Shown in pieces: positions 1-64,000 of a DNA stretch of 64,000 nt (position 1 is its first letter; each line of letters starts with the position of its first letter). Origin of the DNA: Eledone cirrhosa (lineage: Eukaryota); contig OZ024748.1 of NCBI GenBank assembly GCA_964016885.1, forward strand, positions 14,570,001 through 14,634,000. The letters are read 5' to 3'. The position numbers and the translations under genes are program-made. The notes below the pieces were generated by a model. The model did no database searches, was not told the origin of the DNA, and worked only from the letters and a program-made list of their open reading frames with translations.

Positions 1-450
1 TAGCAAAAGAAATCAGCAAAGAGGGGGATAAATTCAATAGCTTACACTACACAAACTTTATATATTTTAGATATTTTCTATTCTATCTCTCTGGTCTTGT
101 TTACAAAGAAAGAAGTAATAAATAGAAAAACTAATATAGATTTTTTTACATATGGTTTTTTGGTTTATTTATATTTTTATACTTTTTCAATTGAAATGGA
201 AGGAAGCAAGCTGGGCAAAAATTGTTATCTGAACAATGCTCAATGGAACAGACACTTTTCATTCCAATTGCTGCTATCATATTGCAAGGGAATATATATA
301 TATATTTATATTGCATATGTTGTATACGTTAGAGGATATATATATATATACTTTATTTATAGTATATATATATCCTCTAACATATACAACATATGCAATA
401 TAAATATATATATATTCCCTTGCAATATATATATATATAAGTATGTATAC

Positions 451-522
<72 letters not shown>

Positions 523-655
523 ATGAGATAATATATATTTTATTGGTATATATATTTATATATTATTCGTGTATATTATATACAATAGAGAATATATACA
601 TATGCTCTATAAATTATATTGATATGTACATGTATATATATATTGTGTTTATACA

Positions 656-700
<45 letters not shown>

Positions 701-1500
701 ATGTATATAAACAAACTCTATCAACAACATAAATATATTGCGTAATCTCAAATTACAAGAGACACGCCATATAAAATATTTAGTTAAAACAAAACATACG
801 TTAGAATTTAAATCAATACACAATACAGTATAATAACAATTATAAAAACTAACCTACTATACTAGCATGGAGTCTACAAACTTCATGAAGCTGCAATTGT
901 CCGCATTTCTTGTTTTATATTATGTAGCTATCTATAATCATATATGAATGAACAAGACAGTTGACTAAAAAAGGGCTACAATAATGTGTGTATGAACACA
1001 TAACTCCACGTGATGGTGTCATAGGGGCATTTTAACATGGCAGAGTCCATCCCCTAGCTAGGTCTAAATGCTGTTGACTTTTTCTTTCAAAGATGTAGAG
1101 GGAGAGTGATACAGAGGAGGTGAGAAAGAGATATCGGGGAAAGTAGGGGCATTTTAACATGACAGGACTCATCCCCTCTCCAGATCTAAATGTTATTGAT
1201 TTTTTTTTTTCAGAGGAGTACTGGGAGTGATCAGAGTTAGAGAATGTGAGAAAGAGATATAGGGAAAGAACTGACCCCAGTAGTGAATTGGTACTTTTTT
1301 TTATCAACAGCAAAATAGCTGGAACAAATACTACAAAGCATTCTATCCAAAATTCTAATGGATTTGTCAGTTTGCTGCCTACCACAATAATGGTCAATCA
1401 CTATAAATAATAGTTGAGAAAATCAACTGGATATTAAGAAGAGTAGACACATGTGCAGGCAAGGAATCAAATCCCATCTCATTCCAGAGTAACAGGTTTA

Positions 1501-1905
1501 ACCTATAGAACAATTTGAACAGTTCTAAGACCAATCAGAATAAATGTGACAGTACTAAGACATGTGAGAAGATTTAGAACAGAACTAAAAGCAACCACAA
1601 CATTTAAAACAGTATTAAAACCAACCAGAATATTTAAAACAGTGCCAAGACCAACCAGAATATTTAAAACAGTACTAAGACCTATAGAACAATTAGGACT
1701 GTATTAAGACCAACCAGATCAATTAGAAGAGGATGAAGATCTACTAGACAATTAACAACAGTCCTAAGACCTATAAAACAATCAGAATAGTACTTAGACT
1801 CATGAAAATAATCACAACACTTCTAAAACCAATCAGATCAATTATATCAGTACTAAGACAACCCAATCAATTATAACAGTACTGAAACTAACCAGCTCAA
1901 TTAGA
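1501..1905. repeat. Degenerate 29-30-bp minisatellite (ccaaccagaatatttaaaacagtactaaga)
   Basis: About 13 diverged units. Confidence 0.8.
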
Positions 1906-2929
1906 GCTGAGAAATCAATAATTGGTTTAACACTAATAAGATACAAAAATACAATTATATAAATATTATAATTGCTGCTGAGATCAAAGATCAAAGAGTC
2001 GTATACTGAAAGTTGTTTCCTAAATAAATGAAGAATCTTTCCAGTAAATTCTTTGATTAATATTAACTTTACAATTAACTGTGAATATTTTGTTGTTAAC
2101 TGTGTGAATATATTTGCTTACAGTAGTCTATGTGTGGGTGCGTGGTCAATGCAGAGTATGTTTAGTGTGTGTAGTCGTGTGTATATGTATGTGTGTGTAT
2201 GTGTACGTGCATAGTGATGTGTGTGTATGGGTGGGTCGATGTGTAATGCAGTGGGTGTGTGTATGGGTGGGTGGATGTGTAATGCAGTGTGTGTGTGTAG
2301 TGATGTATGTGTGTAGTGGTGTGAGTGTATGAGTGTGTGCATGTGTATGTATGTGTGTGTATGTGTGGGTGATGTGTATATGTGTGTGTGCATAGTGGTG
2401 TATGTGTATGGGATGGTATGTAATGCAGTGTCTGTATGGGTGGGTGTGTAATGCAGGGTATGTGTAGTGATAGTGTCATGTGATGTGTGTAGTGGTGTAT
2501 GTGTGTAGTGGTGTGTGGGTATTTGTGTAGTGTCATGTATTGGTAGTGGTGTGTATATGTGTGTGTGTATGTATGTGTTTGTAGTGGTGTCTCTGTATGT
2601 GTGGGTGAAAGTGTAATACAGTGTGTGTGTGTGTATATAGTAGTATGTATATGTGTGTAATTAAGAACGGTTTTTCAAAGGTGATCAAAAAGAAATCACA
2701 GTTAAATAAGTTACTTAGACATTAGTAGAGTAAATTGATTATTTCAAACAAATGAAATAGTTCTAGATCAGTAGAAGGAATTGCTGTTCACTGGTAAAGA
2801 TAGTATAAACATTTGAATTAGGAGACCACATGAAACCACATGAAACCACAAAATATAAAGCATCTCTAAAACTGCATCCCATTAAAAAAAATGAACTCTT
2901 TACACTAATACTACAAATTTTCAAAATGA

Positions 2930-3235
2930 AACTGTGTATAAGAGGGATAGGTTGTGGTGTGTGAGAGAGAAGACTGTGATGGTATGGACATGTGATGCAG
3001 ATGGAGGATGACCGCTGGGTAAAGAAGTGCCAAGAAATCCCAGTAGAAGGAAGACGCAGTAGAGGAAGACCACAAAAAACATGGGCGGAGGTGGCGAGAG
3101 CAGACCTCAGATCGTTGAAGCTCATGGAGGAGATGACGAAGGACCGAGACAAGTGGAGAGATGCTGTGCTGAATAGGACCTGTCCCATCCTTGCAAGCAG
3201 GGAAAAGTGGACATAAAATGATGATGATGATGATG
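2930..3235 (+). mobile_element. RTE-clade LINE 3' fragment
   Basis: RRL*WYGHVMQMEDDRWVKKC...EGRRSRGRPQKTW...DRDKWR; (gat)n tail; 3' end shared with CORE-SINEs. Confidence 0.85.
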
Positions 3236-3699
3236 TGTCTACTAGTAAAAAGACTATAAAAATTTGAATTAACAAACAGCAAGGTGGTTGTGCTGGTGAC
3301 ACACCAAAAAGCACCCAGTCCACACTGTAACGTGGGTGGCATTAGGAAAGGGCATCCAGCTGTAGAAACCAAGCAAAAATATAGATCCATATGAGCATAA
3401 TGTCGTCCCGAGACCTGACTTGTCTCATAATGTGACAACCCATCTAACCCATGCAAGATTAGAAAAAGGGCATTGAATGATGAGGATGATGATGATGATT
3501 AGAAGATGTTAATAGTTAATGGTTTTAGAATTTTCTCATAATTTGCTGGTCTCATTTGGGAATCCAGCTGGATCAGTTGGTGATGGTTGCTTCTGACAGG
3601 ACCTGTTGAAAGGAGTGTTTGAAGACTCTTCCCCCACGACCCTCTCAAAAATAAGTAGTCGAAAAAGAAGACAAGAAGAGAATACCATAATATACTTAC

Positions 3700-3957
3700 A
3701 TTGGACAACTTTTTAAGTTTCTGATAGTCATATTACTTTCGCGAATCTCTTCCAGATTTGGACACTTAACTCCATCACCAAGAGACATTTGTAAAATTTT
3801 CCGTTTTCTTATAATGTGTGGTTTGTAAATAATTCCCTCAATGGATTGACAACCATCTCGGTACTCTTTCCATTCCATCCATTCCGAATAAACACAGTCT
3901 TGAGGTAATACACAACTTTGATAATCAGCATGGGTAATTCCTGAGTCCAAGCAATCT
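3700..3957 (-). CDS. THSD7: Next coding exon of the THSD7-like gene
   Basis: The acceptor tttcag|A at 3957 completes the AA codon from the 40217 exon (VPLK|DCLDSG). It continues YQSCVLPQDCVYSEWMEW...RKRKILQMSLGDGVKCPNLEE...KSCP. The donor is AT|gtaagt at 3700; 258 nt, phase 2-2. Confidence 0.9.
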
Positions 3958-4289
3958 CTGAAATAACAATAACAATAATGTTAATGGTAATAATAATAAT
4001 AACAATAATGATAATAATGATTTCTACTGTAGGCATAAGACCAGTAATTCAATTATTCAGAATGTAAAGGGCCATAACTCTATGCTGCAATGTATATTGT
4101 CTGACATTCTACCGATACTACCAATCCACCACCCTATAATAATTGTTTCTACATTAGGCACAAGGCCAGCAATTACCCAGTGCATTACCGGTACTTTATT
4201 TTATCGACCCCGTAAGGATGAAAGGCAAAGTCAACCTCGGTGGGATTTGAGCTCAGATCGTAAAGGGACGTAACTATGCAAACTGAATA

Positions 4290-4820
4290 ATTTACCTCAT
4301 TCTGAGAAATGGTATGAGCATAAGCCAGAGTCAGTGATAGAAAACGATTGGGTGAAGGTGCTGTGGGATTTCAGGATTCAAACAGACAAAGAATTAAAAC
4401 ACAATAGGTCTGACCTGGTGGTTTTTGACAAGGAAAAAGATCTTGCCTGATTATAGATGTAACTTGCCCATTTGACACACACAAGTGTACAAGAAAAGAA
4501 GGAGAAAATTAACTGGTACCAGGATCTAAAGTGGGAACTGAAAAGGATTTGGGACTGTCATGAGATCAATGTCATCCCTATCATCATACGAGGACAAGGT
4601 ACTACCTCGAAGAGTTTCCAAGGCTGGTTAAAGAACATTGGCTCAGCACCCTTTTTTTGTAACACTTTGAAAGGCATGCCCACTGGGCACAACATGGACC
4701 CACCAATACATGCTGAATATCTGAGGCTGCAGGTAGTGGCTTGATGTTAATTAGGGTAAATTTTCTGGTTAAATAACATCATTGACTGAGATATTAAATT
4801 CATAATGATGATAATAATAA
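4290..4820 (+). mobile_element. R4/Dong-clade non-LTR retrotransposon 3' fragment (restriction-like endonuclease)
   Basis: Frameshifted KWYEHKPESVIEND..VLWDFRIQTDKELKHNRSDLVV / CLIIDVTCPFD / EKINWYQDLKWELKRIW...VIPIII; ends in (taa)n. Confidence 0.85.
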
Positions 4821-6165
4821 TTTCTTTTAATGGCCCAGGATATTGTGGACAATACAAGGACAAATACAACACAAAATGAGTATTACATCAAGTAAAGGAA
4901 AGAGGACAAAACTCACGTGAAAACAGTCAGATGACAATAATAAAAAATTGTAATAAATATACATAAAAACAGAAAATAACAACAACAAAAATTGAAAGAA
5001 AAAGATAGAGAAAAACAATAACAAACGTTAACAAGGACAAGTTCCCGAATAATGGGGGACTGCAAGTTTAGGGCAATACCAGGTAGAAAGCCCACATTAA
5101 AGCCCTGGATTACTATTTTACTTCATGGGCTTTATAAGTGTCCTCTCCTCGTTTCTTTCCCCCTACTTAGAAAAGCAATGTCAGATTAGGCCCATTCACT
5201 CACATTAATTTTGCCACTCTCTTCTATCTTTCAATTTGGTAAATTTACGAAGTATTGGAGAATTTGAAATTTCAAAATATGGTCACTTTTTATTTTATTT
5301 TATTTGTAAGCCTTCGCAATGCAGATAGCTATAAATATTAGTTAAATTAATTCAAGTAAAGTACCATTAGAGACAACAAAAAGAGAGCAAAAGTTTTAAT
5401 GCAGAAACGAAAATAAAAGTGTCTGTATCAGGCCTAGCATGTTAAATTGAATGGTTATAATGTGTTGTTGCGTTGAGCAAGGAATCTTCAGTCATGTCAA
5501 GGACATGACAACCTCTGTACAGTTTGTGATCTACATGATAAACGTACTCAGTACACATTGTAAAGTGATTAGTGATAGGAAGAGCATCCAGCTATAGAAA
5601 GCTTGCCAAACAAAGGGTCAGGAGGACATTTCATTCATCACAAGGACATGACAACCTCCCTACTGTTGGTGATCTACATAATAAATGCACTCAGTACATG
5701 TTGTAAAGTGGTTGGTGATAGCAAAGACTTGCAGGCATAGAAGGCTAGCCTAACAAAGGATTGGGAGGACCCTCACTTATGTCAAAGATGTGACAACATC
5801 CTCTGTGCACTCGATAGAATGTGAGACTGTACATAAGTAAGAAGACAGATCCTTGGCTTGTCTGGGAGATCTGTAGCCACTGCTTCACTACTGACTTGGT
5901 CTATGTAGACCCGTCCAACCCTTGCTAGCAGGGAAAGCAGACTTTAAAATGATGATGATGATGATGATAGGGCTGGGTTCCCTATCATTAAAACGTCTGT
6001 GTAATCTCAAGTGACATGCAACCATGTCAGAGACCAGCTAACGACCTCCTCGAAATTGTACATCTATACCAACTACCCTATCTCATCCTATTTGATGATC
6101 ACTCTCTATACACACCTGATAATAAAACCAAAGCAAATAATTAAATTTTGAATTATGCAGTTTAA

Positions 6166-6395
6166 CCATTTTGATTCTAACACAGCCAAGACTAACCATT
6201 TCTATAAAATAAAACCATTCATTTTAAAGGGTTACTATTTAAATCAAAATCTTCTAAGATAATATTACATTAGAAACATATGTTAAGTTATTATCTTAAT
6301 AATGAAATAATTAATACTTTTAGTAATTCCTTGAAAATTCTTCATTAATTAATTGAAATAGAGTGTATTTCATTCAACATGTGGTCACAAGAGGG
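6166..6395. mobile_element. Older TTAA-flanked MITE family; degenerate relatives near 9595-9846, 37866-38088, 42170-42560, 55345-56187
   Basis: ttaa|ccattttgatt ... gtcacaagaggg|ttaa; recurring motifs tttctaatgaaagacactg and gaaaataatcaagaatt in the relatives. Confidence 0.5.
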
Positions 6396-6914
6396 TTAAA
6401 ACTTTATGGAAAATCTCAATAGTAGATTTAATATGTTCGCATTACATATGAAAGTCTCTCTTCTCATTCTACTGTCACTTTAGCAACAGGTGTGATAAAT
6501 GCCAGTCTATAAAAATGTGTTAATTATATAGTAGAAGTATTTATTACAACATTCCACCTCAATTCACAGTGAATGGAGGAAAGTAAGCAACTATTGAAAG
6601 CTGTTTAGTGAAAGTAAAACAAAAATATGAACCATCATTATTTATTAAGGGCGGTGGATTGGCAGTATCAGTAGAGGGTCGGACGCCATGCTTTGCAGCA
6701 CAGTTACGTCCCTTTACGTACTGAGTTCAAAACCCGCCGAGGTTAACTTTGCCTTTCATCCTTAAGGGGTCGATAAAATAAAGTACCAGTAATACACTGG
6801 GATAATTGCTGGCCTTGTGCCAAAAGTAGAAACAATTATTTATTGTGCTCATAAAAATACTTTGATATATATATGCAAGCAGGGAAAAGTGGACGTAAAA
6901 TGATGATGATGATG

Positions 6915-6950
<36 letters not shown>

Positions 6951-6964
6951 TACATATATACATT

Positions 6965-7301
6965 ATACACACACGCGCAAATGCATCCGCAGAGACAGAG
7001 ACAAAAATAGATAAATAAAATAAAATAAAAATAGCATGAACACAACAAAATAGGAGGAAACATGATAATAGTACCACTGATGATGTTGCAGATGTGCAAC
7101 GAAAGAACTTTGTTAGACTATATATATATATATTTATATCTGTATTTTTAACCGTTGGTCAGTCAATGATAAATATTGATTGCCAAATAAATTAACTATG
7201 GATATATAAAAGATGCAGAAGCAAAACCCAATCAAACAGTAAATGTGTTCTGTTATTATTTCTGGCAATATTATTACAACAATATGACACCCCCCAAGTA
7301 T

Positions 7302-7308
<7 letters not shown>
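6965..7308 (+). mobile_element. Diverged solo terminal repeat of the same Penelope-like family, with hammerhead-like motif at 7068-7121
   Basis: Colinear with ~17370-17728; contains CTGATGA-T-GTTGCA/TGCAAC-GAAA; ends in (TA)n. Confidence 0.8.
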
Positions 7309-7343
<35 letters not shown>

Positions 7344-7354
7344 TGGTACGTATA

Positions 7355-7485
7355 TGAGAATCAATAGTGGAGCTAGAGAATAAATTCTGGCTATGGAAAC
7401 AGCAGTTGGAATCAAGAGGACTGAAAGTAAACCTAGCCAAGACAAAGGTGTTGATAAGTAGGAAAGTGGACAAAACTGATTCCAT
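7355..7485 (+). mobile_element. RTE-like reverse transcriptase fragment
   Basis: ESIVELENKFWLWKQQLESRGLKVNLAKTKVL. Confidence 0.65.
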
Positions 7486-7537
7486 CAATTCCATTTATTA
7501 AAATCAAGGTACTTGCTGAATAAATACATAAACTTAT

Positions 7538-7578
<41 letters not shown>

Positions 7579-7859
7579 TTTATGCATTTGTTCAGCAAGT
7601 AACTTCATTTTAAATCATATGTTGAAACTGATAATGTTATATTTAGGAATGGCTTTTACCAATTGAACACATGCACCATATAACTTTATCTTTATTCTTC
7701 CATCAAAGCTCTTTTGTCACACCAATATGTGACCTTCTCAATGACTATCAATATTTTGTGCCTCTTCTGAAATGTAAGATCAGAAAAAGAAGAGGACCAA
7801 AATAGCAAGTCATTGAGGAGGTCAAAGATTGGTGTGACAAAAGAGCTTTGATGTAAGAA

Positions 7860-8251
7860 TAAAGATAAAGTGAAAGTTATATGGTTCGTGTGTACAATTG
7901 GCAAAATCACTATCGACTGAGCATGGATGTGTTGAGAGAGAAACTGTGTCTGAGAGGGATAAATTGTAGTGTGTGGGAGAGGAGACTGTGATGGTATGGA
8001 CATGTGATGCACACAGAGGATGACCGATGGGTGAAGAAGTGCCAAGGAATGCCAGTTGAAGGAAGACCACAAAAAACATGGGCGGAGGTGGTGAGAGCAG
8101 ACCTCAGATAGTTGAAACTAATGGAGCAGATGACGAAGGACTGTGACAAGTGGAGAGGTGACAAGTGGAGAGATGGTGTGCTGAATAGGATCTGTCCCAC
8201 CCTTGCAAGCAGGCAGGGAAAAGCAGACGTAAAATGATGATGATGATGATG
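7860..8251 (+). mobile_element. RTE-clade LINE 3' fragment
   Basis: Colinear with 2930-3235; (gat)n tail. Confidence 0.85.
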
Positions 8252-10110
8252 AAGTATTCATAGTATGGAGAGTAGGAAGACCACAGATCAATGTAGTAAT
8301 AAAGTTTAAAGCTTATTAATTTTTCAGACAAGCCCCCCCCCCCCCCCCCCCTGCTTATTAGGTTTTGCTAATCTATCTCCAGCGAAATGTTATTGTAAGT
8401 GATTCATATTGATACAGCAGGTAGAGAATCAAATAATAATTTTATTCTACATTAAAAAAAATTATATACGAAAAAAAAAAAAAGAGAACGTTACAAGTAT
8501 TTACCAACGTTCACAATACAATTAACAGGAGCTTTCCTGGGCCTTTTAATGATAGTGGCCCCAGTCCTAGCATGTTGTAATAACCCACACCTATGCTGAT
8601 GTAGCTGGCTACTTATGTGGTTTTATCATATGGGATATTTTGTAAGGGTTTTTTAATGATAATACTGCAATGTTTCACAATGATTTGTTCAGTAGTAAAG
8701 ATACTATAAACATCTGAATTAACAAACCTATTATTAGATATTTTCTCTTGCATCAATACATGATGTTAAGATTCAATTTAGCAACCAAGCTACACAACAT
8801 TATTTTTAGCATATGTCACTGCATCACATTAAATATGAACGCCATGCTTTGATGCAAGACATTATATTGCAAATCCCGCCGAGGTTAACTTTGCCTTTCA
8901 TCCTTACGGGGTCGATAAAATAAAGTACCAGTAATGAACTGGGTAATTTCTGGTGTTGTGCCAATAGTAGAAACAAATATGAACATTGTTATTACTATAC
9001 ATTTTTCCAATGATCCAACGATTAGTAAAGACACTATAATCATTTGGAGTAAACCCATTTTTAGATATTTTCTGCTAATGGTATGGTTATGGGCCCATAA
9101 TTCCAGATGTAGTCATGGGTGTGCTGACGTGGCATACGGCATTTGGCAGCAGAGCCCATCACTCTCCAGGTCAGAAGACAGCAGATTTCTTCTAAAGAGT
9201 GTAAGAATGGAAGTGATATAGAGGAAGAATCGATCCCTGTGTTATAGTGGTACTTTTTTTCATCAATCTCGAAAAGATGAAAGGTAAAGTTAACCTCGGC
9301 AGTATTTGAACTCTAAGTGCAGGAACATATAACCACAAAACATTCTATCTGATGTTCTAATGACTGCCAATTCACTAACTATTATTTGCAAAATCATCAC
9401 ATAAAAACAAGAGTGGTCAATCTGCTGAGCTTCCACATTCATTATCACAGAAAGTCTTTGGTCAACAAGAGAATATGGTAGAAGACACTTGCCCAAGAGC
9501 TGACTGCAGAACCATGTAGTTAGGAAGCAAAATTCTTTGTGTACAGAAATTCTAATAAAGGATTCAGAAAAAAATTGCTATCTATTCTTGGCTCTTTCAT
9601 TACCAAGTTTCTCATGAAAGACATTGCCTATAATTTTCAAATTGTTTTTCAAAAATAATCGATAATTTGGAGGAATTTAGTAATACAACAAACTTTTTCA
9701 ATAAGTTAGTGTTTGGAATATAAGTTAACAAAGTGTCTTCCATATGATTATAAAGGCGGATTTTAGATAAATATAAAAGCTTTTAAATAAGCAACTTTGT
9801 ATCAACGAGCCAGGGGTGGTTTCATGTTGCTTGGTAACAAAAGGTTTAATGAATAATTTTTACTGAATTGTGGTTGTTGAAAATCCTTTATTCCCGTTAG
9901 AACAAATTCTTAGATGAACCGAAATATCTATTTTCCAGTTATTTAAATTCCAATAAGTAGAATTATGCAATCTTCTCCAGAATAGCAATATTGATAAACT
10001 AATTACTCAACAGGTTTTCATACACAATACAATTTCCTATATATATATATATGTATACACACATACATATGTACACATATATGTATGTGTATATATACAT
10101 ATATATATAC

Positions 10111-10150
<40 letters not shown>

Positions 10151-10183
10151 GTATGTATATATATATATATATATATACATATG

Positions 10184-10230
<47 letters not shown>

Positions 10231-10236
<6 letters not shown>

Positions 10237-10573
10237 ATACTTGGGGAGGGTCATATTTGTGTAATATTGCCAGAATTAATAACAGAACACACTCACTGTT
10301 TGGTTGGAAAGATGGCGTAAACATAAATGCAACGGGAGGAAACATAATAGCAATACTGACGATGTTGCAGATGTCTAACGAAAGAACTTTGATAGACTAT
10401 AAATATGTGTTTGTGTCTATATTGTATCTGTATTTTTGACCGTTGGTCAGTCAATGGAACATTGAGGACCGAATAAATTAAATTAACCGATATAAAAGAC
10501 ACAGAAGCGAAAACCAACCAAACAGTGAGTGTAAATTTCATATCAAAAGCCTCGCAAAACTAATTCATCGCCG

Positions 10574-10575
<2 letters not shown>
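10231..10575 (+). mobile_element. Short copy of the Penelope-like family: inverted repeat end, terminal repeat, tail
   Basis: 10231-10307 is an inverted copy of the repeat 3' end. It is followed by a sense repeat with CTGACGA (10356) and GAAA (10380), then the tail cctcgcaaaactaattcatcgccgtt. (TA)n on both sides. Confidence 0.85.
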
Positions 10576-10613
<38 letters not shown>

Positions 10614-11317
10614 TGTTAGTCATTTAACAAGCCTTAGTTTTTACTAAACTTAGAAGGAATAATGAAGACAACTGTCTGAGCTCTGTTTCAATATCAGAGA
10701 AGGTAAATTACTTATTTTAAATTGCTGTGTATGTGGTAAATTGAAAGAAACATTATTGCTACTAGTAGTTTGTGTTACTGATGAAATGAAAAATATTTAG
10801 CTGCTTCAACAAACTTTAACAAAGCTATATTCATGAAATATAAATGCCAGTTCATTGCATTCTTAATTTGAAATTTTATTTACATTTTTTTATCATATTT
10901 AAAAGAGCTGATTGTATTTATTTTCATGAAACTGTTTTGCAATGAAAAAATAATTCGAACTGATCCTTTTTTACCTTTGTTTTATTCATGACTCTTGTGC
11001 TAAAAGAGGCACCACACCTTTTTCCTGATATCACAGAAAATTATCTGTGTATTTGTTGTAGCTTAATTGCTATAAATTTTCTCTTACTCCACTGAAACAG
11101 AGTTTAGCTTGAGTCAGACGCTGTGACCTAGGATGGACCAGCAATACCGGTGATAGAGGTTGAAACTGCCAAGACACTTTGTCCATTTGCATTTTTGTTT
11201 TATTAATAAATTTTTTAAGGTTTCCTCTTAAAAATTTGATTTTTCTTTTGCCTTGTTTCCTTTCATTGTCTTGTCCTCTCTTTGTTAATTTTCTTCAGTT
11301 TATATATATATATATAT

Positions 11318-11446
11318 AAATCAGGATAGAACAAGTTTGAAACTAGTTAGACCTTTACTCAACAGAGTACTTGATACTTAGTGTAGTAGAGTATGGATAT
11401 ATTATAAAGAAACGCCAAGAGCTCAGCTATTGGGTCCTGACTCATT
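11318..11446. mobile_element. Degenerate family A/B hairpin element
   Basis: cagagtacttgatacttagtgtagtagag (inverted tail) and gaaacgccaagagctcagctattgggtcctga (arm), between TA runs. Confidence 0.5.
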
Positions 11447-14400
11447 ATAATATATACATATATATAACGTGACTTAGTGGTTAGAGAATTGGATTTGCAA
11501 TCATGAGTTTATCAGTTCAATTTCTGGGCTGGGGGATGCATTATGTGGTTGAACAAGACACTTTATTTTGCATTACTCATTCTGCCCGGAGTTGTGATTA
11601 GTCGATAGTACCAACAATTATGTCCAATTCGACAAGTTCTATCCTACTCAGAAAGTGATTGAGATCTGAGATCCTGTTGATCAATTTGATCAATCAATCA
11701 ATATATAGCAAATATGAAAGACAGGATAAATTTGTTAAGAGAGAGATAACTTGCAGTAAGTATAGTTTATAGACAGAAATCAATCAGTAATTATCTACAA
11801 CTCTCTCTCTCTGTGTCTCCCTCTCTAAATATTATATTTACTAGATGAGGGCGACTCTCTCTCTCGCTCTAAACAAATGGCATTCCTTTTCTCTCTCTAT
11901 CTATGTACATCTCTTTCACTTGGCACTCTTCCTCTCTATATAGATGAGTGCGATGTCATAACTTTCTGTCTATGTACTTCTTCTTCACCAACATATTCCT
12001 GAGAGGGTCATGGGGGCAGAGTCCTGAAACACTCCTTCCTGTGGGTCTTGTCAGAAGCAACCGTCTCCAATTGATCTGGCTGGACCCCCCTAAAGAGACC
12101 AGCCGAACTCATGGATGTTATCCAAGCATCTTGCTTGGGTCTACAACTGGGTCTTCTGCTGGGTTGGTTGCTGTCCAGAAATTCTCTCCTAGGACATTCT
12201 AATCACATGCTTGAAATTTTGGAGCTGTGATCTCTCAATTAAGAGAAGTGGCAGCTCCACCTGGAGTAACTCTCTGATCTTCATGTTATACATTCTATTG
12301 AGTTACATCACTCCAAATACTCTAATTGAAACCTTCCATTACAATTTTAAGTAAGAACCTTTAAATATATTTCAATCATCCTGTTAGTATTGAAACATTC
12401 ATTTATTTTACTAAATTCTTCCTAATTCTTGCTTATTTACAAAATCTACTGTAACAGATTATCATTTAACACCTGTTTTCTCTGTTAGCAAAGGTTGGTT
12501 GGCTCATCACAGACTTTGTCTCTACTTAACCACAGCTGCTGACTTCTCAGATGGGCTAGGGGCTTCATCTCACTTACATGCATTCTTGCATTCTCTACAG
12601 AGAGTGTCAGTTGTATTTTATCCTGTGACTAGCATTATGGTGGTCGCCAGCTCTTATACATAACTGAAGAACCCTCTCAATGTTTTGTTTGGAAGGTTTT
12701 CTTAAGTTGGATTCCTTTCCTACCACCAGCCACCTTACAGGGTGTTCTGGGTAAATTTTTCGTGTCACCAGTACTAGAGAGGAGGTGGTTTTGTCATGAG
12801 TGAAAGTCCTTTCACTACTTTTTGACATGGCAGGAAGTCTTTCCTAACACCAACTACTTTAGAGCAACTACTGGGTACATTTTATCATGGAGAGTGTATT
12901 TCTCAGGCACTACGGTAATGAAAGGGTTAATTATTTCAAATGGGAATATAGCTGTTCCATCTAATAACATTCTAGATGTCTTAGCAATTTCTTGTAATCA
13001 TTGAAGATTCTTGTCAACTTCCCTAATATATAATTAAACGAACTATACATCATATCAACATGAAGAATTATTATATAAAGCAAATATATACATACTTAGA
13101 CTCATAAACATCATATACATATAGATAGACACATATATGTATATACACATATTTGTTCATACACATATGTATATACACATATATAGACACATATTTGTTC
13201 ATTACACATATATATAAACACACACATACACATAGATTTTCGGGCATTATAAACACCATGGTTCTTCAAGAAATAAATAGTCGTCTTCAGATAATGCTGC
13301 TAAAAAGGACACTATAGATTTTGTGGAGAGAATATGTTTAAGAAAACTGTGAATACCAAATAAGGCAAACATTATCTTCTAACCATCTACCGACCCATTC
13401 TCTGTACCATTGAGAAATACAATACATTGGAACAGAAAGTAAAATAATATATATATATATATGGATAGTTAATTTGTGTTGTATCAGCAGGACTGAAAAT
13501 GTGTAGAGATTAGAAATCACTGTTAGAAAGTCAATGTTTGGTTGGTAATAGGCATGTGAAAATGATATGTCTTTAACAACAATGGTTTCTGTGACAATGA
13601 AAGAATGGACTAGAATATTATCTGAATACTAAACAGCAACTCAATCTTATATGAAATTGGTCAGTCAGTTAGTGGTGGGGGTAAATAGAAGAGAAGAAAT
13701 ATAATAAATGAGAAATTCTATGGAGCTAGAGATGACATGTTTAGTAATAGCTTCCATAACTTAGTGGTTATGACGCTGGGCTCATGATAGTAAGGTTATA
13801 AGTTTCATTTCCAGCCTCGGTTGTGGTGTGTTGTGTTCTTGAGCAAGACATTATATTTCTTGTTAATCCATTCCACTTAACTAAAAAAAAAAAAAAATGA
13901 GTTTTGTGTTGGCCTTGACCTTTCAACTGGACAACATAAGTGCTGTGGATAAGAAAGGCTTGGATACATGGTTAACTGCTGGTCTTACACAATTCTCTCT
14001 GTGCAGGCTTGTACTTCAGGAGGGCAAACCTGGGTGAAAAGTGCATGGCTAGTCATGATTGAAGGGGGCACATTTCCCTTGCCCAGTAATTTGAGTGTAA
14101 AGGGAAAAATGGAACAATAGTAGTTCTAGTGATGATATAATTAGTAATAGGGCAGAACAAAGAGTGAAAAAATAGTAGGGGGGGGGGTATTGGTAACATG
14201 TTTAGTAATGGGGTTGGAAGAGGGAGATTGGAAGGATAGTAAAGTGGGGGTGAATAATGGTGACATATTAGGTAATGAGAGGTAAGTGGAGCAGAATAAT
14301 AGGAGAGTGGGGAAGAATAGTGGTGACATGTTTAGTAATGGGGATGGGAGTGGAAGAATGTTAGAGGTGGGGGATAGTGATGAGATATTTAATAATAAGG

Positions 14401-14548
14401 GGAGAGTGGAATAGAATAGTTGAGGGGGGGAGGGGTAAATATTAATGAGATATTTAGTAAGAAGGGGAGCAGAGTGGAATAATAGTAGAAGTGGGAGATA
14501 GTATTGACATGTTTAGTAATGAGGGGAGGATGAAGAGAATCTAAGAAT

Positions 14549-14633
<85 letters not shown>

Positions 14634-15550
14634 GTGTGGTTGTGGTTGCAATTTATGATCTGAAAAATGAAATCGGATCCTCATGGAAGTGTTTAAACAG
14701 CTGAGAGAGTAAACATTGAAAATAATAGAGAAAACAATAAGATTTTGAATAGGTGGTGTTTTGGCAGAGTCATCATGGTGCTGGATTAATCATTCCATGA
14801 TCATGTTTCTAATATTAATTAATTAATTAATAATTTAGAGGGATTTACTAAAATTATTGATTATATCAATACTAAAATACTAACTTAACATATGGGTCTT
14901 ATATAAAATTATGTTGGTATATTTAAATAAGAACGCTATAAAATGACTGCTTTTGTTTCATAGAACCAGAACAAATTTGGGTTGAATTGATATCAAAAGT
15001 GTTAAATGCCTTGGTATATGTTCCAACACACAACGCTCTGTGTTGAAATCCCATCAATGTCTTTATCATTTTCTAAAGTCAAAAGTCTGTCTCGAGCCCA
15101 GAGACTCATCAGGCTGGTGCTTATCCTGGTTTCCATGGTGTGAAACAACTGAAAGTACAAGACACACCTCTGGACAGGACACCAGTCCATCACAAGGTTA
15201 AACCCGCAGCTATTGCTGGTACCCATTTTCAGCTGTTTTGATTTTGGAGTTGATAAATAAATTATCAATCCATGTTTGTGTTTTTATAATTTGTAAAACA
15301 ACTGGAAATTCTATAGATGTTTAGAGTGTTCATATTCTTCATTACAGCTTCAAAACTTCTTATTTTTCAAAGATTTCTTCAAAACATTTCGAACATAACA
15401 AAGATTAATATGTAGGATTACAATGTAAGGTTTCTAGATAAATATAAACACTTTAAAATAATTTTGTACCATAGAACAAGAAGCAGCTTCAGGCAGTTGG
15501 AATCAAAAAGGTTAACAAATATAGATACACATTCATTAAACATATGTGTG

Positions 15551-15581
<31 letters not shown>

Positions 15582-16000
15582 ATGTGTGTGTATATATATA
15601 TAGATGCTCATAAATAATTTAGAAATAAAATGCAGTTGAAAACTTTAGTTTGGAAAACCTAAAATGAAATAGTGTTTTTCTGAAAAAATAAAATTAATAA
15701 AATATTTTTTTTAGTAAAGTTTACTAAACTTTAATTTACTTTTCATTCTATATTTGATTAAATTTTGTAGGTAATAATGTTTTTATAGATATGAATTGTC
15801 TAAAGATGTTAGTGTATTTAAAATAGTTGAGGCATAGATCAAGAGAAGAGAATAATATAACAATATATAGATGTATGTATATGTATGTATATATAATATA
15901 TATATATATGAGATTTACATAGATATGTAGATGTGATATATATATATATGTATATATATATATGTATATATACATATATGTGTATATATATATATATGTG

Positions 16001-16033
<33 letters not shown>

Positions 16034-16036
16034 GAG

Positions 16037-16074
<38 letters not shown>

Positions 16075-16078
16075 GATG

Positions 16079-16110
<32 letters not shown>

Positions 16111-16286
16111 TATATGTATATGTATATATGTATATATGTATATGTATATGTATATATATATAACGGTGATGAATTAGTTTTGTGAGGTTTTTTATATGAA
16201 ATCGTGTGTCGAAACAAATATTGTTATACTTGGGGAGGGTCATATTTGTGTAATATTGCCAGAATTAATAACAGAACACACTCACT

Positions 16287-17243
16287 ATAGACGAGAGAGG
16301 CCAAATTCTCCACTCACATTATGCTAAACCCATGGCGTCCAAATACCTGATACTCAAAAACTCAGCAATGTCCAGTAGTGCTAAGTTTAATATTCTGATC
16401 GCAGATTTGGTACGAGTGATGAAGAATGTGTCCCACATGTGCGACCCAACAGAAATGGAAAGACACATCCAACACTTCATCAACCGCATGCAGTTCTCTG
16501 GCTACAATGAAAGAGACAGAGTCAGAGTATACGAAGGAGCCATGGAGAAGTATAAGACCCTCATAGAACTGGACATGAAAGGAATTTGCCCATTATACAG
16601 GAGCAAATCATGGAATAGCTTAGATAGGGCAAGACATAAGATAGGGAAAGCCACCTCATGGTACAACAGCCAGAGATACCAGAGTGTCATGTTTGTGGAC
16701 GCTACCCCTGGAGGGAAATTAGCTAACCAGTGTAGAAAGGCCCTGAGAAAGATCCACTTAAAGATTAAGGTGGTAGAAAAGCCAGGAACCACCATAAAAT
16801 CCCTGATCAGCAAAACCTACCCTTTTAAGAAAACCCACTGTACTAATAGGAAATGTATCATATGTAAGGTAAACCCCCGGATAAACTGTAAAACTAGAAA
16901 TGTAGTCTATAGCATAAGATGTACAGAGGGTACTTGCAGAAACATGACAACAACATACATAGGCGAGACAGCTCGTAGCATAGGTGAAAGGATAGACCAA
17001 CACTGGGGAGAACTAAAAGGACGAAAAAATGGGTCAGTACTATACGAACATGCTAGACAACAACATAACGGTAACATAGACAACATAGAAATTAGAATAA
17101 TATCTAAACATAGAAATGACCCAGCAGATAGGCAAATCAGAGAGGCCAGTGAAATAGAACTTAGAAGGCCAAGACTAAACAGAAAGAATGAATGGAATAA
17201 CAACAACACCCAAACAAACAACACTGACCTAAGAGAAGTATAA
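16287..17243 (+). pseudogene. Penelope-like ORF fragment: RT thumb, Cys-rich linker, GIY-YIG endonuclease
   Basis: HYAKPMAS...SA thumb motif, Cys linker (CTNRKCIIC...NC), VVYSIRC...C...YIGETARS.ER...H...H...H...RQIREA...LNRKNEW. The frame is open from the truncation junction at 16287, so the ATG at 16332 is internal. The RT catalytic core is absent. Confidence 0.9.
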
Positions 17244-17472
17244 ATAAATAAATAAATAAATAGATAAATAAATAAATAAATACATACACAAGCACAATAA
17301 CAACAAACACATATAAACACACACTAGTCACCCAATCACGAACACACATCAAACAAAACACTATACACACACACAAACGCATGCACAAAGAGGACAAAAT
17401 AAAATAAATGAATAAATATATAGACAGACTAAATAAAAATGGCGTAGACATACAATGTAACGGGAGGAAACA

Positions 17473-17526
17473 ATAGCACCACTGACGATGTTGCAGATGT
17501 GCAACGAAAGAACTTTGATAAACTAT
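17473..17526 (+). ncRNA. Hammerhead-ribozyme-like motif in the Penelope terminal repeat
   Basis: CTGACGA-T-GTTGCA(gatg)TGCAAC-GAAA-G(aa)C-TT. Core boxes and stem II are intact, stem III is minimal and stem I is imperfect. Confidence 0.6.
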
Positions 17527-17764
17527 ATATATGTGTTTGTGTCTATATTGTATCTGCATTATTTTTGACCGTCGGTCAGTCAATGGCAATATTGAGGACC
17601 GAATAAATTAGATTACCGATATAAAAGACACAGAAGCGAAAAGCGAAAACCAACCAAACAGTGAGTGTGTTCTGTTATTAATTCTGGCAATATTACACAA
17701 ATATGACCCTCCCCAAATATAACAATATATATATATATATATGTATATGTATATATATATATGT

Positions 17765-17816
<52 letters not shown>

Positions 17817-17817
<1 letters not shown>

Positions 17818-18006
17818 ACGAAGGAAATGTGGTAAGGAACCCAATGGACCATAATGCACCAAAGTACTCAATACTTAGGGTAGTAGAGTGGGTAATAGGA
17901 ATGAGTAGGACGCCGACGGCTAATTCTGGACTAAAAAATAAATAAAAAAAAAAAAATTACCCGTCGAAACGGCTTGAGATCAGCCGGCGGGGTCATACTC
18001 GTTCCT
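17817..18006. mobile_element. Hairpin element family A, internally deleted copy
   Basis: Same tail and arms as 49059-49277. The left arm is deleted between cga(c/t)ggct direct repeats; A-rich axis; (TA)n flanks. Confidence 0.8.
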
Positions 18007-18062
18007 ATATATATATGTATATATATACATATATATATAGGTAGATGTTTATATATGTAGAT

Positions 18063-18114
<52 letters not shown>

Positions 18115-18600
18115 TAGATGTTTATATATGTAGATGATATATATATATATTTATATATATATATATCATCATTCATTCATCATTTCATTTTACGTCCACT
18201 TTTCCCTGCTTGCAAGGGTGGGACGGGAACTGATTCTGGCTTGATTTCTACAGCTGGATGCCCTTCCTAACACCAACCTCATTTACAGTGAGTGCTGGGT
18301 GCTTTTATGCCGTGGCACCTCCACGACCACTTTGCAGTGGAATGATAGGGACCCCAGTCTCTATCATCTCATTTCTACAGCTGAGTAAACTGGAGCAATG
18401 TGAAATAAAGTGTCTTGCTCAAGGAAACAACACATCCTTGAGCAAGACACTTTATTTCACATTGCTCCAGTTTACTCAGCTGTAGAAATGAGATGATAGA
18501 GACTGGGGTCCTACTCATTCCTATTACCCACTCTACTACCCTAAGTATTGAGTACTTTGGTGCATTATGGTCCATTGGGTTCCTTACCACATTTCCTTCG

Positions 18601-18602
<2 letters not shown>

Positions 18603-18688
<86 letters not shown>

Positions 18689-18695
18689 ATATTTT

Positions 18696-18730
<35 letters not shown>

Positions 18731-18900
18731 TTATATATATATGTATATATATATATTTTTATATATATATATATATATTTCTATACTCTTTTATATATAT
18801 ATTTTATACATATATATATATGTAGATGATATATATATTTATATATATATGTATATATATAGGTATATATATATATATATTTTTATATGTATATATATAG

Positions 18901-18933
<33 letters not shown>

Positions 18934-18941
18934 CACATATA

Positions 18942-19012
<71 letters not shown>

Positions 19013-19068
19013 CCATATAAATATACATATATATATACATATATATATATATGTACATATATGTATAC

Positions 19069-19150
<82 letters not shown>

Positions 19151-19176
19151 GTATATATATATGTATATTTATATGG

Positions 19177-19208
<32 letters not shown>

Positions 19209-19443
19209 GTATATGTATATATATATATATGTATATATATGTATATATATATATATGTATATATATGTATATATATATATATGTATATATATGTATATAT
19301 ATATATATGTATATATATGTATATATATATATATGTATATATATAGGTACATATATATATATATATATACATAAAAATATATATATGTATATATATAGGT
19401 ACATATGTATATATATAGGTACATATATATATATATACATATG

Positions 19444-19538
<95 letters not shown>

Positions 19539-19553
19539 GTATATATATATATA

Positions 19554-19607
<54 letters not shown>

Positions 19608-19625
19608 GGTACATATATATATATA
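18603..19625. repeat. ~1 kb imperfect (TA)n microsatellite; other long TA/CA tracts at 15880-16161, 33170-33640, 63235-63945
   Basis: Direct reading. Confidence 0.97.
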
Positions 19626-19668
19626 TTGTTTCGACACACGATTTCATATAAAAAACCTCGCTAAACTA
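19626..19668 (+). mobile_element. Isolated tail fragment of the Penelope-like family
   Basis: ttgtttcgacacacgatttcatataaaaaacctc matches the reverse complement of ~16175-16217; embedded in (TA)n. Confidence 0.8.
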
Positions 19669-19775
19669 TATATATATATATATATAGTTTAGAGTGAGAG
19701 AGAGAGAGAGAGAGAGAGAGGGATGGTTAGATAGATAGATATAGATAGATAAATGTTTCTATAAAAATGTAGATG

Positions 19776-19851
<76 letters not shown>

Positions 19852-20819
19852 GATGTATACATATAGATGTATACATCAGATTAATAGAAATTTTATTGGC
19901 TTGGCTAAATAAAAATCAGGGGAAGCAGTAAAAAGTGAGAGACGAAAGATTATCAGAGCAATAATGTATATTAAATACTAAAAGCGATATGACAGAAAAT
20001 AAAAAGTTTATTCACAAAAATATATATAGAATATTTTATATAGCCTGAAATGAAAAACAGATTAGATATGGGTTTGAGAGGAAACGCCAACCTTCCAATT
20101 GTTGGGGCCATGATAAAATATACCGAATATGCAGAAGTAGTACTAGAGTCTTAATAAAATGCATCCAATGCAATCTGTAAAGAGATAGTGCTTGCACCAT
20201 GATAAAATACACACAATGCACTCTCTACGACTGGTAGTAATGTTGCAAAATTATAATGCACCCAGTACACTCTGTAAAGTGCCAGTGTTGGTGTCATAAT
20301 AAAATGCACCTGGCACATTTTCTAAAATAGTTCATGTTAGAAAAAGAATCACACTGTTTTATGCAGGGTTGTATTATTATGCCTAAGGGTGACTATGCCG
20401 AAACCTTGGAGCTCCTGCAGTGATCTGGAGTCAATCAATTGATTTTACAGTAGTGTGGTATAAGTTTGAAGAGCCAGAGTGAGGCCTGAAATACCTGAAA
20501 GACTTTGGGGTTTGACCATGAGTTAATAATATGTTCATTTCTCCATGCTTGCACAATTTGGACAAAGCCTGAATCTTATATCAATACAAAATTCCAGAAT
20601 GAACTCTCAGCTTTCTAAAAATGGAATATTAATATCTGACATCTCCCTACATTCATGGAACCTCATAAATATCACATTGAATAACAAACCTATAGTAGAA
20701 TATATCGTCTTCCACTTCATATTTACCCTTTTTTACCATATTTCTCATGAAAGGCACTGATCATGATTTTCAAGAATATGGAAATATTTAATAACTAAAC
20801 GACCCTGTCAATACTACAG

Positions 20820-21070
20820 GCATGTAATTAGAATATCTCAGTAAATAATTGCTGGGTAGATTTTATGAGCAAGACCAACTGGCAGGGAAACTAGGGGTAG
20901 ACCCAGAGCAAAATGGTTGAATAAAATCCATGAGCTCAGCTGGTCTCATTTGGGGATCCAGCTGGATTAGTTGGAGACGGTTGCTTCTAACAGGACCTAT
21001 TAGAAGGCATGTTTCAGGACTCTTTCCCATGACCCACTCCAGATCAAGTTGATGAAGAAGAAAAAGAAGA
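20820..21070 (+). mobile_element. RTE (Expander/Rex3-like) LINE 3' fragment; related copies at 3541-3680 (+) and 11975-12215 (-)
   Basis: RGRPRAKWLNKIHELSWSHLGIQ...VASNR peptide; (gaa)n tail; three mutually similar copies. Confidence 0.65.
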
Positions 21071-22742
21071 AATTTCCCATTATTAATGTTAGGTTTGAAG
21101 TGTAAACTTTACAAAGGTTCTAAGTTAAAATTATGATAGAAGGTTCTGGGTAAAAATAAACATATTAAGACAAACAGTTCTGTATCATAGTAATAAGACT
21201 GGTTTCAGGTGGTTTAGTATCAAATGGCTAAATAGAAATAAACACAGGTTTCTTAATTTGCATCCTTTTGTTTATGAACTTTGTGTGTATGCATTTCTTT
21301 GTATGTGTGAATCTTTCTATATATGTATAACTGTGTTTCTATGTATGGTAGGGATATATCTATATATGAGTGCTTCACTATATATGTGTATCTTTATATG
21401 TATGTATGTAGGAGCATGTGTATGTATGTACAAGTGTTTCTCTGTATGAGTGTATTTTGTGTGAATGTATGCATGTATGTATGATGTTTGCTTCACTATA
21501 TGTGTGTATGTATACATGAATTTATGCATATATATATATGTGTATTTGTTTGAAAGTATATATGTGTATGTACATATGACTCTCTGTATAAGTTTGTCAT
21601 TTTGCATATGTGTGTATCTGAGTAAGCATTTGAATGGCTGCTGAAGTATGTTTAGAATTTTGTTTGTGCCATTTTTAAAGACAGCTCATTTAACAAGAGA
21701 ATGATAGAGAATTGGTTGAGATATCTATCTCAAATATAATATATATAAACTGAGACACACCTCGCGCTCTATAATATCTATGTGCATACACAGAAAGAAT
21801 GAGTTAACTGTGAGATACATATCACTGATATTATATATATGTGTGTGTGTGTGTAGTGTATGTATTTATATATAAAGGAGTAATTAAGAGATATATGTGA
21901 TTTTGAATAAAATCTTTGGTAGCGTAAAGATAAGATGTTTTTAGTTGAGTGTAGCACAAGTGGTGCCCAGCTGTGAACTGATCACTGTTCAGATTACACA
22001 AGAGTATATGTATGTATGTATCTATATAGGCTTATATATATAAGTACACACATATATATATATATATATATATATCAAAAGTGTATAATAAGACAAAATT
22101 TATTAGGTTTATTACACACACTCACTAACTCTCTCTCTTTCTCTCTCTCTCCCTCTCCCTATATATATATATATATATATATATATCATCATCATCATCA
22201 TCATTATCTTCATTTAACATCCATTTTCCACGCTAGCATGGGATATATATATATCTTATGGTTGTCATTTCATGTATATCAACATTATTATATTATACAT
22301 ATGAAGTTTATTACATTATCTTATATTATATATCATTATTTATATCATATTTTATCATCATTACATTATATATCAAAGTTTATTTAATATTTACCTCAAT
22401 GCTCTATTGTCTGTTTACATGTAAATACAAATGCATACACACTCACACATGCATATATATATATATAGTTGCATAAATATATATATAAACATACACATGC
22501 ATATATATCTATATATACACATATACATATCATCATCTAACATCTTTTTATATACATATATACCTGCATTCACATAGGCATATGGATAAATAAATGTATA
22601 TAAATACACACACAAACACATAAATATATATATATATATAAACACACATATGTGTATATTTCTTTATTGACATACACATTTGTACATACATACACACATC
22701 TATACACCCACATACAGATAATTAAGTATATTCAGCCCATGC

Positions 22743-22782
<40 letters not shown>

Positions 22783-23894
22783 TAGTGTACAGTGCTCATG
22801 CAAGGAAATAGAACACAATATGTAATTGTGTGCTTGTGTGTGAGTATTTGTGTGCATGTGTGCATGTGTGTGTGTATATGAGTATTTGTGTGTATTCGTT
22901 TGTATATGTGTGTGTGTTTGTGTGTGAATGTGTTTGTATGTGTGTGTGTATAGGTGTGCGTGTATATATATATGTGTATGTTTTTGTGTGTTTGTTTGTA
23001 TTTCTATGTGTTTGCTTGTAATCTATAATTGTGTTATGTAATATTTCAACAAGTAAATAATATGCTTTATTTCTGTGTGTGTATCTGCTTTATAATTAGT
23101 GCATCACATCCCTATTGGCTGTAAGAAACAACTGATCAGGTGGTTCTAGGAAGAGCATCTGTCTGTAAATCATTTCCTTAAAAAGGCCCCCATGATTGGT
23201 TTGAAGCCTTGCATAAGGCTTTCATGACTAACCCTTGCTTTAGCAGGGCAATGGTCTTAACACACTTGTATTTATTTCTCTGTGTGTAAAATAACAACAT
23301 AATATTTCATACTTGAAAAACCCTTAAAATATGTTACCTAATGACCATCCCTCACATCAATAGACATTGGATAGAAACGTGTCTGGAATGGATTTCCATG
23401 GTGGCATTTTACTGGTGTCAACTATAACTTTTCTCACACTTGTACATTATTCTATGTACTATACATACACCTTTAATGAGTTGTAGTGTACCTGAGCACT
23501 GTACACAATTTACATTATTATTATGTGGATTGGCAGTATCGGTAGAGGGTCGGACGTCATGCTTTCCAGCATAGTTACGTCCCTTTACGATCTGAGTTCA
23601 AATCCCGCCGAGGTTGACTTTGTCTTTCATCCTTACGGGGTCGATAAAATAAAGTACCAGTAATGCACTGGGTAATTGCTGGCCTTGTGCCTAAAGTAGA
23701 AACAATTATTATTTTAAAGAAGGTCAACTCTTTTTTATTTTTTTCAATAAGCTGGTGAGAATGAAACTGTTTCGTCCATATACATAACTTGATGTTAACA
23801 GCAGTGTGCATGACACAAGCGCCACCACTGCTGCCATTGCCACCACCACCACCAACAATACCCCGACCACCATCTTCATCATCATCACCATGTC

Positions 23895-24240
23895 TGCTTT
23901 GTGTTGGGTGGGTCACTACATGCTGTTATACCTTCTTTGGTGGCAACCTTGTGCATTCAGCTACCAGCCCAGGCTTTGCAACTTACCAGGATGAAGGGGC
24001 AAACTATCCAACTATTAGCCACTCACTGATAGGATTTTGTTAGAGCATCTAGCAGTGGAAACTTCCAGCATCTCTGTCCCCTGGACCTTATTTCTACTCA
24101 CTACTATCGGAGCAGAGTTGGCTACCCATAGGTGTGAGCCCCATGATGTGGAGAGGCCATTCCAGCATGTCTCCCTTGCAGTCCTCTGGGACAATGTATT
24201 CTCAATCCTACCGGCCAAGCCCAAGAGGTGGCGGGTAAGT
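23895..24240 (+). mobile_element. CRE-clade non-LTR retrotransposon 3' fragment (restriction-like endonuclease)
   Basis: WVTTCCYTF...SATSPGFA / LAVETSS...IGAELA...FQHVSLAVLWDNVFSIL fits the CRE endonuclease C-terminus; homologous to 38330-38650. Confidence 0.7.
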
Positions 24241-24862
24241 TATAATAGTTTGGAGGTAGAGGACACTTGTTCGGACATCACATATAATACACACATTCTG
24301 TATATTTATCTCTGATAGATTATTAGACTTACTATATTATTATAGTTATCTACATTGTGGCGACTACAATTTCAAATTTACCAAAATATTAGAATATTAT
24401 ATATGAAAGTCATTGGATTGAATTCATCTGAAGTTTCTCAGACCAATGAACGAAAACATCATTTTAGACCAATAAAATAAACCATTTGAATGCAAAAAGT
24501 TATTAAATGAGCATCTGGGTGTAGATAGATATCTTACAGAAGAATGACTTTGTCAAGACTTCAAACATGAAGAAAAGTAGAAGGCAGGTGTGAAATTTAA
24601 TTTAGAAAAAATAGATCGATACATGAACTGCAGTGAAAACAGTCATCACCACCAACTCCACCAACTCCACCATCATCACCATCACCACCAACTCCATTAC
24701 CACCACCACCAACTCCATCATCACCACCACCAACTCCACCATCATCACCATCAACTCCACCACCATCACCACCATCACCTTCACACCACCATCACCTTCA
24801 CACCACCATCACCAACACCACCACTCCCACCATCATATTTATTTGAATATATTATCATAGAT

Positions 24863-25618
24863 TGTGTGGAGTGGTGTGTCTTAGTTGGTGTGGAGTGGTA
24901 TGCCTTAGTGAGTGAGGAATTGTGGTCTTAGTTTGTGTGGAGTGGTGTGTCTTAGTTGGTGTGGAGTGGTATGTCTTAGTTGGTGTGGAGTGGTATGCCT
25001 TAGTGAGTGAGGAATTGTGGTCTTAGTTTGTGTGGAGTGGTGTGTCTTAGTTGGTGTGGAGTGGTATGTCTTAGTTGGTGTGGAGTGGTATGCCTTAGTG
25101 AGTGAGGAATTGTGGTCTTAGTTTGTGTGGAGTGGTGTGTCTTAGTTGGTGTGGAGTGGTATGTCTTAGTTGGTGTGGAGTGGTATGTCTTAGTTGCTGT
25201 GGAGTGGTGTGTCTTAGTTGGTGTGGAGTGGTATGTCTTAGTTGGTGTGGAGTAGTGTGTCTTAGTTGGTGTGGAGTGGTGTGTCTTAGTTGGTGTGGAG
25301 TGGTGTGTCTTAGTTGGTGTGGAGTGGTGTGTCTTAGTTGGTGTGGAGTGGTGTGTCTTAGTTGGTGTGGAGTAGTGTGTCTTAGTTGGTGTGGAGCGGT
25401 GTGTCTTACTTGGTGTGGAGTAGTGTGTCTTAGTTGGTGTGGAGCGGTGTGTCTTACTTGGTGTGGAGTGGTGTGTCTTAGTTGGTGTGGAGTGGTATGT
25501 CTTAGTTGGTGTGGAGTGGTGTGTCTTAGTTGGCATGGAGTGGTGTGTCTTAGTTGGCGTGGAGTGGTGTGTCTTAGTTGGTGTGGAGTGGTGTGTCTTA
25601 GTTGGTGTGGTGTGTCTC
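24863..25618. repeat. 24-bp minisatellite, ~31 units (gtggagtggtgtgtcttagttggt)
   Basis: Direct periodicity visible; variant unit tgagtgaggaattgtggtcttag recurs three times. Confidence 0.95.
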
Positions 25619-25683
25619 AGTTTAATACATTATACATTGTGTGAAGTGAGTCATAACTGAAACCTATTGTGTTGTTATGCATT

Positions 25684-25781
25684 GAAGAAGAAGAAGAAGA
25701 AGAAGAAGAAGAAGAAGAAGAAGAAGAAGAAGAAGAAGAAGAAGAAGAAGAAGAAGAAGAAGAAGAAGGAGGAGGAGGAGG
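25684..25781. repeat. (GAA)n/(GGA)n microsatellite
   Basis: Direct reading. Confidence 0.97.
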
Positions 25782-25989
25782 ATGCTGGCAGAAAGAAAGT
25801 ATAATTTTCCCAAAAGAGCAATGATCCATGAAGCAGATTCTAACAAGAGGAACCTTTTGAAGTAGTTGCATAATAATAATAATAATAATAGTAATGATCA
25901 TGATTATGATGATGATATTATTAATATATTATTATTTTTATTAGTAGTAAAGGTGGTAGTAGTGGCATTATTATTATTATTATTATTAT

Positions 25990-26037
<48 letters not shown>

Positions 26038-26360
26038 CAGCAGCAGCAGCAGCAGCTAACAGTTAAACTATAATGGTGGTAATGAAGTGAAGAGTTAAAC
26101 TATAAACAATGAAATAAAAACTGTGAAATAATTAATGTTCCATCAACAACAATTGAGAGAACAACAACAATAGCAACTATTATTATTATATGAGGCTGAC
26201 AGGGCATGACACTTAGAGTCTCCTCACTTTTGAGGAATTTTATTTTAAACCAAAAACAACCCACACTGTTTCATTCTGTACTGTCTTTAATGTGTCCTTA
26301 GTGTGAACCCTGTGTGGCTAATAAATAAATCATCTTCATTATTATTGTTATTATTTATAG

Positions 26361-26551
26361 GGCGGTGGATTGGCAGTATCGGTAGAGGGTCGGACGCCAT
26401 GCTTTCCAGCATAGTTACGTCCTTTTACGATCTGAGTTCAAATCCCGCCGAGGTTGACTTTGCCTTTCATCCTTACGGGGTCGATAAAATAAAGTACCAG
26501 TAATGCACTGGGTAATTGCTGGCCATGTGCCTAACGTAGAAACAATTATTA

Positions 26552-26585
<34 letters not shown>

Positions 26586-27000
26586 GTACGATGGATTGGC
26601 AGTATTGGTAGAGCGTAGGACACCATGCATTGCATCAGAGTTATGGCCTTTTACGTTCAGAGTTCAAATCCAGCCAAGGTTAACTTTGCCTTTCATCCTT
26701 ACAGGGTTGATAAAATAAAGTACCAGCAACACACTGGGATAATTGTTGACCTTGTGCCAAAAGTAGAAACAATTATTTTTAAAAGCAGTGGATTGGCAGT
26801 ATCGGCAGAGCATTGGACACCATGCTTTGTAGTATAGAGTTATGTCCCTTTATGGTCTGAGTTCAAATTGCATCAAGGTTAGCTTTCTCTTTCATCCTTA
26901 GGGGGTTGATAAAATAAAGTACCAGTAATGCACTGAGATTGATTTAATCGACTTTCCCCTCCCTTCAAATCGCTGGCCTTGTGCTTAAAGTGGAAACAAT
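26361..27000 (+). mobile_element. Three head-to-tail tRNA-derived Meta-domain SINEs
   Basis: Each has gagttcaaat (B box), tttcatcctta.g.ggt.gataaaataaagtaccag and an (att)n tail. Other copies at ~4143-4278, 6650-6835, 8838-8976, 23526-23705, 28740-28945, 30843-31030, 36977-37325, 43523-43730, 44130-44223, 46555-46733 and 55860-56045. Confidence 0.85.
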
Positions 27001-27335
27001 AATTCCTAATATATGATCATCACCGTTTTACATTCATTTTTCCATGCTAGCATGGGTTAGATGAGTTGTCCTGTTGCAATCAATGCCAGGTAGGTGACCA
27101 TATCTTGCTCCTACAGAACTGATTTTGGCTTCGTTTCTACAGCTGGATGCCGTTCTTAACACCAACCACATTTACAGTGAGTACTGGGGTTTTTTTGTCA
27201 TGACACCTACATGACCCCTTTACAGTGTGAGCTTGGAGGCTTCACTAGCTGTATGTTTCAGCTTGTCTTCATGTGAGATGTGTGAGTGGGGTGTGTGTGT
27301 GTGGGGGGTGGTGGGTGCATACTATATAAATACAT

Positions 27336-27372
<37 letters not shown>

Positions 27373-29751
27373 CATTATTTATGTCCATACATGGAACAAA
27401 GGTGCTAACTAACATTTCAAGGCCCAATATTGACTATATCTCCAGAATTTAAGAGGATCAAAGTTGTGACCTAATCTTCAGGCATTTATATGAGTTTATA
27501 AGATGCCATTATGTGTAATGCATGCTAAACTATATATAATTATATATATATGTGTGTGTATATGTTCATGTCTATGTCTAAGTTTATGTTTGTGTTTGTA
27601 TTGGTTTTGTCCTTTAACTTACTGGTTTGACTAAAAGAAATCAATAAAATAAATGCCAGGCCTCAAAAAATAAGTACTGAGGTTGATATGATTGACAATA
27701 AGATGCCCCAGTAGGGCCACATTCTAATGACTGAAGCCAGTAGAAGAGTAAAAGAGTATCAGAATTCAGGAAATATTGGAAAAATGTTTGTTAGCTTCTG
27801 TAATTATGTAGATATATCATTTGGGAAGACTGGGAAGACTGCATCTTTCATCATTATTAACAAGTTTACATTCTAAAGAATTAGCTGTGAGTTTTGTGTT
27901 GTTTATATTTTATATATTTTTGTTGTTGTTATTGTTGTATGCTTTACATTTATTTATCTTTGTTAACATATGTGAGGTAGTTGTAGGAACAAATGTTTTT
28001 GTTACAGTTGGCTGCCCTTAATACTACCAACACCACTCAACTGTAAAATAGGAGTGGATGAAACATGTTTCATCAGTCATGTAAACAAGATGAGTTATGA
28101 GACTTGCTCAAGGTACCAGAACAATGAGTCTAATTGTAAGGTTATTAGTTTGACATCTTCATTTCCCACTCATTGCACATCTCCTTCATCATAACAGTTA
28201 TTAATGAAGAATAATTACTAACATCCATACAATAGTGCACATGTTCTTAGGTAGTGAAGCTGTTTTAGTGTTGTGAGGTAGAAAGGCAATCTTACTAGTG
28301 CTAGTGTCATGATAAAATTCTCACAGTACACTCTGCAAAATTGTTGTTGCAAGAAAGGAAAAAATGTGGAATAAAAAAAGGCCTTTTTTCTGGCTGAACA
28401 CTGACAAATTCTTTAGTGTTAAAGGCAAATCTACTAGTGCGAGTGTCATGATAAAATGCACCCAGCACATGCTATGAAGTTATTGTTGCAAGAAAGGAAA
28501 AATGTAAGGTAAAAAGAGCCCTTTGTCTGGCTGGCTGAACACAATGACAACCTTGCAAGTGCTAATGACATTGTATAATACCTTCAGTACTCTGTAAGTT
28601 GGGGGGGGGGGTATATTAGTACATTTTAGATTTACATTACATAAGCCCATACAGTATATATTTTGCTATACTGGTTTCTGATTTAGGCACAAGGCCAACA
28701 ATAACGTTCTTATGACTGCCAATTCACCACCTATAATGGGTTCTTATATAGGCACAAGGCCAGCAATTCTTTTTTTGGGGGGAAGTCGATTAAATTGACC
28801 CCGGAGCATGACTGGTACTTTATTTTATCGACCCCGTAAGGATGAAAGGCAAAGTTAACCTCGGCGGAATTTGCACTCAGATCATAAAGGGCCGTAACTC
28901 TATGCTGCAAAACATGGCGTCCAACCCTCTACCAATACTGCCTATAATAAACAATTTTAGTCTTGCTGTGAGTACTTAACATTTTCTTAAAAGTAATTCT
29001 AATGAAATACTCAGTATTAATTATTTCATTACTAACAGAGTAACTTAACATTCAGTTTTATATAAGACTATGTTGGAAGATTTTAATTTATATAGGAACA
29101 CATTAAAATAGGTGATTGTTTCATAGAACCAGAACCAATTATAGTCATATAGGTATAAAAATGTTAAGCTTTTGAAGGGTGAGACTAAATCATGCCATAT
29201 GGTATCAGATTGTGATAACCCATCCAACCCATATAAACATAGAAATTAGACACAGAAGAGTGATGAAATCCATTCATACAATGTCAAATTTTTTTAAGGT
29301 AGTGAATGAATATTATTTAGTGTTTGAAGGTATAACTTTTGTTATTATATTTCAGAACCTTAGAAGAAAATGAAATAAAATAAAATCTGAAATTTTATTA
29401 GTGCCTAATATGACTTAAATTAATTTTTATTGAATGATAATCCCAAATTGAAAAACTTCTTCCTGATATATCTGAGATGGCTTAAAGAATATGTCTAATA
29501 GCAAATTTCCATATCCAGCACTATACAAAAAGTAAAGATAGGATTAAAACTCACACACCTCTCTCTCTCTATATATATATATTATGTGTGTGAGTGTTCA
29601 CACAAACACACATACATATTTTCAACTTCTTGAATTCTAAGTTTATCTCAATAAAAAAGTAAAAGCATGTGTGTGTATGTATGCATATATATATATTTAT
29701 TTCTCCGTCGTCGTCGTCATCGTCATCGTCGTCGTCGTCGTCGCCACCACC

Positions 29752-29782
<31 letters not shown>

Positions 29783-30030
29783 CCATCACCATCATCATCA
29801 TCGTTTAACGCCCGTGTTCCACGCTTGCATGGGTTTGGATGGGGGTTTTCCCACTTGAGGCAAGAGTGATTGTCTTGCTCGCATAGGATTGTCTGGCGGG
29901 TTTTCTACAGCTGGATGCCCTTCCTAACACCAATATATATATATATATATATATATAATGTGTATGTGTGCACATGCACAATGTGTCTGAATATATATAT
30001 CATATATATATGTGTGTGTGAGTGTTTATG

Positions 30031-30077
<47 letters not shown>

Positions 30078-33000
30078 TTAAATACTCTAATGATTATTTT
30101 TGGATGTGTGAAGAAAGAAAATCTATAGTTTATCATGAAATATCAAAAGAATATAAATATATATTTTTTTATTTTCTCCAACTAAAGTCTGAATGCAGGT
30201 TTTTAGATTTTATTTGACCCTTAAGCAATTGAAAACAACAAGAGGAGATGACAATAATAATAATGATTAATAATAATAATGATAATAATAATGATGATAG
30301 CAGGAGTAGTAATAGTAGTAATGGTAGTAGTGATAATAATTGGCCTTACAGCTATAGAAATAGTTGCCTTCATTATTAATATTCTTTCTATTTTATTGTA
30401 GAGATTGCTCCAGGCTTATTGGCTGCACCTATTTTAGCAAACAGCTTGTTTTACATGTACACACACACGCCATACACACACACAGAATAAAATACTACTA
30501 CTATTACTACTAACAATAATAATAATAATGATTTTTTTTATTTCAGCAGTGTAAGAACTCTTTCTATTACAATTATTGATTCTATTCTAGTTGAAGGGAT
30601 GAAGAATATAAAAATCTAATTCTATGAATGAATGAATGGCACTAGAAATAGTTGGTATTCAAGTATTCCAGTATTCTGTCATTCTTCTAGAAAACGGTCA
30701 TTTTTATTGTTTTGATATTGATGTAATGTTTATTATTTGCAGCCCCCTCCAATTGGGGAAATGTATCCTAGTTTATATTTGTAATTGGTTTGTACCATTG
30801 TCATTAGTATTTATTGCAATCATTGTTATTATTAGACCTACTATTGGCAGTATCGGTAGAGTCTTTGCAGCATAGAGTTACGGTCTGAGTTCAAATCCCG
30901 CCGAGGTTAACTTTGCCTTTCATCCTTACGGGGTCAATAAAATAAAGCACCAGTAATATACTGGGGTCGATTTAATCGACTTTCCCCTCCCCCCAAATTA
31001 TTGGCCTTGTGCCTATACTATAAACCATTATTATACCTATTGTTTCCCTTTGTTGATTTTTGCCATTCCCCTTATTTGATGTAAACTACACCCTATGTTT
31101 TTTCTGTCCTTCTATTGTCCCCATAAAAATCAGCAAAAATTGGCAAAGTTATTAAGACCTCGGAATAAATGCATACATATTTGTTTTGATGTACTGTGCT
31201 CTGGGTTAAAATCCTGCTGAAGTCAATTTTGACTTTTATTATTTAAAGGTTGTTAAATAGAGTACTGGTCCATTACTAAGGTTGATTCATCCTCTCTCCC
31301 TCCTTCCTTCCCTATCTCTCTCTCTCTCGTTCCCTACCTATCCATGGAGGAAAAAATATCAACTGCATTGAGTGGAACACCCTACAATTCCACCAGGAGT
31401 TTAAAAACCTTGTTCTTTCCTTTGATTGACCCCCAATGTTTTAGGTCCTTGTGGCTCCCACTGTTTTGGGTCCTTTGTGGCCCCCAATGTTTTGAGTCCT
31501 TGTGGCTCCCATGTTTTGGGTACTTATGGCCTCCAATGTTTGTGGCCCATATGGGAAATAAAGAAAACAATTATCTCATGCTAGATGTTCATGGCTTGGA
31601 ATGAAACATATTGTGATGTAAACTTATGTTTTTGGGGTTACATTCCTGATACATTTGAAAAACAAATGAAAGGAATATTTTCCTTTGCCTTTCCTTTGGA
31701 CAACATGATATATAGAGTATAAATAGTGTATATATATTGCAGTGGCGAAGGGTAGCCTGGAAATCAGGGCATGCAGTCCAATCGCCATGGCGGAAAGTGG
31801 AGCTGTGCAGCCTTACCCCACCCCCCAATTCCCTCTAAATGACCCTCCTAGTCAAAGCCGCATGTAGTGTTATCTAGTGTGTGTGTGTTATCTTTTTATG
31901 TGTCTACGATTTAGTAAGCAGTCAAAATTCTGCTTGCCCCAAAGCTGTTGTGTGTTTGTGTGTGTGTGTTTTTTTTTGTGTCTATACGTTTTAGTAAGCA
32001 GCCAAAATTCTACTTGCTTCAACCAATGCAATTGATCAACTCAAGATTCTATAAGGCATGCACTGCATGCGTTGCATGCACGGACCTTCGCCCAAAATAA
32101 ACATATATGTGAGTGTGAAATACGGTAAGCAATTAATTGAACGATCATATAGGTGGGATATAGTATTATCTTACGGTTTATTAGGAAAAATAAAGTTAGC
32201 TAGCTACACTATCCAAACTCTCCCACATCAGTGGTATAGCAGCTGCTGGGATATATATTTCTGTATATATATATATATATATATACACACACAAATGTGT
32301 ATATATATACTTTAAGAAATGACAAGACAAGCATCATCATCATCACCGTTTTACGTCCGTTCTTCCACGCTAACATGGGTTAGACGGGTTGTCCTGTTGT
32401 GGGCAGTGTCCAGTCGGCTGACCTTGTCTTGCTCATATAGGAACTGATTTGGCTTGATTTCTACAGCTGGATGCCCTTCCTAACACCAACCTCATTTACA
32501 GTGAGTGCTGGGTGCTTTTTCGTGGCGCCTACACGTCCACTTTACAGTGTGGGCTGGGTGCTTTTTTTGCCGTGGCACCTTCACGACCACCTTGCGGTGG
32601 GGTGTGTGGGGGCATATTGTCTATATGCTTCAGCTTGTACTCATGGGAGGTCGGGTACTCTGTATTACTGCATGACGCCAGAGGTCACGGTCGTGTGTCA
32701 TTGCCTTGAAGCATGTAGTTGCCAAAACACAAAGTCTTATTGGCTTCACACTTAGGAAGAATTAGAAGAGGCTTTGATGTTTTGGATAGAAGTCCTTCTT
32801 TAGAAAATGGACAGTTTGGAGAGAGAGAGAAAGGGTTGGAACATCAGAAGTTTATATATAGATAATCTTGTCATTACCACTGTGGAAGAGAAAAACCATG
32901 AAAGACATGGGCAGAGATGGTGGAAGCTGACTTCAAGACACTTCACCTCACAAATAGTATGACACAGGAAAGAAACAACTGGAGAGATGCTGTAATGGAA

Positions 33001-33379
33001 AGGATTTGTCTAACACATGCAAGCCTTGGTAAACGTATCTTCAACAGTGATGGCAATGATGTGATAGTGATGATGATGATGATAAGTGAAACAAAATTAA
33101 CATGAGATTATGGAGGTCGTTTTGTGAGAAGACTTAAATATCACAAACTAGAGGGGTAGTAAACGAAAACAATATATATATATATATACATGTATATATA
33201 TATACATACATATATATACACATACATACATATATATATATATACACATACACATACATACATGTGTATATATATACATACATATATATATATATATACA
33301 TACATGTGTATATACATATATATATATATATACATACATACAAGTATATATATATATATACATACATACATATATATAT

Positions 33380-33452
<73 letters not shown>

Positions 33453-33761
33453 TATATATATATATATACACACATACATACATGTATATATATATATATA
33501 TACATACATACAAGTATATATATATATATATATATACATACATACAAGTATATATATATATATATATATACATACATACAAGTATATATATACATACATA
33601 CATATATATATATATATACATACAAGTATATCTATATATAATCAGGCTTAGATAGCGTAAATATAAAGTAAATGTGAGACTGTGTCAACAACCTTCACAT
33701 ATTTAGATTCAAAAGACTGCCGACCTGTAAATAAATAAAAGAGATGATTTGTTGGAATCAT

Positions 33762-33814
<53 letters not shown>

Positions 33815-34604
33815 TTACATGCACACAGACACACGCAATCTCCCCTGATGTGAACAGCTTTATAACAGCTACTGCGATAATGTAGACCAGTTGAGATTTT
33901 TCAAGTATGTGCATCTGTATATATGTATGTGTGTGAGTATCATCATCATTATCATCATCATCATTTAATGTCTCGTTTCCCTGCTAGCAAAGCCTGGATG
34001 GATCCATATGGTTCATGTCAGTACTGAAGGAAGGCTACTGACCTCCCAGAAAGTCCAAGAGGTCATACGGTCATACATGCTTTCAAGTGCAGAGGAACAG
34101 TTGTTGTGACATTTGACACAAACTAAAAGGTCCTCCTAACATCATGGTTGGCAAGCTTTCTATGGTTAGATGCCCTTCTCAACATCAACAACTTTACAGC
34201 ATGTGGCCAGGACTTCATCATCACAGCATAGCTCCAGCACTCTTAATCTTTTGTTATCTGAGCAGTGAGGCTTAGTTTCTTAAGGTCACTCTTCCCATCT
34301 ATATATGTAGTCATATGACTTACTAGTTAGTGTGTTCAGTTACCAATCATAAGGATGTTAGTCTGATTCAGATCGGAGGATTTTGACCCTGAGTAAGATG
34401 TTTTAATTCACGTTGCTCCTGTCAATTCAACTGACAAATATGTCTTGTCCCACATTGACCAAGTTTTGCTGAATCGGAAGGACCAATATGAACATTGTTT
34501 TCTTTCATCTGATTTTAAAAGCCCTGCCCACAATCAGTAACCAAATGGAGTCTGAGATATTGTCAATCAATTTTCTATTTGAACAGAATTCCTTCATTTA
34601 TAGA

Positions 34605-34939
34605 GGCACATGGCTTAGTGGTTAGAGCATTGGCCTTGCAATCGAAAGGTTGTGAGTTAAATTCTCAGACTGGGTGATGTGTTGTTTCCTTGAGCAAGAC
34701 ACTTTATTTCACATTGCTCCAGTTTACTCAGCTGCAGAAATGAGATGATAGGGACTGGGGTCCCTATCATTCCATTGCAAAGTGGTCGTGGAGGTGCCAC
34801 GGCAAAAAAGCACCCAGCACTCACTGTAAATGAGGTTGGTGTTAGGAAGGGCATCCAGCTGTACAAAACAAGCCAGAATCTGTTCCCATCCCACCCTTGC
34901 AAGCAGAGAAAAGCGGACGTAAAATGAAATGATGATGAT
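34605..34939 (+). mobile_element. Full-length tRNA-derived CORE-SINE with RTE-derived body and tail
   Basis: A box tggcttagtgg, B-box-like gagttaaattc, CORE ccttgagcaagacacttta, ggaagggcatccagctgta motif, RTE-like 3' end and (gat)n. Other copies at ~18165-18434, 27015-27260, 32332-32710, 35185-35563 and 50220-50507. Confidence 0.85.
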
Positions 34940-35649
34940 CCCCCATTAATCATCATTACATTAAGTACTGTCAATTGTTCCATCTGCCTTTTCAGCATCT
35001 GTTCTCTCCACATTGCATTGGGGTGTCTTCAGTTTCTCTTTCTATGTATCATAATCCCCAGATAGATTTTAGAAAGACTACAAGGTAGGTTTGGCACCAG
35101 GAAGGGCATCAAACCATAAGATACTGCCAACAAATATCCAACACATGCCAACTTGCAAATATTGACGTGAAACTAATGAAGATATCATGATCATCACTGT
35201 TTTACGTCCATTCTTCCACGCTAGCATGGGTTAGACGGGTTGAACTGTTGTGGGCAGAGTCCGGTCGGCTGACCTTGTCTTGCTCATACGGGAACTGATT
35301 CTGTCTTGATTTCTACAGCTGGATGCTCTTCCTAACACCAACCTCATTTACAGTGAGTGCTGGGTGCTTTTTTTCCGTGGTGCCTCCACAACCTCTTTAC
35401 AGTGTGGTCTGGGTGCATTTTTGCCGTGGCACCTACACGACCACTTTGCATTTGCAGTGGAATGATAGGGATCCCAGTCCTATCATCTCATTTCTACAGC
35501 TGAGTAAATTGGGGCAATGTGAAATAAAGTGTCTTGCTCAAGGAAACAACACATCACCCGGTCATATATATAACTATATATGGATACATGTAATATATAT
35601 GTGTATGAGATGTAATTGAATATATACATATGCATATGCATACACATAG

Positions 35650-35712
<63 letters not shown>

Positions 35713-35889
35713 TATATATTTACATATATATATACACATATATATATGTGCGTATGTGCGTGTGTGTGTGTGTATAAGCATGGAATATAAATGATAAACT
35801 ATGATGGTGATATTTATTAAATGTGTGTATGTTTATATAATTATGTGTGTGCTAATATCAAAATATTTGCAGTACAAGGAATTAATACA

Positions 35890-35944
<55 letters not shown>

Positions 35945-38329
35945 GCACATACATATATACATGTATATATATATATATATATGTATATATAAAATGTATA
36001 TACAAATAACATATGCAAGAAAGCTGTGACAGGCATAGCTTATAGCAATTATTCTCTGGAGAACTATATTATTATTTTAAGTTAATTGACTATGATTTTC
36101 AGCAAATCAAGGTGTTAATAGACTTGCCTAGTATTAACCATTGCTCCCCAAAGTATTCCACACAAATTTAAATCCAATTTGAAGGAAATATTTCTCCCCA
36201 TTTTAATGTATGAGGAAATCACATTAAAACTCCCCCATTAAACCCCTCATTAAACAAACCTTAAGCCGATCTGTTCATTAACTCTAGCTGACCAACACTA
36301 TCGGCTTACGGCACATTATCGATTTCATCAACAAACACTAATGATCAAGTTATGGAGACCAAATGTCCCTACTACTACTACTACTACTACTACTACCTAA
36401 TAATAATAACAACAACAATAATAATAATATTAATGAGAATATACTTTATATAGTCCTACATTGCATATATATATATGAAACTACTATATGAGCGAGGTAT
36501 GGTCACCCGACCCAACTTGCCTCTAATTGCCTGGAATATAAACGTTAATCGACGATGATGATGACAATGATGATATATAAATACATGGTGTTGGCCATCT
36601 TTGTTTACAGTTGCTTGAGTGATACCAACGCATGTATCTGTGTGAATGCACAATCTAGCATACATGCAGGGTTTCAAACTGGAGTTAGCAACATTTATAT
36701 GTTGAAGACCATAATATATAAATATACATATATATATATATAGTGATTAGAATCTCTCACTAATATATATATATTAATGCCTTCCTTACGATTGTGATAA
36801 TGACAATACACACACACATACATACACACACATAGACAAATGTACCAGTGAACATAAAAGATTACCTACAAAACAGTTATTTATCAAGTCTTCAAGATGT
36901 AAATATTTTTATTTTTCTGCACCTGAAATTCTCATTTTATTTATTTATGTATTTGTTCTGAACAAATGTTATACTATTGGCAGTATTGGTAGAGCATCAG
37001 ACATGGCATAGAGTTATGGCCTTTTAATTTCTGAGATCAAATCCTGCCTAGATTAGCTTTGCCTTTCATCCTTACGGGGGGTCGATAAAATAAAGTACCA
37101 GTAAGTACTGGAGTCGATTTAATCGACTTTTCCCTTCCCCACAAATTGCTGGCCTTGTGCTTAAATCAGAAACCATAGTGGGTTCAAATCCCACCGAGGT
37201 TAACTTTGCCTTTCATCCTTATGGGGGGCCAATAAAATAAAGCACCAGTCACATACTGGGGTCGATTTAATTGACTCTCCCCTCCCAAAAATTGCTGGCC
37301 TTGTGCCTATATCAGAAACTATTATTATTGTTATTTTTACTATTATTTTATGAATATGATTATTTGTAAGGTCATTATTTCCTTGTAGGATGCCACTAAT
37401 TAGTATTGCCAGCAATGTCGATTTGGTTTTTCTTTGAAGTTTGTAGATTATGTTCATATTTTCAAATTAGGAACCCCAACACTCACCCAACCAACCCACC
37501 CCCCAAAAAAACACCCCCACCCAGATAGAATTCTGATGACATATGTACTAATTTAATGTTTCTGTTTAATCAGATATAATTAGAAATACAACAAAAACTT
37601 CAACAAAAACTTTCAAAAGTATCTTAGAAGTTTGGACAGGGCATGGTAGTGTAGGGTAGGGGGGGGTAATAAACAGTATCAATTAATGTTATATTAATTA
37701 GAGAATTTTTTTTCTTTGAATATACAAGTCTACTATTTTCTGAGAGATATTTCAAAACTAATAAATATTCCTTTAAGACTGAAGAATAACACAAGTATGA
37801 TTCAAGAGAAAACAACTCATGTTTCCAGTTCCCTAATGAAGCTTATTTTTTTAAAAGAAAATTCCTTTTGATACCAAGCTGCCTGAAGCTGCCCCCAATT
37901 CTATGTTGCTAAGCAAAGTGCCTGATGCTCTACTTATACTACTAATCTACTGCCCTAAACACCAACTTAATAATAAGAAAGTTAGCAATATTATATTACT
38001 AAATCCTTTCAAACTGTGACTTATTTTCAAAATTATTTCAACATTGTAGGCAGTGTCTTTCATTAAAAATATGGCAATTAAAGGGTTAAAATTGCTTAGG
38101 GAAGAGATTGGTGGGAGAGATGGACTGAGGTATCCCAAAATTGGAGACTTGGCTCAAATGCTCACAGCAGAGTGGACTCTGCTAAAAGCATCCAAGAGCC
38201 AGGTGGCAGTGTTAAACCAAGTGATGATGGATTAACTCTATCAACCAAGTATGTGGAGTAAATTTCTAAATGTGAAACATCTAGCTTGTGTGAACAAGTA
38301 TCCTCCAAATGTGTATCCTCCACTATCAG

Positions 38330-38650
38330 CTAACTTACCCTTTGCCACTGGGCCCCAACTGAAAAAATAGAGAAGGCATTGCCTCGGAGGACAGCAAGAG
38401 AAATGTGCTGGTATAGCCACTCTCCCTCATGGCGCTCACATCTGCGGGTGGCCAACTTCGCTACAATAACAGTGGGTAGGAATGTGGTCCAGGGGCCAAG
38501 AACGCTGGAAGTCCCCACTGCTACAGGTTCTACCACAAACCTATTTGAAAGTGGCTGATGCTTGGACAGTTTGCCCTCTTTGACTTGGCAGGCAGCAAAA
38601 CCTGGGCTGGTAGCAGAATGCATCAGGTTGCCACTTGGGTAGGTGTCACA
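38330..38650 (-). mobile_element. CRE-clade non-LTR retrotransposon 3' fragment
   Basis: SATSPGFAACQVKEGKLSKHQPL...EPVAVGTSSVLG...WLYQHISLAVLRGNAFSI. Confidence 0.75.
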
Positions 38651-40216
38651 TGTGTGTCTGTATTTATGCCATGTGAATTAATAGCTCAATAAAACAGGGA
38701 TCAATAAAATAAATACCAAATTTGAATTTAAAAAAAAAATAAGTGCTGGTTTTGATATGATCAAGTAAATATATTTAAAACATTGCCCCAGTATGGCCAC
38801 AGTCTAATGACTGGAGCCAGTAAAAGAGTTTACATTTGCATAATTTTACAAAAATATCACACACTACAGTTCATATTTCATCTACAATATATTCTGGATG
38901 TGAAATATGTGTGAATTGTTGCTATAATTATTATCACCATAAAGGCTAATTTCCTTCATGTTAAGTATATATAGCTTTGAGAATACTCCAGTGTATCGCA
39001 GTAGGTTCCAATCTAAGTGGTAATATATATAAAATAGTAAAAATTTTAAATGTAAATGAGACTTCCTGCAATAAATGTGTTAAGAGAACAGAGTGGTGGA
39101 AAACATACAAGTACATTAGTACTATATTCTAGAAAACTCAAAATGTAGATTTGACACACAACTAATTCTTTGTATGAATTATTCAATTTCAATACATTAA
39201 TGTAATTTAATGAACAGTTGTCAGATGATTCTATGAAGTAGGAAGAATTTATTAATAAAGTGTCTCGAGATAAATTTGAAATTTACTGGCCAAAATATGG
39301 TGGCAAAGTGCTAGAGTTATTAGAATATCAAATAGAATGCTTTGCAGTATTTGATTTGGTTCTCTGTACTCTGTGTTCAAATCCCATCAAGATTAATTTT
39401 GCCTTTCATCCTTTTCATGTCGACAATAAAATACCAGTCCAGTACTGGTGTCAATTCTTCCTCTCCCTCTCTATTAAGTTCTTTGGAAGTAATCAGCTGT
39501 GTTCTGTCCTGGATAAGGATGGTCTCCATCAGATTTATATGCTCTAGATGTTTATATGCTTAATTAATTATTTATAAATGGTATGCTTATTGGACTCCGT
39601 CGAGATTTAGTGCTTAATAGACAGGCATTGATTGAAATACAAAGGGAAGGGAGAGAATTCCAACCATGAAATATTTGTAAGAAGATGTGAAGGCAAGTAG
39701 GAGAAATTTTTATGTAATCACTTGACTTGCTAGAAATTGCAGCCAAATCCTCCTCAAATCACACTATATATTAAAAATGGACATGGTGGTGTATGTGGTT
39801 CTAGATATATTATGTTTGAAAATAAAACCTATGATCAGAATTGTAATGTGTTTAACCATAGGTCTAAAGATAGGTCTCAATTGGTATGAAACAATAACAT
39901 TGTACACTTGTTAAATATACTTCAAAAGAACTATTTTTCCTGTATCTGTTTAACAGAAAAGGAAAGGTGTCAAACCTCAGATTGTACCAAAGAAACAATG
40001 TTTCCATTAGGCTTTCCATTACTGATACTATCTGCTAGTTATGTCTTCTGGCAGACAAAGTAACGTGAATTAAAGCATTTTGCTAAAAAATCCAACACAC
40101 CATCCAGTTCAGAAATGAAAACCACAACTCCATAGCCATTAATAATGAAGTCAGATAAAAAAAAAACATTAAAAAACAAATAAACACAAAAGAAATGCCA
40201 AATATTTTTTACTTAC

Positions 40217-40892
40217 TTTAGTGGAACAATTCTTCCATGTCGCCCAAGACAAGTTATATCCCTTTCCTGGTATCCAATGTAATGATGTAATCTTTGTTTA
40301 TGAACTGAATTTTTAGTGTAAATCTCCGTACATTTCCTCCACGGTCCTATGTTTAATATAAAAGAATCGATGCATTTTGGACAAGGTCTCATCTCCGAAA
40401 GAACAGGACAGGGATGACCACCACCAAAAGGGGGAACTACTACTGTTCGCGTTCTTGTTTTGTTGATGAAAGCACAAGACTCGCACGAACTCCATATTGA
40501 ATATTCTGAAACTATACAATCCTGCGGGCAAGAGAGATGGCACTTCCGTTCCGTGACAGGTTTACTAAAAAAGAAACTACACACATCATCGTCCATCATA
40601 TGTCTGGACTCCACCGATATACAGGTAACAGATCGGTTCTGTTCGCCTGATTGCTTTTTACAATCTGTTGTTGACGAAAATGATTGACATTTTCCCCAGG
40701 GGCCAAATTCCCAGATGAAGTTATTTTTATGATGACTGCAAGGTTTAAAACATTCTCGATATGATGCCGGTTTGCGGACGTTATAGCATCTGTTTCTATC
40801 CACTGTTTCTCCGTGTACCCCAATACATTTCAAATCCCGCGTTTTTGTCCCACCATTGCCACACCTATTATATTCACAGGTGCTCCATTCAC
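40217..40892 (-). CDS. THSD7: Internal coding exon of a THSD7A/THSD7B-like thrombospondin type-1 repeat protein (N-terminal TSRs)
   Basis: Translation GEWSTCEYNRCGNGGTKTRDLKC...CFKPC...WEFGPWGKC...CPQDCIVSEYSIWSSC...TRTRTVVVPPFGGGHPCPVLSEMRPC...IGYQERDITC shows alternating THSD7-type TSR domains. The acceptor is poly-T gtag|GT at 40892 (phase 1), the donor is AA|gtaagt at 40217 (phase 2), and the exon is 676 nt with no stops. Confidence 0.92.
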
Positions 40893-42757
40893 CTACAAAA
40901 AAAAAAAAAAATAACATTAATAATGATAATAATAATAGCAGTTTCTTATTTAGGCACAAGGCCAACAATTCTTAGGAAGAGGAAAGTCAATTGAATTACT
41001 GGAATTTTATTTTATCAATCCCATAGGGATGAAAGGAAAGCTAGTCTCATAGCTACAAATACTACTACTCCTACTACTATTACTAATAATAATAATAATG
41101 ATGATGATAATAATAATAAATAGAAACAACAACAGCAAAAACAACACTGCACATAATCAAAGGTGCACTGGCAGAGCTTGGTAATGCAGTGATAGCATGC
41201 AATGTTAGTAAAACTGCAGATGAAAATAATAGTATCAACAACGATAATAATAATAAACATTGAAACAGCATTGATGCTGTAATAGAATACACTCAGTACA
41301 CTCTAATGAGTTTGTTGTTCAAATGGAGACAATATAGGGGAGAAGAGAGGACTCTTCAGTCTGGCCATGCATGTGATAACTCTTTGAGTACTAGTGCTGC
41401 CACCGTTGCTGCCACTACCACCACCATCATTGCCACTCTATTTCTCTCTCTTTGTCAAACATTCACTGTTACTACACCCTTAACACTACTGTGTCAGCCT
41501 TTTTCCACCAAAGATGCAACAGCAAAAATACAATAATTAGATTTTTTCTCTATATCTCCCTCTCTCTCCATTTCTCTTTACCCCCCCCCCCTCTGTCTCT
41601 CCTCAATCTATGAATCATTTAAATTTAATACACAATAGAACTGCACTGAAAACCCCTTCCTTTATTTGCCAATTGACAAAGGTGCTTTTGAAACCCTTCC
41701 AGCCATAGCAGCATGAAAATTATTTAAAGACAAAGAAAGCTATTTGGTAACAAGTATGAAACCTTGCAGGTGTTACACTGATGTTTGCAGAGGTTTTTAT
41801 ATTGATTATATATTGATGATTATGATGGTGTTGGTGATGGTATTGATGGTGATGATGATAATGCCAAAATCGCTATGTAAAAGATATAACACTGTGACCT
41901 CAACTAGAGGACACCATGACCCCAACTAGATGACCTAGTGGCCTCAACTAGGTAACATTGTAATCTTAACTAGGTGCCAGGATGAACTTAACAAGATGAC
42001 CTTGTGACCCCAACAAAATGATATCATGACCTCTACTAAAGGACACTGACATCAAGTAAAGGATATTGTGACCTTAATTGGCCCTTAAGACTGATTCTGT
42101 TAAGTCAGAAATGCTTTTACACAGAATACAATAAATTTAAAACAATTAGCATTCTGTAGTTGATAAATTAACTCTTTCATTACCACATTTCTAATGAAAG
42201 ACACTGTATAATTTTTAAATAATTTTGAAAATAATCAAGAATTTGTAGAGATTTAGTACTATAACTGACACTCTTATTAAGATGTTGCTTAGAAGATATA
42301 AAAATGTTCTTAAATAAAATTAGGATGCAAGTATTTTAAATAAGCATAAACATGTGTTTTCAGTTTAGAGTATATACACTGAATCCTTGTATGTCATAAG
42401 AAATGACTAAAAGTGTTGATGTCAGGTAGTGCATCCAACTGTAAAACATTATCTAAAAAAGCCAGCTTATGCCAGCAAAGAAAAGTCAATGTAAAAATGA
42501 TGATGATAAATACTTTAAAATAAACAATTTTCTGTCATAAAACCAGGGTCAGTTTCAGGTTGAGTTAATAACCAAGTAGAACTGGTTTACTACTGAAGAA
42601 GGTTTAGGGTAAACACTGTATATTTGCTTCCTACTTGGCCTCAGGGAGAACTTAATATTTACATTAGTAAAGCTACAATAAATATAATGTTGTCAATAGT
42701 TCATATAAAAGTATGTGTGTATGTATGTGTATGTATATATATATATATATATATATA

Positions 42758-42798
<41 letters not shown>

Positions 42799-42871
42799 AT
42801 AATAATAAAATTGAAGACTAAAGTGTGAAAGCAGCGATTCTTTGCTTAAACTTTAATCTGTTATTTAATAA

Positions 42872-42904
<33 letters not shown>

Positions 42905-42953
42905 TTTATATATATATATTCATACACACATACACACATGTATATAAAAACAC

Positions 42954-43006
<53 letters not shown>

Positions 43007-43237
43007 GTGACAAAATGTAACAGCCTGCATGAATCATTCATATAAAATATAATGTAATGGTTTCATTTACTGATTCAGTCAGAATGTGTGAATTAATTAG
43101 TGAAACTGAAACAGAGATAAATGGAAAGAGAAAGTGTTAGTGTGCTTTCTTCCATGTATATGTGTTTGTGTGTACATGTCCTTGCTGCCATTTGTGTGCT
43201 TTTATTCATATTATTATTATTATTATTATTATTATTA

Positions 43238-43521
43238 AAGGTGGAAAATTAAAGGTGGAAAACTGGGAGAGGGCACTTGCCTTGGTGGTCAGGGTCACTG
43301 TGGCCTTTTACTGGGCTTTCTCCACAAATGTCCCTCCGAAGTTTCCCCCCTACTAACGAATTTTTCATTGTTATTTTTTTGTTACATCCTCTGTTTTTGT
43401 TTTTTACACGCAGAAATGCCCATTTGTACCGTACTGTATTGTCCTGCACTGTCTTTAATGTCTACTTTATGTAAACCCTTGTGGTTAATAAAGAAATCAT
43501 TATTATTATTATTATTATTAT
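43238..43521 (+). mobile_element. LINE-like 3' end with AATAAA and (tta)n tail; related ends at 26190-26350 (+) and 4810-5100 (-)
   Basis: ctgtctttaatgt...aacc(c/t)tgtgg.taataaa.aaatcat shared with 26281-26335; (tta)n on both flanks. Confidence 0.5.
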
Positions 43522-46253
43522 TGGGCAGTGGATTGGCAGTATCAGTAGAGCATTGGACACCCTGCTTCGTGACATAGAGTTACAGTCCTTTATGTTCCGA
43601 GTTCAAATCCTGCTGAGGTTAACTTTGCCTTTCATCCTTAAGAGGTTGATAAAATAAAGTACCAGTAATGCATTGGTGTCGATTTAATCTATTTTCCCTC
43701 CCACCAAATATTTGGCCTTGTGCCTATAGGATAAATCATCATTAACCTCTTGTTAATGCCACTGGCTGTTATTAGCTCCCCCTTTTTTCTATGTTGTAAC
43801 AGAAGCTTCACTAATATGAAGACACTCTTGACATCTCTCTCTTTGTTTCTCTGTCTTTCTCTCCTGCTCTCTTTGTCTCTCCTTCTCTCTCTGTCTCCAT
43901 CTGTCTGTATTCTCTCCAACTCTATCTGTCTCTCTTTCACACACACACACTCACTCACTTCCAGTCTCATTGACAGCCTCTCTCTCATACCCTGTCTGTC
44001 TGTCTCTCACACTATTTATCTGTCACCCTCTTCTCTAATATAAGGAGACTTCTAACATCTCTCTATATCTCTCTCTCTCACTCTTTGTCTGTAGTTATTT
44101 TAAGTCTTAATGTCCATCACCATTATCATTTTGACTTTGCCTTTCATCCTTACAGGCTCGATAAAATAAAGTACCAGTAATGCACTGGGTAATTGCTGGC
44201 CTTGTGCCTAAAGTAGAAACAATTATCATTTTATAGCTTTTTACATCCATAATATATTTCTACACTATTCAGAGCAGACTCAAATATGGCTGTTATACAT
44301 ATCTAAAATACCACCTTCATCATCATGTTTCTAGCTTTTTCTACCCCCATCTCCATCACCATCATCAATTTTCTAGCTTTCCACATCTTCAGAGACCTGA
44401 ATGCTTACAACAGAGTGGTAGACTGTTTTGCTAAATGCACTCAAGAGCTAAATGATAATGTTTAACTGTCTACTAATTTGGACCAGGTGATGGTGTTAAA
44501 CTGAGTGACAAATAGTGACAAATTAAGTTTAATACACAAGAACCAGATGCTGATGTTAAATTGAGCAACAAATTAAGTCTAACATCCAAGAACTGGATGT
44601 TGATGTTCAACTTAGCTGGTTGATATAATTTGTCACTGAGGACAGGGTGGTGGTGTCAAATTGAGTAACATGTCTAGCACTCAAGTAGGCCATGGTGGCA
44701 TTTGAACTAAGGTTTTAAAGAGCCAGAAAGAAAATGCCATGAGTTATTTAGTCTGATGCTCTAACCTAAAAATCTCTAGATTGTGTTTTCTAAATTATAA
44801 AAAATAATCTAGATTGTGGCACTAAATAACAGCGACAATATAATGTTTTTGTTCACTATCCATAACTACTTTACTTTACCAAGATTCTATTTTATGTAAC
44901 TTCACAAAAGAATACGCACAAAGAAAAAACGAAACTAAGAGAAAACATGTAATAAATAACAATTCCAAAGTGTCAAAGATTAACTACAGAGATGGTTATT
45001 GAGTGAAGTTAAGTAGTTTTAAAAAATATTATAACTATGTAACCCTTTCTCTTATAAGATGTAACGACAGGAAAAACAACGACGACAACAGCAAAAACAA
45101 AAACAGTAAAAACATCAACAACAACAACAACAGCAGTAACAACAGTGCCAACGAAAAAAACATCAACAGTAACAACAACAGCAGCAGCAAAAAACAAAGA
45201 TTGGACAAAAACAAATTACAGCAGCTGTAAAGCTTGCAATGATAGATATTGGGTGACCTTGCTTATCTTTGAGTAATTTTGCTCTGTTGATGGTTAATGT
45301 CTTACAAAATTATTCATAAAGTTGAAATTACACAATGTGGAAATTGGGGTGAAAAAAAAAAATCAATAATAATTTTTTTTATTTTATTTTAAAGTCCATC
45401 ACTGAATTGTTGATAGTTAACTAATGTGTGTGTGCATCTGAGAGAGAGAAGGAGGAAGAAATAAACTAATGGCTCACAAAGAATCTCTCACAAAGTGGGC
45501 TGACTCAACATTGATTACATCTAAATAAATTTCAAATAATTATTACATTTACATAGAAAACTGATTTTGTATACAACAAATTACAGGATTTAAAGTTGAT
45601 TTTTTTTTTTCGTTGTTTTTCGTTATTTTGTTGTTGTTTTTCCTTATAAATTGACGTGGATATCAGTGTTAGTCGAAAGAATAGTAATAAACTTAACATT
45701 GAATATTCAAACAGATGCTGCCTAAAGACACAGACATGCTGACGATTTACCACACTACCTTACTCTCAATTGAGAAGGTGATATGTATGTGGCTTAATGG
45801 TTAGAGTGTTGGGTTCACAATTGTAATCCATAGAAAATTTGCAAACAACAGGTTTAGAAGTCACTTCATGACAGCTTACCTAGTGCTGTTTGGATGATAA
45901 AATGCACCCAATACACTCCGTAAAGCAGTTTGTGAATGGAAACAATGGAGGGTTTGAGAGGACTCTTTAGTTTGGGTAAGCATAAGACAACTTTTCTAGT
46001 TTTGGTGTCACAATAAAATACACTAAGTACACAGTGTAAAGTGTTAGTGCTGCTGACATGATAACATGTGCATTGGCTGGCATTCTAAAAGGCATCCAGA
46101 CATAAAGTTAGGCACAATATGGGCAAGCTGAAGTTATTACAGCCGATCTTTTCTGCCTTTATTTTAGTTCAAATCCCAGTGAGGTTAACTTTGTTATTCA
46201 GCCATCCAAGGTCGATTAAATAAAGTACTATTCAAGAACTGAGGCTGATTTAA

Positions 46254-46465
46254 CCCTTTAGCATTTACATTTCTCTATATATATATACGATCATATGTTC
46301 ATGGTAAAGGCTTTATCTCACATAATATTGAATCTATGAGATTTTGATATTATTTATTTTGAGAACAATACCTTAATGTCGGTATGAGTGGCAAATTACA
46401 GCCAGTTTGAACAGAATGAGTTGAGAGAATTCTGGCATGATACAGCTGGTTTAAATGCTAAAGGG
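46254..46465. mobile_element. piggyBac-type MITE
   Basis: TTAA|CCCTTTAGCATTTA ... TAAATGCTAAAGGG|TTAA: 14-bp TIR and TTAA TSD. Confidence 0.85.
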
Positions 46466-46770
46466 TTAAAGGAACTTCCACATCACCAATACCCCCACAA
46501 ATATACACAGAAAATGCTATTATTACACAGAAAATGCTATTATTACATGACAAATAATTGTTTCTACTTTAGGCATAAGGCCAGCAATTACCCAGTGAAT
46601 TACTGGTACTTTATTTTATCGACCCCGTAAGGATGAAAGGCAAAGTCAACCTCGGCGGGATTTGAACTCAGATCGTAAAGGGACGTAACTATGCTGGAAA
46701 GCATGGCGTCCGACCCTCTACCGATACTGCCAATTAGATTTTAGAAACTAAATATTTGTCTTTTATTATT

Positions 46771-47258
46771 CTAAGACAATGTCACTGGACCGAGATCTTT
46801 GGCACTATGCAGTAATACAGAAGACCCGCCTTGCCTATGTACAAAGCGAAACCTACAGTCAGTAGGCACCTCTTAACCAAATATACACCCCAATCCACTA
46901 CCCCTACCCTATCCTCCCACTCCCACCAACACCACCCTCTCTCTGTAAAGTTGGTACCACAACATCCAGTCCAAATAAATGAGATAATGAGATCGAGATT
47001 GTGTAGGTGTCAAGAGAAAAAAAACACACAGTCCACGCTGTAATGTGGTCGTGTAGGTAACACGGTAAAAAATTCCCAGTTCCACACTGTAAATGTGGTT
47101 GGTGTTAAGAAGGGCATCCAGCCATAGAAAACCCGCCAGATAGTCCTATATGAGCGAGACACGGTCACCAGACCAGCCTTGTCTCAAGTGGGACAACTCC
47201 CGTCTAACCCATGCTAGCGTGGAAAGAGGATGTTAAACGAAGATGATGATGATGATGA
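46771..47258 (+). mobile_element. Second copy of the RTE/SINE-module composite
   Basis: Near-identical reverse complement of 56650-57125. Confidence 0.75.
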
Positions 47259-47379
47259 TATTCAGCTGCAAGTTAGTTATTTCACTAAACCTTTCATAAT
47301 TGCTGATTATTTTGATAATTAAAACATGAAGGAAGAATACTCTTGTTAGAAATATAGTTACAAAAGAAGTAAAGAATTT

Positions 47380-47957
47380 GACACACAGATTCCTATGTAT
47401 GCAAACACAACATATATATACATATACACACACACAATAGATAAACATTTACACAGAATACATAAACATACACACACACAGACAATACATACAGGCACAT
47501 ACATTAAAGCCAAACTATGAGAACTGTTAGATTTTTAAAAAGGAAATTTCAAAACATTTAACACAGATATCAGTGCATGCACACACATATATATATATAT
47601 ACACACATACACACACAGACAATACATACACACACAATGCATACATACACACACAGACAATACATACACACACAATTCATACAGACACATACAGACAATA
47701 CATACATACAAGCACATACAATAAAACCAAACTATGAGAACTATTAAATTTTTAAAAAGGAAATTTCAAAGAATTTGACACACTGATGCCAGTGAATGCA
47801 CACACAAACAATACATATGCACACAATGCATAGAGACACACACAAACAATACATATGCACACAATGCATAGAGACGCATACAGACAATACATACATACAA
47901 GCACATACAATAAAAACAAACTATGAGTACTGTTAGATTTTTAAAAAGGAAATTTCT
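47380..47957. repeat. Tandem triplication of a ~200-bp unit
   Basis: aaactatgagaactgttagatttttaaaaaggaaatttc recurs near 47512, 47729 and 47918. Confidence 0.8.
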
Positions 47958-49014
47958 CTGAGCTGAGAAGCTTTTTGTGTGTAAGACAAGACAACAAATA
48001 CATCACCTCTTAACTTATTTATCTAAATTTATGTCATTGATCCACTTGAGTTATGTACCTTAGGTAATTTTATATATTTTAAAAAAATTTATTATCTGAT
48101 AGTCTCTTCTTTTATCGTTAACAGTCAATGTTTATTTTATAAATGTTTATTAGTTTATCAACAAAATAAGTGTTAATTACTATTATATTTCATCTCTGGT
48201 AGGAAAGAGATAAGATAAACTTTACACTAAAAAGGACATTAAAAGGGTTAAAGTTGACACTAGTTTTGCTGATAGCAAATAATTCTTTTGGTTGCTTTTA
48301 TCTTGAAAATTTGCCATACAAAAGATGAAGAGCAATCTTCTTTAGATTCTAACTAAACTTTAACCTTTTCTCATCAATTGCTGGACACGAAACATTGTTA
48401 ATGACAGAGATTTTCAGATACAGAGACCCACACACACCTTGATGCAAAATAAAACTTCTTTTGAAGAAATATTCAGTATATTATATTCCAAGAAACTGGG
48501 AAACTCTTGAAGAAATTTATAAATTCTTTCATCTATTCTCTTGAAATCTATCAAAACTTAGTTCTTTTAGTGTTCCTCCTGGCTGCTAATGAGAGTGTTT
48601 CTCTTGAAGAGAACCACTTTAATAGAACCAGACAGAAATCAATCTAGTACAATTCTTTGTAGCTCATAATTAAAAGTTTAGTTGTAGCTTTTATTTACAA
48701 GAACAAATAGCCGGGCTTTTTCTTTTAAAATGCTTTGCATATAAACTTGTGAAAGGGGTATAGTCCAGTGGTTAGGAAGTTGGATTTATTATCTTAAGGT
48801 TGTGGGTTCGAATCCTGAGGGGGGCATTTTTTGTTCTTGAACAAATTGTTTTATTTCACATTAATTTTCAAGATAGAAATGAAAGCAGCCCCTATCATTA
48901 ATACCTCCTATGAAATGCAACCTCAGTGTAAATCAGTTAAACCTACATGGATATGAACTGAAACAGCAATAACAAGACACACACACATTCTCTCACACAA
49001 ACAAACACATACAG

Positions 49015-49058
<44 letters not shown>

Positions 49059-49060
<2 letters not shown>

Positions 49061-49274
49061 CGAAGGAAATGTGGTAAGGAACCAGGTGGACCATAACGCA
49101 CCAAAGTACTCAATACTTGGGGTAGTAGAGTGGGTAATAGGAACCAGTAAGACCCCGATGGCTGAGCTCAAGCCGTTTCGACGGCTAATTCTGGACTAGA
49201 ATTCTGGACTAGAATTCGTCCAGAATTAGCCGTCGAAACGGCTTGAGCTCAGCCGTCGGGGTCTTACTGGTTCC

Positions 49275-49277
<3 letters not shown>
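49059..49277. mobile_element. Non-coding hairpin element family A (60-bp inverted repeat plus unique tail) in (AT)n
   Basis: Arms 49137-49196 and 49218-49277 have one G-T mismatch; tail 49059-49136; homologous to 17817-18006 and 18508-18602. Confidence 0.85.
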
Positions 49278-49309
<32 letters not shown>

Positions 49310-49630
49310 CTATATATATATATACACATGTTTTATATATATATATATACATATGTATATTATCATCATCACTGTTTAACATCCGTTTTTCCATACTAGC
49401 ATGGTTTAGACAACTTGTCTCTTGTGAGACAAGTCAAGTGAGATGACCACCTCTTGCTCATACATAATTAATTTCGGTTTGGTTTCTAGTGTTGGATGCC
49501 CTTTCTAACACGAACCACATTTACTGTGTGTGCTGGGTGCTTTTTGTCATGAAAAATACACAATACTTTAAATTGTGGGCTGGGTGCTTTTGTCATGATA
49601 CATAAATGATAGCTCTACAGTGTGGGCTGG

Positions 49631-49728
<98 letters not shown>

Positions 49729-50522
49729 CCAGCCCACAGAGTGCATCAAGAGGCAAGATATCTCAGTGTGGTTATGAAAGCAAAGGAGATATCATTCCCT
49801 CTGTTAACATGGATTGTGTGTGTATGTATGTATGTATGTATGTGTATATATATGTATGTGTGTGTGTATATGAAAGTGAGTATATGTATGTGAAAGTGTG
49901 TGATAGTCAAGAAGGCAATATATCTCAGTGTGAATATGAGAACAGAGGTGACATTGCATTGTATGTGAGTATGTGAGTATGAATGCATGTATATGAATGT
50001 GCGGATATGGGAACTAAGGAGATCTAAGATGTTATTGGAGAGATCATATCTTCCAGGTAGTTTCAGCACTTTAGATATGTTTCAGGTGAGGATGGGGGGG
50101 AAGGTGGTGGAAATATATCAGTTGATAAACTAAATAGATTCTTCTCATTCTTCAAGGATGAGTGACATAGCTGCCAGCAAAGACGAGGAGGGATATATAT
50201 ATATGTATATATATATATATTATTTCACATTGCTCCAGTTTACTCAGCTGTAGAAATTAGATGATAGGACTGGGGTCCCTATCATTCCACTGCAAAGTGG
50301 TCAAGGAGGTGCCACGGCAAAAAAGCACCCAGCCCACACTGTAAAGGGGACGTGTAGGCGCCACGGGAAAAAAAGCACCCAGCACTCACTGTAAATAAGG
50401 TTGGTGTTAGGAAGGGCATCCAGCTGTAGAAATCAAGCCAGAAACAGTTCCCGTCTCACCCTTGAAAGCATGGAAAAGCGGACGTAAAATGATGATGATG
50501 ATGATGACATATATGAAATATG

Positions 50523-50707
50523 AAAAGATTCAGGACCCCGATGTCTGAGCTCTGGCCGTTTCGAAAGCTAGATCTGGATCTAGCTATCGAAATGGTCGGA
50601 GCTCAGCCATTGGGGTCCTGAATCTTTTGATACTACCCACTCCTTGACCCAAGTATCGAGTACTCTGGTGGGTTATGGTCCATCAGGTTTTTACCACAAC
50701 CAATCTG
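50523..50707 (+). mobile_element. Hairpin element family B (relative of family A)
   Basis: Arms 50523-50574 and 50577-50628. Shares gaccccgatg.ctgagctc..gccgtttcga and the tail motifs tacccactc...caagtat.gagtact.tggtg.gttatggtcca...ttaccaca with family A. Ends in (AT)n. Confidence 0.8.
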
Positions 50708-50720
50708 ATATATATATATA

Positions 50721-51900
50721 TCTATATATAAAGTTGTAGTTTCTGTCTGTTTGTTTGTTTGTTCATGAACTCCTCCTATGGTTTTGGAGATACACCCCTA
50801 TCATCACCGTTTTACGTCCGTTCTTCCATGCTAGCATGGGTTAGATGGGTTGTCCTGTTGTGGGCAGTGTCTGGTCAGATGAGCTTGTCTTCCTCATATG
50901 GGAACTGATTCTTACTTGATTTCTACAGCTGGATGCCCTTCCTAACACCAACCACATTTACATATATATTCTGAAACTACATTACACAGGGTACTTGGAT
51001 AAGTATATTTCATTTTATGGTGGCACAAACCCCGGCTGAAAATCTTTTCTTCGATTGATATGAAATTTAAACCATAAATAAATGACAAGATATGATGCCT
51101 ATTCACAAAATTTTAGCAAATTTCAATAATATTAAGACAATCTAATGGAGATTAACCCCCCTATAGTGAAAATTTTGGCCAATAAATGGAACATGATGTG
51201 TTGTAACAAGATTGCATGAGAACTTGATTGAAGCAACCATTATATTCTGGGCTTACAAATGTCAAGTTCTTATCATTCCAAGGATTCCACTTATACCAAG
51301 TGATAGCGAGTTGCCTTTTACATTTAAGAGGCTGCAGTTTCCAGTAAGGCCATGCTTTGCCATGAGCTTCAATAAGATTCAAGGTCAAACTTTCAAAACT
51401 ATTGGTATAGATCTGACAAACCCATGTTTCAGTCACGGCATGTTTTATGTGGCTGTTTCAAGGATTGGAACTTCAAAAAATCTCTACATTTTAGCCAATC
51501 AAAGAAAGACAAGAAATGTTGTTTATCCTGAAGTTCTTCATTAGGATAAAGTATGAAATATATTTTCATGTATTTATTATGTTAAAAAATAAATAATTAA
51601 ACTTTGAATTTCTAATTTAAAAATAATGCTTTACACAAATATGAAATGATCAAGTTTTGAATTGATATTTTGAAAAAAATTATTTACAAGAAACAAAATA
51701 AGAATAAGATTTAATAATGTAATTTTGATTTGATATATTACAAAATATGTTTTCCAATTTTTCATGCATTACATTTTACATTGAGTAATATTGAAATGCA
51801 GAGTTTTTCTCCATAAATTATATCACTGATTTAAAATCAATCATTATTTTCTTACAAACAAAATGTGTGAAACGCAGCAAGGTGTGGGTAATTCGGCTAG
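50721..51900 (+). mobile_element. Internally deleted non-autonomous Helitron
   Basis: 5' end A|TCTATATATAAAG followed by (tgtt)n; 3' end a degenerate GC hairpin and CTAG|T at 51897-51901; PIF1 helicase C-terminal fragment inside; SINE piece inserted at ~50798-50961. Confidence 0.85.
51185..51544 (+). pseudogene. Helitron PIF1-family helicase C-terminal fragment
   Basis: NGT*...NLIEATI...IPRIPLIPSDSELPFTFKRLQFPVRPCFAMSFNKIQGQT...FSHGMFYVAVSR...TRNVVYPEVL; in-frame stop at 51194. Confidence 0.9.
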
Positions 51901-51929
<29 letters not shown>

Positions 51930-51931
<2 letters not shown>

Positions 51932-51990
51932 TACATACTCGAATATAAGCTGACCCCCAATATAAGCCAACCCCCATTTTATGTCTCAGA
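51930..51990 (+). mobile_element. Tc1/mariner (Tc2/pogo-like) terminal fragment
   Basis: atactcgaatataagctga...aatataagcc resembles Tc2-type termini next to TA; second end not found. Confidence 0.4.
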
Positions 51991-52105
51991 AATAGGCAAA
52001 AATCTAAACCCCATTTATGTGCTGAGTTACGTAGGTTATCAATACATTATGTTTAGATGATGCAGATTTGAAATTTGCATGAAGTTTAAATATTTTGATA
52101 TTTAA

Positions 52106-52322
52106 CCCTTTTGCATTTAAACTAGCCCTATTCGACCAGAATTCTCTCACCCCTTTCTGATCAAACCAGCCGTGACTGGACACTCATACTGATGTTAAGA
52201 TACTGTTCTCAAAATAAATAACATCAAAATCTCATAGATTCAATATTATGTGAGACATGTGAAATAAAGCCTTTACCACAAAAATACAATAGTATATATA
52301 GAGTAATGTAAATGCTAAAGGG
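52106..52322. mobile_element. piggyBac-type MITE, same family in opposite orientation; partial copy at 60005-60120
   Basis: TTAA|cccttttgcattta ... taaatgctaaaggg|TTAA; interior homologous to 46254-46465. Confidence 0.85.
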
Positions 52323-53364
52323 TTAAAATGTCATAATTGTCATTCATAGTATAGTTCCTTGTTTTACAACTCAATTACATAATGATTTTCACCAAATTTC
52401 CAAACGTTCTGCCATATTCATTTAAAACATATCAAAATCAATAGGAAATACGAATTTTATGTAAAAACTGACATAAAGGGAAACTGGTGTAATATTCATC
52501 TCCAAAGTGAAAATATTTTAGCACCTCATTTACATAGAATTTTGAACCCCCCCAGAAACCTACTATGAAATGTGCCTTTATATGAGGCCAGCTAAACCTG
52601 TATAGGTATGAGCTGTAACAACATGATATGACTGGTGCACCTGTCATTAAAGCACCCATGAAACCTGCTATGTAATGCACCCTTGTATGAGGCCAGCAAA
52701 ACCTGTATATGTATGAGCGGTAACAATATGTTAGAACTGAGCCATCTGTCATTAAAGCACCCAAGAACCTGTATAGGTATGAACTGTACATTTCATTCGA
52801 TTTTTCTTTTTGTATTATCATGCAGATCTGGAGATATTATAGTTCCATGAGATTCAAAGTAAACATGTTGGTATGGAAGTATATTAAGAGATACTGCAGT
52901 TAGATAACCAGAAAAATATAACATGTTCAGATTGAAGTTTTTTTTTTTTTACTTTTGTTAACATAAGTAAGACATTCTTGAGAATTAATCAAACAGCAAA
53001 ATGACTGTATCACATTGACAAGTAAAGTTTTTAATGAAGTAGTGCAATGTTTCACAGTGATCTGTTCACTAATAAAGAGACTATAAACATCTGAATTAAC
53101 AAAAACGTTTTTTTTTTTTAGATATTTACTACTAAATCATTACAACCTATTAAGAGTTAAAAGCTCTGTTAGATGGTACTACAACAACAACAACAAGACC
53201 AGCATTTTGTAATTTCATTTAATTGAAATTTCAACTGAATTAATTGACTAAATCCTTTTCATTGCCATCTAATCATAAATGACAGACAATAAATAGCAAT
53301 GAGACATCTACTAGAGAGTAATGTACTTTTACAGGAACATGTCGACATTGAAGCTATATAGAAT

Positions 53365-53730
53365 GGGTTGGTGTGTAGGAGTATTGGTGTGTGTGTGTGT
53401 ATGTGTGTTGGTGTGTGTGTGTGTTGATGTGTGTGTGTTGATGTGTGTGTGTTGATGTGTGTAAGTGTGTTGGTGTGTGCGTGTGTTGGTGCGTATCTCG
53501 GTGTTGGTGCGTATGTTGGTGTTGGTGCGTATGTTGGTGTTGGTGCGTAGTTGGTGTTGGTGCGTGTGTTGGTGTTGATGCGTGTGTTGGTGTTGGTGCA
53601 TGTGTTGGTGTTGGTGCATGTGTTTGTGTGTGTGTCGGTGTTGGTGCGTGTGTCGATGTTGGTGCATATGTTGGTGTTGGTGCGTGTGTCAGTGTTGGTG
53701 CCGTGTGTTGGTGTTGGTGTGTGTTTGTGT
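53365..53730. repeat. GT-rich 18-bp minisatellite (tgttggtgttggtgcgtg)
   Basis: Direct periodicity. Confidence 0.8.
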
Positions 53731-53999
53731 GAAACAGACTCTACTGATTAAATCAGGGTGTGTGTGTGGTGTGTGTGATGTGTTTGTGTGAAACAGATTC
53801 TACTGATTCAAATCAGGGTGTGTGTGTGTGGTGTGTGTGATGTGTGTGTGATATAATCTTTACTTATTCAATTTAGATTTTGTGTGGTGTATGCGATAAT
53901 ATTTCTAATGATACAGTTTTGTATGTGTGTATAAGTCTGTATGTGTGTATATGTGTGTGTGAAATGTAGGGTTTGATTACTGGACTGGGTTGTGTGTTG

Positions 54000-54200
54000 T
54001 GTTCTTAAGCAAAACACTTTATTTCATATTTCTCCAGTATACTCAGCCGAAAATGGGTACCTACAAGAGCTGAGGGGTTTAATACTGTGATGGACTGACA
54101 TCCTGCCCAAAGGGAGTTTTTTACCCTCAGACCCTTCACACCATGGAAACTGGGATATAAATTGGCCTGATGAGCCTCTGGGCTTGAGAGAGACGTTAGA
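54000..54200 (+). mobile_element. CORE-SINE of a second family; related copy at 15085-15240 (-)
   Basis: CORE remnant, aaatgggtacc...ctgtgatggactgacatcctgccc...gaaactggga...ggcctgatgagcc tail. Confidence 0.65.
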
Positions 54201-54213
54201 TACACCCACACAA

Positions 54214-54283
54214 CTAGATCCGAGTTCTCAGTTTGGATCTAGCTGTTGAAACGGCCAAAGCTCAGCCATCGGGGTCCTGAATC
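54214..54283 (+). mobile_element. Fragment of hairpin family B
   Basis: ctagatcc...ggatctag hairpin, then gaaacggccaaagctcagccatcggggtcctgaatc, then (TA)n. Confidence 0.7.
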
Positions 54284-54362
54284 TATATATATATAGATAA
54301 GTTATTCCCTAATGATTTCTCACGAATGAAACAGTTCTAGTCCTGTAGAAGCTCTTCTATAT

Positions 54363-54393
<31 letters not shown>

Positions 54394-56413
54394 GCGTGTG
54401 TGTGTGTGTGTGCGTGTGCGTGTGTGTGTGTGTGTGAGTCTGTGTGAGTCTGTGTGTGTATTGAAGAATGAAAAGAAAAGGCAAAGATAGATTCATAATT
54501 AGTTCATTGTTTTACAATCATTTCAGAGGGTTGATTGATCATGATAAATCAATATAGTGACTAATAGATAGTGGTTATACCACAAATAAGACTGTATAGA
54601 GTTCTAAAAATGATATAAGCCCTACCATAAACAGGTGGATACCAGTCTAATAATTTAAATATATTTATTGCCATTATTGATGGTATGGTTACACTAATCA
54701 CAGAAAATGTAATATAAGAAAATATCTAAAACATTCCAGTACATATTTTAGCAAATATAACTTCCTGTTACACTGGATATAGAACAAGCTAAAATAACAT
54801 GTCGGTTTCAAGAAAAAGTCTTTAACAAAAATCTACATTGGTTACTACAGTTAACAATGAATGAATCCTTTTTTCTTTCTTTCTGTCTTTCTTTCTTTCT
54901 TCTATTCCGTTTATATGATACAATGTAAGGTAATTTAGTAAATCAGGAATTTCAGCATAGTCTCAGATCTCCCTCTCTCTCACCCTCATTCTCCTGTCTA
55001 TGCAGGAATGTCCAACAAATTTCTTCTGTTGGTATTTTCTAAACGAATGTCTATCACTGCATTGCTTTACAGTAATTCTTGAAACAAGCTTTTAACGTAT
55101 TATTTTGACAACATGTAAATAGTTGATACCTTAACTGCCTCCTTTTAACATGCCAAACTTACCGTTCTTCTGAGTTATTTTGACATATTCTCATGTCAAA
55201 CTAATAGACCCATAAAGAGATCTTACAATGAAAAGTTCAGAATATTTCTTCTACCATTGTTGTAAAGTTAGTTGTTCCTCTGTGACTATTAATTCTAGGT
55301 CTTTCTTTTTCCATTGGGGTGAAAATATGATCTGTTTGATGGTTTAACACTTTTGTTACTGCATTTCTAATGAAAGACACTGCCTTATATTTTTAAATAA
55401 TTTAGAAATTAATCAAGAATTTGGAGGGATTTTGTAATATAACTATTTCATTATTAAACTGCTATTTGAGACATAACTTAACAAAGTGTACTTGCACAAA
55501 ATTATAATGGGAGGTTTTCAGATAAATATAAACTGTCTAACCCATGCTAGCATAGTAAAAAGGACATTAAATGGTGATGATGATAAATACTTTAACCTAT
55601 TTGTTACTTTATTGCTAATGAAAAGCACTGCCCATAATATATAGATAATTTTGAAAATAATCAAGAATTTGGAGGGATTTAGTAATATGACTAATTTTCT
55701 ATTTAAGCTGGTTTTTGGAACTTAAGAAAGATTCTTACATAAAATTATGGTGAAGATTTAAATAAAATATCTAAATCTCTATGAACAGTTCTCAGATTAT
55801 GCACTTTGATACAAAACTACTTATTTTAAAATATTTCTATTTATCTAAGAACCTTGAGAAATAATGGTTTCTGATTTTGGAGGAGAGGAAAGTTGATTAA
55901 ATCAACCCAGTGAATTACTGGTACTATATTTTATCGACCCTGTAAGGATGTAAGGCAAAGCTAACCTCAGGGCGATTTGAACTCAGAACATAAAGGCTAC
56001 TAAGCATCTTGTCTGACGCACTACCAATTCTGCCAGGCTACCGCCACAAATAATTTTATGTAATAAACTTTGGTAAGTTATGTTACAAATACCGGCTTAA
56101 CAATGAGAAAGTTATATTTCTAAAATTCTTCTAAATTATTGAAATGCTTTTGAAAATTTTTGGAAATATGGTAATGAAAGTGTTAAAAATCACAATTTAT
56201 CCAACAGAGAAATACAGTAAAGGGAAACAGAGAAATTTCTGGTGATCATCAATATTCACCTATCATTAATTAACAATTTGGTAATTCTATTTGCAACTGT
56301 TAATTGGAAATTTGGAAAGATTAGCTGACATATATGTATAGATATATATCACCGTCATCAGGCAGCTGTCACATGCTGAGACCAAACTATATATATATAT
56401 ATAGAGAGAGAGA

Positions 56414-56613
56414 NNNNNNNNNNNNNNNNNNNNNNNNNNNNNNNNNNNNNNNNNNNNNNNNNNNNNNNNNNNNNNNNNNNNNNNNNNNNNNNNNNNNNNN
56501 NNNNNNNNNNNNNNNNNNNNNNNNNNNNNNNNNNNNNNNNNNNNNNNNNNNNNNNNNNNNNNNNNNNNNNNNNNNNNNNNNNNNNNNNNNNNNNNNNNNN
56601 NNNNNNNNNNNNN
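56414..56613. other. Assembly gap (200 N)
   Basis: Run of exactly 200 N between microsatellites; the fixed length suggests a scaffolding placeholder. Confidence 0.99.
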
Positions 56614-56649
56614 TATATATATATGTATGCACACACATACACTATATAT

Positions 56650-57290
56650 ATCATAATCATCATCATTTAACGTCCATCTTCCACGCTAGCATGGGTTAGA
56701 CGGGAGTTGTCCCACTTGAGGCAAGGTTGGTCGGGTGACCGTGTCTCGCTCATATAGGACTACCTAGCAGGTTTTCTACGAATGGATGCCCTTCCTAACA
56801 CCAACCACATTTACAGTGTGGAACTGGAACTTTTACAGTGTTACCTACACGACACATTACAGCGTGGACTGTGTGTTTTTTTCTCTTGACACCTACACAA
56901 TCTCGATCTCATTATCTCATTCATTGGACTGGATGTTGTGGTACCAACTTTACAAGAGAGAGTGGTGTTGGTAAGAGTAGGAGGATAGGGTAGGGGTAGT
57001 GGATTGGGGTGTATATTTGGTGAAGAGGTGCCTACTGTTTGTAGGTTTCGCTTTGTACGTAGGCAAGATGGGTCTTCTGTATTACTATGTAGCGCCAAAG
57101 ATCTCGGTCCAGTCACATTGTCTTAGAGCGGTGCAAGTGTGTAAGGTCGGAATTTATCAGATCATCCCAGGTTTTTCTGGATCTACCTACTCTGTAACTA
57201 CCATCAATTTTGATCGCCCTGCACTTTTTTATGCAGCTGTCGTCTTTCATGCGCATTACGTGACCATACGAACGTAGTCTTCTTTCATTT
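56650..57290 (-). mobile_element. RTE 3' coding end fused to a SINE-like module and RTE tail
   Basis: RRLRSYGHVMRMKDDSCIKKC...RKTWDD...DRDLWR, then a spacer, the ggaagggcatcc motif and a (gat)n tail; colinear with 46771-47258. Confidence 0.75.
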
Positions 57291-57499
57291 ATATATATAT
57301 ATAGTAATATATACATATATATATATAGTAATATATACATTACATTATGTATATATTACCAGTATTACCACCCCCATTAATTTCTCAATTTGTATGTGTG
57401 GATGTGTGTGTGTGTGGATGTGGGGGCGGGGGTGAGTGTATGTGCAAGTCAACCAACATAAGTCTTTTTATATGTAAATTTTATAGTATTCTACTCTAA

Positions 57500-57950
57500 C
57501 CATCATTTTCAGTAGCACCACTCCACATAAATTCTTCAATTCAAGAATGACCTGTAGTATCGAATTTCATACTATAAACCCCAATTGAATATATATCTGA
57601 CCAGGAATGCTTTTTGTGAAAATCAGACATATGGAACTATTGTCATCTTGCCTGATGGTTTGAACTTTACAACACCACCTGCCTCTTTGAGGTCAAATAC
57701 CAACCCTACTAGCATCTACAAACTGACCAATGAGAATTAAGACTATTCCAGCTGACAACATTAAATTATTCCTAACAAGCTCATATGTCCCAAGGCTCTG
57801 ATACCATCAACACCATAAACACAGAGCTGGCATATCTAAGAACTGACCAACTGCCTGATGAGGTCATAGCCATTCAATGGCTATCATCAAAATATATATA
57901 GCAGTAAATAAAGGATTATGAGTTCATGCAATTGACTTATGTTTCGTCAA
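57500..57950 (+). mobile_element. Degraded Penelope-like (Neptune-type) 3' end with minimal hammerhead motif
   Basis: Remnant PIEYI and LPDGLN peptides typical of a GIY-YIG C-terminus; hammerhead-like motif at 57850-57905; ends in (TA)n. Confidence 0.55.
57850..57905 (+). ncRNA. Minimal type-I hammerhead-like ribozyme, probably inactivated (GAAA to AAAA)
   Basis: actgc-CTGATGA-ggtcatagccat(tca)atggctatcatc-AAAA-tatata-TA-gcagt: perfect 5-bp stem I, long stem II, palindromic stem III. Confidence 0.6.
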
Positions 57951-57961
57951 TATATATATAT

Positions 57962-57996
<35 letters not shown>

Positions 57997-59018
57997 TATT
58001 TTACATACTTACATACAGGCTTCTAGAAATCTCCAAATTCTTGATTATTTTCAATTTGAAAAACACAGACAACTTCTCTCATAAGAAGCATGGAAACAAC
58101 AAAGCTAATACTATAACATTTTTAGTGAGCTGCTACAGTAAATTAACTCTTTTAAGTACATTGGATGTGCAGTATAATTGATTGTGTAAACATACAGACC
58201 TACATTCCACAGATTATGGTGACTTTAAGTAATCAATAGGTTGCAGAGAAATAGAATTAGCTCTGGGGAAGGAGCCAATTATACTAAATTGCTAAAAGCT
58301 TGAAGTAGAAGAGAAAAATATTATCTTTGTTAACAAGATAGATAGGGTTTTTCTCTTGAGGTACTGGGAAAATTCTTTATATATATTTATTTTCAAAATC
58401 AACCAATCAGTAATGAGCTAACCGATATATATAGGAATTTTGATTAATTAAATATTCACTAAGTTATAAAGTACAAATAAACACACACACACACACACTC
58501 ATACAAATTCACAAACACACATGCACACACAGCACAAAAACACAGACACACATACCCCTATACACACACATAAACGCATGCACACAAAGCACAAACACAC
58601 AGAGCACAAAATCACACACACACAAAGAACAAAAACACACACACAGATAAAGCATAAAATTCACACACAAACACAAACTCACAAACACACACACATAAAG
58701 CACAAAAAAAAACACAAATAAACACAAAGCACAAAACACACATACACACGCAGACAAAGCACAAAAGCACAGAAACACACAGAGACAAAGAACAAAAGCA
58801 CACAGACAAATAATACAAACACATACATTCGCACAAACTCAATCACACACACACACAAGCACACATATATGATTGTTAATTTTCATCATAATTTTATTAC
58901 ATTGACATGTCCATGCTGGAATAGTTTGAACAGGACTTTTGGGGGCAATGTTTTACAACCAGATGCACTTCCTGATACTAAACCTTTTAACTGCTTCTTC
59001 CAACATGTTGGTATATAG

Positions 59019-59634
59019 CCAAGGTTCTCAAAGTGGGCACTACTGCCACGTGGTGGGTGGGTAGGCATTAACAAGGTCCAGGGAGTCCTGGGGTCTAAGG
59101 AGGCAGTGGGGTGCTGATGGTGGTGGTATAGATGATATAATAGTATTTTTTTAATTTTTTTTTTTTTTAGGAACGATCGACTTTCGTCAAATCGGACCGA
59201 GGAAACAATGTTTCCGTTGGTCTTTCCAGTTGCTAATACTATCTATCGGTCGCAACTCCAGGTAGAAGGAGCAACGTGAAATAAAGTGCCTTGCTCAAGG
59301 ACATAACGCATCGCCCGGTCCAGGAATCAAACTCACAACCTCAAGATTGTGAATCCAATTCTCTAACCACTCAGCCACACACCTTCACAAATAGTATATT
59401 GAATATCAAATGATACATATTATATATAAATATAGTAAAATATAAAATATATAATATTTATTTGTACATAGTATATATTATATTATTTATAAATTAACAA
59501 TTTCTTCTATTATATATTATTTACAATTTGCATGTAGGCACTCTCTCTGGAAATAGGGTTGCGGGGGGGGGGACACTGAGGGTATTACATGTCCATGAGA
59601 GGAGGCAGTGGACCAAAAAGTTTGAAAACCTCTG
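59019..59634. mobile_element. hAT-type MITE with 8-bp TSD, containing a CORE-SINE (59145-59385, minus)
   Basis: Imperfect TIRs ccaaggttctcaaa / tttgaaaacctctg; gtatatag duplicated at 59011-59018 and 59635-59642. Confidence 0.75.
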
Positions 59635-59824
59635 GTATATAGTGTATCTATTCTTGCTCTCTACATTCTTAGTTTAATTACCACTGGGGTCAACTTTGTC
59701 TTTCATCATATTGATGGTTGATAAAGTAAAGTACCAGTGAAGTATTATGGTTGATATAGTCGACCTCCTCCTCATCCTAAACTGATCTAATGCATATATT
59801 ATCATCTAATATCATTATTATTAT

Positions 59825-61159
59825 GGTGGTGGATTTGCAGCATGTGTATATGATCGCAAAACATGCTTTATGCATAGTCCCTTTACATTCTGAGTTTAAA
59901 TCCCGCCGAGGTTAACTTTGCCTTTCATCCTTACAGGGTCGATAAAATAAAGTACCAGTAATGCACTGGGTAATTGCTGGCCTTGTGCCTAAAATAGAAA
60001 CAATTATTTATTTTGAGAACCATACTTTAACATAAGTTGTCCGTGACCAGTTACAGCCGCTTTGAACAGAAAGAGGTGAGAGAATTCTGGCCAGATATGG
60101 CCAGGTTAAATGCTAAAGGGTTAAGCAACAGTTCCCTCTCCACAAAATTGCTGGCTTTGTGCCTAAATCAGAAACCATTATTATCATTGTTGTGGATTGG
60201 CGGTGGATTGGCAGTATTGGGAGAGGGTCGGACACCATGCTTTGACGTATAGAGTTACGGCCCTTGCCATTCTGAGTTCAAATCCCGCCGAGGTTAACTT
60301 TGCCTTTCATCCTTGCGGGGTCGATAAAATAAAGTACCAGTAATGCACTGGGTATTTGCTGGCCTTGTACCTAACGTAGAAACCATTATTATCATTGTTG
60401 TTGTTTTATTTCCATAATTATTAAGTTTCACCAAAATATGATAATCACATAATATCTTAAGACTAAATTAATGCTAGATTGATGTTTATTAAGTCAAGCT
60501 TAGTTACAGAACCAAATTATACAGTGACTGCAGGATCATTAGAATTTCTATTGGCAGTGTTTTGGCAGTATTGGTAATGTCAGACAACATGCTTTGCAGT
60601 ATATATTTATGTCCCTTTACATTCTGAGTTCAAATCCTGTCAAGGTTAGCTTTGCCTTTCATCCTTACGGGATCTATAAAGTACCAGTAATGCACTGGGG
60701 TCGATTTAGTCGACATCCCCCTTCCCTTCAAGCTGAAAATTATTGTTTTTACTTTTGGCACAAGACCAGTCATTTGAAGGAAAGAGGAAAGTCGATTAAA
60801 TTGATCCCAGTCCATTACTGGTACTTTATTCTATCAACCCTATAAGGATGAAAACATAGCTAACCTCAGCAGGATTTGAACTCAGAACATAAAATGATGT
60901 AACTATGCCATGAAGCAAGTTGTCCAACACTCTATCCATAATGCCAATCCACTCCCCTAATAATAATAATAATTGTTTCTACTTATTGGCACAAGGCCAG
61001 CAATTACTCAGTGCATTACTGGTACTTTATTTTATCGACCCCGTAAGGATGAAAGGCAAATTTAACCTCGGCGGGATTTGAACTCAGTCCGTAAAGGGAC
61101 GTAACTGTGCTGCAAAACATGGCGTCCGACCCTCTACCGATACTGCCAATCCACTGCCC
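59825..61159. mobile_element. Cluster of five Meta-domain SINEs (three +, two -)
   Basis: Same consensus as 26361-27000; convergent arrangement. Confidence 0.85.
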
Positions 61160-61772
61160 TAATAATAATAATGATAGTAATAATTACAAATTATAATAAA
61201 GCAAGTTGGCACCAATTCAATAATGCGTAGATTTGAAAAAACAGCTAAGTGAGAGAGATTATGTGTCTTTGTGGAGATAGGTTTAAGTGGCAAATAAATA
61301 ATTCCTACTTCATCTATTTTCTTGCATTTCCAGTATTTTAGATATGTGAGATAAATTAATTAAAGAAATGTGTGGCTACAGGCTATAAGCACTTTTTTAA
61401 ATTTGCTGTGTGGTTCACTTAGAAATCATGGGGCCTCAGGTTCACTCCCACTGCTGCATGACACCTCAAGCAAATCTTTTCTATTATAGCTTCTACTTGA
61501 CCAATCAATATCTTGTGCATTAAAGTTGGTAGACAGAAACTATGTGGAAAGCATCAGCATCATATATATATATATATATATGTGTGTGTGTCTATAAAAC
61601 AACATACACATACTTGTTGTTTTTCTATATTCTTTTATTTTCTAATGTCTCAAGTATTGTACTCTCTTGGTGAAGGACTAATGTTTGATATGTCAAACTT
61701 TTTTCTCACTTTCATCCATATCGTGAAACAAGACATTTTGTACCTTTGTGTTTGTCATTTTTTATGTGTGTA

Positions 61773-62110
61773 TCATTCATCATCATCAGCATTTCATTTT
61801 ACATCCGCTTTTCCCTGCTTGCAAGGGTGGGACGGGAACTGATTCTGGCTTGATTTCTACAGCTGGATGCACTTCCTAACACCAACCTCATTTACAGTGA
61901 GTGCTGGGTGCTTTTTTTCCATGGCGCCTACATGTCCACTTTACAGTGGAATGATAGGGACCCCAGTCCCTATCATCTCATTTCTACAGCTGAGTAAACT
62001 GGAGCAATGTGAAATAAAGTGTCTTGCTCAAGGAAACAACACATCACCCGGTCTGAGAATTGAACTCACAACCTTTCGACTGCAAGGCCAATGCTCTAAC
62101 CACTAAGCCT
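61773..62110 (-). mobile_element. Full-length copy of the same CORE-SINE
   Basis: Reverse complement of 34605-34939. Confidence 0.85.
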
Positions 62111-62170
<60 letters not shown>

Positions 62171-63642
62171 ATGGAGGCAGTAAAAAGCAGTTAGACCAGT
62201 TAGACCATTACTCATCAATCTTCTATTATAGCCATTTTGGTCACTTTTAAAACTGGGCTGCCCATCCCAACTCTGGTTTGACCACAGCCAAATTCTTCAC
62301 AACGCCCCCAGCCCCACCCCCACCACCCCAAAAAGAAATAAAAACCATCAATTCTAGTACTAGACTGGTATTTTATATTATATTGACCTCCCAAAAGGAT
62401 GTAAAGCAAATTTGACCCTGGTGGAATTTAAACTCAGAGTGCATCACTGTTGGAACAAATACCGCAAAGTATTTCATCTGAAAGTCTAAACAATTTGCCA
62501 ATAATTCACTGCCTTTATATTTCCACAGACTTTTTTCAAAGCACCACAAAAGAATAATAAAAAAAACAGAACAAAAATTTGTTTGGAAAATATATTCTGA
62601 TTTTCATTTTTCAAAAACCCTGTTCAATAAATTTGACCAGAGTTGTTCTCACATATTACTTTTGCTCCACTTAATAATAAATATTTCCCACCCTACACTA
62701 TTACCATTATTATTATTATTACTATTATTATTACTATTATTATTACTATTATTATTACTATTATCATGCTAAATGAACACATCAAAATTTTTCTAATGTT
62801 ACCATGACAGCATTTATTACAAAGAAAAACCTGCTTTATTCTTCTTATTATTTTTATTGTTGTTATATTTTAATTCCCCCCTCTCTCTTTATCTCTTCCT
62901 CTCTCTCTCATGCACAGATTAATATTATATTTCATATATATATGAGTAGAATTGAATGAATGCATAAATATTATTGGCTATATTTTATTGTGAGACATAC
63001 CCTACGACTGACAACATATCAAAACTAGAGGCAGTTTATATGATGGAGACTTTATAATTAAATAAAAGGTTTTTACATCAATTACAGGCTGACTGGCTAG
63101 TACTAAATAGGTTTCTGGAATTGAACCTCCCACCTCTAGCTTTAGAATGTCCGTTTTGAAAAGAACTACAATGAACATTTTTGGAAAATTACTTTGAAGA
63201 ATAATAACACTCTGCAATAAAGTTGGAGACGCTCGTATATATATTTACATTCACACATACATATATATATATACACACACATACATATATATATATACAC
63301 ACACATACATATATATATATACACACACACATATATATATATATATATACACACACATACATATATATATATATACACACACATACATATATATATATAT
63401 ACACACACATACATATATATATATATATACACACACATATATATATATACACACACATATATATATACACACATACATATATATATATATACACACACAT
63501 ACATATATATATACACACACATACATATATATATACACACACATACATATATATATATATATACACACACATACATATATATATACACACACACACATAT
63601 ATATACACACACATACATATATATACACACACACATATATAT

Positions 63643-63695
<53 letters not shown>

Positions 63696-64000
63696 TATAT
63701 ACACACATACATATACACAAACATATATATAAGGATATATATATATATATATATATACAAACATATATGTATACACACATACATATTTACAAACATATAT
63801 GATGTATACACACATACATATATATAAACATATATATATATACACACATATCAATATACACATATATTCACACACACACATATATATATACATATACAAA
63901 CATATATATATAAACACATATGAATATACATATATATTCATACATATAGGTGATTTAATTTGCAGAGGAAGAGGGTGCATCAGGAGCAAAGTAACTAGTA

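What the first reader, a model, noticed from the sequence alone, without database searches (positions are those of the whole stretch)
49059..49277. (AT)n-embedded hairpin elements that look like fold-back products of half a hammerhead ribozyme
Seen: a 60-bp near-perfect hairpin with a unique tail on one arm only, between TA runs. The same layout occurs at 17817-18006 and, as a diverged family, at 50523-50707; fragments lie at 54214-54283 and 11318-11446. Each arm reads [stem]-GAAAC-GGCT-tgagctc-AGCC-GTC-ggggtc, matching the GAAA box, a stem III with palindromic loop and a GUC cleavage triplet of a type-I hammerhead. The CTGANGA half is missing and is replaced by the inverted copy. In every copy that keeps an axis, it falls just 5' of GAAA, where stem II would be. 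The layout (inverted end plus tail) matches the coding Penelope element at 16162-17728, and the family A and Penelope tails both end CGTT-(AT)n. Known: Penelope-like elements carry hammerheads and often form inverted repeats with a tail. Inference: these are ~200-bp Penelope-dependent elements whose cDNA self-primes on the ribozyme stem II, possibly an undescribed non-autonomous family.
Basis: partly seen in the sequence, partly recalled or inferred. Interest (0 to 1): 0.78.

Follow-up and report, generated by a model that had tools for sequence, protein, structure and literature searches.

The report
Abortive Penelope insertions halving a hammerhead
These 200-base hairpins, with about 16,000 close copies in this genome, are two tail-end fragments of a protein-coding Penelope-type jumping gene joined head to head, and they stop at one spot inside its hammerhead ribozyme motif, likely because copying ran off the start of the element's RNA.

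Summary
The hairpin-plus-tail is real and abundant: 16,017 exact-core hairpins genome-wide. Its 140-bp unit is 97.9% identical to the pLTR end of a coding Penelope-like element (L112; intact 718-aa ORF with Hydra-clade motifs). The parent carries the whole type-I hammerhead, mostly with the known U3-A8 core (TTGANAA) rather than CTGANGA. The window's own Penelope (16162-17728) is a different clade and not the parent. 3' ends fall at two exact sites 80 nt apart, matching the two internal priming sites published for a lizard PLE. 5' ends stop at a TYAGT motif inside loop II in two sister families. Self-priming on stem II is not supported: 0 of 58 hairpins keep the apical loop, the tail-less arm is longer in 9 of 24, and the centres are microhomology or templated-insertion joints. 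Best reading: abortive two-primer insertions, probably strong-stop cDNAs that reached the RNA 5' end, rather than an independent non-autonomous family. The architecture, core variant and clade are published. The fixed stop inside the ribozyme is the new lead and needs 5'-end RNA mapping; no RNA run was available.

The parts
49059..49277 (.). Whole family A insertion: tail + arm + scrambled joint + inverted arm, inside (TA)n
49059..49198 (-). Tail-bearing copy (140 bp) of the parent's pLTR end and the start of its coding region; 3' end at the distal site
   Evidence: 97.9% identical over 140 bp to L112:6848-6987
49059..49138 (-). 80-bp tail, the stretch between the two inferred RT start sites
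   Evidence: 3' ends of 104 unbiased arms: 42 at the proximal and 35 at the distal site, 80 nt apart; in L112 the tail runs on into the ORF
49193..49198 (-). TYAGT motif where short arms stop; initiator-like, inferred RNA 5' end
   Evidence: function untested
49199..49214 (.). Joint made of short pieces copied from the arm ends
   Evidence: 12-nt exact match to the arm against 4.9 in shuffles (row L001)
49215..49277 (+). Tail-less inverted copy ending at the proximal site
   Evidence: 96.8% over 63 bp to L112:6847-6909
49235..49262 (+). 3' half of a type-I hammerhead: GAAA box, stem III with palindromic loop, GUC triplet, 3' strand of stem I
   Evidence: pairs with the 5' half present in long copies
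17817..18008 (.). Family A hairpin with an internal deletion and a poly(A) centre
18505..18602 (+).
   Evidence: 90.8% over 98 bp to L112
50519..50707 (+). Family B hairpin with tail (sister family)
   Evidence: 81% over 134 bp to the long B copy L210
54214..54284 (+). Family B single tail-less arm
   Evidence: 92.7% over 55 bp to L210
11318..11446 (.). Old B-like remnant: partial tail joined to a partial inverted arm
   Evidence: two matches of opposite orientation to L210, 88.7% and 84.8%
16162..17728 (+). 5'-truncated coding Penelope-like element of another clade with the same inverted-plus-tail layout; not the parent
   Evidence: ORF 16272-17243

Best explanation
The hairpins are two head-to-head fragments of the pLTR end of a coding Penelope-like element with Hydra-clade motifs, likely made as abortive insertions in which both ends of a cut in (TA)n primed reverse transcription and the two short cDNAs were then joined. 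Shown: parentage, the full hammerhead in long copies, two exact 3' end sites, one narrow 5' stop zone, joints with microhomology or templated insertions, and arms that usually share a subfamily haplotype. Inferred: the two 3' sites are internal RT start sites; both cDNAs come from one RNA or one RNP; they stop because they reach the 5' end of the mRNA at an initiator-like TYAGT inside loop II, so they are strong-stop products; long copies would need a template jump to the downstream pLTR; the short copies are probably dead. The half ribozyme is then a by-product of where the RNA starts, not a primer.
For: Parent: 16 of 104 unbiased arms continue into long pLTR sequence; L112 is pLTR-ORF-pLTR with an inverted tailed copy; 97.9% identity. 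Hammerhead: 88% of cells paired against 23-48% for slid controls in 33 long copies, A-U/G-C exchange in stem II; core position 7 varies freely; unconstrained fold of L112 gives the three-way junction. 3' ends: 42 and 35 of 104 at two sites, as for the two RT start sites that bound the tail in PMC11167929. 5' stop: 71 of 104 arms end 9-23 nt upstream of the core and 2 of 104 at 24-59 nt; genome-wide 29,695 arms reach the A of AGT and 11,544 reach 4 nt further; family B stops in the same register, 29 of 31 arms at 18 nt or less once the long copy L182 and the through-loop arm of L200 are set aside, although its loop II differs. The stop lies beyond the 9-bp helix, not at its base. Two primers: tail-less arm longer in 9, tailed arm in 11, equal in 4 of 24 unbiased hairpins; 10 unbiased joints have a tail-less arm fused to a tailed copy that lacks most or all of the arm. 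Joints: 12 microhomology, 5 blunt, 7 insertion of 24; 23 of 29 insertions of 6 nt or more are copied from the arm. Arms differ by 1.25 nt within a hairpin against 4.7 in shuffled pairs.
Against: No RNA evidence for the start site, for transcription or for cleavage. The ceiling is not absolute: 16 of 80 arms that reach AGT are preceded by TTT as in most parents, and a cap-derived G could not be told from partner-arm sequence. One B hairpin (L200) has both arms running into loop II. Later deletions at hairpin tips could produce some of the asymmetry. 5 of the 30 best hits share a centre with another copy (L026/L027/L030, L017/L025), which allows some copying of whole hairpins. 36 of 87 short arms had no exact long-copy haplotype in my sample. 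The window's other Penelope family has no fixed stop, 8 of 10 arms run on, so the rule is not general. Only 5 of 21 pairs change on both sides, no more than shuffles (180 of 500); 3 of 4 folds were not more stable than shuffles and L085 folded differently. The unbiased sample is the first 12 Mb of one chromosome.
Confidence: 0.55

Rival explanations
1. One reading: one cDNA runs through the tail and arm, folds back on ribozyme stem II and primes its own inverted copy.
For: The axis is in the stem II domain; arms are concordant; self-priming was proposed for palindromes at PLE inverted junctions (PMC3846280); L200 reaches the loop. Snap-back on short microhomologies near the cDNA end could explain the cases where the tailed arm is longer.
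Against: 0 of 58 family A hairpins keep the parental apical loop; tail-less arm longer in 9 of 24; 10 joints lack the arm on the tailed side; arms end before they have copied the 5' strand they would need to pair with.
Confidence: 0.12
2. Same two-cDNA joining, but the stop is an RT block or RNA-processing site inside a longer RNA: a 3' splice site (YAG) of a pLTR intron, bound protein, or RNA structure.
For: Family A has a pyrimidine run ending in YAG at the stop; Drosophila Penelope has a 5' intron whose end meets the ribozyme (PMC4209133, PMC2377424).
Against: Family B has no pyrimidine tract there; arms keep the AG (A at that position in 80 of 103); no constant upstream exon appears in the centres; the apical helix differs between A and B while the stop does not move.
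Confidence: 0.2
3. The 140-bp unit or the whole hairpin is now a SINE-like non-autonomous family, transcribed from an internal promoter and moved in trans.
For: 62,608 arm cores; one haplotype has 21 short and 2 long copies; some identical centres recur; non-autonomous PLE derivatives are known (PMC8557442).
Against: Centres are mostly different and the same short joints recur across subfamilies; main haplotypes have long coding relatives; in the lizard PLE the RNA must extend well past the RT start sites to be used, and the short copies end there.
Confidence: 0.1
4. DNA transposon, MITE or Helentron.
For: Inverted ends in TA runs.
Against: The unit is part of a retroelement pLTR; the tail is on one side only; centres are built anew.
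Confidence: 0.02

Closest known systems
Hydra-clade C-terminal-endonuclease PLEs, e.g. Hydra-1_Obim (Craig et al. 2021, PMC8557442; section 11 and supplement passages read)
   Same: Single ORF, RWx, DKT, CxCX5C linker, CxxC and CxH around E and N, no CCHH, (TA)n target, hammerhead in the terminal repeat; by-eye similarity to the printed Hydra-1_Obim protein.
   Different: A different family: unit 3.1 kb, U3-A8 core with a 52-55 nt stem II domain and 5-6 bp stem III, against the CTGAAGAG minimal motif listed for Hydra-1_Obim; tail 80 bp rather than 30-40.
Canonical PLE insertion unit: pLTR, adjacent inverted 5'-truncated copy, one-sided tail (PMC8557442; PMC3846280, passages and Discussion read)
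   Same: Head-to-head inverted copies, one-sided tail, palindromic junctions.
   Different: Here both copies usually stop in one narrow zone, giving about 16,000 near-perfect 200-bp hairpins; the junction data favour two primed cDNAs over the published self-priming reading.
PAc (Poseidon from Anolis) in vitro mechanism (Frangieh et al. 2024, PMC11167929; parts 1-2 of 4 read)
   Same: Two internal RT start sites bound the tail; AT-rich target; both strands cut and extended; ribozyme cleavage not needed for insertion.
   Different: Other clade; sites 80 nt apart here; the parts read do not address where cDNAs end or how they are joined.
PLE hammerheads including the U3-A8 variant (Cervera and De la Pena 2014, PMC4209133; parts 1-2 of 4 read)
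   Same: Type I, U3-A8 covariation, G10.1-C11.1, long helix II, short helix I, palindromic loop 3; opposite-strand pairs of motifs were noted there.
   Different: Helix III is long here; most genomic copies hold only the 3' half; one subfamily has a C3-A8 mismatch.
Non-LTR retrozymes (bioRxiv 10.64898/2026.07.22.740005; part 1 of 5 read)
   Same: Short, non-coding, PLE-derived, hammerhead-related.
   Different: Retrozymes are tandem repeats with a complete ribozyme in each unit; these are inverted pairs with half a ribozyme.
Retroviral minus-strand strong-stop DNA and L1 twin priming (recalled, not tested)
   Same: A short cDNA that runs to the RNA 5' end; two primers on one RNA giving an inversion.
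   Different: Target-primed at both ends and integrated as an abortive product.

Membership tests
Endonuclease-positive PLE (parent L112) | Single ORF with RT and C-terminal GIY-YIG endonuclease | tested here: met
   718-aa intact ORF; RT and EN motifs match the printed Hydra alignment by eye; EN region aligns to the window PLE at E 2e-05; 2,058 homologs, top hit carries PF01541. Direct Pfam and PDB scans found nothing.
Endonuclease-positive PLE (parent L112) | Tandem pLTR-ORF-pLTR with inverted truncated copy and one-sided tail | tested here: met
   Arm cores at 4318 (-), 6864 (+), 9982 (+) in L112; the last copy ends without tail.
Hydra clade | RWK-type motif, DKT, CxCX5C linker, CxxC/CxH, no CCHH | tested here: met
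   LRWRTFF (RWR, not RWK), SDKTGN, CNCPDRSIC, CNLCSEE, NKK..CKH, one Cys in the GIY-YIG core.
Hydra clade | (TA)n insertion | tested here: met
   96 of 104 unbiased arms are followed by a TA run within the stretch read.
Hydra clade | Placement in an RT phylogeny | not tested
   No reference Hydra proteins were held as sequences.
Type-I hammerhead (long copies) | Helices I-III around the core boxes and an NUH triplet | tested here: met
   Helices 91.5, 89.7 and 82.2% paired; core TTGANAA in 25, CTGANAA in 12, TTGAAGA in 1 of 38 segments, a few being one locus cut twice; CTGAGGA in 4 of 100 listed B-type hits.
Type-I hammerhead (long copies) | Self-cleavage | not testable with these tools
   Needs in vitro transcription.
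Type-I hammerhead (short hairpin copies) | 5' core box present | tested here: not met
   None in the window; arms stop about 35 nt downstream of it.
Non-LTR retrozyme | Tandem units, each with a complete ribozyme | tested here: not met
   Copies are inverted pairs with half a ribozyme.
Independent non-autonomous PLE family | Whole unit propagated from short master copies | tested here: inconclusive
   Centres mostly differ, 5 of 30 best hits share one; 51 of 87 haplotypes have long relatives.
MITE or Helentron | Terminal repeats tied to a DNA transposase, fixed internal sequence | tested here: not met
   Sequence derives from a retroelement pLTR; centre variable. A target-site duplication cannot be read inside (TA)n.

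The most novel reading that the evidence does not exclude
Penelope-like elements replicate through a retrovirus-like strong-stop step: transcription starts inside the hammerhead, so the mRNA's 5' ribozyme is disarmed and only the 3' copy is whole; both target ends prime short cDNAs to the cap, and a jump to the downstream pLTR builds the tandem, intron-keeping long copies. The 16,000 hairpins are the fossil record of failed jumps and map the start site to the base.
Probability: 0.3. Interest if true: 0.7.

Novelty: new member of a known kind. Interest (0 to 1): 0.42.

Why it matters
How PLEs make their tandem and inverted structures, and what their hammerheads do, are open questions. This family gives tens of thousands of junctions with exact ends and an intact 718-aa enzyme, so two-primer joining versus self-priming and the strong-stop idea can be tested by counting and by one 5'-end mapping experiment. 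In practice, repeat annotation would likely file these hairpins as MITEs or unknown repeats, and ribozyme searches that demand CUGANGA miss this family.

Tried and rejected
Rfam scan: only TA-repeat noise in the 150 rows shown. CTGANGA within 30 nt of the arm: 39 hits, 30 inspected, all scrambled centres or joints with other repeats; that gap, and the 8-38 nt gap (9 hits, not inspected), were too short for the real 52-55 nt stem II domain, so one search is the valid test. L039 looked like a parent but is a chimera with another hammerhead-bearing family. A DNA search with the tail alone returned nothing because common words are skipped. An initiator-like stop in other families was withdrawn: the window's Penelope has no fixed stop, and the family D cases were selected by my own pattern. 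A cap-derived G is ambiguous. No RNA holder listed; contigs laid on the parent showed the two 3' end sites and no splice joint at the stop, but contigs cannot show starts, strand or absence. Pfam and PDB scans of the ORF were blank. One search used a structure string shifted by one column and is superseded. Literature: penelope-like + strong-stop gave 1 listing and penelope-like + twin priming 3, none on PLE mechanism by title and abstract start. Subscription papers and Repbase/Dfam were not searched, and I saw only passages of one supplement, so the family may already have a library name.

Full report
Observation. The element at 49059-49277 is as described: TA run, 80-bp tail, arm, short scrambled centre, inverted arm, TA run. 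The arms give 59 matching pairs and the fold is far beyond shuffles (z -20.3). The four other copies are real and a sixth lies at 18505-18602. The genome is 3.0 Gb. A 19-mer from the arm has 62,608 exact matches, and 16,017 places hold two cores head to head within 60 nt; both are exact-match counts and so lower bounds. The host looks cephalopod-like to me from recall; this was not tested.

The parent. I took the first 100 core matches by coordinate as an unbiased sample; with a looser anchor these loci gave 104 arms. Sixteen continue into a long shared upstream sequence. L112 holds a near-complete unit: an inverted tailed copy, then pLTR, an intact 718-aa ORF and a second pLTR that ends without a tail. 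The window's 140-bp unit is 97.9% identical to the pLTR end of L112, and there the tail runs on into the reading frame. The protein has the motifs that Craig et al. list for the Hydra clade, and it resembles their Hydra-1_Obim by eye. It has 2,058 homologs at E <= 1e-20 among 8,000 candidates scored, although Pfam and PDB scans were blank. The Penelope at 16162-17728 shares only 27% over 106 aa, and tblastn of the parent protein finds nothing in the window. It is not the parent.

The ribozyme. Long copies read stem I, core, a 52-55 nt stem II domain, GAAA, stem III, GTC, stem I. The core is TTGANAA in 25, CTGANAA in 12 and TTGAAGA in 1 of 38 segments, with position 7 varying among G, T and A. 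Genome-wide the A8 form has 2,799 hits, some counted twice, and canonical CTGANGA 11. Family B has its own long copies (273 hits; 4 of the 100 listed are CTGAGGA), one beside an endonuclease region 46% identical to the A protein. On 33 long A and B copies the named structure is 88% paired against 23-48% when slid, with a G-C/A-U exchange in stem II; the number of pairs changed on both sides (5 of 21) does not beat shuffles. L112, L219 and L063 fold into the three-way shape unconstrained, L085 does not, and only L063 is clearly more stable than shuffles. U3-A8 is a published PLE variant (PMC4209133). Cleavage is untested, and the C3-A8 subfamily would be expected to be impaired (inference from the core mutants).

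Where copies end. 3' ends are exact: 42 of 104 arms at the proximal site and 35 at the distal site 80 nt further; both sites read TAT, a short match to the target. This fits the two internal RT start sites that bound the tail of a lizard PLE in vitro (PMC11167929). 5' ends are bunched: 15 arms end 0-8 nt upstream of the core, 71 at 9-23, 2 at 24-59 and 16 beyond 60. Genome-wide, 29,695 arms reach the A of an AGT in loop II and 11,544 reach 4 nt further, a figure that includes the long copies. Family B stops in the same register although its loop II is GC-rich and differently folded; TYAGT is what the two share. The motif resembles the invertebrate initiator (recalled consensus), and PLEs are reported to have internal promoters with initiator-like motifs in the pLTR (PMC2377424, PMC3846280). 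That the stop is the RNA 5' end is my inference. Against it: some arms run 3-4 nt further, a cap signature could not be shown, L200 runs into the loop, and the window's other Penelope has no fixed stop.

How the arms are joined. In 58 family A hairpins (24 unbiased, 24 best hits, 10 from the CTGANGA search; identical ones merged) none keeps the parental apical loop. Among the 24 unbiased ones the tailed arm is longer in 11, the tail-less arm in 9, and 4 are equal; 12 joints show microhomology, 5 are blunt and 7 have insertions. Of 29 insertions of 6 nt or more, 23 are copied from the arm. Arms within a hairpin differ by 1.25 nt in a 24-nt diagnostic stretch against 4.7 for shuffled pairs. Ten more unbiased joints fuse a tail-less arm to a tailed copy that lacks most or all of the arm, which one folded-back tailed cDNA cannot make without a later deletion. 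Arms are also found fused to other hammerhead-bearing repeats. These data favour two primed cDNAs from one RNA or RNP, joined by end repair, over self-priming on stem II. Later tip deletions remain a caveat.

Independent family? Probably not. 51 of 87 unbiased short arms share an exact haplotype with a long copy in hand, and the window copy had no identical twin among the 40 candidates scored. But 5 of the 30 best hits share a centre with another copy, so some whole-unit copying is not excluded.

Comparison and verdict. The inverted-plus-tail unit, junction palindromes, the U3-A8 core, the Hydra clade and the two start sites are all published. Earlier notes of this scan on other genomes read similar hairpins as ordinary PLE insertion products; they are unchecked and not independent support. 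What I did not find in the searches listed is a fixed 5' stop inside the ribozyme at an initiator-like motif, or a strong-stop reading of it. Verdict: a new, very abundant member of a known kind, with one testable mechanistic lead. Interest 0.42.

Noticed in passing
window 40213-40971 (-): Open frame with thrombospondin type-1 domains (PF19030, PF19028), probably an exon of the gene in or near which these repeats lie.
   Followed up: no
window 7053-7309, 10229-10575, 19621-19668: More fragments of the 16162-17728 Penelope family, two with a CTGANGA...GAAA motif; its linker and two-cysteine GIY-YIG core look Neptune/Nematis-like by the description.
   Followed up: partly
window 49621-49738: A long (TA)n run flanked by a near-perfect inverted copy of about 19 bp of non-TA sequence, forming a 118-bp palindrome; possibly a cruciform repair scar.
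   Followed up: no
L031, L045, L051, L039, L044, L053, L087 at about 1500: Family A arms fused head to head with fragments of other repeat families, several hammerhead-bearing; suggests template jumps between RNAs or shared targets.
   Followed up: partly
many loci, e.g. L015, L022, L023, L057, L068: At least six further repeat families with CTGANGA...GAAA motifs sit in the same TA runs.
   Followed up: no
L076, L159, L169, L172, L176: A young-looking subfamily has a C3-A8 mismatch in the ribozyme core yet many copies, consistent with cleavage being dispensable.
   Followed up: partly
window 17930-17960; L114; L106: Poly(A)/poly(T) runs directly at the 5' stop, as if RT slipped at the template end.
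   Followed up: no
window about 56400-56600: A run of N in the window.
   Followed up: no
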